Assembly: GCA_048939015.1 (NCBI GenBank)
Contig: JBHLPW010000009.1
Coordinates: 25,495 to 89,494, forward strand
Direction: 5' to 3'
Length of the DNA: 64,000 nt
From: Promethearchaeota archaeon
GTDB taxonomy: Archaea > Asgardarchaeota > Lokiarchaeia > Sigyniarchaeales > SOKP01
Position numbers and translations under genes: made by a program. Within the stretch, counting starts at the first letter, position 1; the number at the start of each line of letters is the position of its first letter. Shown here piece after piece: positions 1-64,000 of this stretch. The notes below the pieces were generated by a model. It saw nothing but the letters and a program-made list of their open reading frames with translations, was not told where the DNA came from and made no database searches.

Positions 1-771
1 GAAATTCGACACAAAGGAATTGAAGTTTATGATGCTATGTATATTATGGACCTACTTGTAAGATTTACTACTCAAGAAGGATCTATGCCTATGTGGAATA
101 AATTAAAAAAGAAAAGAGGACTCATCTTTTATACAATAGAAGCAAATACAGAGATAGAACTGGATGAAAAAGTTAAATTATTAGATAAGATCATGGAAGA
201 TAATAAAACAGAATTTCTAGGAACTGAAATATCTGATGGAAATATAGCTAAATGGCATTATGAGGAACAAGGACATTGGCAATTCTACCACAATTTATGG
301 GGGATATTCCCTACAATGCAACCTTTGACAGCTGAATGTTTTTCACCTACCAATCAATATCCCAAAATTTTAGATGATATCGATCAATGGGATTTAGAAC
401 ATGACGAAGATATGCGAAAAATATTAAGTGTTGCTGGTAATCGTCCTATTGCTGGAAGTGGACCAATTTTACTAATTGATGGTAATAATGTGGAGATAAC
501 TTGTGGATTTACCAGCTTTTGGAGTTATTTTAATGGAGAAATACATGATTTTATTGACGATTTAAATCTTTCACTCTGGAAATCATTATTAGAGAGAGTA
601 ACTAAACATGGGGTTCAATGGTATATGATGGGTGAATTTATGTCTCGTTTAATGGTGGAAATTGGAGCTTATTCAGAGGAATATTATGAATTAATGAAGG
701 CAATTAAAAAGACTCTTGATCCAAATATGATTTTAAGTAGAGGTAAGTTTAATTTTTGGGGTGATAAGTAA
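1..771 (+). CDS. FAD-linked oxidoreductase (GlcD/D-lactate dehydrogenase-like), C-terminal part; 5' end lies before the window
   Basis: Frame is open from position 1. C-terminal 'MKAIKKTLDPNMILSRGK' matches the FAD-oxidase_C terminus. Abuts a CCG-domain Fe-S gene, the usual GlcD/GlcF-type pairing. Confidence 0.7.
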   Translation, partial: EIRHKGIEVYDAMYIMDLLVRFTTQEGSMPMWNKLKKKRGLIFYTIEANTEIELDEKVKLLDKIMEDNKTEFLGTEISDGNIAKWHYEEQGHWQFYHNLWGIFPTMQPLTAECFSPTNQYPKILDDIDQWDLEHDEDMRKILSVAGNRPIAGSGPILLIDGNNVEITCGFTSFWSYFNGEIHDFIDDLNLSLWKSLLERVTKHGVQWYMMGEFMSRLMVEIGAYSEEYYELMKAIKKTLDPNMILSRGKFNFWGDK

Positions 772-2007
772 ATGAGTGAATTGAAACATTTAAAGGAAGA
801 ATGGAAAGCAGTATTTTCTTGCATGGGTTGTGGGGATTGTGGATATGCTATTAGACCTGCTGTTGGTAGATATTTAACATGTCCTGTTAAGGAAGCAAAA
901 GGAGAAGAAGCATTTGAGATAAACTTCTCAAGAGGGAGAATGAATGTTCTTAAAAGTCTTTTAGAAGGTCAGATTCCTTTGAGTAAAAAACTTGCTGAAT
1001 GGGTATACGAATGCTCAGAATGCGGGAGCTGTACTGAAGTTTGTCATATGACGCAAAATGAGAATATTATTCTTCCTACCTGTAATTGGATCGATCATAT
1101 TAAAGTTTGGGAAGCCTTGAGAAAAGATTTAATTGAAGCTGGTTTTGCACCACTAGATCGTCATAAAACTATAACCGATTATATGAATGATGACTCTATG
1201 AAAAATCCTTACGGAGAGGAAAGAACTAAAAAATTCGAATGGATAAATGAGTTCCCTGAAATAAAAGACAAAGCGGAGATAATGTTTTTCGGAGGATGTA
1301 CAATGCCGTTGAGACAAATTGATACATTAAAGAATATGATGAAAATTTTAAATGCTGCTGGTCTTGAAATTGCGATGTCCAAGGATGAATGGTGCTGTGG
1401 CTCTATTGGAATAAGAATCGGGGATGTTTCATCACTAACTGATATGATGAAACATAATATTGAGACTTTTAATAATTTAGGAGCAAAGACTATATTTACT
1501 GCTTGTGCGGGATGCTATAGAACATGGAAAAAAGATTATCCAGAATTAATCGGAGAACCTTTACCATTTGAAGTGAAACATGTAACCGAAGTTTTAATTG
1601 AGTTATTAAACAGTAATCGAATTCCGTTCAAATATGAAGAAGGCGAGAAAATCAAGGTTACTTATCATGATCCTTGCCATCTCGGGCGACATATGAATTT
1701 ATACGAGATCCCTCGCGAAGTCATATCTAAAATCCCTGGTATTGAGCTTGTTGAAATGAAAAGGAACCGTAAAAATGCTTGGTGTTGCGGAGCAGGAGGG
1801 GGTTTGAAAAGCCAATTTTCAGATTTAGCAATTGACATCTCCAAAGAAAGAATTAGAGAAGCGATTGAATCTGAAGCTGATATATTAACAACAAGCTGCC
1901 CTTTCTGCATTGGGAATCTTCGCGATGCATATGATGAAATGGCTCCAGATATACAAAACAGGATAAAACTAATTGATATTATAGATTTGATTGCCTCTAA
2001 GATATAA
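772..2007 (+). CDS. Fe-S oxidoreductase, HdrD/GlcF-like (two 4Fe-4S motifs plus two CCG domains)
   Basis: CMGCGDC, CSECGSCTEVC, WCCGS, TACAGC, YHDPCHLGR, WCCGAGGG, TSCPFC. Confidence 0.9.
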   Translation: MSELKHLKEEWKAVFSCMGCGDCGYAIRPAVGRYLTCPVKEAKGEEAFEINFSRGRMNVLKSLLEGQIPLSKKLAEWVYECSECGSCTEVCHMTQNENIILPTCNWIDHIKVWEALRKDLIEAGFAPLDRHKTITDYMNDDSMKNPYGEERTKKFEWINEFPEIKDKAEIMFFGGCTMPLRQIDTLKNMMKILNAAGLEIAMSKDEWCCGSIGIRIGDVSSLTDMMKHNIETFNNLGAKTIFTACAGCYRTWKKDYPELIGEPLPFEVKHVTEVLIELLNSNRIPFKYEEGEKIKVTYHDPCHLGRHMNLYEIPREVISKIPGIELVEMKRNRKNAWCCGAGGGLKSQFSDLAIDISKERIREAIESEADILTTSCPFCIGNLRDAYDEMAPDIQNRIKLIDIIDLIASKI

Positions 2008-2125
2008 GTGATAAAAACCATTAAGTATAAGGCTTTAACCTTTTCTTATACTCAAGTTTAAATATATTTTTTATTATCTTTTATAAAAAGAATTCTATTT
2101 TATTCAAAAAGAAAGAGAAATAACT

Positions 2126-3040
2126 ATGGCTACCAAGATATCTATAGTTGGAAAACCCGAAGTTGGAAAAACAACGATTAAGAAGGTGATTCTCGAAGGA
2201 GAAGACCCTAGTGAGTTGGTAATGTTCCCTCTTGAGGCTACTATAGGAATTCAGTATTCTGTTCATGATTTTATGGATTTAAGAATCAGTTTATTAGACT
2301 CTCCTGGTCAATCATTGCCAATATTATTGGAGGATGAACAGAAACAATTAATGACGTTCGGAGACACAAGTGCCATAATTTATATTTTCGATTATCCTAC
2401 ATGGATAGAGAACTCTCAAGATATCATTGATGATATAAAAAAAATCTATGAGATTAGAAACAAATTAGAAGAAGATGCTAAAATTGTTTTGTTTCTTCAT
2501 AAAATTGATCTCCTAATTAATAAGAAGATCGGTAGTATGTTAGCATTAATTAGACGGCAAGTTAAGAAACAATTAGATCTACCAGAGGATTTGCCTATTT
2601 ATTTCACTAGTTTACATCCAAATTTGATTTATACTGTATATAACGCGATATCAGATATATTTAGCAATTTTTCAAAAGATTCTTCAAATCTAAAGGAAAT
2701 CATAAAAGAATCAATGAGTAATTCATCTAAAACTATAAGCTTTGTTTCAAATCAAGATGATAATCTTATCATTCAAGTGTCTTCACCTGATTTTGACTCA
2801 AGTACACTCTATTATTTATATGAGAGAGTCTATCAATCTAGTAGATTAGAAGAAGAAGAAATTTCGAAATACAAGTTTATAAATGCAGGCTCTAAAATAT
2901 TATATATGTTAGGAGAAGATATCAGTAAATATCACTCTAATTTTAAAAATTTAATTATATTCTCAGAAATCTTAGAAGAAAAAGATTTGCGGGAGCTTAT
3001 TACCAACATTAGAGAAAAATTGAATCAATATTATAATTAA
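2126..3040 (+). CDS. Rag/Gtr1-like small GTPase with C-terminal roadblock/longin-like region
   Basis: G1 GKPEVGKTT, G2 ATIG, G3 DSPGQ, Rag-type G4 HKID; about 120-aa C-terminal extension. Confidence 0.75.
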   Translation: MATKISIVGKPEVGKTTIKKVILEGEDPSELVMFPLEATIGIQYSVHDFMDLRISLLDSPGQSLPILLEDEQKQLMTFGDTSAIIYIFDYPTWIENSQDIIDDIKKIYEIRNKLEEDAKIVLFLHKIDLLINKKIGSMLALIRRQVKKQLDLPEDLPIYFTSLHPNLIYTVYNAISDIFSNFSKDSSNLKEIIKESMSNSSKTISFVSNQDDNLIIQVSSPDFDSSTLYYLYERVYQSSRLEEEEISKYKFINAGSKILYMLGEDISKYHSNFKNLIIFSEILEEKDLRELITNIREKLNQYYN

Positions 3041-3065
3041 TTGATAAATTATTGAGAAAGAAGAT

Positions 3066-4103
3066 ATGCTACGACAAGTCTATATAATTTTAAATAATGA
3101 TATAATATATCAACGAAATTATGCTAAAGGTTTAGACGACGCTATCTTTGCAAATGTATACGGAAACTTAAAAAAATCAGCATTTGCAAAATTTGCTGAA
3201 GAAACAGCTTCATATGAATTTTTTAAGGTTAAACTTTCGTATATTGTGGAGAAAAATTTATCTTTGATAATATTATTCGTAACTGGATTAGGTGATGATT
3301 TTAAGAATATCAAACCACAACTAATTAATTTTCAAAAAGAGTTTTTAGATTTCTATGGTGATAATTTAAAAAATGGGAAAAGTTCAATAATCGCTGATGT
3401 ATTAAATCCTATTGTTGATAATATCCATAGAAATTTAAAACCTAAAATTTCAATTGTAGGGTTTTCGGGAGTTGGAAAGACTACAACCACTAAATTAATA
3501 AAGTCAGAGGAAATTCCTATGCAACATATTCCTACGATTACTGGTGAAGTTGCAACTATTAAAATTGGTAAGTTGCACTTTTTTTTATGGGATTTTGCAG
3601 GACAAGATCAGTTTGACTTTCTTTGGGAGAAATTTATTTTAGGTAGCGATGCGGTACTCTTGATGACTGATTCGACTTTAGCAAATTTAGAAAAAAGTAA
3701 GTTTTTCTTTGAATTGATAAATAGGACAATCCCCTATGCTCGATTAGCAGTAATAGCCAATAAACAAGATCTCCCAGAAGCTATGAGTATCGAAGACATT
3801 GAAAGATTAATGGGACAAAAAACGTATTCTATGATAGCAATAGACCCAAATAATAGACCAAAAATGATACGTATAATCGCAGATCTTTTAGATATGGATG
3901 CAGAAGTATCACCATTGTTGAGACCTATTTTTGAAAGAGATATTTTAATGGATAAAGTACAAGAAGCCCTAGAACAAGGAGAATTTCATAAAGCTATAGA
4001 AATCTTTGAAGAAATTGCCACTATTTGCTTGGAACTTGGAGATGATTCGCTTTCTATTGAACTTCAAGAGAAAGCTCAAAAAATAAGAAGTGTTTTAGGA
4101 TGA
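3066..4103 (+). CDS. Longin-like N-terminal domain + Arf/Ras-like small GTPase + C-terminal helical region
   Basis: G1 GFSGVGKTT, G2 PTI, G3 WDFAGQ, G4 ANKQD; N-terminal 'MLRQVYIILNNDIIYQRNY' resembles longin starts. Confidence 0.8.
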   Translation: MLRQVYIILNNDIIYQRNYAKGLDDAIFANVYGNLKKSAFAKFAEETASYEFFKVKLSYIVEKNLSLIILFVTGLGDDFKNIKPQLINFQKEFLDFYGDNLKNGKSSIIADVLNPIVDNIHRNLKPKISIVGFSGVGKTTTTKLIKSEEIPMQHIPTITGEVATIKIGKLHFFLWDFAGQDQFDFLWEKFILGSDAVLLMTDSTLANLEKSKFFFELINRTIPYARLAVIANKQDLPEAMSIEDIERLMGQKTYSMIAIDPNNRPKMIRIIADLLDMDAEVSPLLRPIFERDILMDKVQEALEQGEFHKAIEIFEEIATICLELGDDSLSIELQEKAQKIRSVLG

Positions 4104-5762
4104 TCACCACGTTCTAGTTAGATTTTGAAGGAAAGACAAAACTTCCTTTTTTCCTATTGGAACAAAATTAGTACGAAACATTATCTGATTACCTTTATTT
4201 GGCAAAATGAATTTCATTTCTAAGGTCTCTTGCGTTTCAATAGCTTTTTCTATCTTACTTAACGCCTCTTCGGCAATATATTTTGGCAAAAAATCGTAGA
4301 TACTTTTTCCTATATAAGCTTGGGATGAATTTGGTAAATTAAAAATATGCTCAAGTTTTTTATCTAATTTTATGTCTTTGAAAATACCCTCAATTGATAT
4401 TCTAAAAATTGAAAAAGGAATATGATTAAGAAGAATAGCATTTTGTGCCTCCGTGTGCTTTAAATCTTCTTGTTGTTGCATTTTTTCTAAAGCTGTACCA
4501 ATTTCTAACCCGATTGTAATTATTAATTCCATATCTTCGACAGTTAGAGTATTATTCTCTTTTAATAGCATATTAATACTTCCAATTATCTTGAATTTGG
4601 AAAATAATGGAATTACTGCCCCAGAAACAAAACTAATTCCCTTAAAATAGTTTTTTAGAATATCCGGGAAGTTTTGGTTGAATAATGCTACTCCTTGTGT
4701 GAATACAATTTCATAAGGACTTTTATTTACTTCTAAATCATCATTTTGCTCAATAAACGATACGGGAAATCCTTTATGTGCCTTAATTTTCGCAATATTA
4801 CTTGATTTTTCTAATAAATAAATACAGCAGCCTCTTAGATCTAAAAGATCAATGATGCTATCTATGGTTTTTTTCAATAAATCTTTTAAATCATCGGTTT
4901 GATTAGCAATACTTATGAAATTATTTAATGTATCAATTTTTCTAGCATGTTCTTTCAATTTTACTTCTGATATTTGAATATCAGTAAGATCATGAAACAA
5001 ATATTGTATAAAAAACTCATCTCCTAGTTGAATTTCATTAATATTAACTTCTAGATATAATATTGTGCCAGAAGACTTCTTTACCCTGGAAATTATAGGT
5101 GGTGGTTGATCTATTAAATGTTTTACCATTTCAGGATCAATTAATCCCTCATCAAATAAATCAAGTTTTAATGCTTTAATCCCGATTATTTCATCCCTCG
5201 TCATTTCAACTAATTTTTCAGCTTCTAAATTCGCATCAACAATTGTACCCAGGTCCCGATTTATTATAAATATGGCGTCTCGGGCTGCTTGAAATAAGGC
5301 TTGATATCGATGCTCCGCCATTTCTAAAGTCTGAATCACAGGTTGAATAGAGTCAAAATAAGAAAAAAAGAAACCCTTTATATCTTTAAATTTGTTTTCA
5401 TCTGCTTTATGATCCTTTGGTTCATAATCAAAAGCTAAGTAAGCATCTTCTAAATTTATAAGATAATTCGCAAAGCCTTCAAGAAGCTTCTTAGCAAGCA
5501 TTAAACTTATTTCTGTCTTTATGTCAGTGATTATTGTTATTAAAAAGCTTTCATAACCTCCTCGAGCAAATTTATTTGGTTGTTTAAAGAATAAATTTGC
5601 TGTTTTAATTTCTTTAAAAATATGAATAAATACTCCTTTTGTAGGGAGTTCTATTAATGAGGGAATATCCTGGATTAAATCATCATCTAATGAATTGGGA
5701 GCTTTTAAGAATATACTAGGTCCAAAAAGAGGATCAAAACGTACAAGCAATAATCCAATCAA
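4104..5762 (-). CDS. uDENN/longin-like-PAS-GAF-PAS sensory protein with no kinase output domain
   Basis: N-terminal 'LLLVRFDPLFGPSI'; PAS 'RYQALFQAARDAIFII...DANLEAEKL'; GAF 'CCIYLL...AHKG...GAVIPLFSKFKIIGSINM'; final PAS 'LLNHIPFSIFRISIEG'. Confidence 0.7.
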   Translation of the reverse strand: MIGLLLVRFDPLFGPSIFLKAPNSLDDDLIQDIPSLIELPTKGVFIHIFKEIKTANLFFKQPNKFARGGYESFLITIITDIKTEISLMLAKKLLEGFANYLINLEDAYLAFDYEPKDHKADENKFKDIKGFFFSYFDSIQPVIQTLEMAEHRYQALFQAARDAIFIINRDLGTIVDANLEAEKLVEMTRDEIIGIKALKLDLFDEGLIDPEMVKHLIDQPPPIISRVKKSSGTILYLEVNINEIQLGDEFFIQYLFHDLTDIQISEVKLKEHARKIDTLNNFISIANQTDDLKDLLKKTIDSIIDLLDLRGCCIYLLEKSSNIAKIKAHKGFPVSFIEQNDDLEVNKSPYEIVFTQGVALFNQNFPDILKNYFKGISFVSGAVIPLFSKFKIIGSINMLLKENNTLTVEDMELIITIGLEIGTALEKMQQQEDLKHTEAQNAILLNHIPFSIFRISIEGIFKDIKLDKKLEHIFNLPNSSQAYIGKSIYDFLPKYIAEEALSKIEKAIETQETLEMKFILPNKGNQIMFRTNFVPIGKKEVLSFLQNLTRTW

Positions 5763-5916
5763 TAAATCTCACAAATATATTCTGACAGTTAAGATGTATA
5801 ATTTATAATAGAAATATAAAAATCAACTATTATATATTTTTTTTAAACACAGTCGTCAACTTACTTTTATTTTTTCGTAGAGAAATATTCTAATAGGATT
5901 GTTTTTTTTCATTATC

Positions 5917-6597
5917 ATGGAGGATTTGAATATATATTTACAACCAACAGAATTTTTTGATTTTAATAAAAAATCAGTGAGTAAAAAAGCTTTTGAAATT
6001 ACCAATAATCTGATATCAGATAAAGAAAAAGCTATCGCTTTATTTTACTGGGTACGAGATGAGATTAAGTATAATATGCTGACGTATGTACCAAATGTAC
6101 CTGCTAACTTTAAAGCAAGTATCACTTTACGACGAAGAAATGGTTTTTGTGTTTCAAAATCAATTCTTTTATCATCTTTTGCTAGAGCAATTGGAATTCC
6201 AGCACGAATACATCTGGTAGATTTAATTAATCATTTAATTTCACAAAAAGTTATTGATTTTATGGGTACTAATGTAATGTACGTCCATGGTTACAGTGAA
6301 TTTTATTTGAATGGGAAATGGACAAAGTTAACACCTTCTTTTGATCCTCAAACTGCATTAAAAGGTAAATTTCTCCCAATGGTTGAATTTGATGGAGAAA
6401 ATGATGCAGTGTTCCCTAGATTCGATAACCAAGGTAATCTTTTTGGAGAATATCTTACTGATAGAGGAGTGCATGCAGATTTACCACTTGAAGATATTGA
6501 TAAAATTTTCGAAGAAAATTATCCTTCATATGCTTTTCATAAAAAAGGACTAAATCCAAAACAAATAAAAGATGAAATTATGACTTATAAGAAATAA
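5917..6597 (+). CDS. Transglutaminase-like (Cys protease fold) protein, paralog 1
   Basis: FYWVRDEIKY, GFCVSKS..ARAIGIPAR, HGYSEFY. Start moved to ATG 5917 (MEDLNIY) by alignment with its paralog. Confidence 0.85.
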   Translation: MEDLNIYLQPTEFFDFNKKSVSKKAFEITNNLISDKEKAIALFYWVRDEIKYNMLTYVPNVPANFKASITLRRRNGFCVSKSILLSSFARAIGIPARIHLVDLINHLISQKVIDFMGTNVMYVHGYSEFYLNGKWTKLTPSFDPQTALKGKFLPMVEFDGENDAVFPRFDNQGNLFGEYLTDRGVHADLPLEDIDKIFEENYPSYAFHKKGLNPKQIKDEIMTYKK

Positions 6598-6662
6598 AAA
6601 ATAAATTCTATAACCCTCTTTTATATATAATTGATTATCTTTACCTTCTAAGGTTTATCATT

Positions 6663-7343
6663 ATGGAAGATTTTAATATATATCTACAAGCTACGCAATA
6701 TTTTGATTTTAATAAAAAATTTGTGAGTAAAAAAGCTATTGAGATTACTAATGGTTTAAAAACTGATGAAGAAATGGCAATTGCATTGTTTTATTGGGTA
6801 AGAGACGAGGTTAAGTATAATGCTTTTTCATATTACCCAAGAATTAAAGCAAATCTCAAAGCTTCAGTTACATTAAGACGAAAAAATGGATTTTGTATGT
6901 CTAAATCCACATTATTATCAACTTTTGCAAGAGCTGTTGGAATACCTGCCCGTATTCATATGGTAGATATCATTAATCATAAAATATCCCAAAGACTTGT
7001 TAATTTAATGGGTACTAAGGCTTTTCATTGTCATGCTTATAGTGAGATTTATTTAAATAAGAAATGGGTAAAAGCAGCACCAATTTTTGATAGAAAAACT
7101 TGCATAAAAGGAAATTTTTTTCCTATGATTGAATTCAACGGAGTTAACGATGCTTTATTTGCCCCATTTGATGCAGAAGGGAATAAATTTGTAGAGTATA
7201 TAGGAGATTGGGGTATTTACGCAGATGTACCACAAGAGAAAATCCATCAGATATTTTGTGAGAAATACCCTCACTGGTATCCTAATCCAGGTTCAGATTT
7301 AATGAGACCTATGAAAAGGGAACCATTATCTTTGAACAAATAA
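6663..7343 (+). CDS. Transglutaminase-like protein, paralog 2
   Basis: FYWVRDEVKY, GFCMSKS..ARAVGIPAR, HAYSEIY. Confidence 0.85.
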   Translation: MEDFNIYLQATQYFDFNKKFVSKKAIEITNGLKTDEEMAIALFYWVRDEVKYNAFSYYPRIKANLKASVTLRRKNGFCMSKSTLLSTFARAVGIPARIHMVDIINHKISQRLVNLMGTKAFHCHAYSEIYLNKKWVKAAPIFDRKTCIKGNFFPMIEFNGVNDALFAPFDAEGNKFVEYIGDWGIYADVPQEKIHQIFCEKYPHWYPNPGSDLMRPMKREPLSLNK

Positions 7344-7376
7344 ATAAATGCTTCTTCTATAACAAAAAGAAGATCT

Positions 7377-8276
7377 TCATACTCCTAGTTCTCTTAGAAA
7401 AATTTTGTATTTACCTAATTTTCCACCATAATTTCCCGCAGAAATTCTAATTAAACCATCCATATTTATAATTCCAGCAATTACTTTTTTCATCGTCAAT
7501 TTAATAGTTTCCAGGTCCAAAGCATTGAACACTATCTCTGGTATTGAATGAACGCCTTCAGGGACCTTAGATTCATCTGTTGATATTTTGTTTTTTAATG
7601 TTGGGCAATATGGATGATTTGTTGAAGGCCCAATCTCAGGAAAATTTGTCTCTACTTTAGACCCAGCTGAACAAACATCAAAGGTTGTGCATACATTATC
7701 AATTTCAGCTATAATTTTAATAGCTTCACGTCCCACTTTTATTCCTGAGTTTACTGAATCACAAAATAAATAAAAATTTCCACCCATAATACCTTCTGCA
7801 TAAGTTAGTTCTTCTTCAATTAAGAAATCATACCCAATCATAAGCGGAATAGAAATCATTTTCCTTCCAAACCTACTTATTACTTCCTCATAACCATCTC
7901 CACAATGACCCACATTATTCATTATATTAAATTTTGTTTCAGATTTATGTGGATAATGATCAAAAACAGCTGTTGAGGGGACTACTAATATACCTTGTCT
8001 CATTCGCTTTCCTAATTGCTCATAAAGTTTACTTTTAGCAGTTTTGCCTTTTCCAGTGACCCATAACTGTAGTATTGCTCCAAGTCTATGATCGATTGTC
8101 TCCTTTTCAGACAGCCACCTAACAATGCCTCCTTCCGCATCCCCAAAAACAGTTGAGGGTAAAGCAGTAAAACTGTTTGCCGCTCTATTTAAAAACTCAG
8201 CATCTTGAGCGGTTATCATAAGTTGACAACATAAACCCTCAAAAGCTTCACAGTAAGTATCATCTATAATAGCCAT
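7377..8276 (-). CDS. ftr: Formylmethanofuran:tetrahydromethanopterin formyltransferase
   Basis: IDDTYCEAF, GDGYE, GIMGGNF, SAGSKV, PSTNHPYCPTLK, EIVFNA, ISAGNYGGKLG. Confidence 0.92.
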   Translation of the reverse strand: MAIIDDTYCEAFEGLCCQLMITAQDAEFLNRAANSFTALPSTVFGDAEGGIVRWLSEKETIDHRLGAILQLWVTGKGKTAKSKLYEQLGKRMRQGILVVPSTAVFDHYPHKSETKFNIMNNVGHCGDGYEEVISRFGRKMISIPLMIGYDFLIEEELTYAEGIMGGNFYLFCDSVNSGIKVGREAIKIIAEIDNVCTTFDVCSAGSKVETNFPEIGPSTNHPYCPTLKNKISTDESKVPEGVHSIPEIVFNALDLETIKLTMKKVIAGIINMDGLIRISAGNYGGKLGKYKIFLRELGV

Positions 8277-8589
8277 AATATTCTCAACTTATTACTTAAA
8301 ATAATTAAAAGCATTTCAGTTTTAGAACAATTTTTTATTATATCTATAGAATACAAATACCTACAAAAAAAAATCTATCAAAGTTTTAATAAAGTGTTAG
8401 TTAAATAGGATTTTTATGAAACTTCAGAAAAATGGCTCTATTGGTTTTATCAAGATAAGATGAATATTATTTATAATCTGAAAGATTTTGATGGAAATTA
8501 TTTAAAGAAATATGTCAAATTAAAATTATGTAAAATACAAAATAGGAATAAAACAATTAAACTCAAAACTATTTAACAAGTATTTTAAA

Positions 8590-9801
8590 ATGACACCGGT
8601 AATGATTTGGGATCCATTTGAGCGATTTTTAAGAGCCATGGCAATAACTATCTTATTCATGATTGCTATCCAATATATTTTAAGAGGGAGGAAAAGAGGA
8701 AATATTAATGAAAAGATATTGATGATTGGATTTTCTTGTTTTTTCATAGGTTTTGCATGTAACAGTTTTTTCACTTACATAAGAGATTTTGTTATACCTG
8801 GAAATTATATAAATTACGTTTTCTATGGTGAATTTGATAATCTTAATTCATTGTATTATATACTTTCCAAGTTAACTTATAGTTCTGATTCATTATTTTT
8901 CGTATTTTTCATATTAGCTTTTGAAACGAGTATAAAACGCACAAATTATATTCTTACGATTATATTGGTCATAGTAACTATTTTAATGATGCTTCTTCCT
9001 TACGATTTATCAAGATTGATACATCATACAATTTATTATGGTTTGAAATTGAGTTTGACTATAATTATTTTATTCTTACTCACAAAATGGTCAAGATTAG
9101 AGTTTAAGGCTATAGCATCTTTTATTTTACTTGGATATTTTATAATGATGGTTGCCGAAACTATAACTAGTCAAGATGTTAAGGGTCTAAATGTTATACC
9201 TTTAATTCTTAGCCCAATTTTATTAATCTTGGGCAGTTTTATATCTATATTACCGTTATTTGTCGATCCTAAACATTTTACTAGTGCTACAATCATATGG
9301 AAAGTGAATGGAACCATTTCAATCATTATTTCATTTATATCTGGAGTTTTTTTTATGATTTATTTCGGTCCAACTCATTTGAATTCATTAGTTCTGATAA
9401 TTATCTTTATAACTTTATTGTATATATTTAGCCTTACAATGAAGATAGTTAAAATTGAGTCAGAATCACATGACAAATCAACAGAACCAGATATCCTAGA
9501 AATTTTTACAAAGCCCCAGAAAGTTACAGAAGAAGAAGTGTCTATCTCTAAAGAAAAAAAAATTTGCTTAGTTTGTAAAAACAAAATCACACGCAGTAAT
9601 TATATCTGTCCTGATTGCAATGCTTTTTATTGTTTTAACTGCAAAGTGGCATTATCAAATTTAGAAAACGCTTGCTGGGTCTGTAATACACCATTCGACG
9701 AGAGTAAGCCTTCTAAGCCTTACAAACTGGAAAAAGAGGAAGAACAAGTCGTTATAGAAGAAAAATCGCTAAAAAAGGGTGAAAACAACAAGGATAATTA
9801 G
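8590..9801 (+). CDS. Multi-pass membrane protein with C-terminal Cys-rich zinc finger
   Basis: About 8-9 hydrophobic segments, then CLVC..CPDC..YCFNC..CWVC. Confidence 0.75.
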   Translation: MTPVMIWDPFERFLRAMAITILFMIAIQYILRGRKRGNINEKILMIGFSCFFIGFACNSFFTYIRDFVIPGNYINYVFYGEFDNLNSLYYILSKLTYSSDSLFFVFFILAFETSIKRTNYILTIILVIVTILMMLLPYDLSRLIHHTIYYGLKLSLTIIILFLLTKWSRLEFKAIASFILLGYFIMMVAETITSQDVKGLNVIPLILSPILLILGSFISILPLFVDPKHFTSATIIWKVNGTISIIISFISGVFFMIYFGPTHLNSLVLIIIFITLLYIFSLTMKIVKIESESHDKSTEPDILEIFTKPQKVTEEEVSISKEKKICLVCKNKITRSNYICPDCNAFYCFNCKVALSNLENACWVCNTPFDESKPSKPYKLEKEEEQVVIEEKSLKKGENNKDN

Positions 9802-9938
9802 AATTTTAAATCTTATTTATGAAAAAAAAATAGGTTAGCTTAGTACTCAAAAATTAAATAATTAATATTCACCTATTTACTTATTAAGTCAAAAAAATTT
9901 AATTAATTACAAATCAAAACTATCTAAGATTTGATAAA

Positions 9939-10862
9939 ATGCCAAGAGCAATAATATTATATGAAATTGATCCTTCATTTGGCCCCAATATAATCGCAGA
10001 ATATTACTTGAAACAAGCTGAAAAAATTCCACAATCGGTATTAAAGGAATTTTCAGAAAAACATAGTAAAAAGGGATTAGTAGATGTAACTGTGCGATCG
10101 GAAAATGACCGATTTTATTCTAGTAAAATTAATGCTGAATCTATTGACAAAGACAATCTTTTCATTGGCTCAATTTTACAAGAAGGGGAAGACCTGATTT
10201 CTTTGAAAAGCTTCGTTGAAAATTTAAAGGATAAAATTCTACAAAATTTTTCTAGTGATAGAAAAATGATGAATGATTTTCTACAAAATGCCTTAAAATC
10301 CATTTTGGGGTTAATCCAAAAGTTACAAGAACCAAAAATTATCAAAGAGACTATTAATGATAGAACAAAAGCAATGCTTGATGAAGGTAAACTAACTGAA
10401 GCACGTGAATTGATAGATTTAGGTGAAGAAATACCTATAAAACTTGCTGAGGAAGTAAAAATTGCTGAGCAATTTGTAAAAGATGAATTTTATAAAAAAG
10501 CTAAAAAAAGTTTTTTAAAAGCTGCCGAATTAGCGACATCAATACAAGAAGACGAAATTGCTTCTTTCTTAGAAAACAAGGGAGAACAAGTTGGCTTGTT
10601 TCCTGATTTAATAAAAGAAAAAGAGAATCTAAATAAAGAAATATTGAAAATTTCTAATGATTTAGACAGTATTAAATTAAATAAATATGGCAGTTTTATT
10701 GAACCGGTTGAAAGGTTAATTGAGATTTCGCAAATCTTTGAAGAAAATGAACAAATTGAAATTCTGACAAAATTAAAAAGCGATGCTCAAAGGGCTTCTC
10801 GATTAGCAAAAGATTTAATAAATCTAGATGAAAAAATAAGAGAACATATAAAAAAAATTTAA
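9939..10862 (+). CDS. Hypothetical protein; N-terminal uDENN/longin-like motif and C-terminal helical region
   Basis: 'AIILYEIDPSFGPNII' parallels the N-terminus of 4104-5762; helical K/E-rich C-terminal half. Confidence 0.55.
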   Translation: MPRAIILYEIDPSFGPNIIAEYYLKQAEKIPQSVLKEFSEKHSKKGLVDVTVRSENDRFYSSKINAESIDKDNLFIGSILQEGEDLISLKSFVENLKDKILQNFSSDRKMMNDFLQNALKSILGLIQKLQEPKIIKETINDRTKAMLDEGKLTEARELIDLGEEIPIKLAEEVKIAEQFVKDEFYKKAKKSFLKAAELATSIQEDEIASFLENKGEQVGLFPDLIKEKENLNKEILKISNDLDSIKLNKYGSFIEPVERLIEISQIFEENEQIEILTKLKSDAQRASRLAKDLINLDEKIREHIKKI

Positions 10863-10872
10863 ATTTCTAAAT

Positions 10873-12696
10873 TTAATCCGTTGTTTCTTCATTAGACGGA
10901 GATTCCTCTACAGGAGGTTGGTATTCTCCAATATCCTTGAAAATTAATTTACAAATCTCCCAACCTTTTTCTGTGGGATATTTCAGAGCATTTGCAATTA
11001 ATTCTCCTCCAATTTCATTATCCAGTTCCACCTTATAAATTTCAGGTGTATTATTCAACATAGATTCGAATTTTGCCCCACTTGACCCCGTAGGTACAAT
11101 TAAAATTCCAAAATCAATTGCTTTCTCGGTAATTGCATCCTTTAATCGTTTTGCAGCATAGTAACCCGCTACTCCCGCACTTCTATCGAAAGTTTTAATC
11201 GAAGGGATCTCTAAACCATACTTTTTACCATCAGCTTGAATTAAGGCTGCCAGAGTTTGTGCCCTTTTTCCAAGTTTAAATTTATATTCCATCTGAGTCT
11301 TGAACTTTTTGCCTTTTTCTTCTCCAACCATATTTATACACTTTAAAGTGGCCCCTGCGACAGATTGAGGATTTACATCGATAGAATATTCTTCCTCAGC
11401 TAGAATATCTTCAATTGTTTTCTTAATAACTTCACGTGGCTTAGAAAAATCAATTACTTCTTCCTCTTCAATTTCTGCTTTGGGTTTCGCTGTTGCAACA
11501 ATATCTGCCCCAACTTCCAATAATTGATCAACGGTCATCTCTTCCATAACAACCTTATCTATAAATCTTCTGCAAAGTTTAATGGAATTCCTTGGATTAC
11601 CTTGGGTTTTTTCATATATCATTTCAATTAATTTCTCATTTAATGGGAATAAGGGATACAATGGTGGATTTAAATTATTATCTTCCCAGAAAGCTTCCAT
11701 AGATTTCGAGAAATATATTTTTAAATCATTTAGGCTAAATGGTTTCAATTCTTGTTCAGGTTCCATTCTTGATCTGAGTGGTGCGTCTGCAATTTCTATA
11801 ATGCGGGGCCAAATTTCTTTTAAAACTGCAATTGTAATTACAAGTCCTTTAACTTCATTATATAATCTTTTTAGGATTTCTAAAAACTTTCTTTCAGCAG
11901 ATTCTCCCAACATACGATAAGGTGACTCAAGTTCATCAAAATAAAGTATAAGAACACTATCTAAGTTCTCTGTTATGATTTTAATCATTGCGAGACACAC
12001 ATCATCTTCCTCTACAACCGAGTTTATTCCTAATTCATTAAGTTCTTCATCTTCTAGATCTTCACCAAGAAGCCATCTTTCTGCTAGCGCTTTTTTATTT
12101 TTATCTAATTGGTATGTTACTAATGCTTTAACACAATCAGCAAATACTCCTGGAAATTCTCTTATACCTTTTTGAATAACCTCATCGAGTTTAGGCTTTT
12201 GAAAAATACCTTTTTTCATACCACCCCATCGTCTAAGTAATTTCTCAGAAACAATATCTAACAATTCTGCTCCAAGCTCCTCGATTATACAGGTATAAAC
12301 ATGAAGTAAAACACGAATACTTGCTGGAGGACTTGGAACGTAAACAATAGTCCAATCTGCGGAAGTAGCAAATTTACTGGCATCGATTTCTTCGGATTCA
12401 TCTGCGCTTTCCAATTTTTTCCTATTTTCTCGTTCCTTATCTTTGAAAGAATGATAAGCATGAGTTTTCCCAGTACCCGCTGATCCTAAGATCGGAATCA
12501 GACGAGAGGATCTATCTCTAAAAGTCTGTTGAACAAGTCTATATACCTCTCGATCTATATAACTTCGGGGTCTTGATATATCAACTTTATCGGGAATATC
12601 TCCTCGTGAAACAAAAGTAGAAAAGGGCATTATTGGAGCTTCCCGTAAGACATCTAAATACATTTCCTTGTCATCATCGCTCAATTCAGAATACAT
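10873..12696 (-). CDS. P-loop (AAA+-like) ATPase of unknown function
   Basis: Walker A GSAGTGKT, Walker B VLILYFDELE, 'PLRSRM' Arg-finger-like, 'TQGNPR' motif. Confidence 0.75.
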   Translation of the reverse strand: MYSELSDDDKEMYLDVLREAPIMPFSTFVSRGDIPDKVDISRPRSYIDREVYRLVQQTFRDRSSRLIPILGSAGTGKTHAYHSFKDKERENRKKLESADESEEIDASKFATSADWTIVYVPSPPASIRVLLHVYTCIIEELGAELLDIVSEKLLRRWGGMKKGIFQKPKLDEVIQKGIREFPGVFADCVKALVTYQLDKNKKALAERWLLGEDLEDEELNELGINSVVEEDDVCLAMIKIITENLDSVLILYFDELESPYRMLGESAERKFLEILKRLYNEVKGLVITIAVLKEIWPRIIEIADAPLRSRMEPEQELKPFSLNDLKIYFSKSMEAFWEDNNLNPPLYPLFPLNEKLIEMIYEKTQGNPRNSIKLCRRFIDKVVMEEMTVDQLLEVGADIVATAKPKAEIEEEEVIDFSKPREVIKKTIEDILAEEEYSIDVNPQSVAGATLKCINMVGEEKGKKFKTQMEYKFKLGKRAQTLAALIQADGKKYGLEIPSIKTFDRSAGVAGYYAAKRLKDAITEKAIDFGILIVPTGSSGAKFESMLNNTPEIYKVELDNEIGGELIANALKYPTEKGWEICKLIFKDIGEYQPPVEESPSNEETTD

Positions 12697-12884
12697 TTTA
12701 ATCTCTTCTTGATTTTTTAATTTTTAATAACTTAGTTTTTATGCAGAATAAATTTATTAGTCCAAACAATTTTTTCTAGAATATAAGCTAATTAGTTTTT
12801 AGCGTTATAATATTTAATTAATAATTTTGCCTATTAAATTTAATTGATAATTAAAGATCCATAAATTTTACGAGGAAAATAAAG

Positions 12885-13550
12885 ATGCCTAAAAAAAACA
12901 AAGATGAGGACGAGGATGATAATGAGGAAAAAAAAGAACCTTTTGACTTCTATAAATTTTTTCAGCATCCAAATGAGTTTTTTAATAATCCAGATAAATT
13001 TGTAATGGATCCAACGAAATTATTTAGATCTAAAGATTTCCAACGCCTTTTTAAAGATATATTTGAAAAAATTACAGAAAATCTACCCTCTGAATTTCAG
13101 AATCTTTCACCAGAAGACATTATGAAAGAATTTACTAAACATAAAGGTAAGTTTGGTTTTCCAATAATGTATGGATTCAATATCAATATTGGACCGGATG
13201 GCAAACCTACTATTGATTCATTCGGAAATCTTAAGGCAAAACCGTATTCTGGAGAACCAGAAGTTAAAAAAGTTAGAGAACCATTAACAGAAGTGAATGA
13301 AGGAATAGATCAGATTATCGTTATTTGTGAAATGCCAGGTGTAACTAAAGAAGAAATTGAATTAAAAGCCACTAGAGATTCCTTAACGATATCAACAAAA
13401 TCTAGTGTTATTGGTAGGAACTATTATAAAGAGGTTAAGTTACCTTCAGCAATCAATTCAGATTATGCCCGAGCTAGATATACAAACGGTATTTTAGAAG
13501 TAAAATTGAAAAAGATTGATGAAAAACAAACAGATATTAAAATAGATTAG
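12885..13550 (+). CDS. hsp20: Archaeal small heat-shock protein Hsp20
   Basis: YGFNINIGPDGKPTIDSFGN, REPLTEV, EMPGV, ARYTNGILEVKL. Confidence 0.92.
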   Translation: MPKKNKDEDEDDNEEKKEPFDFYKFFQHPNEFFNNPDKFVMDPTKLFRSKDFQRLFKDIFEKITENLPSEFQNLSPEDIMKEFTKHKGKFGFPIMYGFNINIGPDGKPTIDSFGNLKAKPYSGEPEVKKVREPLTEVNEGIDQIIVICEMPGVTKEEIELKATRDSLTISTKSSVIGRNYYKEVKLPSAINSDYARARYTNGILEVKLKKIDEKQTDIKID

Positions 13551-13675
13551 CTTTTACTCTTTTTTCAAATTTTTTATTAGTAATTTTTGGTTTTTATTGG
13601 TATTTTTTGTACAAAACTTTATTAATCTCTTTAGCACATAAAATTTTAATCAATTTTAAATTGGTTGAAAAAAAA

Positions 13676-14701
13676 ATGTCTGAAAAAAATGAATATTTAT
13701 CAAAGAAAGCTCTATTAATTATTGGAATAATAACCCTAGTAATAATAATAGTTGGTTTGATATCATTAATCCCTGAAGTGAATCTAGCATTTTATTCTGA
13801 TAGTTCTACTGTACGAGCTATATTCAAAGCTATTACATATCTTGGTGAACCTATTATTTTTGTAGTTCTCCTAGCAATATTATACATAGTTTACGATAAG
13901 AAATATGCTAAAAATTTAGCTTTATGTCTATTATTTTCATATTATTTAAATGGATTAGTTAAACAAATGTTTCACGATACAAGACCGGCTCCTAATACAG
14001 ATCTAACTGAGGAATTAGGTGTTATTGAATCATCTTATGGATTTCCATCTGGTCATACTCAAAACTCAGTTGCTTTTTGGGGATATATTTCTTATGAATT
14101 TAAAGATAGAAAAAAGTATAACGAAATTCCGATAATTCCAATTATCTTTTCTGTCATAATTTTTCTTATCACAATTTCTCGGGTAGTAATTGGCGTACAT
14201 GATCTACAAGATGTGATTGGAGCATTATTGATAGGAATATGTTTTTTATTAGTATTCATATATTTAGAACCAATTTTAACACCGCAGTTTAACAAACTTG
14301 GCTTTATTGCAAAAATTCTGTTAACTGTAGTTGTTTCTATGGCATTATTCCTAATAGGAACATTTATGTTTCCAAGAGGATATGTAGAGTTAGCAACTCA
14401 AAATCTTCCCCCTGATTATCCAGATGCAGGAGCCTTTAGTTTAGTTGGAGGCGTATTATTAGGGTTCGGTGTTGGGTATCTAATTGAACAAGAGTATGTG
14501 AAATATGATCCTTCAGGACTTACAAATAAAAAGAAAATAATTAACTTAATAGTTGGTTTAGTTATTATTTTTATTGCATTTTTACCATTTGAATATCTAA
14601 TAAAGATCGACAGTGCCTTTTATAGATTTTTCCGATATGCTCTTGTATCTTTTATATTAACCTATGTAGTTCCACTAATTTGCACAAAAATCAATAAATA
14701 A
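13676..14701 (+). CDS. PAP2-family membrane phosphatase
   Basis: K..FHDTRP, FPSGH, SRVVIGVH motifs; ATG 13676 preferred over TTG 13607. Confidence 0.88.
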   Translation: MSEKNEYLSKKALLIIGIITLVIIIVGLISLIPEVNLAFYSDSSTVRAIFKAITYLGEPIIFVVLLAILYIVYDKKYAKNLALCLLFSYYLNGLVKQMFHDTRPAPNTDLTEELGVIESSYGFPSGHTQNSVAFWGYISYEFKDRKKYNEIPIIPIIFSVIIFLITISRVVIGVHDLQDVIGALLIGICFLLVFIYLEPILTPQFNKLGFIAKILLTVVVSMALFLIGTFMFPRGYVELATQNLPPDYPDAGAFSLVGGVLLGFGVGYLIEQEYVKYDPSGLTNKKKIINLIVGLVIIFIAFLPFEYLIKIDSAFYRFFRYALVSFILTYVVPLICTKINK

Positions 14702-14750
14702 TTTCAAATTTTTTTTCTTTTTTTTAAAAATTGAATATAAAAATCAAAAT

Positions 14751-14909
14751 TTATACAGATATATTTACTTCATTTCTTGCGACTTCCTTTAAAAGAATGC
14801 GGTTTACTAATCGTTTGTCGCTTTGGGTAACCATATCATGTGGAGTTATTATCTCGTTAATATAAATATCATCCCTATCGGGATGAGGTAATACCTTGAC
14901 AAGATGCAT
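14751..14909 (-). CDS. Possible small protein (52 aa)
   Basis: ATG 14909 MHLVKVLPHPDRDDIYINEII...; protein-like composition within an otherwise very AT-rich intergenic region. Confidence 0.4.
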   Translation of the reverse strand: MHLVKVLPHPDRDDIYINEIITPHDMVTQSDKRLVNRILLKEVARNEVNISV

Positions 14910-15024
14910 CTTAATTATGTGAAAAAAAAGTGATATATAAAATTTCCTATTTCTCATCTGAAAAAAAAGAAAATAAATATCTATTTTAATATTCAATCAA
15001 ATTTAAATTTATGAAACGATAATC

Positions 15025-15477
15025 TTAGAATAATTTCAATAATGGTTTGACTTTCTCTCTTCCTTCAGGGTTATCAACACACTTTAAAATTCTTTTTGCT
15101 AATTCCTTTTTTTTTCTATAATAAGTCTTCATTATATCTTCTATTTTTTTATCTGGATATCTTTCAACTAACGCAAGATCTCTTCTTGAACATCCACCTT
15201 GCCGCATGCAACAGTAAGAAAGCGAGCCAAAACAAACTAAATCTGAATCCCAGTTGTTTTCTTTTGAAAACTCTTCTTTTATTCGGATAAATTCAACTTG
15301 TCCAAGACCAAGTTCATCCAATCTTTCATCTCTTCTGCATTTAAAACCAAAAGTAAGAGAATAACCTGGTTTACAACAGAAGGTTAAAGCTCGATAATCT
15401 CCTCCCATACATATTGGTACTGGAGCATTTTTTTCCCATCCGGGAAGATTCCTAATTTTATCTTCTTCTAATTTCAA
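15025..15477 (-). CDS. Methanogenesis marker 9 domain-like Cys-rich protein
   Basis: GWEKNAPVPICMGGDYRALTFCCKP...CFGSLSYCC...GCSRRD. Confidence 0.75.
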   Translation of the reverse strand: MKLEEDKIRNLPGWEKNAPVPICMGGDYRALTFCCKPGYSLTFGFKCRRDERLDELGLGQVEFIRIKEEFSKENNWDSDLVCFGSLSYCCMRQGGCSRRDLALVERYPDKKIEDIMKTYYRKKKELAKRILKCVDNPEGREKVKPLLKLF

Positions 15478-15529
15478 AATGACCTTTTATAGCCATAGAT
15501 TATACTTTATCAAAATAAAAAAATAAGAG

Positions 15530-15632
15530 GGCTCGGTACGGGAATTGTTCCGTAAAGAATAAATTTCTTTTTGTTTGAACCCGTCTCTAGGGATTCACAG
15601 TCCCCAATACTAACCACTATACGAACCGAGCC
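15530..15632 (-). tRNA. tRNA-His(GUG) with encoded G-1 and 30-nt intron (15545-15574) in the T-loop; CCA not encoded
   Basis: Minus strand: G-GCTCGGT TC GTAT AGTGGTTA GTAT T GGGGA CT GTG AA TCCCT AGAG ACGGG TTCAA[intron]TT CCCGT ACCGAGC C. The acceptor, anticodon and T stems all pair. Confidence 0.93.
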
Positions 15633-15681
15633 GTGGTTTATTTTTTTAATAATAAAATTTAGTATTTGTTTCTAAAAAAAT

Positions 15682-16269
15682 TTAATTAATTGTTTCTTTT
15701 TCTTTCTCATTTATAACCTTTAACAGATAATTTAGACACACATCAATACTATTATTCAAATCTCCAGAATTATCTAAAACAAAATCTGCTTCTGGAAAAT
15801 TTTGGTTCATTCTTGCCCGTTCGATTCTTTCCTTCATTAAATCTTCAGTTTCTCTTTTTCTATCCTTTATTCTTTGATAGCTGATTTCAAAAGGAACCTT
15901 AATAAAAATAACTTTAACATTTTTATATTTTCCTTTAGCCTCTGCTACAATTGTCCGGCTAACATTAATAATAACTAAATGGTCATTTGCTAGATATTTT
16001 TCAATTTCTATAGGAACTCCATAATCTAATCCATAAATATGCCAGGATAATGCAAAATTTCCTTCTTCTTCCAATATTCTGAATTCACGAGTAGATATCG
16101 ATATATTCTGCTCAGTTTCAGAAGGTTTCCTGGTAATAAATCTTTTAGGAGCATAAATTTGTTTTAAATGAGATGGAAATTTCTGAACAACTCCATTGAT
16201 TATTGAATCCTTACCAGAACCAGAGTTTCCTATTATTAAAAATAGTACACCTGGGTAATTTTTTACCAT
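15682..16269 (-). CDS. phnN: Ribose 1,5-bisphosphate phosphokinase PhnN-like (guanylate kinase fold)
   Basis: GNSGSGKDS, RFITR, FALSWHIYGLDYGVP, VIINVSR, LDNSGDL. Confidence 0.8.
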   Translation of the reverse strand: MVKNYPGVLFLIIGNSGSGKDSIINGVVQKFPSHLKQIYAPKRFITRKPSETEQNISISTREFRILEEEGNFALSWHIYGLDYGVPIEIEKYLANDHLVIINVSRTIVAEAKGKYKNVKVIFIKVPFEISYQRIKDRKRETEDLMKERIERARMNQNFPEADFVLDNSGDLNNSIDVCLNYLLKVINEKEKETIN

Positions 16270-16417
16270 TTACTTAGTAAATTAATTAAAATAAATAATC
16301 ATTTAGAAAACAATTAAAAAATGAAAAAGCATAAAGTCTTATAAGTATAATATATCTTAATAAACTTGAAAAAAATTAAAATTGTATAAGAACATCTAGC
16401 AATTTCAAACTTCAGCT

Positions 16418-16840
16418 ATGGCAAAAAAGAATTCTAAGCAGAAATCAAAAATCTCTGATATTCCTGAAAGTTACCAAAGATATTTAGATGAAATTCATGA
16501 TATTTCCAAGAATAAAAAAGGTGGATGGGTTACAAACAAAGAAATTGCAGAAAACCTACAAGTTGAGCCCGCTTCAGTATCAGGAATGTTAGAGAAATTA
16601 AAAAATCGCGGATTAATTAAATGGGAACCAAGAAAATCTATCAGATTAACTGAAGAAGGCAAAATAATAGCTAAACAATTAAGTGAAATCCATAACCTTC
16701 TTTTCCAATTTTTTTCAAAAGTCCTACAAATAGAAGATGAAAAAGTCATTGAAAATTTATCTTGTGAAATAGAACACCATATCACACGAGATGTAAAGAA
16801 TTCATTAGAACAATTTCTATCACAATATCTGGATGGTTAG
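16418..16840 (+). CDS. DtxR/MntR-family metal-dependent transcriptional regulator
   Basis: YLDEI, IAENLQVEPASVSGMLEKL, IRLTEEG, CEIEHHI. Confidence 0.9.
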   Translation: MAKKNSKQKSKISDIPESYQRYLDEIHDISKNKKGGWVTNKEIAENLQVEPASVSGMLEKLKNRGLIKWEPRKSIRLTEEGKIIAKQLSEIHNLLFQFFSKVLQIEDEKVIENLSCEIEHHITRDVKNSLEQFLSQYLDG

Positions 16841-16905
16841 ATTTAATTATCATCTATAATTCATTGATACAACTAAATTAAAACATTTTATTTCATGATT
16901 TTAAA

Positions 16906-17664
16906 ATGTCCGAAGACTTAAATGAGAAAATAAAATACCTTCACAAAAAATTTGAAAATTTTTCTAATTTTATTGAATTGAGTGATTTTAGATCTTTATT
17001 ACTATTTACTTTAACCAGCCAGGTTCCTACTAATATTATGGCTCAATTGGGACTTGGTTCTAGTAAAGAAACTATAAATCTCCCCTATAATCCCGTATTT
17101 AATATTTATTATCAGAAAATTAATTTAATTGCAGCAGGTTCATTGATAACATATGTGAGAAATGAACCTATAACTGATAAATTCACATTAGAAAAAGATG
17201 ATCCTATTATAAAAAGCTTCCTAAATCCATATGAAATGGAATTAGCTTTTCGAGGTAAAGAAAAATTTATTTTTCCAATGATTAGTGATTGTAGTGCACT
17301 TGACACTAATGGGAATTCTAATTTAATTATAAAAATTGATGATATATTCCATTCACTTGAAAGTTTCCTAGCTGTTGCTGAACCGAATTTACTATTTGTT
17401 TTAAATGCATCGATTGAAAAAGAACCTGATATTTTATTTACCTTTAATATGATGCCAGAAATGCCAAGTCGTATGGATCAAAAAATCCTAAAAATTGATG
17501 TTTTTTTTGATACGGATCACAAAACAAGAGACATGACATATTTAAAACGAGAGCAGGATTTTTCTATAAAATATTTAGATTTTATTAGAGACGTAAGTCA
17601 TGCGGATACATATAAATCGTCTTATTCTTTAATAATTCACATAAAATCATTTTCAAAACCATAA
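16906..17664 (+). CDS. Hypothetical protein
   Basis: 252-aa ORF, co-oriented with neighbours; no motif recognised. Confidence 0.6.
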   Translation: MSEDLNEKIKYLHKKFENFSNFIELSDFRSLLLFTLTSQVPTNIMAQLGLGSSKETINLPYNPVFNIYYQKINLIAAGSLITYVRNEPITDKFTLEKDDPIIKSFLNPYEMELAFRGKEKFIFPMISDCSALDTNGNSNLIIKIDDIFHSLESFLAVAEPNLLFVLNASIEKEPDILFTFNMMPEMPSRMDQKILKIDVFFDTDHKTRDMTYLKREQDFSIKYLDFIRDVSHADTYKSSYSLIIHIKSFSKP

Positions 17665-17912
17665 CTAGACTCAAATATTTATATTTCATTTCTTAATTTT
17701 GTAGAAAATGCATATAATAAATGCATATTATCACATTAACACCTAATTACTTTTATTAGATAGTTGATAGAATTATATTCGTTAGCCATTAAGCGATTAA
17801 TACAATTAAAGGATTAATATAATCAATTTATAAAACATCCGACAAAATATATAAAGTATCTGAAGACATATTCAGAAAATTTTCAAATATTATATTAAAA
17901 GGGTTGTAAAAA

Positions 17913-18116
17913 ATGAAGATTATTACTATAAATTTACCAGAGAAATATTTGCAGGCAATTCAAATTTTAAATGATATGGGTGTGTATCCTTCCCGGAGCG
18001 AGGCGATAAGAATTGCTCTGGATGAATTCCTATCAAACGAGTTAAAAATGTACAGAGACCTCGATGATGATAGCTTTAAAATGCTTATAAGAAGTAAAAC
18101 TAATAAAAAAAAATAA
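17913..18116 (+). CDS. Ribbon-helix-helix (CopG/Arc/MetJ) DNA-binding protein
   Basis: MKIITINLPEKYL...GVYPSRSEAIRIAL. Confidence 0.88.
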   Translation: MKIITINLPEKYLQAIQILNDMGVYPSRSEAIRIALDEFLSNELKMYRDLDDDSFKMLIRSKTNKKK

Positions 18117-18366
18117 AACCTTTCTTTTTATTCTTTTTAATATCAACATTCTACATCGATATAGTTAAATTTCAAAATATTTTCTTGGGAATTTGGTGAA
18201 AACTTTAAATTAGAAAATACATATGCAGAATATTTAATACTTCTAAAACTGAGCATATTCTTAATAGAGTCCTCAAAGAGTATTCTTAAGTTTAAATATA
18301 ACGAAAATTGTACTCAAGATATAAATACTCAACTGCTTTATTTTCAATTAGAAATAAAGGAGATCA

Positions 18367-19011
18367 ATGGTAATGAAAATTGGTATAATTGGTACAGGTA
18401 GATTAGGAAGTTCTCTGGGTAAAATTTGGGCTGAGAAGGGTCATAAGATTATGTTTGGATCTCAAGATCCCGAGAAAGCAAAAAAATTAGCCAATTCAAT
18501 TGGAAACAGTGCAAATGGTGGAACATACAGAGAAGCTGCAGATTTTAGTGATATTGTCGTATTAGCGGTCCCATGGTCTGGAGCAAAAGAATCAATTAAA
18601 GCAGCAGGAGAGTTAAAAGGGAAGATTATCATTGATTCTACAACTACTGCCGCACCCAGTTTAGGAGGATTATCAACAGAACCTACTCCATCTGCAGCAG
18701 AAAAAGTTGCAAAATGGGCAGCAGGAGCTAAAGTAATTAAAGCAGTTCACACTATTGGAGTGGAAAGTTTACATAAATTAACATTTGGTACCCAACAAGC
18801 CAGCTTATTTATTTGTGGAGATGATTTAGATGCAAAATCTAAAACTAAACAATTAGGTATAGATCTTGGTTTTGATGTGATCGATGTGGGACCAATTAAA
18901 AATGCCAGACTTATTGAACCTCTTGCAATGCTTTGGATTGAATTAGCGTATAATCAAGGCATGGGAACTGATATTGCATTTAAATTATTAACCCGGAGAA
19001 AAACGAAATAA
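18367..19011 (+). CDS. F420-dependent NADP oxidoreductase-like (NpdG/Fno family)
   Basis: IGIIGTGRLG, DIVVLAVPW, ICGDD, DVGPIKNARLIE. Confidence 0.85.
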   Translation: MVMKIGIIGTGRLGSSLGKIWAEKGHKIMFGSQDPEKAKKLANSIGNSANGGTYREAADFSDIVVLAVPWSGAKESIKAAGELKGKIIIDSTTTAAPSLGGLSTEPTPSAAEKVAKWAAGAKVIKAVHTIGVESLHKLTFGTQQASLFICGDDLDAKSKTKQLGIDLGFDVIDVGPIKNARLIEPLAMLWIELAYNQGMGTDIAFKLLTRRKTK

Positions 19012-19177
19012 ATATTTCAATTTTTTATTTTTTATTTTTCTTCATCCTTATTTAAATTTTGAAATAAATTACTATCATTTTCTTCAAGAGATAATCATAG
19101 AAAAGATAATTAATTCAAAAATTATAAATAATCACACATAAATTATCTATCTATAATTGCTTTTTACTGATTAAATT

Positions 19178-20227
19178 ATGAAAGTTGCTAGATATTTTAG
19201 TAATGATGACGTTAGAGAAGCGGAGATACCTAAACCAGAGATCGGTTCGGGAGAATTTTTAGTTAAGGTAAAAAAATCAGGAATCTGTGGATCTGATGTA
19301 TTAGAATATTATCGAAAAGCAAAAATGAAGAAAATGGGTGTTGATTCTTTAATTTTGGGGCATGAAATTGCTGGGGAAATTATCGAGAAAAGTGAGACTA
19401 TAAAACATCTTCGAATAGGCGATCGAGTATTTGTCTCACATCATGTTCCATGTTTTGAATGTCATTACTGTAAGCAAGGACATCACACCGCATGCGATCT
19501 CCTCCACAATACAAATTTTGATCCTGGAGGTTTTGCCGAATTCATTAGAATTCCTAAAATCAATATAGAAAAGAAAGGAGTCTATGTTCTAGATACGAAT
19601 GTTTCTTATGAGGAAGCAGTATTCATCGAACCTTTAGGCTGTGTATGTCGAGCTCAACGTTTGGCAAATGTTAAGAAAGGATTTACTGTCTTAATTTTGG
19701 GATGTGGGGCATCTGGATTACTTCATATTCAATTAGCGAAGTTAAGAGGTGCTAAAAATGTCATCGCGACTGATATCAATGAATTTCGTTTGCAAAAAGC
19801 AAAGGATTTTGGAGCAGATGAAGTTTTTGATGCAAAATTAGATTTACCTGAAGAAATAAAGAAGATCAATAAGTATAGGTTAGCTGATATTATCATAGTA
19901 TGTACGGGAGCCGTAACTGCAGCAAACCAAGCTTTAGAATGCGCTGCACCAGGAGGTAAAATTATTTTTTTTGCTGTTCCAGAGCCAGGGGTCTTCCTCA
20001 ATGTACCTATAAATCAATATTGGAGAAATGAAATTACAATAATGACATCATATGGGGCAGCGCCTATGGACCTCGATGAAGCATATAATTGGATACTTTC
20101 AAAAAGAATTAATGTTTTAGATTTAATCACACATAGATTTCCCCTCAACAAAGTTGGAGAAGCATTTAAAGTTGTATGTGAAGCGGGGGATTCAATTAAA
20201 GTAATTATAGATATGGAGCTAGATTAA
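19178..20227 (+). CDS. Zn-dependent (MDR) alcohol dehydrogenase, threonine/sorbitol DH-like
   Basis: GICGSD, GHEIAG, CFECHYC..C, GCGASG. Confidence 0.9.
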   Translation: MKVARYFSNDDVREAEIPKPEIGSGEFLVKVKKSGICGSDVLEYYRKAKMKKMGVDSLILGHEIAGEIIEKSETIKHLRIGDRVFVSHHVPCFECHYCKQGHHTACDLLHNTNFDPGGFAEFIRIPKINIEKKGVYVLDTNVSYEEAVFIEPLGCVCRAQRLANVKKGFTVLILGCGASGLLHIQLAKLRGAKNVIATDINEFRLQKAKDFGADEVFDAKLDLPEEIKKINKYRLADIIIVCTGAVTAANQALECAAPGGKIIFFAVPEPGVFLNVPINQYWRNEITIMTSYGAAPMDLDEAYNWILSKRINVLDLITHRFPLNKVGEAFKVVCEAGDSIKVIIDMELD

Positions 20228-20239
20228 TTTTAAAATTAT

Positions 20240-21205
20240 TTATTTATGAAAGTATTTACTTCTTTGGATATGTTTCCTAATTATCCAGGATTCCCATAAA
20301 GAGTATATTTCCAATAGAAAATCTTTTAATTTTTTTTTAGGGAAAAAAATGTCCATTTTAAGTAAATGTTTAACAGCTTCTTCTTCAGTTATTTTTAAAC
20401 TACCCAATTTCTTTAAAGCGAAGTCGACTTTTTTTTGATTAGAATTAATTTTATTTCTCATATACTCAAATGGATATGTATCAGGGTGCTTTATAATATA
20501 AGAATGACTAGAAGTCAAATATTCCGCACTATTTAAAAAAATAGATTCTGCACGATTAATATCATCAAGGTATTGAATAATAGAGGCATCTCGAAACCCA
20601 TACCATGGTCCAAAGCCATCAATTTCAAGATTTGGTTTATCAAACCCTAAACAGCTTATATGAAGTATCTGTTCTTTGGGTAATAAAAATCCGACATGCG
20701 CTTTCGAGTGACCAGGAAATGGAATAGTTTTTACTATAAAATTTCCAAATTTCAGTATTTCACCGGGGTTGAAAGAATTTACTTGATTACAATTATGAAA
20801 TCCATTTAATTCTCCAAACTTTTCAATAGAAGAGTACTTAACTGATTCATCGAATCCGAAACCTTCATAAAAATTATGTAAATCAATCAAAAATTTCGCT
20901 TCAGGTCTTGGAGCATGAATTTTTGCTCCTAGTTGTTCCCAAGCATAGACATGACTAGTATGGTCAACGTGGGCATGGGTACATATGTAATTTGAAACAG
21001 GGCCATATATCTCGTTAAGAGTATTGATATATCTTGGTTCAATATTCAAATCAAGACCTATCAATCTTTCATTTCTACCTTCTTTAGGCAAAATTAGAAG
21101 CCCATCACAACAAGAAAAGAAAAATGGGGTCTTTATCTGATGTACAAGTAATATATTTTCTGTAACTTCCCATATTTCAAGATTATCTATTTTTGGAAGA
21201 GACAT
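20240..21205 (-). CDS. Metallo-beta-lactamase-fold hydrolase
   Basis: THAHVDH, FPGHS, TSSH. Confidence 0.8.
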   Translation of the reverse strand: MSLPKIDNLEIWEVTENILLVHQIKTPFFFSCCDGLLILPKEGRNERLIGLDLNIEPRYINTLNEIYGPVSNYICTHAHVDHTSHVYAWEQLGAKIHAPRPEAKFLIDLHNFYEGFGFDESVKYSSIEKFGELNGFHNCNQVNSFNPGEILKFGNFIVKTIPFPGHSKAHVGFLLPKEQILHISCLGFDKPNLEIDGFGPWYGFRDASIIQYLDDINRAESIFLNSAEYLTSSHSYIIKHPDTYPFEYMRNKINSNQKKVDFALKKLGSLKITEEEAVKHLLKMDIFFPKKKLKDFLLEIYSLWESWIIRKHIQRSKYFHK

Positions 21206-21320
21206 CTATATAATTTTAAGATTCTTTACCAAACTGCAATAAAGAATAAATAAAGCTTTAATAAGTTGATTGTAAAAAAAGTAAATTAAATCCAATTAAA
21301 TATATGAAGGGATAATAATA

Positions 21321-22457
21321 TTATTTAAAAGCGTACAAAATATAATATGGTGCTAGATATATGCCCTTATTGGAAAATAAATTAATAATAAGATTAGCTA
21401 ATTTTGATATTGGATTATATATTGGAGCAATGTTCAGATTTATCTTAGGAATATATTTCTTTGTAGTGAGATTTTTTCTGTTTTCATAAAATCCTGCTAT
21501 TAGTTGACCATTATAACCATTTTGGGTAAAAAACTCTAATAAATCATTTGGAACCATTAATCTTTCAGCCCAATTTCCTGTAATGGGATCACATGTATTT
21601 GATGGAAACCTTTTCTCTTTTTCTGTAGGCAATATTTTTGAATCTAAATAATTTAAAACGCATTCTTTTATGTCATCTTCAATTAATCCTCTAGTTAGCC
21701 TTGTTAAGAGATTTAATTCTTTAGAATTTAATTTTCCACCTGAACTCTTAAAAATTATCTGCTTTCTTATTTTCGCATAAGCTTCTAATGTGTATCCCTC
21801 TTTATGTCCATATTCTTTTTGTTTATCAATAAATTCACTATTATGGTGGTGAATTTTTATCCTTCTTTTAATAATAGGGTTGTAAGGATTCGCTCCTGAA
21901 GCTAATACGAGACTTAGGCTTTTTTGAGGTAATTCCATTAATCCTTGAAAAAAAGCTTCAATATTATAAATGTGCTCGATTACATCATAAGTTCCTACAG
22001 CATTACAATAGATACCTCTATCATTGCAGTAATTTACAATTTCTTTTATTTCACCCAAAATGTACTCATCTGCAGGATTCCCTATTGATTCAGCAATCGC
22101 TTTAGCATCCCGACAAGAAGTACTGTAAATGTCATTATATATAACTTTACCAATTCCGATTTCTTTTGCTAATAGAGAGAAGATTCCAGAACCACCACCA
22201 TACTCAATAAAGACGAAGTCTTCTAAGGAATTCCTATAATTTTTCAAACATAGAGCTAATAATAGAGAATACCTTTGCAATGTTCCTTTCAAATTTGAAA
22301 TTGATTTTCCAAAATAATTTGCCATGTAATCTGAAATATTTAAAGAGTTTAAATCTAAACTATCTAATTTTTTAAATAAACTACTTGCTGCTCCTTTAAT
22401 ATCATCCAATAACTTTTGATTTCTTTGTAGATATTTAGATTTAAATATAAAATCCAT
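21321..22457 (-). CDS. Class I SAM-dependent methyltransferase-like protein
   Basis: FIEYGGGSGIFS, VIYND, YDVIEHI. Confidence 0.75.
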   Translation of the reverse strand: MDFIFKSKYLQRNQKLLDDIKGAASSLFKKLDSLDLNSLNISDYMANYFGKSISNLKGTLQRYSLLLALCLKNYRNSLEDFVFIEYGGGSGIFSLLAKEIGIGKVIYNDIYSTSCRDAKAIAESIGNPADEYILGEIKEIVNYCNDRGIYCNAVGTYDVIEHIYNIEAFFQGLMELPQKSLSLVLASGANPYNPIIKRRIKIHHHNSEFIDKQKEYGHKEGYTLEAYAKIRKQIIFKSSGGKLNSKELNLLTRLTRGLIEDDIKECVLNYLDSKILPTEKEKRFPSNTCDPITGNWAERLMVPNDLLEFFTQNGYNGQLIAGFYENRKNLTTKKYIPKINLNIAPIYNPISKLANLIINLFSNKGIYLAPYYILYAFK

Positions 22458-22511
22458 GATAAATATAAAAAAAAAGAATTTAATTACTTAATGAATTTCA
22501 TTTGATTTAGG

Positions 22512-22916
22512 TTAAAATAACGGTTTTAATTTATCCTCTTGTTGAAGGAAGGTAAGTAAAAAAAGAGCTAGCAAAATAATAGTGATTACAATTGTTAATG
22601 CTCCCATAGCAGGGTTAAAAGTAATGAAACTAATAATTGATGTAATTAAATTAGCCACTAGCCATACAACTTCAAGAATTACAACTATCTTAACCTCTTT
22701 CCATTCTTTTGCAAAGATTCCTAACAGAGAGCTTACTGTAAGTCCCGCAAAAGCAGATGCAACTGTCAATGTAATCGCATGAATATCATTGGTAACCGTC
22801 ATTCCGTATATAGGAACAGAAACATCTGGCATAAAAAATAATATAGTAAAAATAAGAGCTATTACGAAATGGATTATGAAAGTTAATTTCGTGAATTTTT
22901 GAATTTCTTCCGCCAT
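22512..22916 (-). CDS. Small four-TM membrane protein
   Basis: Four hydrophobic segments. Confidence 0.65.
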   Translation of the reverse strand: MAEEIQKFTKLTFIIHFVIALIFTILFFMPDVSVPIYGMTVTNDIHAITLTVASAFAGLTVSSLLGIFAKEWKEVKIVVILEVVWLVANLITSIISFITFNPAMGALTIVITIILLALFLLTFLQQEDKLKPLF

Positions 22917-23060
22917 TTTTTAGATCACTTTTTTAAATTTTTTTTTATTAAATGGTTTAATATACTCATATTCTCTAATATATAAAGCTATAAAACCCAA
23001 TAATATTAGGTTAAATATGAGAATTAATCAAAAACTTAAAAAAAAGAAATAAAAGAGTAA

Positions 23061-23843
23061 TTATAGCCCTTTTGGACCTTGTTTATATATTTCAAATGCT
23101 TCCTCCACAGAAGCATTATTATGAACTATTTCACGTACAGCTTTGATCATTCCAATAGGAGAATCACTTTGGAATATATTTCTCCCCATATCAACTCCAA
23201 CAGCTCCTTTTTCAATTGCATTCTTAGCCATTTCTAATGCATCTCTTTCCTCAACTTTTTTTCCGCCTGCTATAACAATTGGTACAGGACAAATGCTGGT
23301 AACATTTTCAAAATTAGGGCAATAATAAGTTTTTACAAATGTAGCACCCATTTCTGCTGCCATTCTACTAGCCATTCCAAGATATCTATCATCTCTAACC
23401 ATTTCTCTCCCTACAGCTGTGACGGCTAAGGTTGGAATTCCATATTCCTGTCCCCAATTAACAAGTTTTGATAAATTCATTAAACTTTGCTTCTCAAACT
23501 CTCCTCCAACAAAGATTGAACAAGTTATTGCTGAAACATTTAATCTTATTGCATCTTCGATTGTAACATTTATTTCTTCATTTGAGAGTTCTTTTAACAT
23601 ACTGGCTCCGGCTGATACTCTTAATACAATAGGTATATCAATATTAGGATCAACACAGCTTCTCAACATCCCTCGAGTCAGCATTAATGCATCAGCATAT
23701 TCAAATAATGGATTTAAATCTCCAAAACATTTTAATTGTCCTGGAACGTTTCCAAAATAACCATGATCTACAGCTAACATTACACAATGTCCGGATTTAG
23801 GTTTTATTATTCTTGATAACCTATTTCGCATCCCATAATCCAT
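23061..23843 (-). CDS. lsrF: LsrF-like DhnA/class I aldolase-family enzyme
   Basis: MDYGMRNRLSRI, MLAVDHGY, FVKTYY, VIAGGKK, GVDMGRNIFQ. Confidence 0.8.
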   Translation of the reverse strand: MDYGMRNRLSRIIKPKSGHCVMLAVDHGYFGNVPGQLKCFGDLNPLFEYADALMLTRGMLRSCVDPNIDIPIVLRVSAGASMLKELSNEEINVTIEDAIRLNVSAITCSIFVGGEFEKQSLMNLSKLVNWGQEYGIPTLAVTAVGREMVRDDRYLGMASRMAAEMGATFVKTYYCPNFENVTSICPVPIVIAGGKKVEERDALEMAKNAIEKGAVGVDMGRNIFQSDSPIGMIKAVREIVHNNASVEEAFEIYKQGPKGL

Positions 23844-23945
23844 CTTAGTTCACTTTTTACTGATATTTTTATTTAAGATAACTTTATTAGATAATTTAGG
23901 ATCTCTATTTTACTTTTTCTATAAAAAAAAAGAAATTGTGAGCAT

Positions 23946-24794
23946 TTAAATAACGCTTAAGAATTCACCGACTCTATTTTTAATCTTTGAAACAATTTTC
24001 TTTGAAATATTTCGCCTAATAAACTCTTTAATCAAAATCAAACGGTAATTGCTAATTTTTTTGATGCTTAACGCTTTAGATACTTTTTCTATTAAATCGT
24101 CCTCATATATTTGATCAAAAGTTTCAAGGATTGATACTGTATAATGCACTTCATTAATTAATTGAGCGATATCTTGTTGCATGAGCTTTATTTGTTCATC
24201 TTCATCAATAATTTCCAAGGCTCTTTTAATGACCTGTTCTTCGAATTTTAATTTATATGTCCAAGGAGTTTGAAAAATATGTTGAGCTGTATCCAGTATT
24301 AAAGCATTTTTATCCTTAACTTTAATTTTATTAATATCTGGATCTTCAATTATATTAATTGTTTTACTTCCTCTGTATGTCTCTGGCAATATATTGTCTC
24401 CTATTGAATTCAATAAGGACTCACTATATTTGAAATCATTGTCTTTTATTATATATGAGGGATAATTAAATATTTTTGCATGAATAAGACTAAAAATTCC
24501 ATAGATTCCAAAAATTTGAATTAAGTTTCTAAGATTTATCCTTCCTGCTGTCTCCCTTTCAATTTCAGGAGAAATACTGCTCATAAAGATGTCAATCTTT
24601 TCATAACCCCTTATATTTCCTTTGGTATCTACAAACATGATAAATTGGTGTTCTGGACAAACCGCATTGATAGGTATTTGAATTTTTATAGTACCAAATT
24701 TTTTTTGAGAGAAGACAGCTTCAGGTATATTAATGTTTTTGGCTTTTCCGCAGGTAGGACACACTACATTAAGAACTTTATACGATTCAGCCAT
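23946..24794 (-). CDS. Hypothetical protein with N-terminal Zn-ribbon
   Basis: CPTC...CPEH, then FVDTKGNIRGYEKID. Confidence 0.65.
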   Translation of the reverse strand: MAESYKVLNVVCPTCGKAKNINIPEAVFSQKKFGTIKIQIPINAVCPEHQFIMFVDTKGNIRGYEKIDIFMSSISPEIERETAGRINLRNLIQIFGIYGIFSLIHAKIFNYPSYIIKDNDFKYSESLLNSIGDNILPETYRGSKTINIIEDPDINKIKVKDKNALILDTAQHIFQTPWTYKLKFEEQVIKRALEIIDEDEQIKLMQQDIAQLINEVHYTVSILETFDQIYEDDLIEKVSKALSIKKISNYRLILIKEFIRRNISKKIVSKIKNRVGEFLSVI

Positions 24795-24886
24795 ACTTCA
24801 ATTAATCAAATTAATATTTCAACTAGTTATAAATAGAGAAATTCTACATATAAAATTTAATGAAATAGCTTTAAAAAAATAAATTG

Positions 24887-25597
24887 CTATAAAAGGAGCT
24901 TATCTAATTGTTTTTTCCAGACATGATAATCTGAAACATAGTTAAAACCACAAACAAGAGTTATATCTCTCTTTTCCACGAAATTATTTATCTTTTTTGC
25001 TCCTTCTCTAGTATATTGGATTGATCCATAAGGATTTAGTATAAAACCTTGATCTAAGAGGATTAAATAATCACAAATAAAAAGTATTCCTTCAAAAGTA
25101 TAAATGGTAAATCCTTGAGTGTGTCCACCAATATGAGTTGCTTCTATTCCAGATAAATTAAAATTTTGGGTAAACTTTTTATCAAAAGGATGCTTTGATG
25201 AAATTGGATGTTCCGCATCATTCTTATGAATCCAAATAAATGCAGTATAATATCCCCTATAAAGATTAGATGCCCCAAGAAAATGATGATGTGTAAATAA
25301 AATTTTATCCATGGGTTCTAAATCTTTAGAAAAGGTTGAAGGACAATCAATCCAAATTCTTTTATTATCTGTTTCAATACTATAAGCAGAATGTTCAAGT
25401 CCTAAAGGAGGATATGAATTTAATCGTAAAACTTTATCCGTTATCCTTGTACTTATAATAACATAATTATTTGAACACTCCTCAGCAGTTATAAAATTTT
25501 CATAAGAAGAACCACAAAAGGGGCAAAACTGAAGATACTGCCCTATCATATTATAACCACATTTTTTGCATACTAACTGTTTTTGTAGCTCTGTCAT
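24887..25597 (-). CDS. Rubredoxin-like metal-binding domain + MBL-fold hydrolase
   Basis: CKKCGY...CPFCG; FTHHHF, GGHTQG. Confidence 0.75.
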   Translation of the reverse strand: MTELQKQLVCKKCGYNMIGQYLQFCPFCGSSYENFITAEECSNNYVIISTRITDKVLRLNSYPPLGLEHSAYSIETDNKRIWIDCPSTFSKDLEPMDKILFTHHHFLGASNLYRGYYTAFIWIHKNDAEHPISSKHPFDKKFTQNFNLSGIEATHIGGHTQGFTIYTFEGILFICDYLILLDQGFILNPYGSIQYTREGAKKINNFVEKRDITLVCGFNYVSDYHVWKKQLDKLLL

Positions 25598-25704
25598 TTC
25601 ACTTAATTTGTCTATAATTATCTAAATATTAATAAATCTTCTTTCGGATTATCTCTTATTGATTTTTAATAGATTTAATCTAAAAAATTATAACTGTTGG
25701 ATTT

Positions 25705-26985
25705 ATGAATACTAACATTTCAGAAGAAGATTCGAAGTATATGTATGATTTTATCAAAAGTATTATTGATCAAATTGGTCCAAGAATGTCATGCAGCAAG
25801 CAAGAAGCAGAAACCGCTGAAATAATTAAGGAAGAGTTTGAGAAATCCTGTGATGAGATCATAGTCGAGGAATTTAAATGTCATCCAAAAGCATTCTTAG
25901 GTTGGATCAAATTGGATATGATTATGATTGTAATTTCGATTCTACTTTATTTCATTAGTCAAATATTTACACAACAATTCTGGTTAGTATTTATGAGTAT
26001 ATTATCCTTTCTTCTAGTATTTTTACCTTTTCTAATTATGTGGGAAGAATTTTTTAATTACAGAGAGTTTATTGATCCAATATTTCGTAAAAAGGCTTCA
26101 CAAAACATAATTGGTAAATTTAAATCTCAGGGTGAGCTTAATAAAATTATTATTTTTTCAAGTCATATGGATACCGCGATTGAATTTAAATTAATGAAAC
26201 TTTTAGGATGGAAATTTATACCAATAGCATTCGGAATAATTTTTCTTATGCTTTTTTGGTTGATCCTTTCATTTCTAAATTTAACCTTTATTCTAATCGG
26301 ATTTATGAATTTGAAAGCAATTTTTCTCAATATTATGATCTGGGCTCTTATCATTGAAAGCCCATTTATTATCCTTTTATATTTTTTTGTACCATTGGGA
26401 GAGAAGGGTAATGTAGTGCCAGGTGCTGCAGATAATCTAAGTAGTTGTTCGGTTATTCAAGGAATGGGAAGATTTTTAAAAAGAAATAGAGATGTGATCC
26501 CTCCTAATACTGAGATTAGATTGATTAGTTTTGGATGTGAAGAAGTTGGGTTGAGGGGAGCGTATCGCTATGTAGAAGCACATCATAAAGAACTAAAAAA
26601 ATATGAAACCTCGGTTATTAATATGGATGGACTAGAGAAACCTGATCACGTATATATAATAGAATTTGAACCGACAACTAGAACTTGGCACTCTGAGGAA
26701 ATAATTCAAAAATTATTACAAGCAGCAAAAATGGCTAATGTTGAAGCGAAGATTATGGGCTCAGGAAGATTAGAAAAAACATTAGGTCGCCTTACAGGTG
26801 GTTCAGATGCTGCTGCGTTTTCAAAAGCTGGGATTAAAGCTGGTTTTCTAAATGCTGCTGATTGGAAAAATCGCTCTAACTATTATCATCAATCTGGAGA
26901 TACTTTTGATAAAGTAAAAAAAGGTACATTAGAAAGTATCCTAAAAATTTGTATTACATTCTTAATGAATGAATCAAAATCATAA
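25705..26985 (+). CDS. M28-family metallopeptidase with inserted TM helices, paralog 1
   Basis: SSHMDT, GAADNLSS, GCEEVG, INMD, GGSDAAAF, YYH. Confidence 0.85.
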   Translation: MNTNISEEDSKYMYDFIKSIIDQIGPRMSCSKQEAETAEIIKEEFEKSCDEIIVEEFKCHPKAFLGWIKLDMIMIVISILLYFISQIFTQQFWLVFMSILSFLLVFLPFLIMWEEFFNYREFIDPIFRKKASQNIIGKFKSQGELNKIIIFSSHMDTAIEFKLMKLLGWKFIPIAFGIIFLMLFWLILSFLNLTFILIGFMNLKAIFLNIMIWALIIESPFIILLYFFVPLGEKGNVVPGAADNLSSCSVIQGMGRFLKRNRDVIPPNTEIRLISFGCEEVGLRGAYRYVEAHHKELKKYETSVINMDGLEKPDHVYIIEFEPTTRTWHSEEIIQKLLQAAKMANVEAKIMGSGRLEKTLGRLTGGSDAAAFSKAGIKAGFLNAADWKNRSNYYHQSGDTFDKVKKGTLESILKICITFLMNESKS

Positions 26986-27064
26986 GAATAAGTTTTTATA
27001 AATTTAATTTTTTTACTTTTCAATCCTTGAAAAAAAAGCTTTCATATAACATTGGGGGAATATT

Positions 27065-28378
27065 TTGAAGATTGAAATTTCAAAAGAAGATTCAGAATAC
27101 ATGTATGATATCATACAACAGATAATTGATGAATGTGGACCTCGAATGCCTTGTAGTCCGCAAGAAGCGAAAGGGGCAGAAATGATAAAAAATCAGCTTG
27201 AAAAGACTTGCGATGAGGTGATTAGTGAGCCTTTTTTTTGTCATCCAAGAGCAGCATTAGGATGGATAAAAATTGACATTTTTCTAGTTTTATTATCATT
27301 TAGCTTATTTCTTTTAATTCGATTATTCATAGATTCATATTGGGTATATTTTTTATCCCCATTAGCAGCCCTCCTAGCATTCTTAGCAATTTTAATTGCG
27401 TGGGAGGAATTTTTTAGTTATAAGGAGTTTATTGATCCAATTTTTAAACAGAAGGAATCTCAAAATGTTATAGGTAAAATTAAACCTGAAGAAGAAGTAA
27501 AAAAAATTTTAATTTTCTCTGGTCATCATGATAGTGCTTTACAATTTAATCTTTTAAGATATCTAAAATATGGATATGAAATAATAATTTTCTTAGGATT
27601 GGGGATTTTATTTCTTTGGTTAGTCACATCTGTAATATTTGTAATCCTTTCCATATTTTCATATTTACTAGATATAATTGTGATTTACCAATCGTTTTTC
27701 TATTTTACCATTTGGTTACTGATTATTGGGAGTATACCTTTGATATCATTGTTTTTTTTTGTAAGTCCTGGAGAAAAAGCTAATAAAGTTCCAGGAGCAG
27801 TAGATAATTTAAGTGCAATTGCAGTTATTTTAGCTCTGGCAAGATATTTGAAGAAACATAAAGAAATTATACCAAAGAATACAGAAATAAGAATAATATC
27901 ATTTGGATGTGAAGAAGCCTTTTTAAGAGGGGCTTTTCGCTATGTAGAATCTCATTTAGAAGAATTGCAAAAATATGATGCTGAATGCATTAATTTAGAT
28001 GCAATTGAAAGTAAAGATCATCTAGCATTTTCAGAAAAAGAACCAACGACAAGAACAAATCATAATAAAGAAGTTGTTCAAAAACTTATTAAAGCGGCTG
28101 AATTAGTCGATATAAAAGTAAATGTAGCGGGTTTGGGAGGAGGAACTTTTCTTGAGAAGTTAGCAGGGTTAATGGGGGGAGGTACTGATGCCGCTGCCTT
28201 CTCAAAATCAAAAATAAAAGCTAGTTCTATTACTGCTATGAATTTACTTAAAATGGTGCATTTTTACCATCAAGAATCAGATACTCTAGATAAAATTGAA
28301 AAGGGTGTACTAGAAAATACTTTAAAGATATGTATTGGGTATATAATGAATGAATTTAGAAATGAAAAAGATTCATAG
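27065..28378 (+). CDS. M28-family metallopeptidase with inserted TM helices, paralog 2
   Basis: SGHHDS, GAVDNLS, GCEEAF, INLD, GGTDAAAF, FYH. Confidence 0.85.
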   Translation: MKIEISKEDSEYMYDIIQQIIDECGPRMPCSPQEAKGAEMIKNQLEKTCDEVISEPFFCHPRAALGWIKIDIFLVLLSFSLFLLIRLFIDSYWVYFLSPLAALLAFLAILIAWEEFFSYKEFIDPIFKQKESQNVIGKIKPEEEVKKILIFSGHHDSALQFNLLRYLKYGYEIIIFLGLGILFLWLVTSVIFVILSIFSYLLDIIVIYQSFFYFTIWLLIIGSIPLISLFFFVSPGEKANKVPGAVDNLSAIAVILALARYLKKHKEIIPKNTEIRIISFGCEEAFLRGAFRYVESHLEELQKYDAECINLDAIESKDHLAFSEKEPTTRTNHNKEVVQKLIKAAELVDIKVNVAGLGGGTFLEKLAGLMGGGTDAAAFSKSKIKASSITAMNLLKMVHFYHQESDTLDKIEKGVLENTLKICIGYIMNEFRNEKDS

Positions 28379-28415
28379 TATTTCTTTTTATGTTTATTAT
28401 TTAAAAAAAAAAAAA

Positions 28416-31073
28416 TTATAATCCAGAGATAAAATTTTCTTCCCTACTTTCAGGTTTTACTACTAATTTAACCAATAGTGTTATAAATATTGTAGGGATT
28501 AATCCTACGAAGCAAATTGCAAATACTCCTGCCAGAAAAACATTAGAAATAGAAGTAGTGAGAAAGATTTGACCTGCAGAGTCTATCAGATAATGCAAAG
28601 TTATGCTAGGAAGAAGACTTTTCGTTTTGATGTACATATATCCAAAAGACAAACCCAATAATGAGGCATATGTTACTTGAAATGAAACGGATAACAAAGC
28701 ACTAACAGGATCGACTCCTAAAATAAAATAAGTAATGAGATTAAAACTATGGGCAAATCCAAACATTACACTACTGAGTATAAGAGTTATTCCCATATGA
28801 TATTTTTTAGATAACATAGGAATTGCTACTCCACGGAAAGCAGTTTCTTCCCAGATCCCAGGAATGAGCATGTATATAAATAAAAACCAACCTAATCCTG
28901 CTAGTCCAAATCCGCTAGGGTTAGGATTGCCAAATAATACTGAAGGATCAAAAACATAATTCCCAAGACTAATGGCGCCAATTAATACTACTATTCCAAA
29001 TATTACAAATGAGCCAAATCCAAGAAGTAAATTTCTTAATATAGGTTGTTTTGTGCTTAAGTGAATTTTTCTTGTATAATCTTTAAAAGAATCACTTATT
29101 TCAGGAAGCTTCATACCTTTAGGGATTACAAAAAACAATAGAAGAGTTAAAAAACCGAATACTAAGAAGAATTCAATAAATAAAAATATGGGATAATTAT
29201 TAATTGTTAGATTACTTAGGAGTGGAAGCAAGGTTAAAGACTCAGCAAACCCGGCTAACTGCAGAAAAGCAAAATATAAAATTGTTAAAACTACAACTCC
29301 TATAATTGGGTTATTTCTTAAAAAACCCATAGTTTCGTAGGTAGACAGTTTTTCTTCTTTTGGAAACATTCTGGTAAAAATAAATAACATTAATGCTAAT
29401 CCAAGAAGGCCGATTGCACCCAAAAATATAAGCGCAATAGTAATACCAAAAATAGATATTAAAACAGTGCCTATTATCAAAATTATCATGTAGAGTCCAA
29501 ATTCAGATAAGAGCATTATGATCCACTTTATTATTTTATGTTCCTTATGCAATTCTTCAAGAATATATTTGTATTTCATCTTTCCGAAGAATTTAATTTT
29601 CAATATAAACATAAACAAAAGTAATGTCCACGCTATAGGTAAGGTAATCAAAAGTAATAGAACAACGAAAAAGGTTTCTAATATTATAGTAAGGACTATT
29701 GAAGTTAGAATAAGTGATACTCCTTGAATAGAAAACATTAAAAGAACTTTTGCTTTTGCTTGATCTCGAGGAACAAGGGGTAATGATGCTAATGTTGAGC
29801 TGCCTGATTCTTCTAAGTTCAAGAATCCAACTATCAGCATTATTGGTATAAACATATAAATCATGAGAATGATGGACCACATTATTAAAATTGCTTCTGT
29901 TGTCATAGAAAATTCATTAAATATTCCCATCATAGATAAAATCATTATCAATGGATAAAAAATTGGGAAGAATATAAACATAAATGATTGAATATCTCTC
30001 GTAGAAGAAACTAAATCTTTCCGTATATATGCCTTAATTGGTGAATTAGCAATAATTTCAAAATGAATCTCTTTTTTCTCTTTCTTTTCTGCTTTTATTG
30101 GAATTTCTGTCGAAATAGCACTTTGTAAAGCTCGTTGTGCAACCTTAAAAATTACCCATGTCAAAATTACACTCAGTACTAAACCAGTAATTGTAGTCAG
30201 TATCAAAATTGGATCTGCTTGAAATTGAATTGAACCTAATGATACAAAAAATGAAGGAGCCACAATAAAAGGAATTAAGCTCAAAATTATTAATAGACCA
30301 AATGAGGGTTCAGTAGATACAAAAGAATCGAAAAGGGTCTCAACAGCTTGCATCCCCCAACTAAATATAAAACTCGTACCAAACATAATGATAAAATACC
30401 CTAACATCGTGATAGTTCTAACTAAACCTGCCCTTTTTGATCCGACTTTTGTTTCTGAAAAAAGAAAACTCATCTTCTCTCCAATTAATATTAGAATGCT
30501 AAAACTGAAAATAGCATTAATAATATTTGCAACAAACGATATCAAAAATATAAGAATATTTTGTGTTATAATGAGCATAATTACTGGAAAACCAGCAACT
30601 AATAATATAACGGGAATATCTAAATTACGAAACAATGTCATAAAGCCAATTTTCTTTAGGTTCTTTTTTGAAAAGGGTAAAGTTTGTAACCACTTGAATG
30701 CATTCCCTGACATGAAAGAGCCTGTTGTTATCATCCCAAACATTAACATGTACATAAAGTTCATACCAAAATATATAATAAAGATAATAGAAGAGACAAG
30801 AACAATTGAATTTATAGAGTATATTCCTGAACGAATAAATCCTTGCATTTGATTATAAGTGATTAAAGGAAGTATAGGTAAAAATAAAAAAAGAAAACTA
30901 AAGACAATTTTTAGACCTAAAGCTTGATATATAATATACTTATTATTTTTTTTCAATTTTTCAATAAATTTTGCTTGATGAGCTCCTGCACTTGCTAATT
31001 GACCCTCCATTATTATCTCATGTGTAGGGTACTTTGCTAAAGAATAAAAAGATCTGCTTTTTTGTTCTCCCAT
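28416..31073 (-). CDS. ABC-2-type exporter permease fused to a C-terminal CPBP (CAAX/Abi) intramembrane metalloprotease
   Basis: About 570-aa polytopic region ('WLQTLPF', 'YIRKDL', 'LASLPL'), then IWEETAFRG, FGFAH, LHYLID; directly follows an ABC ATPase. Confidence 0.8.
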   Translation of the reverse strand: MGEQKSRSFYSLAKYPTHEIIMEGQLASAGAHQAKFIEKLKKNNKYIIYQALGLKIVFSFLFLFLPILPLITYNQMQGFIRSGIYSINSIVLVSSIIFIIYFGMNFMYMLMFGMITTGSFMSGNAFKWLQTLPFSKKNLKKIGFMTLFRNLDIPVILLVAGFPVIMLIITQNILIFLISFVANIINAIFSFSILILIGEKMSFLFSETKVGSKRAGLVRTITMLGYFIIMFGTSFIFSWGMQAVETLFDSFVSTEPSFGLLIILSLIPFIVAPSFFVSLGSIQFQADPILILTTITGLVLSVILTWVIFKVAQRALQSAISTEIPIKAEKKEKKEIHFEIIANSPIKAYIRKDLVSSTRDIQSFMFIFFPIFYPLIMILSMMGIFNEFSMTTEAILIMWSIILMIYMFIPIMLIVGFLNLEESGSSTLASLPLVPRDQAKAKVLLMFSIQGVSLILTSIVLTIILETFFVVLLLLITLPIAWTLLLFMFILKIKFFGKMKYKYILEELHKEHKIIKWIIMLLSEFGLYMIILIIGTVLISIFGITIALIFLGAIGLLGLALMLFIFTRMFPKEEKLSTYETMGFLRNNPIIGVVVLTILYFAFLQLAGFAESLTLLPLLSNLTINNYPIFLFIEFFLVFGFLTLLLFFVIPKGMKLPEISDSFKDYTRKIHLSTKQPILRNLLLGFGSFVIFGIVVLIGAISLGNYVFDPSVLFGNPNPSGFGLAGLGWFLFIYMLIPGIWEETAFRGVAIPMLSKKYHMGITLILSSVMFGFAHSFNLITYFILGVDPVSALLSVSFQVTYASLLGLSFGYMYIKTKSLLPSITLHYLIDSAGQIFLTTSISNVFLAGVFAICFVGLIPTIFITLLVKLVVKPESREENFISGL

Positions 31074-31087
31074 ATTTGTTAGCTCCC

Positions 31088-31888
31088 TTATCTCTTCATT
31101 TTGTAAGATGCTCGTAACTTGCTAACTATCTCATTAACTGAAGTATCTTGTTCAGTTAATCGTAGAAAGACATCCTCTAAACTTGCCCCAAATCTATCTG
31201 CTTGCTGACGTAATTCCTCTAAAGTTCCAATCCCGACCATTTTTCCTTTATGAATGATACCTATACGATCACATAATTCTTGAGCTATTTCCATAATATG
31301 AGTTGAAAATAGAACGGAACCCCCACTCTCTGTATGGAGATCCAATATAGATTTAAAGACTCTTACAGATTTAGCATCAAGACCTGCGATAGGCTCGTCT
31401 AAAATAAGTAAATCTGGTTCATGGAGTATTGCGGCAATAATTTGCAATTTTTGTTTATTACCATGGGATAAAGTAGCGATTAGCTGATCGTAATATTCTA
31501 TAGCTTCTAAACTTTCCATATACTCTTTTGCAAGCTCTGTAGTCTTCATTTCATCTAATTGACGTACAGACGCTATAAAATTAAATAAATCTTTTGGCGT
31601 TAAAGACTTGAATATTAAAGGTTCTTCACTTACGTAGCCAATTCGACGTTTAATTTCAACTTCATCATGTTCAGGATTCAAGCCAAAAACACTCATTTCT
31701 CCTTCATTTGGTTCAAGAAGTCCTAATAGAAGCTTTATAGTAGTAGTTTTTCCCGCACCATTAGGACCTAAAAGACCAAATACTTCACCTTGTCGAACAT
31801 TAAAAGAAATACCATTAACAGCTTTGACTTCACCAAAAAACTTCTTTAAGCCATTTACAACAATAATTTCATGATTTGACATTTTCAT
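31088..31888 (-). CDS. ABC transporter ATP-binding protein
   Basis: GPNGAGKTT, LSHGNKQK, LILDEP, STH. Confidence 0.95.
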   Translation of the reverse strand: MKMSNHEIIVVNGLKKFFGEVKAVNGISFNVRQGEVFGLLGPNGAGKTTTIKLLLGLLEPNEGEMSVFGLNPEHDEVEIKRRIGYVSEEPLIFKSLTPKDLFNFIASVRQLDEMKTTELAKEYMESLEAIEYYDQLIATLSHGNKQKLQIIAAILHEPDLLILDEPIAGLDAKSVRVFKSILDLHTESGGSVLFSTHIMEIAQELCDRIGIIHKGKMVGIGTLEELRQQADRFGASLEDVFLRLTEQDTSVNEIVSKLRASYKMKR

Positions 31889-32071
31889 TCATTAAAATTG
31901 ATATTTCAACATAAGTTTTTTCAAAAGAGTTATTATATATCTCTTTATATACTTCCATATAATATTATATTTAAATGTTATGGATAAAATGAAAACCAGT
32001 AAAAATAACTTGATTAAATGAAATAATAACAAAAGAAAAATATATATAGATATATTTTTTTCTTTTACTTT

Positions 32072-33040
32072 CTAAATATCAATAATTTTATCATTATCTT
32101 TTTGGTTAACAATTATTATAATTGAAACGATTATTAGTAATGTACCTATTAAATGAGCAATAGTGAAATTTTCTCCAAGAATAAGAGTGGCAAAAATTGC
32201 AGATGTTATTGGAGTTGGAGAAAAGATGGTAGTAGCTTTTGAGACGCTTAAATAAGATAATGTCAAATACCAACATACTAATCCTGCGCCATACACCGAT
32301 CCCATCATAAAGAAAAATAACAAATTAGATGGTTCAGAGAAAATTCTTAAATCTGGAGTAAAGAAAAGGAAATAAGTGGAGATTAAGATTACACATGACA
32401 GAATATTTCTAATAAAAACCATTTGAATAGGAGTAGCTTCATTTCTACTAAAAATTGGCTTAGTTAGAGTATGTCCAACCATCCACAAGAATGTTATCAG
32501 CAGTAAGATTCCTATGCCACTCAAAATAGTATTATTAAAATTGACAAGAGTAAAAAATTGAGTAATACTTATTGCTAATCCAAAAAAAAGTACAAATGAA
32601 AAAACAATTTGTAGTTTAGTAACTCTTTCTTTTAGAATAAGAAACCCTAAAATTATTCCAAAAAATACCGTTGTTTTTTGAGTTAAAGATCCATTTATAG
32701 CTCCTGAAAGAGAATATCCTACAAAAAATAAAACTTGATTAAGCGCAAATAGTAATCCAATAAACAATAATAACCAAATATTTTTCTTCCAACTACTTAG
32801 AAAATTAGATTGACTATTTTGATTTTCTTTATTAATTAATATCCTTTTATTTGAGCTTTTGAATTTTAATTCAAATAACATTATTGGAAAAAAAACCATA
32901 GTTTCAACCAAACATGTCATCGCTCCTGAGAGATATGCATCAACAGCAGTAGGTCTTAAAAGAGCAACTATTGGTTGTAGTCCTACAAAAACTATTCCTA
33001 TAAAACCAGTTATTAGACCTTTCTTAATGTTATTATCCAA
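32072..33040 (-). CDS. DMT/EamA-family transporter
   Basis: Ten TM segments in two repeats ending 'LGFLILKERVT' and 'ATLILGENFT'. Confidence 0.85.
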   Translation of the reverse strand: MDNNIKKGLITGFIGIVFVGLQPIVALLRPTAVDAYLSGAMTCLVETMVFFPIMLFELKFKSSNKRILINKENQNSQSNFLSSWKKNIWLLLFIGLLFALNQVLFFVGYSLSGAINGSLTQKTTVFFGIILGFLILKERVTKLQIVFSFVLFFGLAISITQFFTLVNFNNTILSGIGILLLITFLWMVGHTLTKPIFSRNEATPIQMVFIRNILSCVILISTYFLFFTPDLRIFSEPSNLLFFFMMGSVYGAGLVCWYLTLSYLSVSKATTIFSPTPITSAIFATLILGENFTIAHLIGTLLIIVSIIIIVNQKDNDKIIDI

Positions 33041-33228
33041 ACTAAATAGGAATAAGTTTTAGCAATTTTAAAGGTTTATTTTCATAGACATTAGAGATTT
33101 ATTCTGATTCTTATCTAATTATTACGAATGTTGACAAAACAATAACAATCGCTTTTTAATTAAGTAAAATTTAATTGATTAGAAAAATTTTGAAAATAAC
33201 TTATCAAGAGAAATGGAAGTGAACAATA

Positions 33229-34041
33229 ATTTCTAACAACAATGCCATTATATCTCATAATCTCACTAAGAAATTTGGAAAAATTGTAGCTGTAAATAAT
33301 CTAAATTTGAAAATTTCATATGGTAAAACTTATGGACTCTTAGGTCCTAACGGTGCTGGCAAAACTACCACTGTTCGAATGTTAAATGCTATAATTTCTC
33401 CCACAAGTGGTACTGCAGAAGTTGTAGGGTATGATATTATAACTCAGAGTAAAGATGTCAAATTAAATTGTGGTTTTTTGCCTGAATCCCCTGGACTCTA
33501 TCAAAAGTTGACAGCTAAAGAATTCTTGGAATTTGTTGGTGAGTTATATTATCTCCCAAAAAATATTATTTCTACACGTATTGAAGAATTATTAGATATT
33601 TTTGACTTGGAAGGGCGTGAGAATGATCTTTTAGAAGGATATTCGAGAGGTATGAAGCAAAAAGTTTGTTTATGCGCCGCCTTAATACAAGATCCTAAGA
33701 TTATTTTCTTGGATGAACCAACATCTAATCTAGATCCTGCAGCTGCAAGAATGGTAAAAGATTTAATCTCTGATCTTGCTAGGAAAGCGGATAAAACTAT
33801 CTTTATTTGTACTCATCTCCTTGATGCTGCTGAAGAATTATGTGATTTAATTGGGATCATCGATAAAGGGGAATTAAAAGTTGAGGGAAGCCCAAAAGAA
33901 ATTATTGAATCCGTTGGTGCAAAAGATTTAGAAGAAGCATATCTAAAAATTATGGGCGTTTCTAAAATTGAAGATCTACTAGCCTGGAGAGAAGAGACTC
34001 CTACTAGCTCTGTAAAAGACAAAAAAAGGAAAAAGAAATAA
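33229..34041 (+). CDS. ABC transporter ATP-binding protein (probable ATT start upstream of the called TTG 33307)
   Basis: GPNGAGKTT, YSRGMKQK, IFLDEP. Conserved N-terminal 'IISHNLTKKFGKIVAVNNLNL' lies in frame upstream of 33307. Confidence 0.9.
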   Translation: MSNNNAIISHNLTKKFGKIVAVNNLNLKISYGKTYGLLGPNGAGKTTTVRMLNAIISPTSGTAEVVGYDIITQSKDVKLNCGFLPESPGLYQKLTAKEFLEFVGELYYLPKNIISTRIEELLDIFDLEGRENDLLEGYSRGMKQKVCLCAALIQDPKIIFLDEPTSNLDPAAARMVKDLISDLARKADKTIFICTHLLDAAEELCDLIGIIDKGELKVEGSPKEIIESVGAKDLEEAYLKIMGVSKIEDLLAWREETPTSSVKDKKRKKK

Positions 34042-34057
34042 TAAAGACTGGACAAAA

Positions 34058-35653
34058 ATGGCGCTTTGGAAAATAATTGCAAAGAATGAAATAAAACTTA
34101 GAACTAATAAATTCCGAAACCACCGGTTTTTATTTTTTGTTCTTTTGTATTTATTTTTTATTATTTGGGCGTTTATTTTAGCTCCGATGCTTTTTAACTT
34201 TTTTATGCCAACATTAGCAGAAGCGATTCCAGAAATAAATTTAGCAGTCGCCTTAGTAATTGAATATGTGTTAATGGCTTTCTTTTTATCTATTTTTATT
34301 TATCCCTTAAACAGTATATATAGGAAAATTGAAATTGGTTTTAAAGAAATAATATTGGCATCACCAGCTACTCCAGGTGATATTTTCTTAGGAGAACTCG
34401 TTGGAAAATTGCCAATTTTTTTAGGCGGAGTTTTACTTTTCGCTCCAATAATAACCGGAATGCTCAATCCTATTATTAATTTAAATCTAATTCAATATAT
34501 TATTATTTATACTTGTATTTTTGGATTAGTATTATTTGCAACTTTACTTGGTTCCATAATTGCGGCATGGTTAGAGCACAAAATAGCTAAAAGTGATCGA
34601 GCAAAGGATTTAGGAAAAATTCTATTATTTTTCTTATCTATTGCGATGGTAGCAATAATATATACTTTGCAATTCCTATTTGAATTTCTTATATCAAATC
34701 CACAATTAAGGAATTGGGTATTGTTTTATCCTTCTTTATGGTTTTCTAATATTATTTTGTTTTCTATTGAACCAAGTTTGATAAGTAGCTATATATTAAA
34801 CATATGGGCAAATATAGCATTAGTAATAATAATACCTCTGATTATATTTATAATTGCTTATAAAAAAGCTAATAAATTCTTTACTGTCGAAGGTGGCATA
34901 GAGAAAATATCTTCAACAATAGAAAGAGAAAATAAATTTTATATTTTGACAAGGAAATTAACAGGTCATAAATGGGAAGGGTTAATAATAACTCAATTAA
35001 AAGAATTTTTGAGAAGAAGGGAAAGTATAATGAAGTTTGCCTATTTATTAGGACTAGTGGGTGTATTAGGTGTTCTTTTCTCATCATTTGGTTTGGACTA
35101 TTTGATTGGTCAATCAATAGTAATCACAATGATAATAATTATTGGAGGAATAATGTATAGTCTTCTATTTGGAAGCTATATTTTTGTTGGTAGCAAAGAT
35201 TTAATTTGGGTATATAAAAGAAGCCCTCGATCTATTCGAGGTTTAGTTTTTTCATATCTTCTCGCCATGTTAATTTTTAACATACTTATGGCATTAGGAC
35301 TTACAATTTTCTTTTCATTCATACTTAAATTCGATTTTTTCAATATCATATTTTTCTTTAGTTTTTATTTAATAAATAGTGAAGTGGCAATTTCTCAAGC
35401 TGTTGGAATCCAATGTTTAAGCCCCGCTTTTGAAGAAAAAGGTAGTGAAATGACATCAAATAACCTTTTTTTAATGATTCTTCAACTAATACCTTTTCAG
35501 TTTATTTTGTTATTCATTATAGTAGCATTTCCAGCACCAACTTCTCCTATTTTAGCAAGATTCCATTATCTTATGCCATTGTTATTGATTTCTATATTAA
35601 GTGCAATTCCATTATTATTTCTAGGATTAAGAAAATTAAATAGAATTGAATAA
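34058..35653 (+). CDS. ABC-2-type exporter permease
   Basis: Polytopic protein directly after an ABC ATPase; 'ILASP', 'VYKRSP' internal-repeat motifs. Confidence 0.75.
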   Translation: MALWKIIAKNEIKLRTNKFRNHRFLFFVLLYLFFIIWAFILAPMLFNFFMPTLAEAIPEINLAVALVIEYVLMAFFLSIFIYPLNSIYRKIEIGFKEIILASPATPGDIFLGELVGKLPIFLGGVLLFAPIITGMLNPIINLNLIQYIIIYTCIFGLVLFATLLGSIIAAWLEHKIAKSDRAKDLGKILLFFLSIAMVAIIYTLQFLFEFLISNPQLRNWVLFYPSLWFSNIILFSIEPSLISSYILNIWANIALVIIIPLIIFIIAYKKANKFFTVEGGIEKISSTIERENKFYILTRKLTGHKWEGLIITQLKEFLRRRESIMKFAYLLGLVGVLGVLFSSFGLDYLIGQSIVITMIIIIGGIMYSLLFGSYIFVGSKDLIWVYKRSPRSIRGLVFSYLLAMLIFNILMALGLTIFFSFILKFDFFNIIFFFSFYLINSEVAISQAVGIQCLSPAFEEKGSEMTSNNLFLMILQLIPFQFILLFIIVAFPAPTSPILARFHYLMPLLLISILSAIPLLFLGLRKLNRIE

Positions 35654-35709
35654 GATATTTGAAAAATATGTAAACGAAGTGACACAAAATCTTGTCTCTT
35701 TTTAAAAAT

Positions 35710-37194
35710 TTATACTTTAGGGATAAAAATAATAAACTTACTCCCCTCTTCATAATTCCCTTCTACCTTATCTTCAACCCAAATTCTTCCATTATAGGCT
35801 TCTATTATTTTCTTTGATAAAGATAATCCCAAACCGAGACCTGTAATTTGTTTATCCATATTTTCAGTTCTTTGGAATACTATTTCTTTTCGATCATCCT
35901 CAATACCAATCCCATTATCTATAAATTGAATTTTAATATAGGATTTATTATCTTCCGTTTCAATTGTAATTATAACGTTGATTACTACTTCAGGATTGTC
36001 ATTAAATACGATAGCATTGATAAATATGTTTTGAAATACTTCAATAAGAAAATCATTTGCATTGACATAAACACTGCTTTCCTGAGAATCAATTTTAATA
36101 TTAATTTTTTTGTGCTGAAAAAAATCTAATAAATTTGTTATTGAAATTTTTAAAAGCTTAATAACCTCAATGGGTGTGAAATTTTCACTTTCTATTTCTA
36201 TTTGGGAAAAGGTACTAATATTTTTAATTAATCTTACTCCTCTTCTAATCTCATTTAAAATAATCTTTAAAATTCTATATATCCCCATTTCATCTTTAGA
36301 TTTAAGATAGATTTCAATTAATTCTGTACCTGATTGAATTCCTTGAAGTATATTATTCATATCATGTGAGAATAAATCTCTTAAAAAATTTGCCTGATTA
36401 TATGCATTCTTATAACTTTGTTCCGATTTCTTTAATGTAACTTCAGCATTAATCCGTTCTGTAATATCCTCATAAGTTCCGAGAACACCTATAACATTTC
36501 CATTTGAATCATGTAAAGGAATTTTATTTGAGTCTAACCAAGCTTCTTTTCCATCAGCTTGTAATTGAGATTCAATTATATGATATTCAGGTTTGTCTGA
36601 TTCCATGACAAACCGATCAATTTCAAAAAAAGATTCTGCTTCTTCCTTTTTCCAAACTAGATCTTGGTCATATTTACCGACAATTTTCTCCGCTGTACCT
36701 ACCCCTGCTACTCTAGCGAAATTCTCGTTACAACCTAAAAACTTAGAATCTTTATCCTTCCAAAAAATGAATTGAGGGATATTATCTAATACCAATTGGA
36801 ACATTTGTTTAGATCTGTTTAAATCTTCTAATATATTTTTAGTTTCTGTAATGTTTTTTATAATAGTTAAATAATATTGAGGTTTTCTGTCATTATCCTT
36901 AATTAAAATAGAAGTTATTTCTCCAAAGTAATAGGAATTCTTATTTAATATGAGTTTTAATTCGAAACCCTTTACTTTCTCATTTTTCATCAATTCTCGC
37001 GATTTTTCTATAGCAATTTCTATGCTATCAGGATGAATAAAGTCTAATATATTTTTTCCAATGAATTTGCCTTTATCCTTTGAACCATAAAATTCTAAAG
37101 CACTCTGGGAAAGATCAGTGACATTGCCATTCAAGTCTGTTAAAATAACTATATCTGGAAAGTCTTTCAATAAATAGTTTATAATATTACTCAT
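35710..37194 (-). CDS. PAS-PAS sensor histidine kinase
   Basis: Two PAS/PAC domains; H-box FSHDMNN, N-box NIFINA, DNGIGI, GLGLGL. Confidence 0.92.
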   Translation of the reverse strand: MSNIINYLLKDFPDIVILTDLNGNVTDLSQSALEFYGSKDKGKFIGKNILDFIHPDSIEIAIEKSRELMKNEKVKGFELKLILNKNSYYFGEITSILIKDNDRKPQYYLTIIKNITETKNILEDLNRSKQMFQLVLDNIPQFIFWKDKDSKFLGCNENFARVAGVGTAEKIVGKYDQDLVWKKEEAESFFEIDRFVMESDKPEYHIIESQLQADGKEAWLDSNKIPLHDSNGNVIGVLGTYEDITERINAEVTLKKSEQSYKNAYNQANFLRDLFSHDMNNILQGIQSGTELIEIYLKSKDEMGIYRILKIILNEIRRGVRLIKNISTFSQIEIESENFTPIEVIKLLKISITNLLDFFQHKKINIKIDSQESSVYVNANDFLIEVFQNIFINAIVFNDNPEVVINVIITIETEDNKSYIKIQFIDNGIGIEDDRKEIVFQRTENMDKQITGLGLGLSLSKKIIEAYNGRIWVEDKVEGNYEEGSKFIIFIPKV

Positions 37195-37260
37195 AAAAAT
37201 AACCTCATTTGTTAGAATAAAAAAGACTATTTTATTAATAGATTCTGAACTTTTAAATCA

Positions 37261-38031
37261 TTAATGTTCGTCTAAATCTTTCCTTAACAAAGTTTTCAAT
37301 TCTTCTTCTGAAAGATGTACATCCTTTATAGGAGTATAATTTCTATTAAAGTATTTTTTTAGGGCATTAGGCATTAACCAAGCTAAAGAAAATCCTATTG
37401 AAAAACAAACTACTATAATTGCTGTTAATCCGAAAACAATTAGACTTATAGGATGATTTGGATCACCCCAAAATACACCTCTTGGCTGAAAGAACTCTAG
37501 GATGTTATTTAGACTCAAAATAAATGAAAAAATAAAAATCATTTTGTATCGTAATTTTATCCAAGGTTGGATATTCTCAATTTTAATTCTTAAATATACC
37601 CGATATGATGAAAAGGCTAGCCAATTAAAAACAAGTAAAGTATATGGAACATCTAAACTGACACGAATATAATATAGGGATCTTTCATTAATTATAAAAA
37701 AAATAATTTGAATCATTCCTAAAATGATAACAATTATTAATACCAATTTGGCTTTTGATTCTGTATCCTTATAGAAAGTCCTATTCGTAAATATAACCGT
37801 TAATACATAACCAGTAAAAATGCAAACTTCAAGAAATAAGGAACCCAGACTAAATATAAAATTTCCAATAAATCCTAATGAAATAGAAAGAAAACCAAAA
37901 CCCACAATTAGAAAATTGTTATTTTTACTCTTAATACTTCGAATCAAAAAATGGATCGAAATTAACAAGGTTGTACCTATAAAAGCAAGAAAAAAGGAAA
38001 TGAAAGTTAAATACAGAATATTTATTGAAAT
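37261..38031 (-). CDS. About 7-TM membrane protein (probable ATT start at 38031 rather than TTG 37968)
   Basis: Multiple TM helices. An in-frame 21-codon hydrophobic extension completes TM1; GGAGG at 38045-38041. Confidence 0.65.
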   Translation of the reverse strand: MSINILYLTFISFFLAFIGTTLLISIHFLIRSIKSKNNNFLIVGFGFLSISLGFIGNFIFSLGSLFLEVCIFTGYVLTVIFTNRTFYKDTESKAKLVLIIVIILGMIQIIFFIINERSLYYIRVSLDVPYTLLVFNWLAFSSYRVYLRIKIENIQPWIKLRYKMIFIFSFILSLNNILEFFQPRGVFWGDPNHPISLIVFGLTAIIVVCFSIGFSLAWLMPNALKKYFNRNYTPIKDVHLSEEELKTLLRKDLDEH

Positions 38032-38033
38032 AT

Positions 38034-38309
38034 TTATACTCCTCCAATAGTAATTAATGATTGTATACTTCTTAACTCTGTTATTAAGTATTCTATTATC
38101 TCGTATGACGTATTAATGCTTAACTTATCCAATCTCAGTCTTAATGCCTTTTCAATCGCATTTTTAAAATCATCATAATCTAACTGATTAAGTGGTTTAA
38201 ACGGACCCACTTCATCCTTTATAGATAATTTTAATAAACCTCTTGCAGCAGGCGGGGAAATATGTATTTTTTGAGATAGTTTTTCAGCTAAAAGATAGAC
38301 AATTTCCAT
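38034..38309 (-). CDS. Small hypothetical protein
   Basis: 91 aa; closely abuts the downstream membrane gene. Confidence 0.65.
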   Translation of the reverse strand: MEIVYLLAEKLSQKIHISPPAARGLLKLSIKDEVGPFKPLNQLDYDDFKNAIEKALRLRLDKLSINTSYEIIEYLITELRSIQSLITIGGV

Positions 38310-38437
38310 TAATAACGTTAAGAAACTAAATTAAGAATTTTTTTCTTTAAAATATTCAATCTATTTTAGGTTTATAAACTTATTTTTTACAAAAAATGAT
38401 TAGATCTAATTATTTTGGAGAAAATAACTTAAAAAAT

Positions 38438-39865
38438 TTACTTTAATTCAAGTTCAGCGATTTTATTTAATTCTTCTTTTAATACATCATCTATAGGTCT
38501 TAAAGATGATTTTTCTGCTAATTGTTTTGATAATTCTCTCGCTCTTTGTCTAGTCGATTTTGAACCACTATCTTTCCATGCATCCCGAGTCATTCGATCA
38601 ATAATCGAACTTGGGAGGAATAATTCTTTTCTAAACAATTTCAAGGTTGATGGATGAGATAAGAGTTCTTCTTTCTCTTCATAATCTTTTAGGATATCTG
38701 AAGCAAATGGACGATTATGTACTTCAATACCTTGAATGAATCTTTTTATCATTCCTATTATTTCATTGTCAATAATTAATTTCTCAACACTTTGAGTGGA
38801 TTCGAAATCTAGCATTCCAGGACCAGAAATCATATTAATTCCTGCTAATGCAGCTAAAAGAGCTCCCATACCAGCTTCAAAACCAGCTTGACTATCTGGA
38901 ATTTTAGAATCACTAAGGGACATATAAGCATGTGTTGGTAAATTCAAGAATTTACCCATCTCAATATCCCCTAAGTTAATCATCATTGTTTCAATCGCAC
39001 CCATTGGTGTTGTACCATGGCGCATATCAAATATTGCTGGAGAACCTCCCCAAATTAAAGGAGCTCCTTTTTTAGTTAATTGTATAATAACAATTCCTGC
39101 AAGACATTCAGCACAATGCTGAGTTATTGATCCTATCAAGGTGATTGGAGCATTGGCTCCCGCTAATGGCATTGAAACAAACTCCGAAGGAATCATGCTT
39201 CTAGCGGCATCAATTATTGATTGAGTCGTAAGATCTGACCATTTGAGAGGAGGGCTAGGACATGCATCGAATATGGCTAGAGGTTTCCTTGCTAAGTCTT
39301 CTTCTGAAAGTCTACATGTTAAAAGAATTTCTCTCATAATTGAGAAGCTTTCTTTTCGGAAGGTTCCTGTCACAACTGGTTTATAGCAATGAGACAATGC
39401 AAGATACAACCTATGCCAATCTTGAGCTTCTTTGGGGATATCTTGATAAATTAATGCAGTACTTTGGGCATCAACATATTTTAATTGTTCAACAATTCTA
39501 GAAAATCTAATAAAATCATTAGAAAATGCTTCTCTGATATCTCCTGTTTCTTCATCAAGCAAAAATATTGCTGCTGATCCAGGATCAAAGTTAACGTTAT
39601 TTCCACTTAGAGTAGTATGTTTATTACCCTCTCGGTCATAAAGATTTATTTCATTTGGCACAGATTTTAGACTTTTATCAATCAAATCTGGTGGAATCAA
39701 AAAACGTGAACCTTCATGAATTATCCCATGTTTATTAAATAATTCTATGGCTTCATTGTTTTCTATAAAAACACCTTGCGTTTCAAGGATGACTTTTGCC
39801 TCCTCTAAAATCAATTTTTTATGCTTATCATCTAGTATTTTAATCTCTGGTCGAATTATAGGCAT
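38438..39865 (-). CDS. Trimethylamine methyltransferase (MttB superfamily), non-pyrrolysine type
   Basis: SPPLKW, APITLIGS..Q..AE.LAG, SDSKIPDSQAGFE, ALAGINMISGPGML, EKLIIDNEI; no in-frame TAG. Confidence 0.9.
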   Translation of the reverse strand: MPIIRPEIKILDDKHKKLILEEAKVILETQGVFIENNEAIELFNKHGIIHEGSRFLIPPDLIDKSLKSVPNEINLYDREGNKHTTLSGNNVNFDPGSAAIFLLDEETGDIREAFSNDFIRFSRIVEQLKYVDAQSTALIYQDIPKEAQDWHRLYLALSHCYKPVVTGTFRKESFSIMREILLTCRLSEEDLARKPLAIFDACPSPPLKWSDLTTQSIIDAARSMIPSEFVSMPLAGANAPITLIGSITQHCAECLAGIVIIQLTKKGAPLIWGGSPAIFDMRHGTTPMGAIETMMINLGDIEMGKFLNLPTHAYMSLSDSKIPDSQAGFEAGMGALLAALAGINMISGPGMLDFESTQSVEKLIIDNEIIGMIKRFIQGIEVHNRPFASDILKDYEEKEELLSHPSTLKLFRKELFLPSSIIDRMTRDAWKDSGSKSTRQRARELSKQLAEKSSLRPIDDVLKEELNKIAELELK

Positions 39866-39893
39866 TTTTTTATTCTCCTATGATAAGTAATTA

Positions 39894-40772
39894 TTAACGA
39901 GAATCAATGATTTTACGGATTTCTTTTATCGTTGTTGGAGATGTTCCGCAACATCCACCTACAATCTTTGCACCTATATCTATCATTTTGCCAACATCTT
40001 CAGCAAAATCTTCAGCAGATTGTTCATAAAATGTTTTAGTACCCTTAACTACAGGCTGTCCCGCGTTAGGTTTTATAGAAAGGGGTCTGTCTGTAATTTT
40101 TTTTGCAATTTTTAATAGTTCAAGCATATCACTAGATCCCAGTGTACAATTCGCTCCTATCACATCTACATTTTCATTATCTAGCATTTCTATACATTTT
40201 TCTAAAGAATCCCCCATTATGGTAAAAAAACCTCTTTTGGTTTTCTTATAAGTCATTGAGGAAATGATTGGCTTCTTAGAAATATCACGAATAGCCTTAA
40301 TTGCTGCTAACATTTCTTCGATATCCGAAATTGTTTCAATGTGCCAGAGATCTACACTTTTATCTAATAGTTCTGCTTGAGTTGAAAAACTGGAATACCA
40401 TTCTTCACTTGAAGCATTTCCTACAGGAGGTCTAAATTCACCTGTTGGACCAATATCACCAACAATTAAACTTCCTGAGGGACATGCTTTTTTGATATTC
40501 TCTAAAGCTTTCTCTATAATTTCTATAATCCTATCTTCGAGATTATGGCGACGTAAATTTAATGGAGTTGAACCAAAAGTATTCGATTGGCACATATCTG
40601 AGCCTGCATCATAATAAGATTTGTGAATTTCCACAATCGTATCTGACTTTTCAATATTTAATATATCTGGAACTTTTCCTGGTTCTAAACCTCTCTTAAT
40701 AAGTTCTGTTCCCATACCTCCATCGAATAGAATAACTTTAGAGTCATCCTTCAACCAATCTTGAAATAGCAT
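39894..40772 (-). CDS. Homocysteine S-methyltransferase domain protein (stand-alone MetH N-terminal module)
   Basis: FDGGMGTEL, DIGPTG, IET, GANC, KPNAG, IVGGCCGTSP. Confidence 0.9.
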   Translation of the reverse strand: MLFQDWLKDDSKVILFDGGMGTELIKRGLEPGKVPDILNIEKSDTIVEIHKSYYDAGSDMCQSNTFGSTPLNLRRHNLEDRIIEIIEKALENIKKACPSGSLIVGDIGPTGEFRPPVGNASSEEWYSSFSTQAELLDKSVDLWHIETISDIEEMLAAIKAIRDISKKPIISSMTYKKTKRGFFTIMGDSLEKCIEMLDNENVDVIGANCTLGSSDMLELLKIAKKITDRPLSIKPNAGQPVVKGTKTFYEQSAEDFAEDVGKMIDIGAKIVGGCCGTSPTTIKEIRKIIDSR

Positions 40773-40799
40773 ATCTTCTTACCTCTCTATATTCATTTT

Positions 40800-41456
40800 T
40801 TATTTCCTTTGAAAAGAATTAACTAATTTTACAGCATCAATAGCATTTTCAGCAAAACCATCAGCATTACACTCTTTCACCCAAGTAGTTGTCACAGGAG
40901 CACCGCCAAGAATAACCTTAAATTTATCTTTTAAACCATTTTCTTTTAAAATATCTATAATCTTCTTTTGACCAATCATAGTAGTTGTTAAAAGAGCAGA
41001 AACACCAATAATATCTGCATTATTCTCTATTGCCTTATCGATGATTTTTTTAGCAGGAACATCAGCGCCTAAATCAAAAACTTCATAGCCATATGCTCTT
41101 AGCATTGTAGCTACAATCGTTTTTCCAATTGAATGAATATCTCCTTCTATTGTGGCTATAACAACTTTACCTTGAGTAATGCTTTCTGATCCTTCTTTAA
41201 GGTGCGGTACTAGTAAATCTAAACATTTTTGCATTATATCTGCTCCTCTCATCAATTCAGGTAAGAAAAATTCACCTTCTTCCCATAATTCACCCACTTT
41301 TCGAATTCCTGCAGCAAATCCATTCTCTATAACATCAAGTAGATTAATCTTATTTTTTATTGCCTTGTTGGCTAACCCAATTGCTTCTTCCTCTTCTAAA
41401 TTAACAATGGAATCTATGATCTTTTTATATAACTCCTCTTTAGTCAAATCAACCAT
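40800..41456 (-). CDS. Cobalamin-binding corrinoid protein (MttC/MtbC-like)
   Basis: GEFFLPEL, GDIHSIGK, DLGADVP, SALLTTT, ILGGAP. Confidence 0.92.
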   Translation of the reverse strand: MVDLTKEELYKKIIDSIVNLEEEEAIGLANKAIKNKINLLDVIENGFAAGIRKVGELWEEGEFFLPELMRGADIMQKCLDLLVPHLKEGSESITQGKVVIATIEGDIHSIGKTIVATMLRAYGYEVFDLGADVPAKKIIDKAIENNADIIGVSALLTTTMIGQKKIIDILKENGLKDKFKVILGGAPVTTTWVKECNADGFAENAIDAVKLVNSFQRK

Positions 41457-41537
41457 TACTCGAGTTTAGTAAAATAAATTATAATTCTTTTGTATTACAA
41501 TTAAAGAAAATATTGGTTTAAATAAATTAAATATTAT

Positions 41538-41921
41538 TTATTTAAGGATTGCAATAGCATCTATTTCGATTAACATTCCAGGTACTGGAAAATTTGAGAC
41601 TTCTACTGTCGATCTTGTCGGAAAGATTTCAGTTACACCATTCTTCTCGAAAAAGTCTTTATAAGTTTTATTCATTTTAGTAAAATCGTTTATGTTTTTC
41701 ATAAAAACAGTTATTTTAACAATATTTAAAATACTACTTCCTGCGGCTTCAATAATCTCTTTTATTTTTTCAAGAGCTGTTTCTGTTTGATCTTCTATAT
41801 CCATCGCACCTCCAGCTGGTCCTTGACCTGACACGAAAATAAAATTTCCAACTTTCACTCCAGGGCTATATGGACCTGCAACAGTCGCACCCTCGGGAAA
41901 AACTTTCTCAATATCAACCAT
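41538..41921 (-). CDS. ridA: RidA/YjgF family enamine/imine deaminase
   Basis: GPYS, FVSGQ, PTRSTVEV, LIEIDAIA. Confidence 0.88.
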   Translation of the reverse strand: MVDIEKVFPEGATVAGPYSPGVKVGNFIFVSGQGPAGGAMDIEDQTETALEKIKEIIEAAGSSILNIVKITVFMKNINDFTKMNKTYKDFFEKNGVTEIFPTRSTVEVSNFPVPGMLIEIDAIAILK

Positions 41922-41943
41922 AAAAAATCATATTTTCTCTTTC

Positions 41944-43023
41944 TTAATAATTTTTTCCTCTACCAAGAATCTCCCACCTCTCTTTAAAATGTCCCTCTTC
42001 TACTACAGTAAAGAAATCATATAAATTAACAGTTGTACAAATATGACTCGGATAAATCTCTATTTTTTGACCAATTTCGAAACGATCTTTTGGGGCAGTT
42101 CTAACGATAGAGTGCTCTTCTGTCATAACTTTTATTTTACTCTTTGGATAATATTTAAAGATTGGATTTCCATTATCATTTGTCGCTGCTTTTAATCCTG
42201 CATCGATACTATAAATTCTTTTCCCTGGATTATTAGAAACCGTGCTTAGAACCGTAACAGCTATGTCAAATTCGGGTGATAGTTCAAGATAATGTTCATC
42301 ATTGAAGACATATGTCCCTGGTTGTAGCTCAGTAATACCGTCATAATCTGCTGAGAATTTATAGGTAACCGTATTACTAGCAGTTAAGTATGATATATCA
42401 AATCCATTATTATTCAGGAGATTTCTAGTCTTTACTAATAAATTCATAGAATCTTCTGTTTTTTCCCTCCTTAATTCGGGATCAATAATAGAAATTAAAT
42501 GACCTTCATAACCTTGAAGCCCTACTAACTTTAGATGTGATTTCTTTTTAATTGAATTTGCTAAATTTAAAGCAGGATCTCCCGCTTGTACACCATTTCT
42601 TCCTAAACCCACGTCTACTTCAAGTAAAACTTCTAATTTTTGACCTTCTTTATATGCAATCCTATTTAGATCTGCTATATTCTTTTCAGAATCAACGCAT
42701 ACCCTCACAAGGGATTTTTTATTTAATTTAACCAATCTTTCAATTTGATGGAGATCAACAACTTCATTTGCAATTAAAATATCATCAAATCCATTTTTAG
42801 CGAAGACTTCTGCTTCTCCCACTCTAGCTACACAAATCCCATTAGCTCCAGCTTCTAGTTGCATTTTCCCAATTATAGGACATTTATGTGTTTTAACATG
42901 AGGTCGTAAACCCACATGGTGTTCTTTTGCAAATTTTGCCATTGTTTCAATATTTTTTTTCATAAGATTATAATCAACAACAAGAGCAGGGGTAGAAATT
43001 TCATCTTTCCAATTTTCTTCCAA
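41944..43023 (-). CDS. Fold-type III PLP enzyme, D-threonine aldolase/D-serine dehydratase (DSD1) family
   Basis: TPALVVD, LRPHVKTHK, GYEGH, TELQPGTYVFND, EEH, PSHICTTVNL. Confidence 0.88.
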   Translation of the reverse strand: MEENWKDEISTPALVVDYNLMKKNIETMAKFAKEHHVGLRPHVKTHKCPIIGKMQLEAGANGICVARVGEAEVFAKNGFDDILIANEVVDLHQIERLVKLNKKSLVRVCVDSEKNIADLNRIAYKEGQKLEVLLEVDVGLGRNGVQAGDPALNLANSIKKKSHLKLVGLQGYEGHLISIIDPELRREKTEDSMNLLVKTRNLLNNNGFDISYLTASNTVTYKFSADYDGITELQPGTYVFNDEHYLELSPEFDIAVTVLSTVSNNPGKRIYSIDAGLKAATNDNGNPIFKYYPKSKIKVMTEEHSIVRTAPKDRFEIGQKIEIYPSHICTTVNLYDFFTVVEEGHFKERWEILGRGKNY

Positions 43024-43190
43024 GCTTTACATCTCCGTAGTAGGATATTGAAGAACATAAAGTAAAATGGTAATTAAATTTAATGTAGAATCGGCATGAA
43101 TCATTTAACGGACTGATTAAGATCGAAAAAATTATTTGTTAACTATCTTTTTAATTTTTAATTATTATTGTAAAGGAATTGTGTAGACTA

Positions 43191-44543
43191 ATGACTAAGA
43201 AATTTTCTAAGGAACCAATAAGGGGAATGGATGATTATTACCCTTCAGATTTACGTGAAATTAATTGGATAATTGAAACTATAAGAGATATTACAGAAAG
43301 ATACGGTTATGAAGAGTATGCTACTCCACAAATAGAACTCGTTGAAATTTTTGCTGCGAAATCATCCGATGAATTAGTCAATGAACAATCATTCATCATT
43401 GAAAAAAAAGCAGGAGAAAGATTGATTCTAATCCCAGAGCTTACACCTTCATTAGCTCGAATGGTTGCAAAAAAAAGTCAAGAATTAAAAAAACCAATTA
43501 GGTGGTTTTCTGTTCCAACTTGCTTTAGGTATGAAAGACCTCAACGAGGTCGCCGACGGGCATTTATTCAACCTAATGTAGATATTTTAGGCGAAGAGAG
43601 TCTATATGGAGACCTTGAAATATTTAACATAATTGTGGATATTTTCACTGAATTTGGAGCTACAGCAGAACAGTTTCAAATTTATTTCAATAGTAGGCGA
43701 TTTATGGATTCTGTAAGTAAATTTATACTCCAAATTGAAAAAGAAAAACTCCCTTTAGTCTACAAGGTATTAGATAAATCTGACAAAATGGAAGAGGACG
43801 AATTTGAAAAATTTTTGATTGACACATTTCAAGATGAATTCATCATTCAAGGTGTTTTAAAGCTAAAAGAAGCGACTGATATTGATGAATTGTTGGGGAA
43901 ATTTGATAATATACCAAAAGTATTTTATCAATCTGATGGATATCTCGAGATAACTAATTTTATTAGGCTATTAAAAGAAATAAATCTTTCTAATTATTGT
44001 ACTTTTTCATCTGGGACGGTTAGAGGACTTGATTATTATACTGGAATTATTTATGAGGTATTTGACACTGGAAAAGAAAATAAAAGAAGTATTTTTGGAG
44101 GGGGAAGATATGATGACTTATTATCGATATTCTCTGACGAAAAAATTACTGGTACTGGTTTTGGTATGGGAGTATACACACTTTCTTTGTTTTTGAAAAC
44201 CTATAACTTGATTCCAGAAGACATTAGGTTAAGGGATTATAGTGATACAATCTATATAGCATCTATAAGCGAAGAAACGTCAACTTATGCCTTTGAACTT
44301 GCAAGAATAATTAGAGATGAAGATTTTCCATGTCTAATTGACTATAGATTTAAGAATTTAAAGAATCAACTCGCAAAAGCTAATGAATTGGGAGTTTTAA
44401 TTGTATTAATTATTGGTCCTGAAGAATTAACGGAAAGAACTGTTACTATTAGAAACATGGTTTCTGAAGAACAAAAAACCATTGAGTTAGATGAATTAAT
44501 GAATGAAATATATGATATTATCGATCAATTTGGCGATAATTAG
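43191..44543 (+). CDS. hisS: Histidine--tRNA ligase
   Basis: RGMDDY, PELTPSLAR, FRYERPQRGR, RGLDYYTG, GGGRYDDL. Confidence 0.95.
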   Translation: MTKKFSKEPIRGMDDYYPSDLREINWIIETIRDITERYGYEEYATPQIELVEIFAAKSSDELVNEQSFIIEKKAGERLILIPELTPSLARMVAKKSQELKKPIRWFSVPTCFRYERPQRGRRRAFIQPNVDILGEESLYGDLEIFNIIVDIFTEFGATAEQFQIYFNSRRFMDSVSKFILQIEKEKLPLVYKVLDKSDKMEEDEFEKFLIDTFQDEFIIQGVLKLKEATDIDELLGKFDNIPKVFYQSDGYLEITNFIRLLKEINLSNYCTFSSGTVRGLDYYTGIIYEVFDTGKENKRSIFGGGRYDDLLSIFSDEKITGTGFGMGVYTLSLFLKTYNLIPEDIRLRDYSDTIYIASISEETSTYAFELARIIRDEDFPCLIDYRFKNLKNQLAKANELGVLIVLIIGPEELTERTVTIRNMVSEEQKTIELDELMNEIYDIIDQFGDN

Positions 44544-44614
44544 ATGATTAATAAATATTTTATTTTATAAAATTAGAGTTTATATTCGAAAATTAATAAT
44601 TTTATAAACTCAGG

Positions 44615-45217
44615 ATGAATACAGTGATTATGCCTAAGTCATCAATTACTACCTTCAAAAAAGAGTTGTCACCAGAACAACATGAAGAACTACTCAGAGT
44701 ATTGAAAGCCCGTTTTGAGAAAAACATGAACCGTCATAAAAGTCTTGAATGGGCTAAAGTACAAGCAAAACTGGAAGTTAATACTGAAAAACTATGGTCA
44801 CTCAATGAAATGGAAAGAACTGGTGGTGAACCGGATGTTGTTGGTCATGATAAAAAGACAGGTGAATACATTTTTTATGATTGTTCAGCAGAAAGTCCTA
44901 AAGGTCGTAGAAATATTTGTTACGATCGTGAAGGGCAGGAGGCGAGGGAAAAGAAAGGGGTGCATCCAGAAGGTAACGCTATTGATATGGCAGCGACCAT
45001 GGGCATTGACCTTTTAACGGAAGAACAATATCGAGAATTACAGAAGCTGGGAAATTTCGATATGAAAACGTCGAGCTGGGTGAAAACTCCTTCTGATATT
45101 AGGAAACTTGGAGGCGCTATCTTTGCTGATCGCCGCTACGGACATGTCTTCGTGTATCATAATAGCGCACCCTCTTTCTATGGCGTTAGGGCATTCCGTG
45201 GCTCGCTAAGGGTCTAA
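44615..45217 (+). CDS. DUF4256-like protein
   Basis: LKARFEKNMNRH, SLNEMERTGGEPDVV, DCSAESPKGRR, IRKLGGAIFADRRY, FRGSLRV. Confidence 0.8.
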   Translation: MNTVIMPKSSITTFKKELSPEQHEELLRVLKARFEKNMNRHKSLEWAKVQAKLEVNTEKLWSLNEMERTGGEPDVVGHDKKTGEYIFYDCSAESPKGRRNICYDREGQEAREKKGVHPEGNAIDMAATMGIDLLTEEQYRELQKLGNFDMKTSSWVKTPSDIRKLGGAIFADRRYGHVFVYHNSAPSFYGVRAFRGSLRV

Positions 45218-45483
45218 ATTTGGACTTTGAAATTTAGTATTTCTTTAATTTTTGCGTTTTTCTTAACTCCTTTAGGAGCTAAAATAGAATAGAGAGTTAA
45301 GAAGTTAGAGAAAAGAAAACATCAAATTCAAATTCTTAAAAAATTATTCATATAACAAACAGATTAAAAGTAAAATTGGAAATGAGTCTATTGTTAAAAA
45401 ATTCTAAAATTTGGATCACTCATTGCCAACAATTTCTTGATTGTATAACAAATGTTAATTAAAAAACACAAATCTAACAAATC

Positions 45484-46404
45484 ATGAATTTTATCGAAGA
45501 TTTAATTCAACTAATTACAGAAAAAAGAAGTGTTGTTTGTATGGGACTTGATCCCAGAATGGATAATGAGGGTGAGATCCCCAAATATTTAATTGAAGAA
45601 CTAAAAGAACCAAATAAAATCATTCTAGAATTTAATAAAATATTAATTGAAAATACTTATGATTTAATTCCAGTTGTTAAACCTCAAATAGCTTTCTATG
45701 AAAAATATGAAGCTTTAGAGGCATTAAAAGAAACTATAAAATTCGCCCATAAGAATGATCTATTAGTAATTCTAGATGCTAAGCGAAATGATATAGGAAG
45801 TACTTCTGAAGCTTATGCTTATTCTGTATTTGAGAATTTTAAGGTAGATGCCTGTACTATAAACGCATATCTAGGTTATGATGGTGTTAAACCTTTTTTA
45901 AGTTATAAAGAAAAAGGCTTATTTATTCTTGTAAAAACATCAAATCCAAGTAGCTCTGAATTTCAAGATTTATTTAGTATAAAATTAGATAATGTTCCTA
46001 GCGATTTTATTGAATTTAGAGTAGAAAATAAGCTTTTAAAGAGAAATTATATCCTACTTGCTGAGTTAATAAACTCCTGGAGTAATGATTTAGAAAAATT
46101 TTCAAATTTCACTAATTTAGGAGTTGTTATTGGGGCAACTTATCCTAAAGAATTAAAAAAAATTCGAGAAATTGTAGAATATTCTTTTATATTAATTCCC
46201 GGCTACGGAGCTCAAGGAGCACAGGCGAAAGACATTAAAAATGGCTTTTACAGTAATGGTTTAGGTGGCGTTGTAAACTCATCCAGAAATATCATTTATG
46301 CATATAATAAAAATAAACAGTATTCTCAAGAAAATTTTGGAAGAGCTGCTAGAGATGAAATTGTTAAAATGAGCGCCAAAATCAACAAAGAAATAAATAT
46401 TTAA
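45484..46404 (+). CDS. pyrF: Orotidine 5'-phosphate decarboxylase
   Basis: CMGLDP, KPQIAFY, ILDAKRNDIGST, KTSNP, LIPGYGAQG, NSSR. Confidence 0.95.
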   Translation: MNFIEDLIQLITEKRSVVCMGLDPRMDNEGEIPKYLIEELKEPNKIILEFNKILIENTYDLIPVVKPQIAFYEKYEALEALKETIKFAHKNDLLVILDAKRNDIGSTSEAYAYSVFENFKVDACTINAYLGYDGVKPFLSYKEKGLFILVKTSNPSSSEFQDLFSIKLDNVPSDFIEFRVENKLLKRNYILLAELINSWSNDLEKFSNFTNLGVVIGATYPKELKKIREIVEYSFILIPGYGAQGAQAKDIKNGFYSNGLGGVVNSSRNIIYAYNKNKQYSQENFGRAARDEIVKMSAKINKEINI

Positions 46405-46408
46405 CTTT

Positions 46409-46825
46409 TTAAAAAGTCCCTCCTAGACTTTGACCAAGATTGATCATCGCTGTTATAATTGGACCTACAACAAAAATCATAACGACAACAGATCTTTTTA
46501 ATCCAACTCTATGAAGTAGATTTATAATATTTACATCTATAAAAACAGCAAAGAAAATTACTAACATTATAATTCCTGGATCTCCCTGAAATCTCCCAAT
46601 CATCCCATATAAAATTAAAGGGGAACCAATGAAAAAGATGACTCCAAATTGAATAACCCAGCTAAATGCCACCCATTTTAAATTCTTTTTTACTTGAGCT
46701 TTAGTAATAGCTAAACCAATTTTTAAAAATAACATATCAAAAAGTATTAATAGTACAGCGCTAATAATTAAGCCCATTTGTGCTCCAACAGGAATTCCAA
46801 TTTGAAATAACACAAATCTCACCAA
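46409..46825 (-). CDS. Small four-TM membrane protein
   Basis: Hydrophobic segments; the true start may be a downstream GTG (MLFQ...). Confidence 0.6.
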   Translation of the reverse strand: MVRFVLFQIGIPVGAQMGLIISAVLLILFDMLFLKIGLAITKAQVKKNLKWVAFSWVIQFGVIFFIGSPLILYGMIGRFQGDPGIIMLVIFFAVFIDVNIINLLHRVGLKRSVVVMIFVVGPIITAMINLGQSLGGTF

Positions 46826-46999
46826 ATAGACAATATTATTTAGATTTTAAAATTTCAATTTATATTTATAATAATTTTTAACTATAAGAAACATTTTATT
46901 AAAACAATTTAAACTTAATTAATTAGTACAGATTTACATCAATATCTGAATAACGGAATTGGAGGAAAAATAAGAAGAAAGGAATAAAGGTAATATGCA

Positions 47000-48979
47000 A
47001 TGGTAGAAACTAAAGACGAAACAGTTCAATATGATGAAGAAACACCTAGGATTGCTGTATTTATATGCCAATGAGGAATAAATATTGCTGAAATAATAGA
47101 TACTAAAGCATTAACAGAATTCTCAAAGACTCTTCCAAATGTTGTAGAAGTATTTGATTATATCAGTCTTTGAACCGAACCCGGTGCTGAATTTATTAAA
47201 GAAAAGATGATTGAAAGCAAAGCAAATAGATTAGTTGTTGCATCTTGTACTCCTAAGACTCATGAACCTGTATTTAAAAGTGTTTTAGAATCAATGGGTA
47301 TTGATTCTTCCTATTTAGAATTTGCTAATATACGTGAACATGCTAGCTTTGTACATAAAAAGGATAAAGCAGGAGCTCAAAGAGTAGCAGAAGATATAAT
47401 GCGATCCGCAGTAGCAAGAGCTTCAGTTTTAGAAAAAATCTTAATTAAAGAAGTCGATATAACAAAAAAAGCTTTGATAATCGGTGGAGGTGTAGCAGGT
47501 TTATCTGCAGGAATTGATCTAGCTGAAGAAGGATTTGAAGTTCACTTGGTTGAAAAAAGTCCTACTATAGGTGGAAAGATGGCTAAATTAGATCGTACAT
47601 TTCCTACAGATGATTGTAGTATATGAATACTGGGACCAGTTATGCTTCAAGCGGCAAGAACTCCAAATTTAAATTTATATACATATAGCGAAATTGAAGA
47701 AGTTTCTGGATTTGTTGGAAATTTTAAAGTAAAAATAAGAAAAAACGCACGATATGTGAATAATGATTGTAATGGATGCGGTGCCTGTTTTGAAGTCTGT
47801 CCTGCTTATGGTTATAATGAATTCAATGAAGGAATGGATTCAAGGAGAGCTATATATGTATCTTTTGCTCAAGCTGTGCCTTCATTAGCTCAAATTGATA
47901 TGACTCGTTGTATAAAATGTGAATTATGTAAAGGAGTATGTGAAGTGGATGCAATAGATTTTGATCAACAAGATGAAATAGTAGAACTAAATGTAGGGGC
48001 AATTATTGTTGCAACTGGCTGGGATGAGTTTGAACCACCGACGGGATATTTAGGATATAATAAATATCAAAATGTGATAACTCAACTAAAACTTGAAAGA
48101 ATGTTGGCTCCAAATGGACCTACTATAGGGCATTTAGTAAGACCTTCAGATGGAAAAGAACCAAAGAAAATCCTGTTTATTCAATGTGTCGGTTCAAGAG
48201 ATTTGAATATGAATACATATTGTAGCTCGGGAGTTTGTTGTATGATTTCAATAAAAAATAGTAAATTAATTAAACAACATTACCCAGAGGCAGATATCAC
48301 AGTTGCCTATATGGATATGCGAGCTGCCGGGAAAGATTACGAAGAATATTTTACACTCTCAAGGAAGGAGGGAATTAAGTATATAAGAACAAATGTGAGT
48401 AGAATTAAAGAAGATCCTAAAACGAATAATCTAAAAATCGTAATACAAAATACCTTAGGTTCTGAAGGATTAAAGGAATTAGAATATGACCTTGTAATAC
48501 TTTCGGCATCGATGGTTCCAGCTAAAAATGTGGATATAGTCCAAAAAATGCTTAAACTAGAAACTAGTCAAGACGGATTTTTTAAGGAATTTCACGCTAG
48601 ATTAAATCCTATTGACACTAAAATTCCTGGAATTGTTCTAGCAGGAGTAAGTCAAGGTCCAAAATCAATCGTAGAATCTATAGCTCAAGGGCGTGCAGCA
48701 GCATCTTCTCTTGCGCGATTAATGGGTAAAGATAAGTATCGTATTTTACTAATTCGGGCAACAGTTAATAAAGAAAGATGTGCTAAATGTGGGTTATGTG
48801 AGTTTAATTGTCCCTATAACGCGATAACTCTTATGAGTGATGGAGCTGAAGTAAATGAAATATTGTGTAGGGGTTGTGGATCCTGCCTGGCTAATTGTCC
48901 TTCTGAAGCGATTACTCTTAGATACTATAGAGAACCTCAATATGAGAAACAAATAGATGCTATATTAGAAGAGATTTAG
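47000..48979 (+). CDS. hdrA: Heterodisulfide reductase subunit A, selenoprotein with three in-frame UGA (codons 25, 58, 209); 659 aa
   Basis: Single frame from ATG 47000: RIAVFICQ*GINIA (TGA 47072), DYISL*TEPG (TGA 47171), FPTDDCSI*ILGP (TGA 47624). Each TGA aligns with a conserved HdrA Cys. Also GGGVAG FAD motif, CVGSR/YCSSGVCC and two ferredoxin domains. Confidence 0.93.
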
Positions 48980-48980
48980 A

Positions 48981-48987
48981 GAGGTGA
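48981..48987 (+). promoter_or_regulatory. Shine-Dalgarno-like site of mvhD
   Basis: GAGGTGA 7 nt before TTG 48995. Confidence 0.65.
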
Positions 48988-48994
48988 AAAAAAA

Positions 48995-49474
48995 TTGTCA
49001 GATACTTCAAATGGAGATATTAAGATATTAGCCTTCCTCTGTTGGAAATGAGGTTATGGAGCGGGAGACATGGCTGGAACCATTAGAGCTCAATATCCTG
49101 CTACTCTTAGACCGATAAGGATTAATTGCTCTGGTAGAGTTACCCCCTCTTTGATGATGAGAGCAATAGGGAAGGGTGCTGATGGAGTTGCTATTGGAGC
49201 TTGATATCAAGGCGAATGTGATTACGAAACTGGTAATTTAGTTGCTGAAAGGAATGTAGCATATACTAAGGAAATATTAAAAACAGTTGGAATCTCACCA
49301 GAAAGGATTCAAATGTTTCATTGTAGTGCTGCTGAAGGTCAAAAGTTTCAAGATGAAGCAACACGAATTTCAGAAAAGATCAAAGAATTGGGTAGCAATC
49401 CATTAAAAGATTCAAATTCCTCTAAAAATGAGAAAAAAGAATCAAAAAACATTAAAAAGAAAAAAACCGAATAG
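48995..49474 (+). CDS. mvhD: MvhD/VhuD [2Fe-2S] hydrogenase/Hdr adaptor subunit, selenoprotein with two in-frame UGA (codons 19, 70); 159 aa; absent from the ORF track
   Basis: MSDTSNGDIKILAFLCWK*GYGAGDMAGTIRAQYP...INCSGRV...GADGVAIGA*YQGECDY...ERIQMFHCSAAEGQKF...IKELGSNP; TGA at 49049 and 49202; TAG stop at 49472. Confidence 0.92.
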
Positions 49475-49513
49475 TATGACCTTTTCAATAAAATTTTAGT
49501 TGAATTGGGACTG
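49472..49513 (+). promoter_or_regulatory. Candidate eukaryote-like SECIS element (kink-turn core AUGA/GA, A-rich apical loop)
   Basis: UAG-U-AUGA-CCUUUUCAAU-AAAAUUUUA-GUUGAAUUGG-GA-CUG, folded by eye. Confidence 0.6.
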
Positions 49514-49634
49514 ACCTTGCGAAGGTTTCGGATTTGATTTTATATTTTTAAAATTTTATATCTTTCTTTTAACTTTTTTTATTTTAAAATTAAATTTTTA
49601 ACATAGTATTAATTTTAATTGATGTGAGTTTAAG

Positions 49635-50933
49635 ATGGGGAAAGATATTAAAAAACAGTTAATGAAAGCAGAACAGCTTGATAAAGCAATGCAATATAAA
49701 CGAGCTGCAAAACTATTTAATACAGTTGGAAATGAATTTCTGAAATTAGGTGATATTGAACGTGCAAAAGATTGTTTTTTTAATGCAGCTAAATGTGCCA
49801 TAAATGAGGATAAATACGTAAGTGGCTTAGAATTTTTAAGATCTGCAGGGAATGCCTCCCTAATTACAAATGACTTCTCAGAAGCTTTTCAATTTTACAC
49901 AAAAGCACTAAGTTATGTTCCTAGTTTACATAGTTCTTCAGATCGTGATTATCAATTTATTTTGTTTTCATGTTTATCTTACCTATGTTTATTTATAGAG
50001 GGAAAACAAGAGGAAGGTCTTAATTTAGTGAAAAAAATTAAATCTTTTGTAGATGATACCTATTTTAAAGAGAATTCCCTAATTAAACTGATTAAGGATT
50101 TAACAGTTGCGACAAAAGATAAAAAAGAAAATTATCTGAAAAAAATTGAAAATGATTTTGAAAATTTTAAATTTCAAGAAGGCGAAAGTTATCTGACTAA
50201 ACTCGCATTAGTATTGGCAAAATCTATTTTGAATTTAAAAACCGAATCGATGTTTGATAAGAATGTATACACAACTAATGATATTATAAATTTTAATATC
50301 AATATTGATACAAAACCTCTATTAGATATTTCAAAAAATTCTTTTTATAACTATCAGATAAAGGAATTGCAAATATCTAAAATAACAATAACGTTGTCTG
50401 ACAATTTTACAACCCATAAAAAACCAGAATTCCCAATTACAATTAAAGCAGGTCAGAATTATCAATTGAATCTTCTTTTTAAGCCTCATTTTCAAATGGA
50501 AAAACCCTTTATTGGACCTATTATCTTAACTTCTGAATTAAATGGGAATTTAAAGTTTTATTATGAAATTCCTGAAACTTTTTATCCAAATTTAATATCT
50601 CCTCCACCTACATTAGATATTTCAATAAAAAATTTGAGACCTCCTCTCATCGGTCAATCATTTCCTTTAGAAATTTTAATAGAAAATAAAAGTGAAGGAG
50701 ATGCCTTAGATCTTAATATAGAGGTGGAATTTCCTGAAAAACTTAAAGTAATGAGAGGTACATTGAAAAAACAAATATATTCATTAAGATCAAATGAAAA
50801 TATGAAATGGGAAATTAATATCAAACCACTTGAAGCTGGAGATTACTCTTTTAAAGTAAAAACGATGTTTAAAGATCCAGATCAAAATCAAATTGGTGAA
50901 ATTAAAGATTTCCCCCTTTCAATAAAATTATAA
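49635..50933 (+). CDS. Hypothetical protein: TPR/SNAP-like helical N-terminus + Ig-like beta-sandwich C-terminal domains
   Basis: AAKLFNTVGNEF..AKDCFFNAAKC helical repeats; C-terminal 'FPLEILIENKSEGDA..L.IEVEFP...WEINIKPLEAGDY'. Confidence 0.6.
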   Translation: MGKDIKKQLMKAEQLDKAMQYKRAAKLFNTVGNEFLKLGDIERAKDCFFNAAKCAINEDKYVSGLEFLRSAGNASLITNDFSEAFQFYTKALSYVPSLHSSSDRDYQFILFSCLSYLCLFIEGKQEEGLNLVKKIKSFVDDTYFKENSLIKLIKDLTVATKDKKENYLKKIENDFENFKFQEGESYLTKLALVLAKSILNLKTESMFDKNVYTTNDIINFNINIDTKPLLDISKNSFYNYQIKELQISKITITLSDNFTTHKKPEFPITIKAGQNYQLNLLFKPHFQMEKPFIGPIILTSELNGNLKFYYEIPETFYPNLISPPPTLDISIKNLRPPLIGQSFPLEILIENKSEGDALDLNIEVEFPEKLKVMRGTLKKQIYSLRSNENMKWEINIKPLEAGDYSFKVKTMFKDPDQNQIGEIKDFPLSIKL

Positions 50934-50985
50934 ATCCTTTTGATTTTATTTATTTCAATCTTGAGATAAAAAGTGAGATTATTAT

Positions 50986-52521
50986 ATGAAATTAAAAGTT
51001 AAAGAAATAAATTTTGAAACTGGAAATGCTAAGGATATTGTGTTAAATGATAAGGATGCCCAAGAATTAGGACAAAAAGCAGGAGAACGTGTCATCATAA
51101 AAAACATTGAGTCAAAATCTATAATGGAAAAATACTGGGTTGCAATAATTCAAATTGATTACTTAGGTACTATCGTAAAATCAGGAGAAATAGGAGTATT
51201 TCGTAATCTCCTAAGAGAAAGGAAAGAATTAAAAAATCAAGCATTAGTTTCAGTAAAACCAGCAGATCCACCAAATTCATTTAGATTCATACAAAAAAAG
51301 ATAAAAGGACAAAAACTAACTAGTGAAGAAATTAATAATATTATCACAGATGCAGTTTCTGGTTCATTATCAAGAATTGACTTGGCAGCATTCATCACTG
51401 GAGTTTCAATTAATGGTATGGATAATGAAGAGATGACGGCATTAACATTATCAGAAACTCGTAGTGGAGAGATTTTTTATTTCGGAATGGACGTCTATGA
51501 TAAGCACTCTACAGGTGGAGTACCAGGGAATAAGGTGTCTCTAATTATTGTTCCAATTGTAGCTGCTGCTGGTTTAACTATTCCAAAATCATCAACAAGA
51601 GCCATAACCTCACCTTCAGGTACAGCAGACTCAATGGAAGTATTAGCTCCTGTTGCTTTTACTCCCGAAGAATTAAATAAAATTGTCTCTGAAGAAAAAG
51701 CTTGTATAATATGGGGAGGTGCTCTTGAAACCGCTCCAGCAGATAACATTTTGATTGAGATTGAACGTCCTTTACATATGGATCCAATTGGTCTTATGAT
51801 ACCATCTATACTTACCAAAAAACTTTCATTAGGAGTTAAAAAACTCGTTCTAGATATTCCTGTAGGTGAAGGCACAAAATTCCCTACAACAGACAAAGGG
51901 AAACAATTTGCTTATTTATTTAAAGAAATTGCTGCGAATGTGGGGATTGAAGCGGAATGTGCCCTCACATTAGCTCATCAACCCATAGGACATGCTGTTG
52001 GTCCTGCTTTAGAGGCTAGAGAGGCTCTTACTTTACTAGGTGATTACTCTGCCGGACCAAACTCTTTAATAGAGAAATCTACGGATTTAGCTGGTATTCT
52101 TCTCGAAATGAGTGGAAAAGCCCAAAAAGGAATGGGTCAAACTCTAGCAAAAGATATTTTACGAACTGGTAAGGCATATGAAAAAATGAGAAATATTATT
52201 GAAGCTCAAGGTGGTAATCCAAATTTGAAACCTGAAGATATTGAAGTAGGACCACATATTCAAGAATTTTTTGCTACTAAAGATGGATATATAGTAGAAG
52301 TAAATAACTCAATCATAAATCGAATTGCTAAAACAGCTGGATGCCCTAGTTCAAAAACTTCAGGTGTTGAAATAATAAAAAAGCAAGGGGCTAAAATAGC
52401 TGAAGGAGAATTAGTATTCAGGGTGTATTCTCATAGCGATTCGAAATTAAGAAAAGCAGAAAAGATCTATAATCTTAATAGCCCAATTAGATTAGGTGGG
52501 ATGATGATTACAAGGATTTAA
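50986..52521 (+). CDS. AMP phosphorylase (archaeal thymidine phosphorylase family)
   Basis: N-terminal extension, DKHSTGGVPGNK, KSSTRAITSPSGTAD, DIPVGEGTK, QPIGHAVGPALEARE. Confidence 0.92.
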   Translation: MKLKVKEINFETGNAKDIVLNDKDAQELGQKAGERVIIKNIESKSIMEKYWVAIIQIDYLGTIVKSGEIGVFRNLLRERKELKNQALVSVKPADPPNSFRFIQKKIKGQKLTSEEINNIITDAVSGSLSRIDLAAFITGVSINGMDNEEMTALTLSETRSGEIFYFGMDVYDKHSTGGVPGNKVSLIIVPIVAAAGLTIPKSSTRAITSPSGTADSMEVLAPVAFTPEELNKIVSEEKACIIWGGALETAPADNILIEIERPLHMDPIGLMIPSILTKKLSLGVKKLVLDIPVGEGTKFPTTDKGKQFAYLFKEIAANVGIEAECALTLAHQPIGHAVGPALEAREALTLLGDYSAGPNSLIEKSTDLAGILLEMSGKAQKGMGQTLAKDILRTGKAYEKMRNIIEAQGGNPNLKPEDIEVGPHIQEFFATKDGYIVEVNNSIINRIAKTAGCPSSKTSGVEIIKKQGAKIAEGELVFRVYSHSDSKLRKAEKIYNLNSPIRLGGMMITRI

Positions 52522-52549
52522 TCATTATAATATATTTTAAGAATAATTT

Positions 52550-54040
52550 ATGCCTCTTATACCAAAAGCAATTTATGAAGATTTTAAGAATAATGAATTA
52601 GACAAGAATCTTGCAATAGAATTATTAATAACTTTAATCGATAATTCAGAAAGTACTAATACACGAATAGAAAGCATTAGAATATTAAATAAAATACCAC
52701 TAAATGATCATCAAACTTTCAAATTTCTAGAACATTTAATGATTTCTGATTTAGATGAAAATGTTAGAAATTTAACATGTAAAGTCCTAGCAAATCATTA
52801 TTTGGATAAAGTAATAGTTCCAATATCATGGATGCTTGAGCATGAAAGATCAATAAAATGTTTGGTAACTGGAATATCTACTCTATCAGAAATTAATACA
52901 GATGATTCAAAGTCAATTCTTATTAATAAATTGAGCAAGTTATACACCAGAGAAAATAAATTCAATTTAAAAAATGTATTTAAAAGAAGAAAAATTGAGG
53001 ATCTCTCTAATCAAGATCTTGCCGAGATCTTATTGAATTATTATGTCATCTCATTTTTGAAGAGGAAATATGGTTTTATTACCTATGATCTTAATGAAAT
53101 GGGGTTGATTTCAAAATTAGATTTATCTAATGTAGACCCTCAAGGTATATCCTTACCAAATTTTCTTGATTCTATTTTTTCACTAAAATCATTAAAATCT
53201 TTTGACTTGCGGTTTAACCATTTAGTTGAATTACCAGAAATATCAAACGAATCTACTTCATTAATATCTGTAGATTTAAGTTATAATAATTTAATTAGCC
53301 TTTCCCCTTCTATTGAAAAATTAAAATCATTAAAAGCCTTAAATCTAAAATCTAATAGGTTAAGATCTCTTCCTGACAGCCTGAGTAATTTAACTTTACT
53401 TCAAAAGCTGAATTTAAGAAATAATATGCTGAAAAAGATCCCTTCTTCAATAACATGTCTTAAATCACTAAAATATTTAGATTTGCATGGAAATAAATTA
53501 ACTTCCATTGATGTAAAATTAAACAATTCTATTCAAGAAATTGAATTAGGATGGAATAACTTCATTAAATTTCCATCTTATATTAAGTATTTTACTCGTT
53601 TAGAAAGACTAGGTATGAGTGGAAATAAAATAAAGAAACTACCGAAATGGATTTCTTCATTACAATCATTAAAAATATTGGATTTATACGATAACAGTAT
53701 TTTTAGTTTACCAGATTCGATTGGGAATTTAAGAAAATTGCAAATATTATCCTTACGAAATAACCACCTATCTATTTTACCAGAATCAATTATTTATTTA
53801 AAAAATCTGAAGAAACTTGATTTAAGCTGGAATAATTTGGAATTCTTACCCGATTGGATTGAAAAACTTACCTCATTGGAAGAATTAAATTTATGGGGAA
53901 ATAAACTTGAATCTATTCCAAAATCAATCGTTTCATTAAAAAATTTAAAAATGCTAGATTTAAATTTCAACAAATTTGAACAAATTCCACCCTTTTTGAA
54001 AGATTTAGAACGAAGAACTAGACTAGTTATAAAATTTTAA
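52550..54040 (+). CDS. HEAT-like N-terminal domain + about 12 leucine-rich repeats, paralog 1
   Basis: 'LEHLMISDLDENVR'; LxxLxLxxNxLxxLPxSI repeats. Confidence 0.9.
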   Translation: MPLIPKAIYEDFKNNELDKNLAIELLITLIDNSESTNTRIESIRILNKIPLNDHQTFKFLEHLMISDLDENVRNLTCKVLANHYLDKVIVPISWMLEHERSIKCLVTGISTLSEINTDDSKSILINKLSKLYTRENKFNLKNVFKRRKIEDLSNQDLAEILLNYYVISFLKRKYGFITYDLNEMGLISKLDLSNVDPQGISLPNFLDSIFSLKSLKSFDLRFNHLVELPEISNESTSLISVDLSYNNLISLSPSIEKLKSLKALNLKSNRLRSLPDSLSNLTLLQKLNLRNNMLKKIPSSITCLKSLKYLDLHGNKLTSIDVKLNNSIQEIELGWNNFIKFPSYIKYFTRLERLGMSGNKIKKLPKWISSLQSLKILDLYDNSIFSLPDSIGNLRKLQILSLRNNHLSILPESIIYLKNLKKLDLSWNNLEFLPDWIEKLTSLEELNLWGNKLESIPKSIVSLKNLKMLDLNFNKFEQIPPFLKDLERRTRLVIKF

Positions 54041-54199
54041 TAAATATTGTATAATTTTTAAAGAAGTAGGTCATTCTATCGAAGAGATTATACTAAAAGA
54101 AGCCATAAATGAAATTATTAAGGTTGCTGGATTAATTTAAATTTTTAAATTAATTTTCACATTTATATTAAGAATATTATTCTAGTATTTTCTATTTTC

Positions 54200-55702
54200 A
54201 TGAAACTATATCCTAATCTAATTTATAAAGAATTTAAAGATGGTATTCTAGAAAAAAATTCTGCTATAAATCAATTAATGACTTTAATTATCAATTCAGA
54301 CGATCCTGAATTAAGAGCAGAAAGTATCGAATTTTTAGTAAAAATTGGTTCAAAAGATGAACAAATTTTTCAATTATTTGAAAATCTTTTAATTTCTGAT
54401 TCAGATGAAAAAGTTAGAAATACTGCAATAAATGCAATTAAAAATAGTTTTATTGAAAAAGCACTAAATCCAATGAAATGGTCTCTTCAACATGAAACGT
54501 CAATAACATGTCTAATTTCAATTATCTCTACTTTAGGTATGATAAATAACGAAAAAACTAAAAAATTCTTACTGGATAAGATTAAAAATATTGATAATTA
54601 TGAATTTAATGAAAGTCTGCAATTGATGTTTAAATCTAATGAAATAAAAAATCTCAGTAATGAAAGTCTTTCAGATATATTAAATAATTATAAGATCATT
54701 AAATATTTAAAAAATGAATTTAAAGACATCAATTACAAAGTAAAAGATGGTATAGTAAGCTTCTTAGATTTGTCAGGAGTTAGTACTCATGTATTTGGTT
54801 GGAAGATTTTAAGAAATTTACCTGAATTTATATATGTCTTAAAATATCTCAACTATTTAAACCTAAAAATTAATAAAATATCAAAATTACCAAAATCTAT
54901 TGGAAATCTCGAATGTCTTATATATTTAGATCTAAGTAATAATAATCTAAAAAAATTACCAGAATCAATTTGCTTCTTAAGTTCACTAGAATTCTTAAAT
55001 CTAAAATATAATAAAATTAAGGAATTACCTCAAGCTTTTGGCAATTTAAATAGCTTAAAAACTTTAGATTTAAGGCATAACAACATAAAAACTTTACCGA
55101 TTAGTTTTTATGAACTAAAATCTTTAGAAATTCTAGATCTGCACGGAAATCAGTTAAAATCTATTCCAATATCAATAGGGGGACTAAAATCTTTAAAGGT
55201 TTTAGAGTTGGGATTAAATGATATTAAGGAACTTCCAGAAGGAATAATAAATCTTCACTCTTTAGAGAAATTAGGCTTAGGAGCTAATAAATTATCAATG
55301 AATTTTTCTCTTTTAGGCAATTTGACTTCTCTTTCAGAACTAGACATATATGATAATAATATTAGATTACTTTCCAATGAAATTGGCTTACTAAAATCAC
55401 TAGATACTTTAATATTAAGAAATAATAAACTGACAAACCTACCTGAATCACTTAAAAATTTAAAAAATCTTCAGAAATTAGATTTAAGTTGGAATAATCT
55501 CACAACACTTCCTGATTGGATTGGGGCTTTAACATCATTAAAAGAGTTAAATTTATGGGGAAATAATTTAAAATATCTCCCTCCTTCATTAGGTGATCTT
55601 GAATCATTGAAAATTCTTAATTTGAATTTTAACCAATATATTAGAAAAATTCCAGAACCTTTAGAAGGACTACAAGATAAAGGATTAAAAATTTTTAAAT
55701 AA
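54200..55702 (+). CDS. HEAT-like N-terminal domain + about 12 leucine-rich repeats, paralog 2
   Basis: 'FENLLISDSDEKVR'; LRRs collinear with paralog 1. Confidence 0.9.
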   Translation: MKLYPNLIYKEFKDGILEKNSAINQLMTLIINSDDPELRAESIEFLVKIGSKDEQIFQLFENLLISDSDEKVRNTAINAIKNSFIEKALNPMKWSLQHETSITCLISIISTLGMINNEKTKKFLLDKIKNIDNYEFNESLQLMFKSNEIKNLSNESLSDILNNYKIIKYLKNEFKDINYKVKDGIVSFLDLSGVSTHVFGWKILRNLPEFIYVLKYLNYLNLKINKISKLPKSIGNLECLIYLDLSNNNLKKLPESICFLSSLEFLNLKYNKIKELPQAFGNLNSLKTLDLRHNNIKTLPISFYELKSLEILDLHGNQLKSIPISIGGLKSLKVLELGLNDIKELPEGIINLHSLEKLGLGANKLSMNFSLLGNLTSLSELDIYDNNIRLLSNEIGLLKSLDTLILRNNKLTNLPESLKNLKNLQKLDLSWNNLTTLPDWIGALTSLKELNLWGNNLKYLPPSLGDLESLKILNLNFNQYIRKIPEPLEGLQDKGLKIFK

Positions 55703-55710
55703 GCTAACTC

Positions 55711-57468
55711 TTATTGAGTTTCATATAATTCTGAAATCTCTTTCACAGTTGTTATATCTTTTGGACTTTTTTCAGGACGTAATCTTAAAAAAACAGGAAA
55801 CCTCATTGAATAACCTAAAGTCGCAAATTTATCACTAATAGTAATCTCATCTCCAGTTATTTCCATTACTACCTCAGGTTTTAACCAAATATCTGGTTTA
55901 TCTTCACATATGACGTTTTTGGGTGGTTTTACAACAATGTATTTTTCCATATCTCTTGTTAAGGATTCAGATAACTCATCAGTCAATCCTGAAAAGAAAC
56001 GAGTAAAGGCAATATAATTATCATTTTCAGGGTCATATACAGCACCTATATACGTCCCATACACACCAGTTCTTCGCCCTTTTCCAAAAAAAGCACCGAT
56101 AAGAACAACATCAATTGTGTCTTTTAGTTTTCCTCCTTCTAAGCTTTTTAACTTGAGCCATTTATAACCACGATTTCCAGCTTGATAAATTGAATCATCT
56201 GAAATGGATTTTGCCATTATCCCTTCTGTTCCTTTTTCTCTAGCCTTTTTAAAGAATTCTAATAATTCTTCAGTGGAAGTTATTATTATCGATTTAACTA
56301 ATTTTAACTCATCACGTTCTACTATGATTTCCTCAAGCTTTCTCCTCCTTTCTGGAAGAGTTTTATCAATATATGATAAATTTCCAAACTTTAAGAGATC
56401 AAAAGCAAATAAGCATACAGGAATTTCTTTTGCAATATTTTCAACATCATATTTTCTTCTTCTTTGGCTTAAAACTTGAAAAGGAAGCATTTTTTCATAA
56501 ACTGGATCCATTGCAACAACCTCTCCTTCGAAAATTACATTATCTGTATTTACGCTCTCTCGAATAACTTGACAAACGTCAGGATACTGATCCGATATAT
56601 CTAGAAGACGGCGTGAAAAAAGTATTACATTATCACCATCCTTATGAATTTGTAGTCTTTCTCCATCTAATTTGTATTCCGCTATGAAGGGCGAACCTAA
56701 TCTATTAATAAATTCAGTATAAACTTCTCTTGAAGCTAGCATACTAAGAATAGGTGTTCCATATGTTATATCAATTTTTTTAACTTCTTCTAAACCTTTT
56801 TCTGCTAAAGACTGAGCTATTTCTCCTAGATCAGGATATAGAGTGTAAGCTCTTTCAATAATTTCTTTATTCTCCTTATTATTTGTAAAACCAAGAGCTA
56901 AACCTTCTATTATGGTTGGTGATTGAATCCCAACTCTCAACGTTGATGTTATAATTCGTAACAAATATTTTGTTTCTAATGGTGAGCATTTTCGGATTAA
57001 TCCTCTTAAAATCCCAAGTTTGGTATCATGTGAACCAGCTCCTTCCGATAGTGCTATCTTTTTTAATTCAGAGTATAATTCAGAGATTTCTAAAGAAAAA
57101 CCTGTTCCTTCTTTTTCATGATTATAATCAAATAATGATTTTTGTTTCTTTTTTTTTGATAATATTAATTCTGCGGCGGCTCCAATGTCTCCTTTTTTTA
57201 CTAAAACTTCTTTAATTTTTTTGACATCAACTCCAGAGTGTACAGATAATGCTTCAATAATCATCTTTTCAGCCAGTCCCATTTTCGGGAATTGTTTAAT
57301 GTTTGGAGTTAATTGTCCTTGCAATAGATAAATAATTTTGTCTAAGTCTTCAAAATCCTTACTTTCATAAATGCTTTTAAAAAAATCTGATAATAAATCA
57401 ATCATTTCTAGTCTTTTGGTAGTACTTTCAAGTTCAGAAAATAATTGTGATACTCTATTGAATCTCAT
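55711..57468 (-). CDS. lig: ATP-dependent DNA ligase
   Basis: AEYKLDGERLQIH, FEGEVV, FDLL, EGIMAK, WLKLK, SMRFPVF. Confidence 0.96.
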   Translation of the reverse strand: MRFNRVSQLFSELESTTKRLEMIDLLSDFFKSIYESKDFEDLDKIIYLLQGQLTPNIKQFPKMGLAEKMIIEALSVHSGVDVKKIKEVLVKKGDIGAAAELILSKKKKQKSLFDYNHEKEGTGFSLEISELYSELKKIALSEGAGSHDTKLGILRGLIRKCSPLETKYLLRIITSTLRVGIQSPTIIEGLALGFTNNKENKEIIERAYTLYPDLGEIAQSLAEKGLEEVKKIDITYGTPILSMLASREVYTEFINRLGSPFIAEYKLDGERLQIHKDGDNVILFSRRLLDISDQYPDVCQVIRESVNTDNVIFEGEVVAMDPVYEKMLPFQVLSQRRRKYDVENIAKEIPVCLFAFDLLKFGNLSYIDKTLPERRRKLEEIIVERDELKLVKSIIITSTEELLEFFKKAREKGTEGIMAKSISDDSIYQAGNRGYKWLKLKSLEGGKLKDTIDVVLIGAFFGKGRRTGVYGTYIGAVYDPENDNYIAFTRFFSGLTDELSESLTRDMEKYIVVKPPKNVICEDKPDIWLKPEVVMEITGDEITISDKFATLGYSMRFPVFLRLRPEKSPKDITTVKEISELYETQ

Positions 57469-57557
57469 GATTTGCCATTAGATTTATTTTGAAATTAAGT
57501 TAAATGACTCTATAAAATCTTAATAATAATAAAAAAGAATATAATAAAAATTAATTT

Positions 57558-58418
57558 CTATTGTAAAACTTTACTTAACTCAATAAACTTCTTTTGGATT
57601 GCCGTTTTTATTTTAGGATCAACTCCAGAAAAGCTATTAGCGGTAAAATTCAATTTTGAGCCTTCCTTAATTGAAAATTGACATATAGGGCCGTCCATTT
57701 CCTCAACAGCAAAACTTCCATCCGGTTTTTTAGAAATCCAAATATCATCATAGTGTTCTAAAATTGCGGAAAACACAAATGATACTTTCGCGTCAGTAAA
57801 AAGACTTGATGCCGATACTTTTATTGCTGGTGCTGGTTTTGATTCTGGTTTAATTGAAGGCAATGATTCAGTTATTTCATATTCAGAAGCTACTTCTGGA
57901 GTTTTTTTAGGCGAAACGGGTTGTATGGGCTTAGATGCCTGTACAGGTGTAACTGGCTTTGAAACTGCAGGTTCAGGAGTTGGTTTCGTTTCTACTTTAG
58001 GTTCGGGTTTTTCAGCAATAGGTGGTTGTACTGCACCTGCTTGGAAAGTAACGATATAATTATCTAACTCTGTAAATTTCTTTTCTAATGTATCTTGAAG
58101 TTCTTCATTGAGCTTTGTATCTTCTGGAACTTTCCCAATTTTTCGTGCATCTATTTCTTTTATACTTTTAATATCCCTTCCTATTATACTTTTACCTACA
58201 GTATATCCATGTCCTTTTAGAGACTCAGCTTGTCTTAGAGCTGTTCTTCGAGCAACTAATCCCTGCTTTACTCCATGCCATAAAAATACTGATTCGCTAC
58301 TTTCATCTAAAACTATAATGGAGGTTTCTGGTAGAAAATTGCTTTTATCCCACTTAACAGGCACTATTTCACCTCCGGGGCGCGCATCAAACATAAGTCC
58401 AAAGCTATGACTACTCAT
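57558..58418 (-). CDS. Putative gelsolin-like domain + Pro-rich linker + small C-terminal domain
   Basis: 'FLPETSIIVLDESSESVFLWHGVKQGLVARRTALRQAESL' fits the gelsolin-repeat pattern; P/K/E/T-rich linker. Confidence 0.55.
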   Translation of the reverse strand: MSSHSFGLMFDARPGGEIVPVKWDKSNFLPETSIIVLDESSESVFLWHGVKQGLVARRTALRQAESLKGHGYTVGKSIIGRDIKSIKEIDARKIGKVPEDTKLNEELQDTLEKKFTELDNYIVTFQAGAVQPPIAEKPEPKVETKPTPEPAVSKPVTPVQASKPIQPVSPKKTPEVASEYEITESLPSIKPESKPAPAIKVSASSLFTDAKVSFVFSAILEHYDDIWISKKPDGSFAVEEMDGPICQFSIKEGSKLNFTANSFSGVDPKIKTAIQKKFIELSKVLQ

Positions 58419-58665
58419 TGTTAAACATCTCTAGTTAGTTTTTCTAATAATCATGTTTTATTTGCTATAAATTAAATAGTTTGCATAAATATAAAAATTG
58501 AGTTTTCAAAATTAGAATTTAATCAAGTATGGTGAAAGAAATTATTTATTTTCTACCGAGTAGATAAAAAAGATTAAATTTTATTGATAAAATATGCAAA
58601 TTATTAATTTCATAAGAAATTCATTAAAGTAATCATAACGTTAAAATTTACAAAAGGATACAGAA

Positions 58666-59748
58666 ATGGAATTAAACAAATTAATTAGAGAAAATTTAAG
58701 AAAATATTCCGCTTATGAGCCTGTTGAAAACCCGGAAGAAGGTGGTTGGGTTAGATTAAATACCAATGAAAATCCTTTTCCCCCTTTACAAGAAATATTA
58801 ATTGATATTAAAAAAGCTGTGGATGAAAAAATTAGACACTATCCAGATCCTACATCTTTTGAACTTAGAAAGGAGGTCTTAAATGTTCTATTACGAGATA
58901 AAGATACACTAACCAATCGAAACTCGGTTTTTATTGGAAATGGCTCAGATGAGATATTAGATGTTATTTTTAAAGTTTTTATTGACCCTGGTGATGAAGT
59001 AATTATATTTTATCCCTCATATGGATTATATAAAGTATTAGCAACATTATATAATGCTAAAATTAATGAACTTCAACTAAATGATGATTTTTCTATACCT
59101 GAATCAGCCTATTCAACAAAAGGAAAATTAATGATTATAAACTCTCCAAACGATCCAAATGGTAAATCTTTTGGTAATGCCACAATTTTGAAGTTATGTG
59201 GAAGTTTTCCTGGAATTGTTGTTGTCGATGAAGCTTATGCAGATTTCTCTAGTCAAACCTGTCTTCCATTATTAAAGAAGGTAAAAAATTTAATAGTATA
59301 TCGATCATTTTCCAAGAGTTTTTCTCTTGCATCTCTAAGAATGGGTTTCGCTTTAGCTGATTCTGAAATAATTAAAGAAATGAATAGGGTAAAATTGCCA
59401 TATAATACAAACTATTTAGGACAAGTTGCGGCTTTATCATGTATTAAACATAGTAAAAAAATTATTGAACAAAACAAAAAAATTTTAGAAGAACGAAAAA
59501 GACTGACAGAGGAATTAAACAGATATAGTGGGGTTAGCGTATTACCTTCCGATGCGAATTTTATTTTCATAAAATTTGACGATAAGTCAAAAACCTTAAA
59601 ATTTGTATGGGATTTAAAGGAAATGAAAATTTTAACTCGTCACTTTAGTAAGCCTAGGCTTTATAATTACATAAGACTTACAATTGGAACTGAGGAAGAT
59701 AATAATAAATTCTTACAGACATTTAAGACAATAGCAAATAAATATTAA
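58666..59748 (+). CDS. hisC: Histidinol-phosphate aminotransferase
   Basis: LNTNENP, YPDP, GNGSDE, SPNDPNG, VVDEAY, RSFSKSFSLASLRMG. Confidence 0.92.
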   Translation: MELNKLIRENLRKYSAYEPVENPEEGGWVRLNTNENPFPPLQEILIDIKKAVDEKIRHYPDPTSFELRKEVLNVLLRDKDTLTNRNSVFIGNGSDEILDVIFKVFIDPGDEVIIFYPSYGLYKVLATLYNAKINELQLNDDFSIPESAYSTKGKLMIINSPNDPNGKSFGNATILKLCGSFPGIVVVDEAYADFSSQTCLPLLKKVKNLIVYRSFSKSFSLASLRMGFALADSEIIKEMNRVKLPYNTNYLGQVAALSCIKHSKKIIEQNKKILEERKRLTEELNRYSGVSVLPSDANFIFIKFDDKSKTLKFVWDLKEMKILTRHFSKPRLYNYIRLTIGTEEDNNKFLQTFKTIANKY

Positions 59749-59796
59749 TAATTTCATTAAATTAATATCAATACAATTTTTAGAGGGCTGATAAAA

Positions 59797-60987
59797 ATTT
59801 CAAATTTCTTTTTCCCTCAAAAGAAAAAGAGTGGTGATATTGATTGTCCATTCTGCAAATATAAAATTGTAAAACCTTACCCCAAGGACCATCTTTGTCC
59901 TAAATGCAATAAATTTTTACCTATATTACTTGAATCTGCTATAGATGTTGAAGATAAGCCACTTCCAAAAGAATTTGAAAGAACAAAAACAACAGTATCT
60001 TCAAAATTAGGTTCCAAAGTAAAAGTCAAGGAAAAGAAACAAGTACAAATTTCTTTAGATACTGATAAAATAAAATTGAAGAAGGGAGAATATATTAAAT
60101 TAATAGGAATTACCTCAACTGAAAGAACTCAGCTATATTGTAGTAATGATAATTATGCTTATTTATTAGAATTAACAAACAATCTTGATTTCATTGCAAC
60201 AGGCTTTTTAGGAGGAGAACTTGATAAAATGCTTTTAATATCCCAAAAAAAAGATACGGAAGAAAAATGTCAATTCTACGTTAAGAACAATATTATTTAT
60301 ATTGTCTATGGAAGATTTCCTGATAAAAAAGGAAAATGGATCCTTGAACAGATGTCAATTAACTTCACAGAATTAGTTGGTGGCAAAGATGTAGAAAAAT
60401 TAGATAAGTTTGAAAAATATAAAATTGAGACTGATTTCAAAAAAAGGACGCGTTTTATTTTAAATGAATATGCAAATAAATTACAAGACGTATTTACAGA
60501 TCAAGAGATTCCATACGTAGAAGATTCAATTAGAATTGATTATGTAGGTCTATCATCAATGTCAATAGGTGTAATATCAATTCTATTGGGAGAAGAAAAC
60601 TTAAAGATTGAAAATATTGGTGATTTTGACGACCCAGATGAACAAAAAGAAATGAAGGAGTCGATGCTTACAGCAAGAATTGAAGCAATTGCTGCTAATA
60701 CACAAGGAAATACTGGTGCCACACCGCGATGGATTGCTGTAAAATTAGGTTTTCAAAAATATCGATTTTTGACATTTAAAAAATATCAAAATGATTACTT
60801 TCTCTCAATGTTATCAGAAGGAAATTTAAGCAGGATTGAACAGGTAGAAGAATTATTAGATCCTGATATTAATGAATTAACAATTAATGAATTTTCTGGA
60901 AATCTAAAACCTTTTAATGTATTAAAAATCGATTTAGAGCAAAATTTTAAAGTAAGAAGAAAGTTTCCTCCATTTAACTTCAATTAA
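59797..60987 (+). CDS. Hypothetical protein with N-terminal Zn-ribbon (CPFC..CPKC); extended upstream of the called TTG 60076
   Basis: Frame is open from 59761 to 60987 with no ATG/GTG/TTG before 60076; candidate starts CTG 59788, ATA 59791, ATT 59797 near GAGGG. Confidence 0.65.
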   Translation: MSNFFFPQKKKSGDIDCPFCKYKIVKPYPKDHLCPKCNKFLPILLESAIDVEDKPLPKEFERTKTTVSSKLGSKVKVKEKKQVQISLDTDKIKLKKGEYIKLIGITSTERTQLYCSNDNYAYLLELTNNLDFIATGFLGGELDKMLLISQKKDTEEKCQFYVKNNIIYIVYGRFPDKKGKWILEQMSINFTELVGGKDVEKLDKFEKYKIETDFKKRTRFILNEYANKLQDVFTDQEIPYVEDSIRIDYVGLSSMSIGVISILLGEENLKIENIGDFDDPDEQKEMKESMLTARIEAIAANTQGNTGATPRWIAVKLGFQKYRFLTFKKYQNDYFLSMLSEGNLSRIEQVEELLDPDINELTINEFSGNLKPFNVLKIDLEQNFKVRRKFPPFNFN

Positions 60988-61121
60988 ACTCTTTATTTTA
61001 TAATTTTTAAAAGAATTTACAGCTTTTTAATTATAAAAATTCTAAAATCAAAGACAATTTTTTTTAGAATAAATTTTTAGCTAATATAATCGAAATAATT
61101 TTAGAAAATAAAGGAATCGTC

Positions 61122-63602
61122 ATGATTGAAATTATTAAAAACAATCCTGAAATATTTGAGGTATGTAATGATCTTATTGGTTTTAAATTTAATAAAAATG
61201 ACGAAAATCATGGCACTTATGAGATTTTTTCAATAAAAGAAGGATTAAAACATAATAAAATCAAAGAGTGTTATTCTACAATTAATTTTCATTCCCTAGA
61301 TAAAGACAATCTAATTGAATATACATCTAAAAATTTCTTTTTTGAATCTAAAACAGAGACATTTGTAAATTCATTCGGAACGGGATTGAAGATTATTTTT
61401 AAACCAATACCAGAAAATAATCATGAAACAATGTTTAATATTCAATTTTTATTATATGACGATAAGGATTTTCTATTGGTTAAATTAATTAATATAAAAA
61501 ATGATAACATCAATCAATTACCCGTCCATAGTATTTCACCATTAACAATTAAAAATAGTTCATTGTGGTTAACTGGATTAGAGAATCCTACAGATCTTTA
61601 CAATATTTCTTGGTTTAAAAACGGTTGGCAAAGTTGGAGTAATTGTGAATTATTTTTTGGGAATCAAAGAGATTCTGAAGGAGCGACTACAGAAGTTCTA
61701 AACCAGATATATGACAACCAAGATTACATGATAAAAGGGAGATTTTACAGTGAATATTGTACTGCAATCACTGACTTAAATTCAGAACATTCACTAATTA
61801 TAGGTTTTGTTTCTCTAAATGATCAATTCTCGAGGATAGTCATTGATTTTAATGATAGTAAAACATTAAAATTATTATCTGCATTTGGCTGTATGGATAA
61901 AGTTAAGTTTAGTAAGAGTTCTATTAAATCTTCAGAGGAACTATTGATTAGTTTTAAGTGTCAGAAGAATGGCTATATAGGATTAATAGATTATGCTAAA
62001 ATTGTTAATTTAAATATAAAAGAACCTCGTATCACACAAATTCCTATTGGTTGGTGCAGTTGGTATTATTATTTCACAAACGTAACTCAAGAAGACATAA
62101 TCAAGAATTTAACTTTTTTCGACAAGCGTAGGGATATTCCAATTGATTTTTTTCAATTAGATGATGGATATTTTACCAAAATTGGTGATTTTTCAGAAAT
62201 AAATGAAAAATTTCCTGATGGATTACCTTGGTTATTTAAGAAAATAAAGAAGTTAGGTTTTAAAGGTGGAATCTGGACAGCACCATTTATAGCAATTAAA
62301 AGATCTAACTTTTTTAAAAATCACAGAAAATGGTTTTTAACAAAAACAAATAAATTATTACCAGTATTATTCAATTGGAGATCATTTGAATATAGTTTAG
62401 ATTTATCAAATAGCGAAGTATTAAATCATCTTTTCCTATATTTTACCAATCTTATCCAAGCACTTAGACAAGAAACTAATCACAGAAAAGACAAACTTAT
62501 AACCTTTTTGAAGATTGATTTTCTTCATGCTGGAACGCCATATGGTGCAGATTATAGTAATCCAGACTATACGAGAGCCCAAATACTATATAATGCTATA
62601 AAAACAATTAGAGAAGCTATAATGAATGACACTTTCTTATTAGGGTGTGGTGCTCCTTTAGGACCGTGTGTAGGGTTAGTGGATGCTATGCGAATAAGTT
62701 GTGATACAGACCCTATTTGGGATGCAGGGTATATTGAGAAATTTGGAAATGGAAGAGGTTTATCTGAGATTTCACTAAAAGCGGCTTTACTAAATACACT
62801 ATATAGATCTTTTATGCATAATTATTTTTGGATAAATGACCCCGATTGTTTAATGATTAGAAGAACTGATACTGAATTAAATACTGATGAAATAAGATTG
62901 CAAATGACTATTTTTGGGTTATCTGGTGGGCAACTATTAATATCAGATGATATGACTAAACTAACTGAGGAAGAGATTAAAGATGCCAAACTCCTTTTAC
63001 CTCCATATAATCCAAAAGCCTTTGACCCTATATTGGTTGATGCCTTTACGTCAAGATTGCCATCAATATATATGCTTGAAACCGATGAACTTATTGGAAA
63101 AAGATTTTTATTAGCATTAATAAATTGGAATAATAATCCCATTTCTAAAAAATTAAAAATTTTCGATTTAATTCCTAATTTATCTAAAAATGATGAAAAG
63201 TTCTACGTATTTGATTTTTGGGAAGAAAAATTCTTGGGTGAATTTAGGATCAATGATTATATTGAACTTAGGGAAATAAAACCACATTCTAGTAGATATC
63301 TAACCCTAATTCCTTTGACTAAAAAATTAGAACATTTACCCATTTTAATCACCTCAAATTTACATATATCTCAAGGATGCTGTGAAATAAAAAAATTTGA
63401 TTATATACCTAAAATAAATCAATTAAAAATTAAACTTGAATTAACCGGGACAAGAGAGGGTTTTCTCTTATTAAAACTCCCACGAGACAGAAATATTATT
63501 AAATCAAATTCTAAATATTCTAAGGTTGATTCCAAAAATAATTTATGGAAAGTATTTGTGCAATTTAAAAATAAATTTTTATTAAATATTGATTTAGAAT
63601 AG
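61122..63602 (+). CDS. Alpha-galactosidase-like glycoside hydrolase (GH36/melibiase clan)
   Basis: NGWQSWS, GWCSWY, FFQLDDGY, GIWTAPF, FLKIDF, LGCGAP, MRISCDT, WINDPD. Confidence 0.88.
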   Translation: MIEIIKNNPEIFEVCNDLIGFKFNKNDENHGTYEIFSIKEGLKHNKIKECYSTINFHSLDKDNLIEYTSKNFFFESKTETFVNSFGTGLKIIFKPIPENNHETMFNIQFLLYDDKDFLLVKLINIKNDNINQLPVHSISPLTIKNSSLWLTGLENPTDLYNISWFKNGWQSWSNCELFFGNQRDSEGATTEVLNQIYDNQDYMIKGRFYSEYCTAITDLNSEHSLIIGFVSLNDQFSRIVIDFNDSKTLKLLSAFGCMDKVKFSKSSIKSSEELLISFKCQKNGYIGLIDYAKIVNLNIKEPRITQIPIGWCSWYYYFTNVTQEDIIKNLTFFDKRRDIPIDFFQLDDGYFTKIGDFSEINEKFPDGLPWLFKKIKKLGFKGGIWTAPFIAIKRSNFFKNHRKWFLTKTNKLLPVLFNWRSFEYSLDLSNSEVLNHLFLYFTNLIQALRQETNHRKDKLITFLKIDFLHAGTPYGADYSNPDYTRAQILYNAIKTIREAIMNDTFLLGCGAPLGPCVGLVDAMRISCDTDPIWDAGYIEKFGNGRGLSEISLKAALLNTLYRSFMHNYFWINDPDCLMIRRTDTELNTDEIRLQMTIFGLSGGQLLISDDMTKLTEEEIKDAKLLLPPYNPKAFDPILVDAFTSRLPSIYMLETDELIGKRFLLALINWNNNPISKKLKIFDLIPNLSKNDEKFYVFDFWEEKFLGEFRINDYIELREIKPHSSRYLTLIPLTKKLEHLPILITSNLHISQGCCEIKKFDYIPKINQLKIKLELTGTREGFLLLKLPRDRNIIKSNSKYSKVDSKNNLWKVFVQFKNKFLLNIDLE

Positions 63603-63617
63603 ATTTAAAGGTGCTAA

Positions 63618-64000
63618 ATGGTACTAACTCCCGAAAAAGTATATGAGGAATTAAGTAATAACAAATTAAATAAATCTAGAGCCTATGATCTCTTAATATC
63701 ATTGGTTGAAAATAGTGAAAACGAAGAAATTCGAGAAGATTCTATTAAATATTTAGAAAAAGTTGGAGTATTTAATGATAAATTATATGATTTTTTAGAA
63801 AATATTCTCATTTCAGATTCAAATACAGCAGTTAGAATTAAAGCAGCGAAATTTCTTAGAAAAAAATTTCTTGAAAAATCATTCAAGCCATTCAAGTGGG
63901 TGATTGATCATGAAAAAGATTGCGAATGTACAATTATCGCAATCAAATCATTAAAAAAAATACATTCTAGCGAAACTAAACTCCTTCTATTTAATCAAAT
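63618..64000 (+). CDS. Third member of the HEAT-like N-terminal domain family (probably LRR); truncated by the window end and absent from the ORF track
   Basis: MVLTPEKVYEELSNNKLNKSRAYDLLISLVENSENEEIRE...FLENILISDSNTAVR... aligns with the N-termini of 52550 and 54200. Confidence 0.8.
   Translation, partial: MVLTPEKVYEELSNNKLNKSRAYDLLISLVENSENEEIREDSIKYLEKVGVFNDKLYDFLENILISDSNTAVRIKAAKFLRKKFLEKSFKPFKWVIDHEKDCECTIIAIKSLKKIHSSETKLLLFNQ

Follow-up and report, generated by a model that had tools for sequence, protein, structure and literature searches.

The lokiSECIS was described in HdrA-VhuD gene pairs of Lokiarchaeota by Mariotti et al. 2016 (PMC4989117), where the operon was also published. 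It was defined as an AUGA motif, a 9-bp stem, an 11-nt loop with an A-rich start and an AG end, and a following GA (or AA), the last base of the loop being an invariant G that usually has an A before it (PMC4989117). The same study proposed that HdrA and VhuD share one element, which is located behind VhuD/MvhD and acts over about 2 kb. This shared-SECIS idea was extended to Asgard archaea generally by Huang et al. 2024 (PMC11227280), who use the term type I eSECIS-like structure of hdrA/frhD. The Loki-type SECIS is a proposed evolutionary link between archaeal and eukaryotic Sec decoding, and no claim of long-range recoding is more extreme than that for HdrA-VhuD, with one element, two cistrons, and up to six UGAs. 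In Methanococcales and Methanopyrus, the VhuD SECIS has the form AUGA ... GAC/AAC with a short extra stem, and an hdrA gene neighboring VhuD has a SECIS of its own (PMC4989117).

Here, we analyze an hdrA-mvhD gene pair in a 64,000-nt stretch of DNA, referred to below as the window. The element found behind mvhD at 49465..49533 has all sequence and position features of the published lokiSECIS; by these features it is that element, and the reading of it as shared by two genes is already known.

The hdrA-mvhD gene pair and its in-frame UGA codons

All coordinates are window positions on the + strand, and UGA was read as Sec for translation. Translation and Pfam comparison place hdrA at 47000..48979 (659 codons, with the stop codon UAG at 48977–48979). 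Its translation contains three in-frame UGAs, at 47072–47074 (U25), 47171–47173 (U58), and 47624–47626 (U209). When the product is aligned with the solved HdrA structure 5odc_A (E = 4e-205), a Cys lies opposite all three UGAs, and the UGA positions recur across related loci. We infer that Sec is inserted at these hdrA codons. As read from the sequence, a 15-nt intercistronic gap (48980..48994) follows; it contains the Shine-Dalgarno–like sequence GAGGUGA at 48981–48987, and the UUG start codon of mvhD is located 7 nt further. The mvhD/vhuD gene (48995..49474) has 159 codons, ends with UAG at 49472–49474, and matches the Pfam family FlpD (PF02662, E = 1e-42). Translation reveals two in-frame UGAs in mvhD, at 49049–49051 (U19) and 49202–49204 (U70), and both lie opposite X positions, presumably Sec, of the solved VhuD structure 9sfi_K. 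The count of five in-frame UGAs given in the earlier note, the first of them about 2.4 kb upstream of the AUGA motif, is thus confirmed, the exact distance being 2404 nt. In the genome from which the window is derived, the tRNA-Sec gene adjoins SepSecS. This genome, of a Lokiarchaeia-type Asgard archaeon, falls into one GTDB genus with MAG bin108, a Promethearchaeota (Lokiarchaeota) chromosome.

Two oligo-T tracts can be read in the sequence downstream of mvhD (49545..49580), T5 at 49545–49549 and T7 at 49574–49580, and such tracts are present only 3′ of the complete element. Oligo-T tracts are known to terminate archaeal transcription, and those observed here are likely termination signals. 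The presence of a Shine-Dalgarno sequence in the 15-nt gap and of oligo-T tracts only after the element fits a single transcript, and hdrA and mvhD are presumably co-transcribed.

Conserved sequence blocks were also observed 5′ of hdrA in 66 loci, corresponding to window positions 46870–46940 and 46960–46966. They comprise UUUUUAAC, UAUAAG-AAACAUUUU, and AUUUAAA(C/U)UUA-UUAAUUAG, and a conserved GGAGGA is located ~35 nt 5′ of the hdrA start codon. The blocks, which include a Shine-Dalgarno–like motif, probably represent a promoter or operator, possibly with a binding site for a regulator.

A Loki-type SECIS element at the 3′ end of mvhD

The element at 49465..49533 covers the last three codons of mvhD and is recognized by both a covariance model, R1 (see below), and the minimum free energy (MFE) fold as a three-way junction. 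Its basal helix, P1, is formed by CCGA (49467..49470) and UCGG (49528..49531). Above P1, a short C-stem pairs UAG (49472..49474), which is the mvhD stop codon, with CUG (49511–49513). The 5′ side of the kink-turn–like core (49475..49479) consists of the bulge UAU (49475–49477), G49478, and A49479, so that AUGA occupies 49476–49479 and begins 1 nt after the mvhD stop codon. With GA at 49509..49510 on the 3′ side, the core forms the tandem nonstandard pairs G49478.A49510 and A49479.G49509. All of these features, from the C-stem at the stop codon to the tandem pairs, had been placed correctly in the earlier note.

The SECIS stem proper, P2 (49480..49508), is a 9-bp helix supported by covariation and closed by an 11-nt apical loop. 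It is formed by CCUUUUCAA (49480–49488) and UUGAAUUGG (49500–49508), with seven standard pairs and two U-U mismatches that are common to many close relatives. The apical loop, UAAAAUUUUAG (49489–49499), has an A-rich start and an AG end. An upper stem of 10 nt had been proposed initially; nine of its positions and the two U-U mismatches stand, but the tenth pair, U49489-G49499, is not conserved, since in 48 relatives an invariant G faces U, A, or G at position 49489. This leaves a stem of 9 bp and a loop of 11 nt. On the 3′ side of the C-stem, a side hairpin, P3 (49514..49526, ACCUU-GCG-AAGGU), is supported by covariation and by RNAalifold. Linkers of 1, 0, and 1 nt connect the three helices at the junction. 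For the window sequence, the MFE fold contains all three helices and has an energy of −13.6 kcal/mol. This folding energy alone is unremarkable compared to shuffled sequence (z = −1.3 to −1.5); the support for the element comes from conservation and covariation.

The comparison used 80 related hdrA-mvhD loci found in Asgard MAGs. Sec codons are present in both genes of each locus. The loci share ancestry, so that counts across them overstate independence. The covariance model R1 was built from 48 distinct copies of the element (alignment A1), and alignments A2 and A3 were fitted to the model. A first, strict pattern that demanded a paired first stem pair found the element in about 50 of the 80 loci. 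The remaining ~30 were missed because a non–Watson-Crick pair is located beside the G.A pairs in these loci, as can be seen with the covariance model. Using R1, exactly one strong match (54 to 87 bits) was found per locus in 80 of 80 loci, always directly behind mvhD. In the whole 64-kb window, the sole R1 match is 49465–49533 (81.2 bits, E = 4e-18). We also searched with a minimal descriptor consisting of AUGA, at least seven of nine pairs, an 11-nt loop with at least three A’s among its first five bases and an AG end, and then GA. On both strands of the 4.86-Mb genome, this descriptor produced five matches, four of which lie behind UGA-containing genes; on the reversed genome, it produced none. 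The match is thus far beyond chance.

The core motifs show little variation. AUGA is present in 78 of the 80 loci and GUGA in the other 2, while the 3′-side GA and the C that follows it are invariant in the 48 sequences of alignment A1, as are, within the loop, AAA and the UAG at its end. The G-C pair of the C-stem is invariant as well (48 of 48), its middle pair covaries (AU in 28, UA in 8, and UG in 3 sequences), and its outer pair is often unpaired. In P2, both-sided changes were detected in eight of nine pairs with 48 sequences and in all nine with 78 sequences, and the covariation score was 0.42 and 0.38, respectively, compared to at most 0.11 when the strands were slid out of register. 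The first P2 pair is often non–Watson-Crick in relatives, as at kink-turn position 3b.3n, and the geometry of a 9-bp stem with an 11-nt loop is kept in nearly all of them. The comparison of mvhD 3′ regions that had been suggested as a check of the element thus reveals a conserved AUGA/GA core and covarying P1, P2, and P3 helices.

One of the loci contains, in addition, a weak R1 match (L028:4423-4496, 17.7 bits) located ~900 nt downstream of the genuine element. This match keeps the loop, P3, and UCGG, lacks AUGA, and looks like a decayed SECIS copy.

A probable shared element for two cistrons

The two mvhD UGAs are located 274 and 427 nt from the element, and those of hdrA lie 1.85 to 2.4 kb from it, beyond the hdrA stop codon. 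It is likely that 49465–49533 is the sole SECIS of a bicistronic hdrA-mvhD mRNA, is of the Loki type, and serves the UGAs of both cistrons. If hdrA had a signal of its own, either a bacterial-type hairpin in the coding region or a SECIS in the 5′ untranslated region (5′UTR), the element would serve mvhD only. We consider this improbable. The conserved sequence upstream of hdrA and the fact that our searches were tuned to the Loki-type element, R1 and the descriptor detecting only elements of this type, are compatible with such a signal, but several lines of evidence argue against it.

R1 had no match inside hdrA or in ~1 kb upstream in the 80 related loci, and in a filter-free scan of window positions 46300–49700, nothing besides the element exceeded 7 bits. 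The minimal descriptor was also run over the hdrA-mvhD sequence located upstream of the mvhD 3′ end, 249 kb in total, and had no match there. An Rfam scan of 46500–50000 at E ≤ 10 returned no SECIS family and only three chance-level matches to unrelated families. A coding-region hairpin after each UGA was considered and rejected: in a crude test, synonymous-codon entropy in the 15 codons after each Sec codon did not drop (z = −0.4 to +2.3). Low-entropy windows at both gene ends fall in poorly aligned variable tails and were left uninterpreted. A 5′UTR SECIS was rejected on the basis of RNAalifold, which gave no consensus structure for the hdrA leaders of 65 loci, and the conserved blocks found there resemble promoter and Shine-Dalgarno motifs. 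The search for SECIS-like folds in hdrA and its 5′UTR that the earlier note had recommended thus returned none by R1, the descriptor, Rfam, or RNAalifold.

The space between the genes and the choice of stop codons point in the same direction. Lengths of 13 to 16 nt are the commonest class of hdrA/mvhD gap among 73 related loci, and such a gap, 15 nt in the window, is too short for a separate hdrA SECIS, as had been argued before. The hdrA stop codon is UGA in none of 73 loci. In mvhD, by contrast, UGA is the first in-frame stop in 19 of 81, and this UGA often belongs to the AUGA itself. This pattern fits an element that recodes a distant upstream UGA and not an adjacent one; the missing UGA at the hdrA stop is hard to explain if hdrA relied on its own signal.

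The genome from which the window is derived has four Sec-type hdrA-mvhD pairs (contigs C70, C32, C76, and C21), each with one element after mvhD, and no element match was found at the Cys-type pairs on C6, C78, C113, C59, and C46. Overall, the element is the sole SECIS detectable for both cistrons, and its shared use, the central claim of the earlier note, is supported as far as sequence comparison goes.

Paralogs of hdrA and mvhD are found in this genome on contigs C6, C46, C59, C78, C113, and C32. They include at least four Sec-type pairs and at least five Cys-type copies or rearranged hdrA forms, and the two types of paralogs provide a natural comparison set within one genome.

P1 and P3 form a covarying three-way junction with the SECIS stem

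In P1, 99% of cells are paired in both the 48- and the 78-sequence sets, and a compensatory change to GCGA/UCGC is found in locus L069. The core of P3 is conserved in 80 of 80 loci, with the variants CCUU/AAGG, CCAU/AUGG, and CCCG/UGGG; 94% of its cells are paired, the pair at alignment columns 55/64 is AU in 22, UA in 19, and CG in 3 sequences, and a G in its loop is invariant. The unguided RNAalifold consensus contains all three helices. Behind other selenoprotein genes, the sequences of P1 differ and stay complementary (CCCC/GGGG, CUGA/UCAG, AAUCCCAA/UUGGGAUU, AUAUCAA/UUGAUAU, and GUUGGUU/AACCAAC), with four of four pairs changed on both sides and 96% of cells paired. In a multi-family alignment, which was fitted to the model, both-sided changes were detected in four of four P1 pairs and five of five P3 pairs; across the alignment, 88% of cells are paired, with a covariation score of 0.66 compared to at most 0.16 when the strands are slid. 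We also tested P1 without any alignment, by comparing duplex energies of cognate and noncognate flanks; none of 5000 permutations matched the real pairing. Most elements reach the junction fold without constraints. The element is thus a covarying three-way junction, in which P1 encloses coexisting P2 and P3.

This architecture bears on a second alternative, put forward in the earlier note, in which a downstream hairpin overlapping the 3′ arm of the SECIS stem competes with it and toggles recoding. In the window, 49503–49508 could indeed weakly pair with 49532–49536. However, the core of the proposed hairpin is P3, which coexists with P2 in both the MFE fold and the RNAalifold consensus and is enclosed together with it by the covarying P1. 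The pairings that would have to be added are weak (−5.5 kcal/mol, z = −0.3, compared to −13.6 kcal/mol for the three-helix fold) and use unconserved bases: the extension needs positions beyond 49533, where 3 of 70 columns are conserved at ≥0.9. Since only the three-helix fold is conserved and covaries, there is no sign of a switch; the competing hairpin was rejected, and a toggling role is very improbable.

The main text of Mariotti et al. 2016 and that of Huang et al. 2024 describe the hairpin, the core, and a short lower stem, and make no mention there of P3 or P1. A full-text literature search returned no paper on a junction or a second hairpin for the lokiSECIS.

The same element behind other UGA-containing genes

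When the whole genome was searched with R1 at E ≤ 1, eight matches were found, and eight genomes of the same genus yielded 6 to 11 matches each at E ≤ 0.01. These elements follow vhuU, paralogs of mvhD, two Prx-like genes, and several uncharacterized small open reading frames (ORFs) that contain UGA. The Loki-type element is thus associated with UGA-containing genes. That the structure is mainly a 3′-end stabilizer or a terminator hairpin with no role in recoding, as its location at the operon 3′ end just ahead of the oligo-T tracts might suggest, is extremely unlikely, given that the architecture, with an AUGA...GA that does not vary, recurs behind UGA genes of unrelated families, small membrane proteins included, is absent behind Cys-type paralogs, and, as judged by the descriptor, marks almost only UGA-containing genes in this genome.

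On contig C21, the element was missed by R1 and found by eye at ~114040–114130, downstream of the Sec-type pair at 111628–113995. It consists of AUGA, a stem of 9 bp, a loop of 12 nt with AG at its end, and then GA; its P1 is AUGUGUU/AACACAU, and the sequence polarity of its P3 is reversed (AUGG...CCAU). Even where the sequence diverges, the architecture is thus kept.

Several of the small ORFs merit a description of their own. The first, on contig C121 of the same genome (L084:1242-1496, + strand), encodes an 85–amino acid (aa) predicted membrane protein with an in-frame UGA in a GGGGUGC motif. It is followed by a three-way-junction SECIS with the P1 helix CUGA/UCAG, has relatives in L098 and L101, and has no Pfam match. 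Huang et al. 2024 (PMC11227280) list seven Asgard selenoprotein families, and the protein is in none of them. The second, on contig C12 (L085:1566-2030, − strand), encodes a protein of ~155 aa with two adjacent UGAs (HAD-U-U-ADV) and is followed by a SECIS hairpin and a longer side hairpin; orthologs are found in L116 to L118, L120, L121, L123, and L128, and a Pfam search of this ORF gave no match either. The third, on contig C13 (L088:1589-1744, − strand) and also found in L114, is a 52-aa zinc-ribbon–like ORF with weak Pfam zinc-ribbon matches. Its UGA is located in TN-U-C (TN-U-U in L114), a second UGA lies just before the stop codon, and a SECIS-like junction is present 3′. Last, small ORFs with one UGA were found in two same-genus genomes (L100 in G008 and L107 in G006) and in L092, L096, L109, and L112. 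They are Gly/Asp-rich or membrane proteins with motifs such as CDLPI-U, IIG-U-GII, and LP-U-TPEW, each is followed by a three-way-junction SECIS, and they are possible unlisted selenoproteins.

A model for recoding from a shared element

In the model that we favor, the element in the 3′UTR would recruit the Sec-specific elongation factor with Sec-tRNA(Sec), either directly or via a putative kink-turn–binding adaptor. The factor would then be handed to ribosomes at any UGA that is located far enough upstream on the same mRNA, those of the first cistron included. Ribosomes meet the first hdrA UGA 72 nt from the start codon, and the SECIS is transcribed 2.4 kb later; in this model, either pioneer ribosomes would terminate at the first hdrA UGA or translation would lag transcription. 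SBP2 is reported to be absent from Asgard genomes, and only two genes of the L7Ae family or L7Ae fold were found in the genome studied here. Tentatively, P3 with its invariant loop G could form, together with P1, a docking platform for an archaeal SECIS-binding factor and in this way enable service of two cistrons over 2.4 kb, a possibility to which we attach considerably less weight than to the shared element itself.

The junction alters the choice of RNA for search models, reporters, structure work, and protein pull-downs. It is also a possible reason why the element was missed by the tools tried in PMC4989117, where existing SECIS tools were reported to fail on Lokiarchaeota genes, and by the Rfam models here, whose blank result agrees with that report.

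Comparison with known systems

The earlier note had called the element eukaryote-type. What holds of this description is a eukaryote-like element with a kink-turn–like core: as in eukaryotic SECIS form 1 (Rfam SECIS_1, RF00031), the site is in the 3′UTR, the core is AUGA/GA, the apical loop contains unpaired A’s, and the element would act at a distance on UGA codons. What does not hold is membership of a eukaryotic family, since neither RF00031 nor a related model matches the window element even at E ≤ 10. Compared to eukaryotic SECIS, the upper helix is shorter, with only 9 bp above the core, and the stem of 2 to 3 bp below the core leads into a three-way junction instead of a continuous helix I.

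The kink-turn consensus, namely, the U-A-U bulge, the tandem G.A/A.G pairs, and the invariant G-C closing pair, is present in the sequence and makes the core a candidate kink-turn. A 3-nt bulge and tandem G.A pairs at a three-helix junction are also found in the k-junction of the TPP riboswitch (Wang et al. 2014, PMC4005666). In the k-junction, however, the C helix and the third helix share an axis at the turn itself, whereas in the window element the G.A pairs and the junction are kept apart by a C-stem of 2 to 3 bp.

The VhuD SECIS of Methanococcales and Methanopyrus resembles the window element in the orthologous gene and the position behind it, in AUGA on the 5′ side and GAC on the 3′ side, and in having two distant UGAs to serve. 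It differs in having retained the euryarchaeal GAA_A bulge and G-C pairs (PMC4989117). The euryarchaeal SECIS is defined by the GAA_A bulge, then 2 to 3 G-C pairs and a small loop; by inspection, neither the bulge nor the G-C run is present in 49465–49533. Selenoprotein P mRNA is similar in that several UGAs are decoded at long range from 3′UTR signals. It has one cistron and two SECIS elements (PMC4989117), in contrast to the window operon, where two cistrons, separated by a stop codon and a re-initiation site, would share a single element.

The closest system remains the lokiSECIS, from which the window element differs in nothing in kind. The position at the VhuD/MvhD end, the single element per gene pair, and the very short intergenic gap are alike, and so are the multi-Sec HdrA and the absence of UGA as its stop codon. 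The three-way junction refines this known element and does not make it a new kind of system. The window adds no new principle; it provides a further clean instance of the lokiSECIS operon, together with an independent and larger comparative confirmation from 80 loci.
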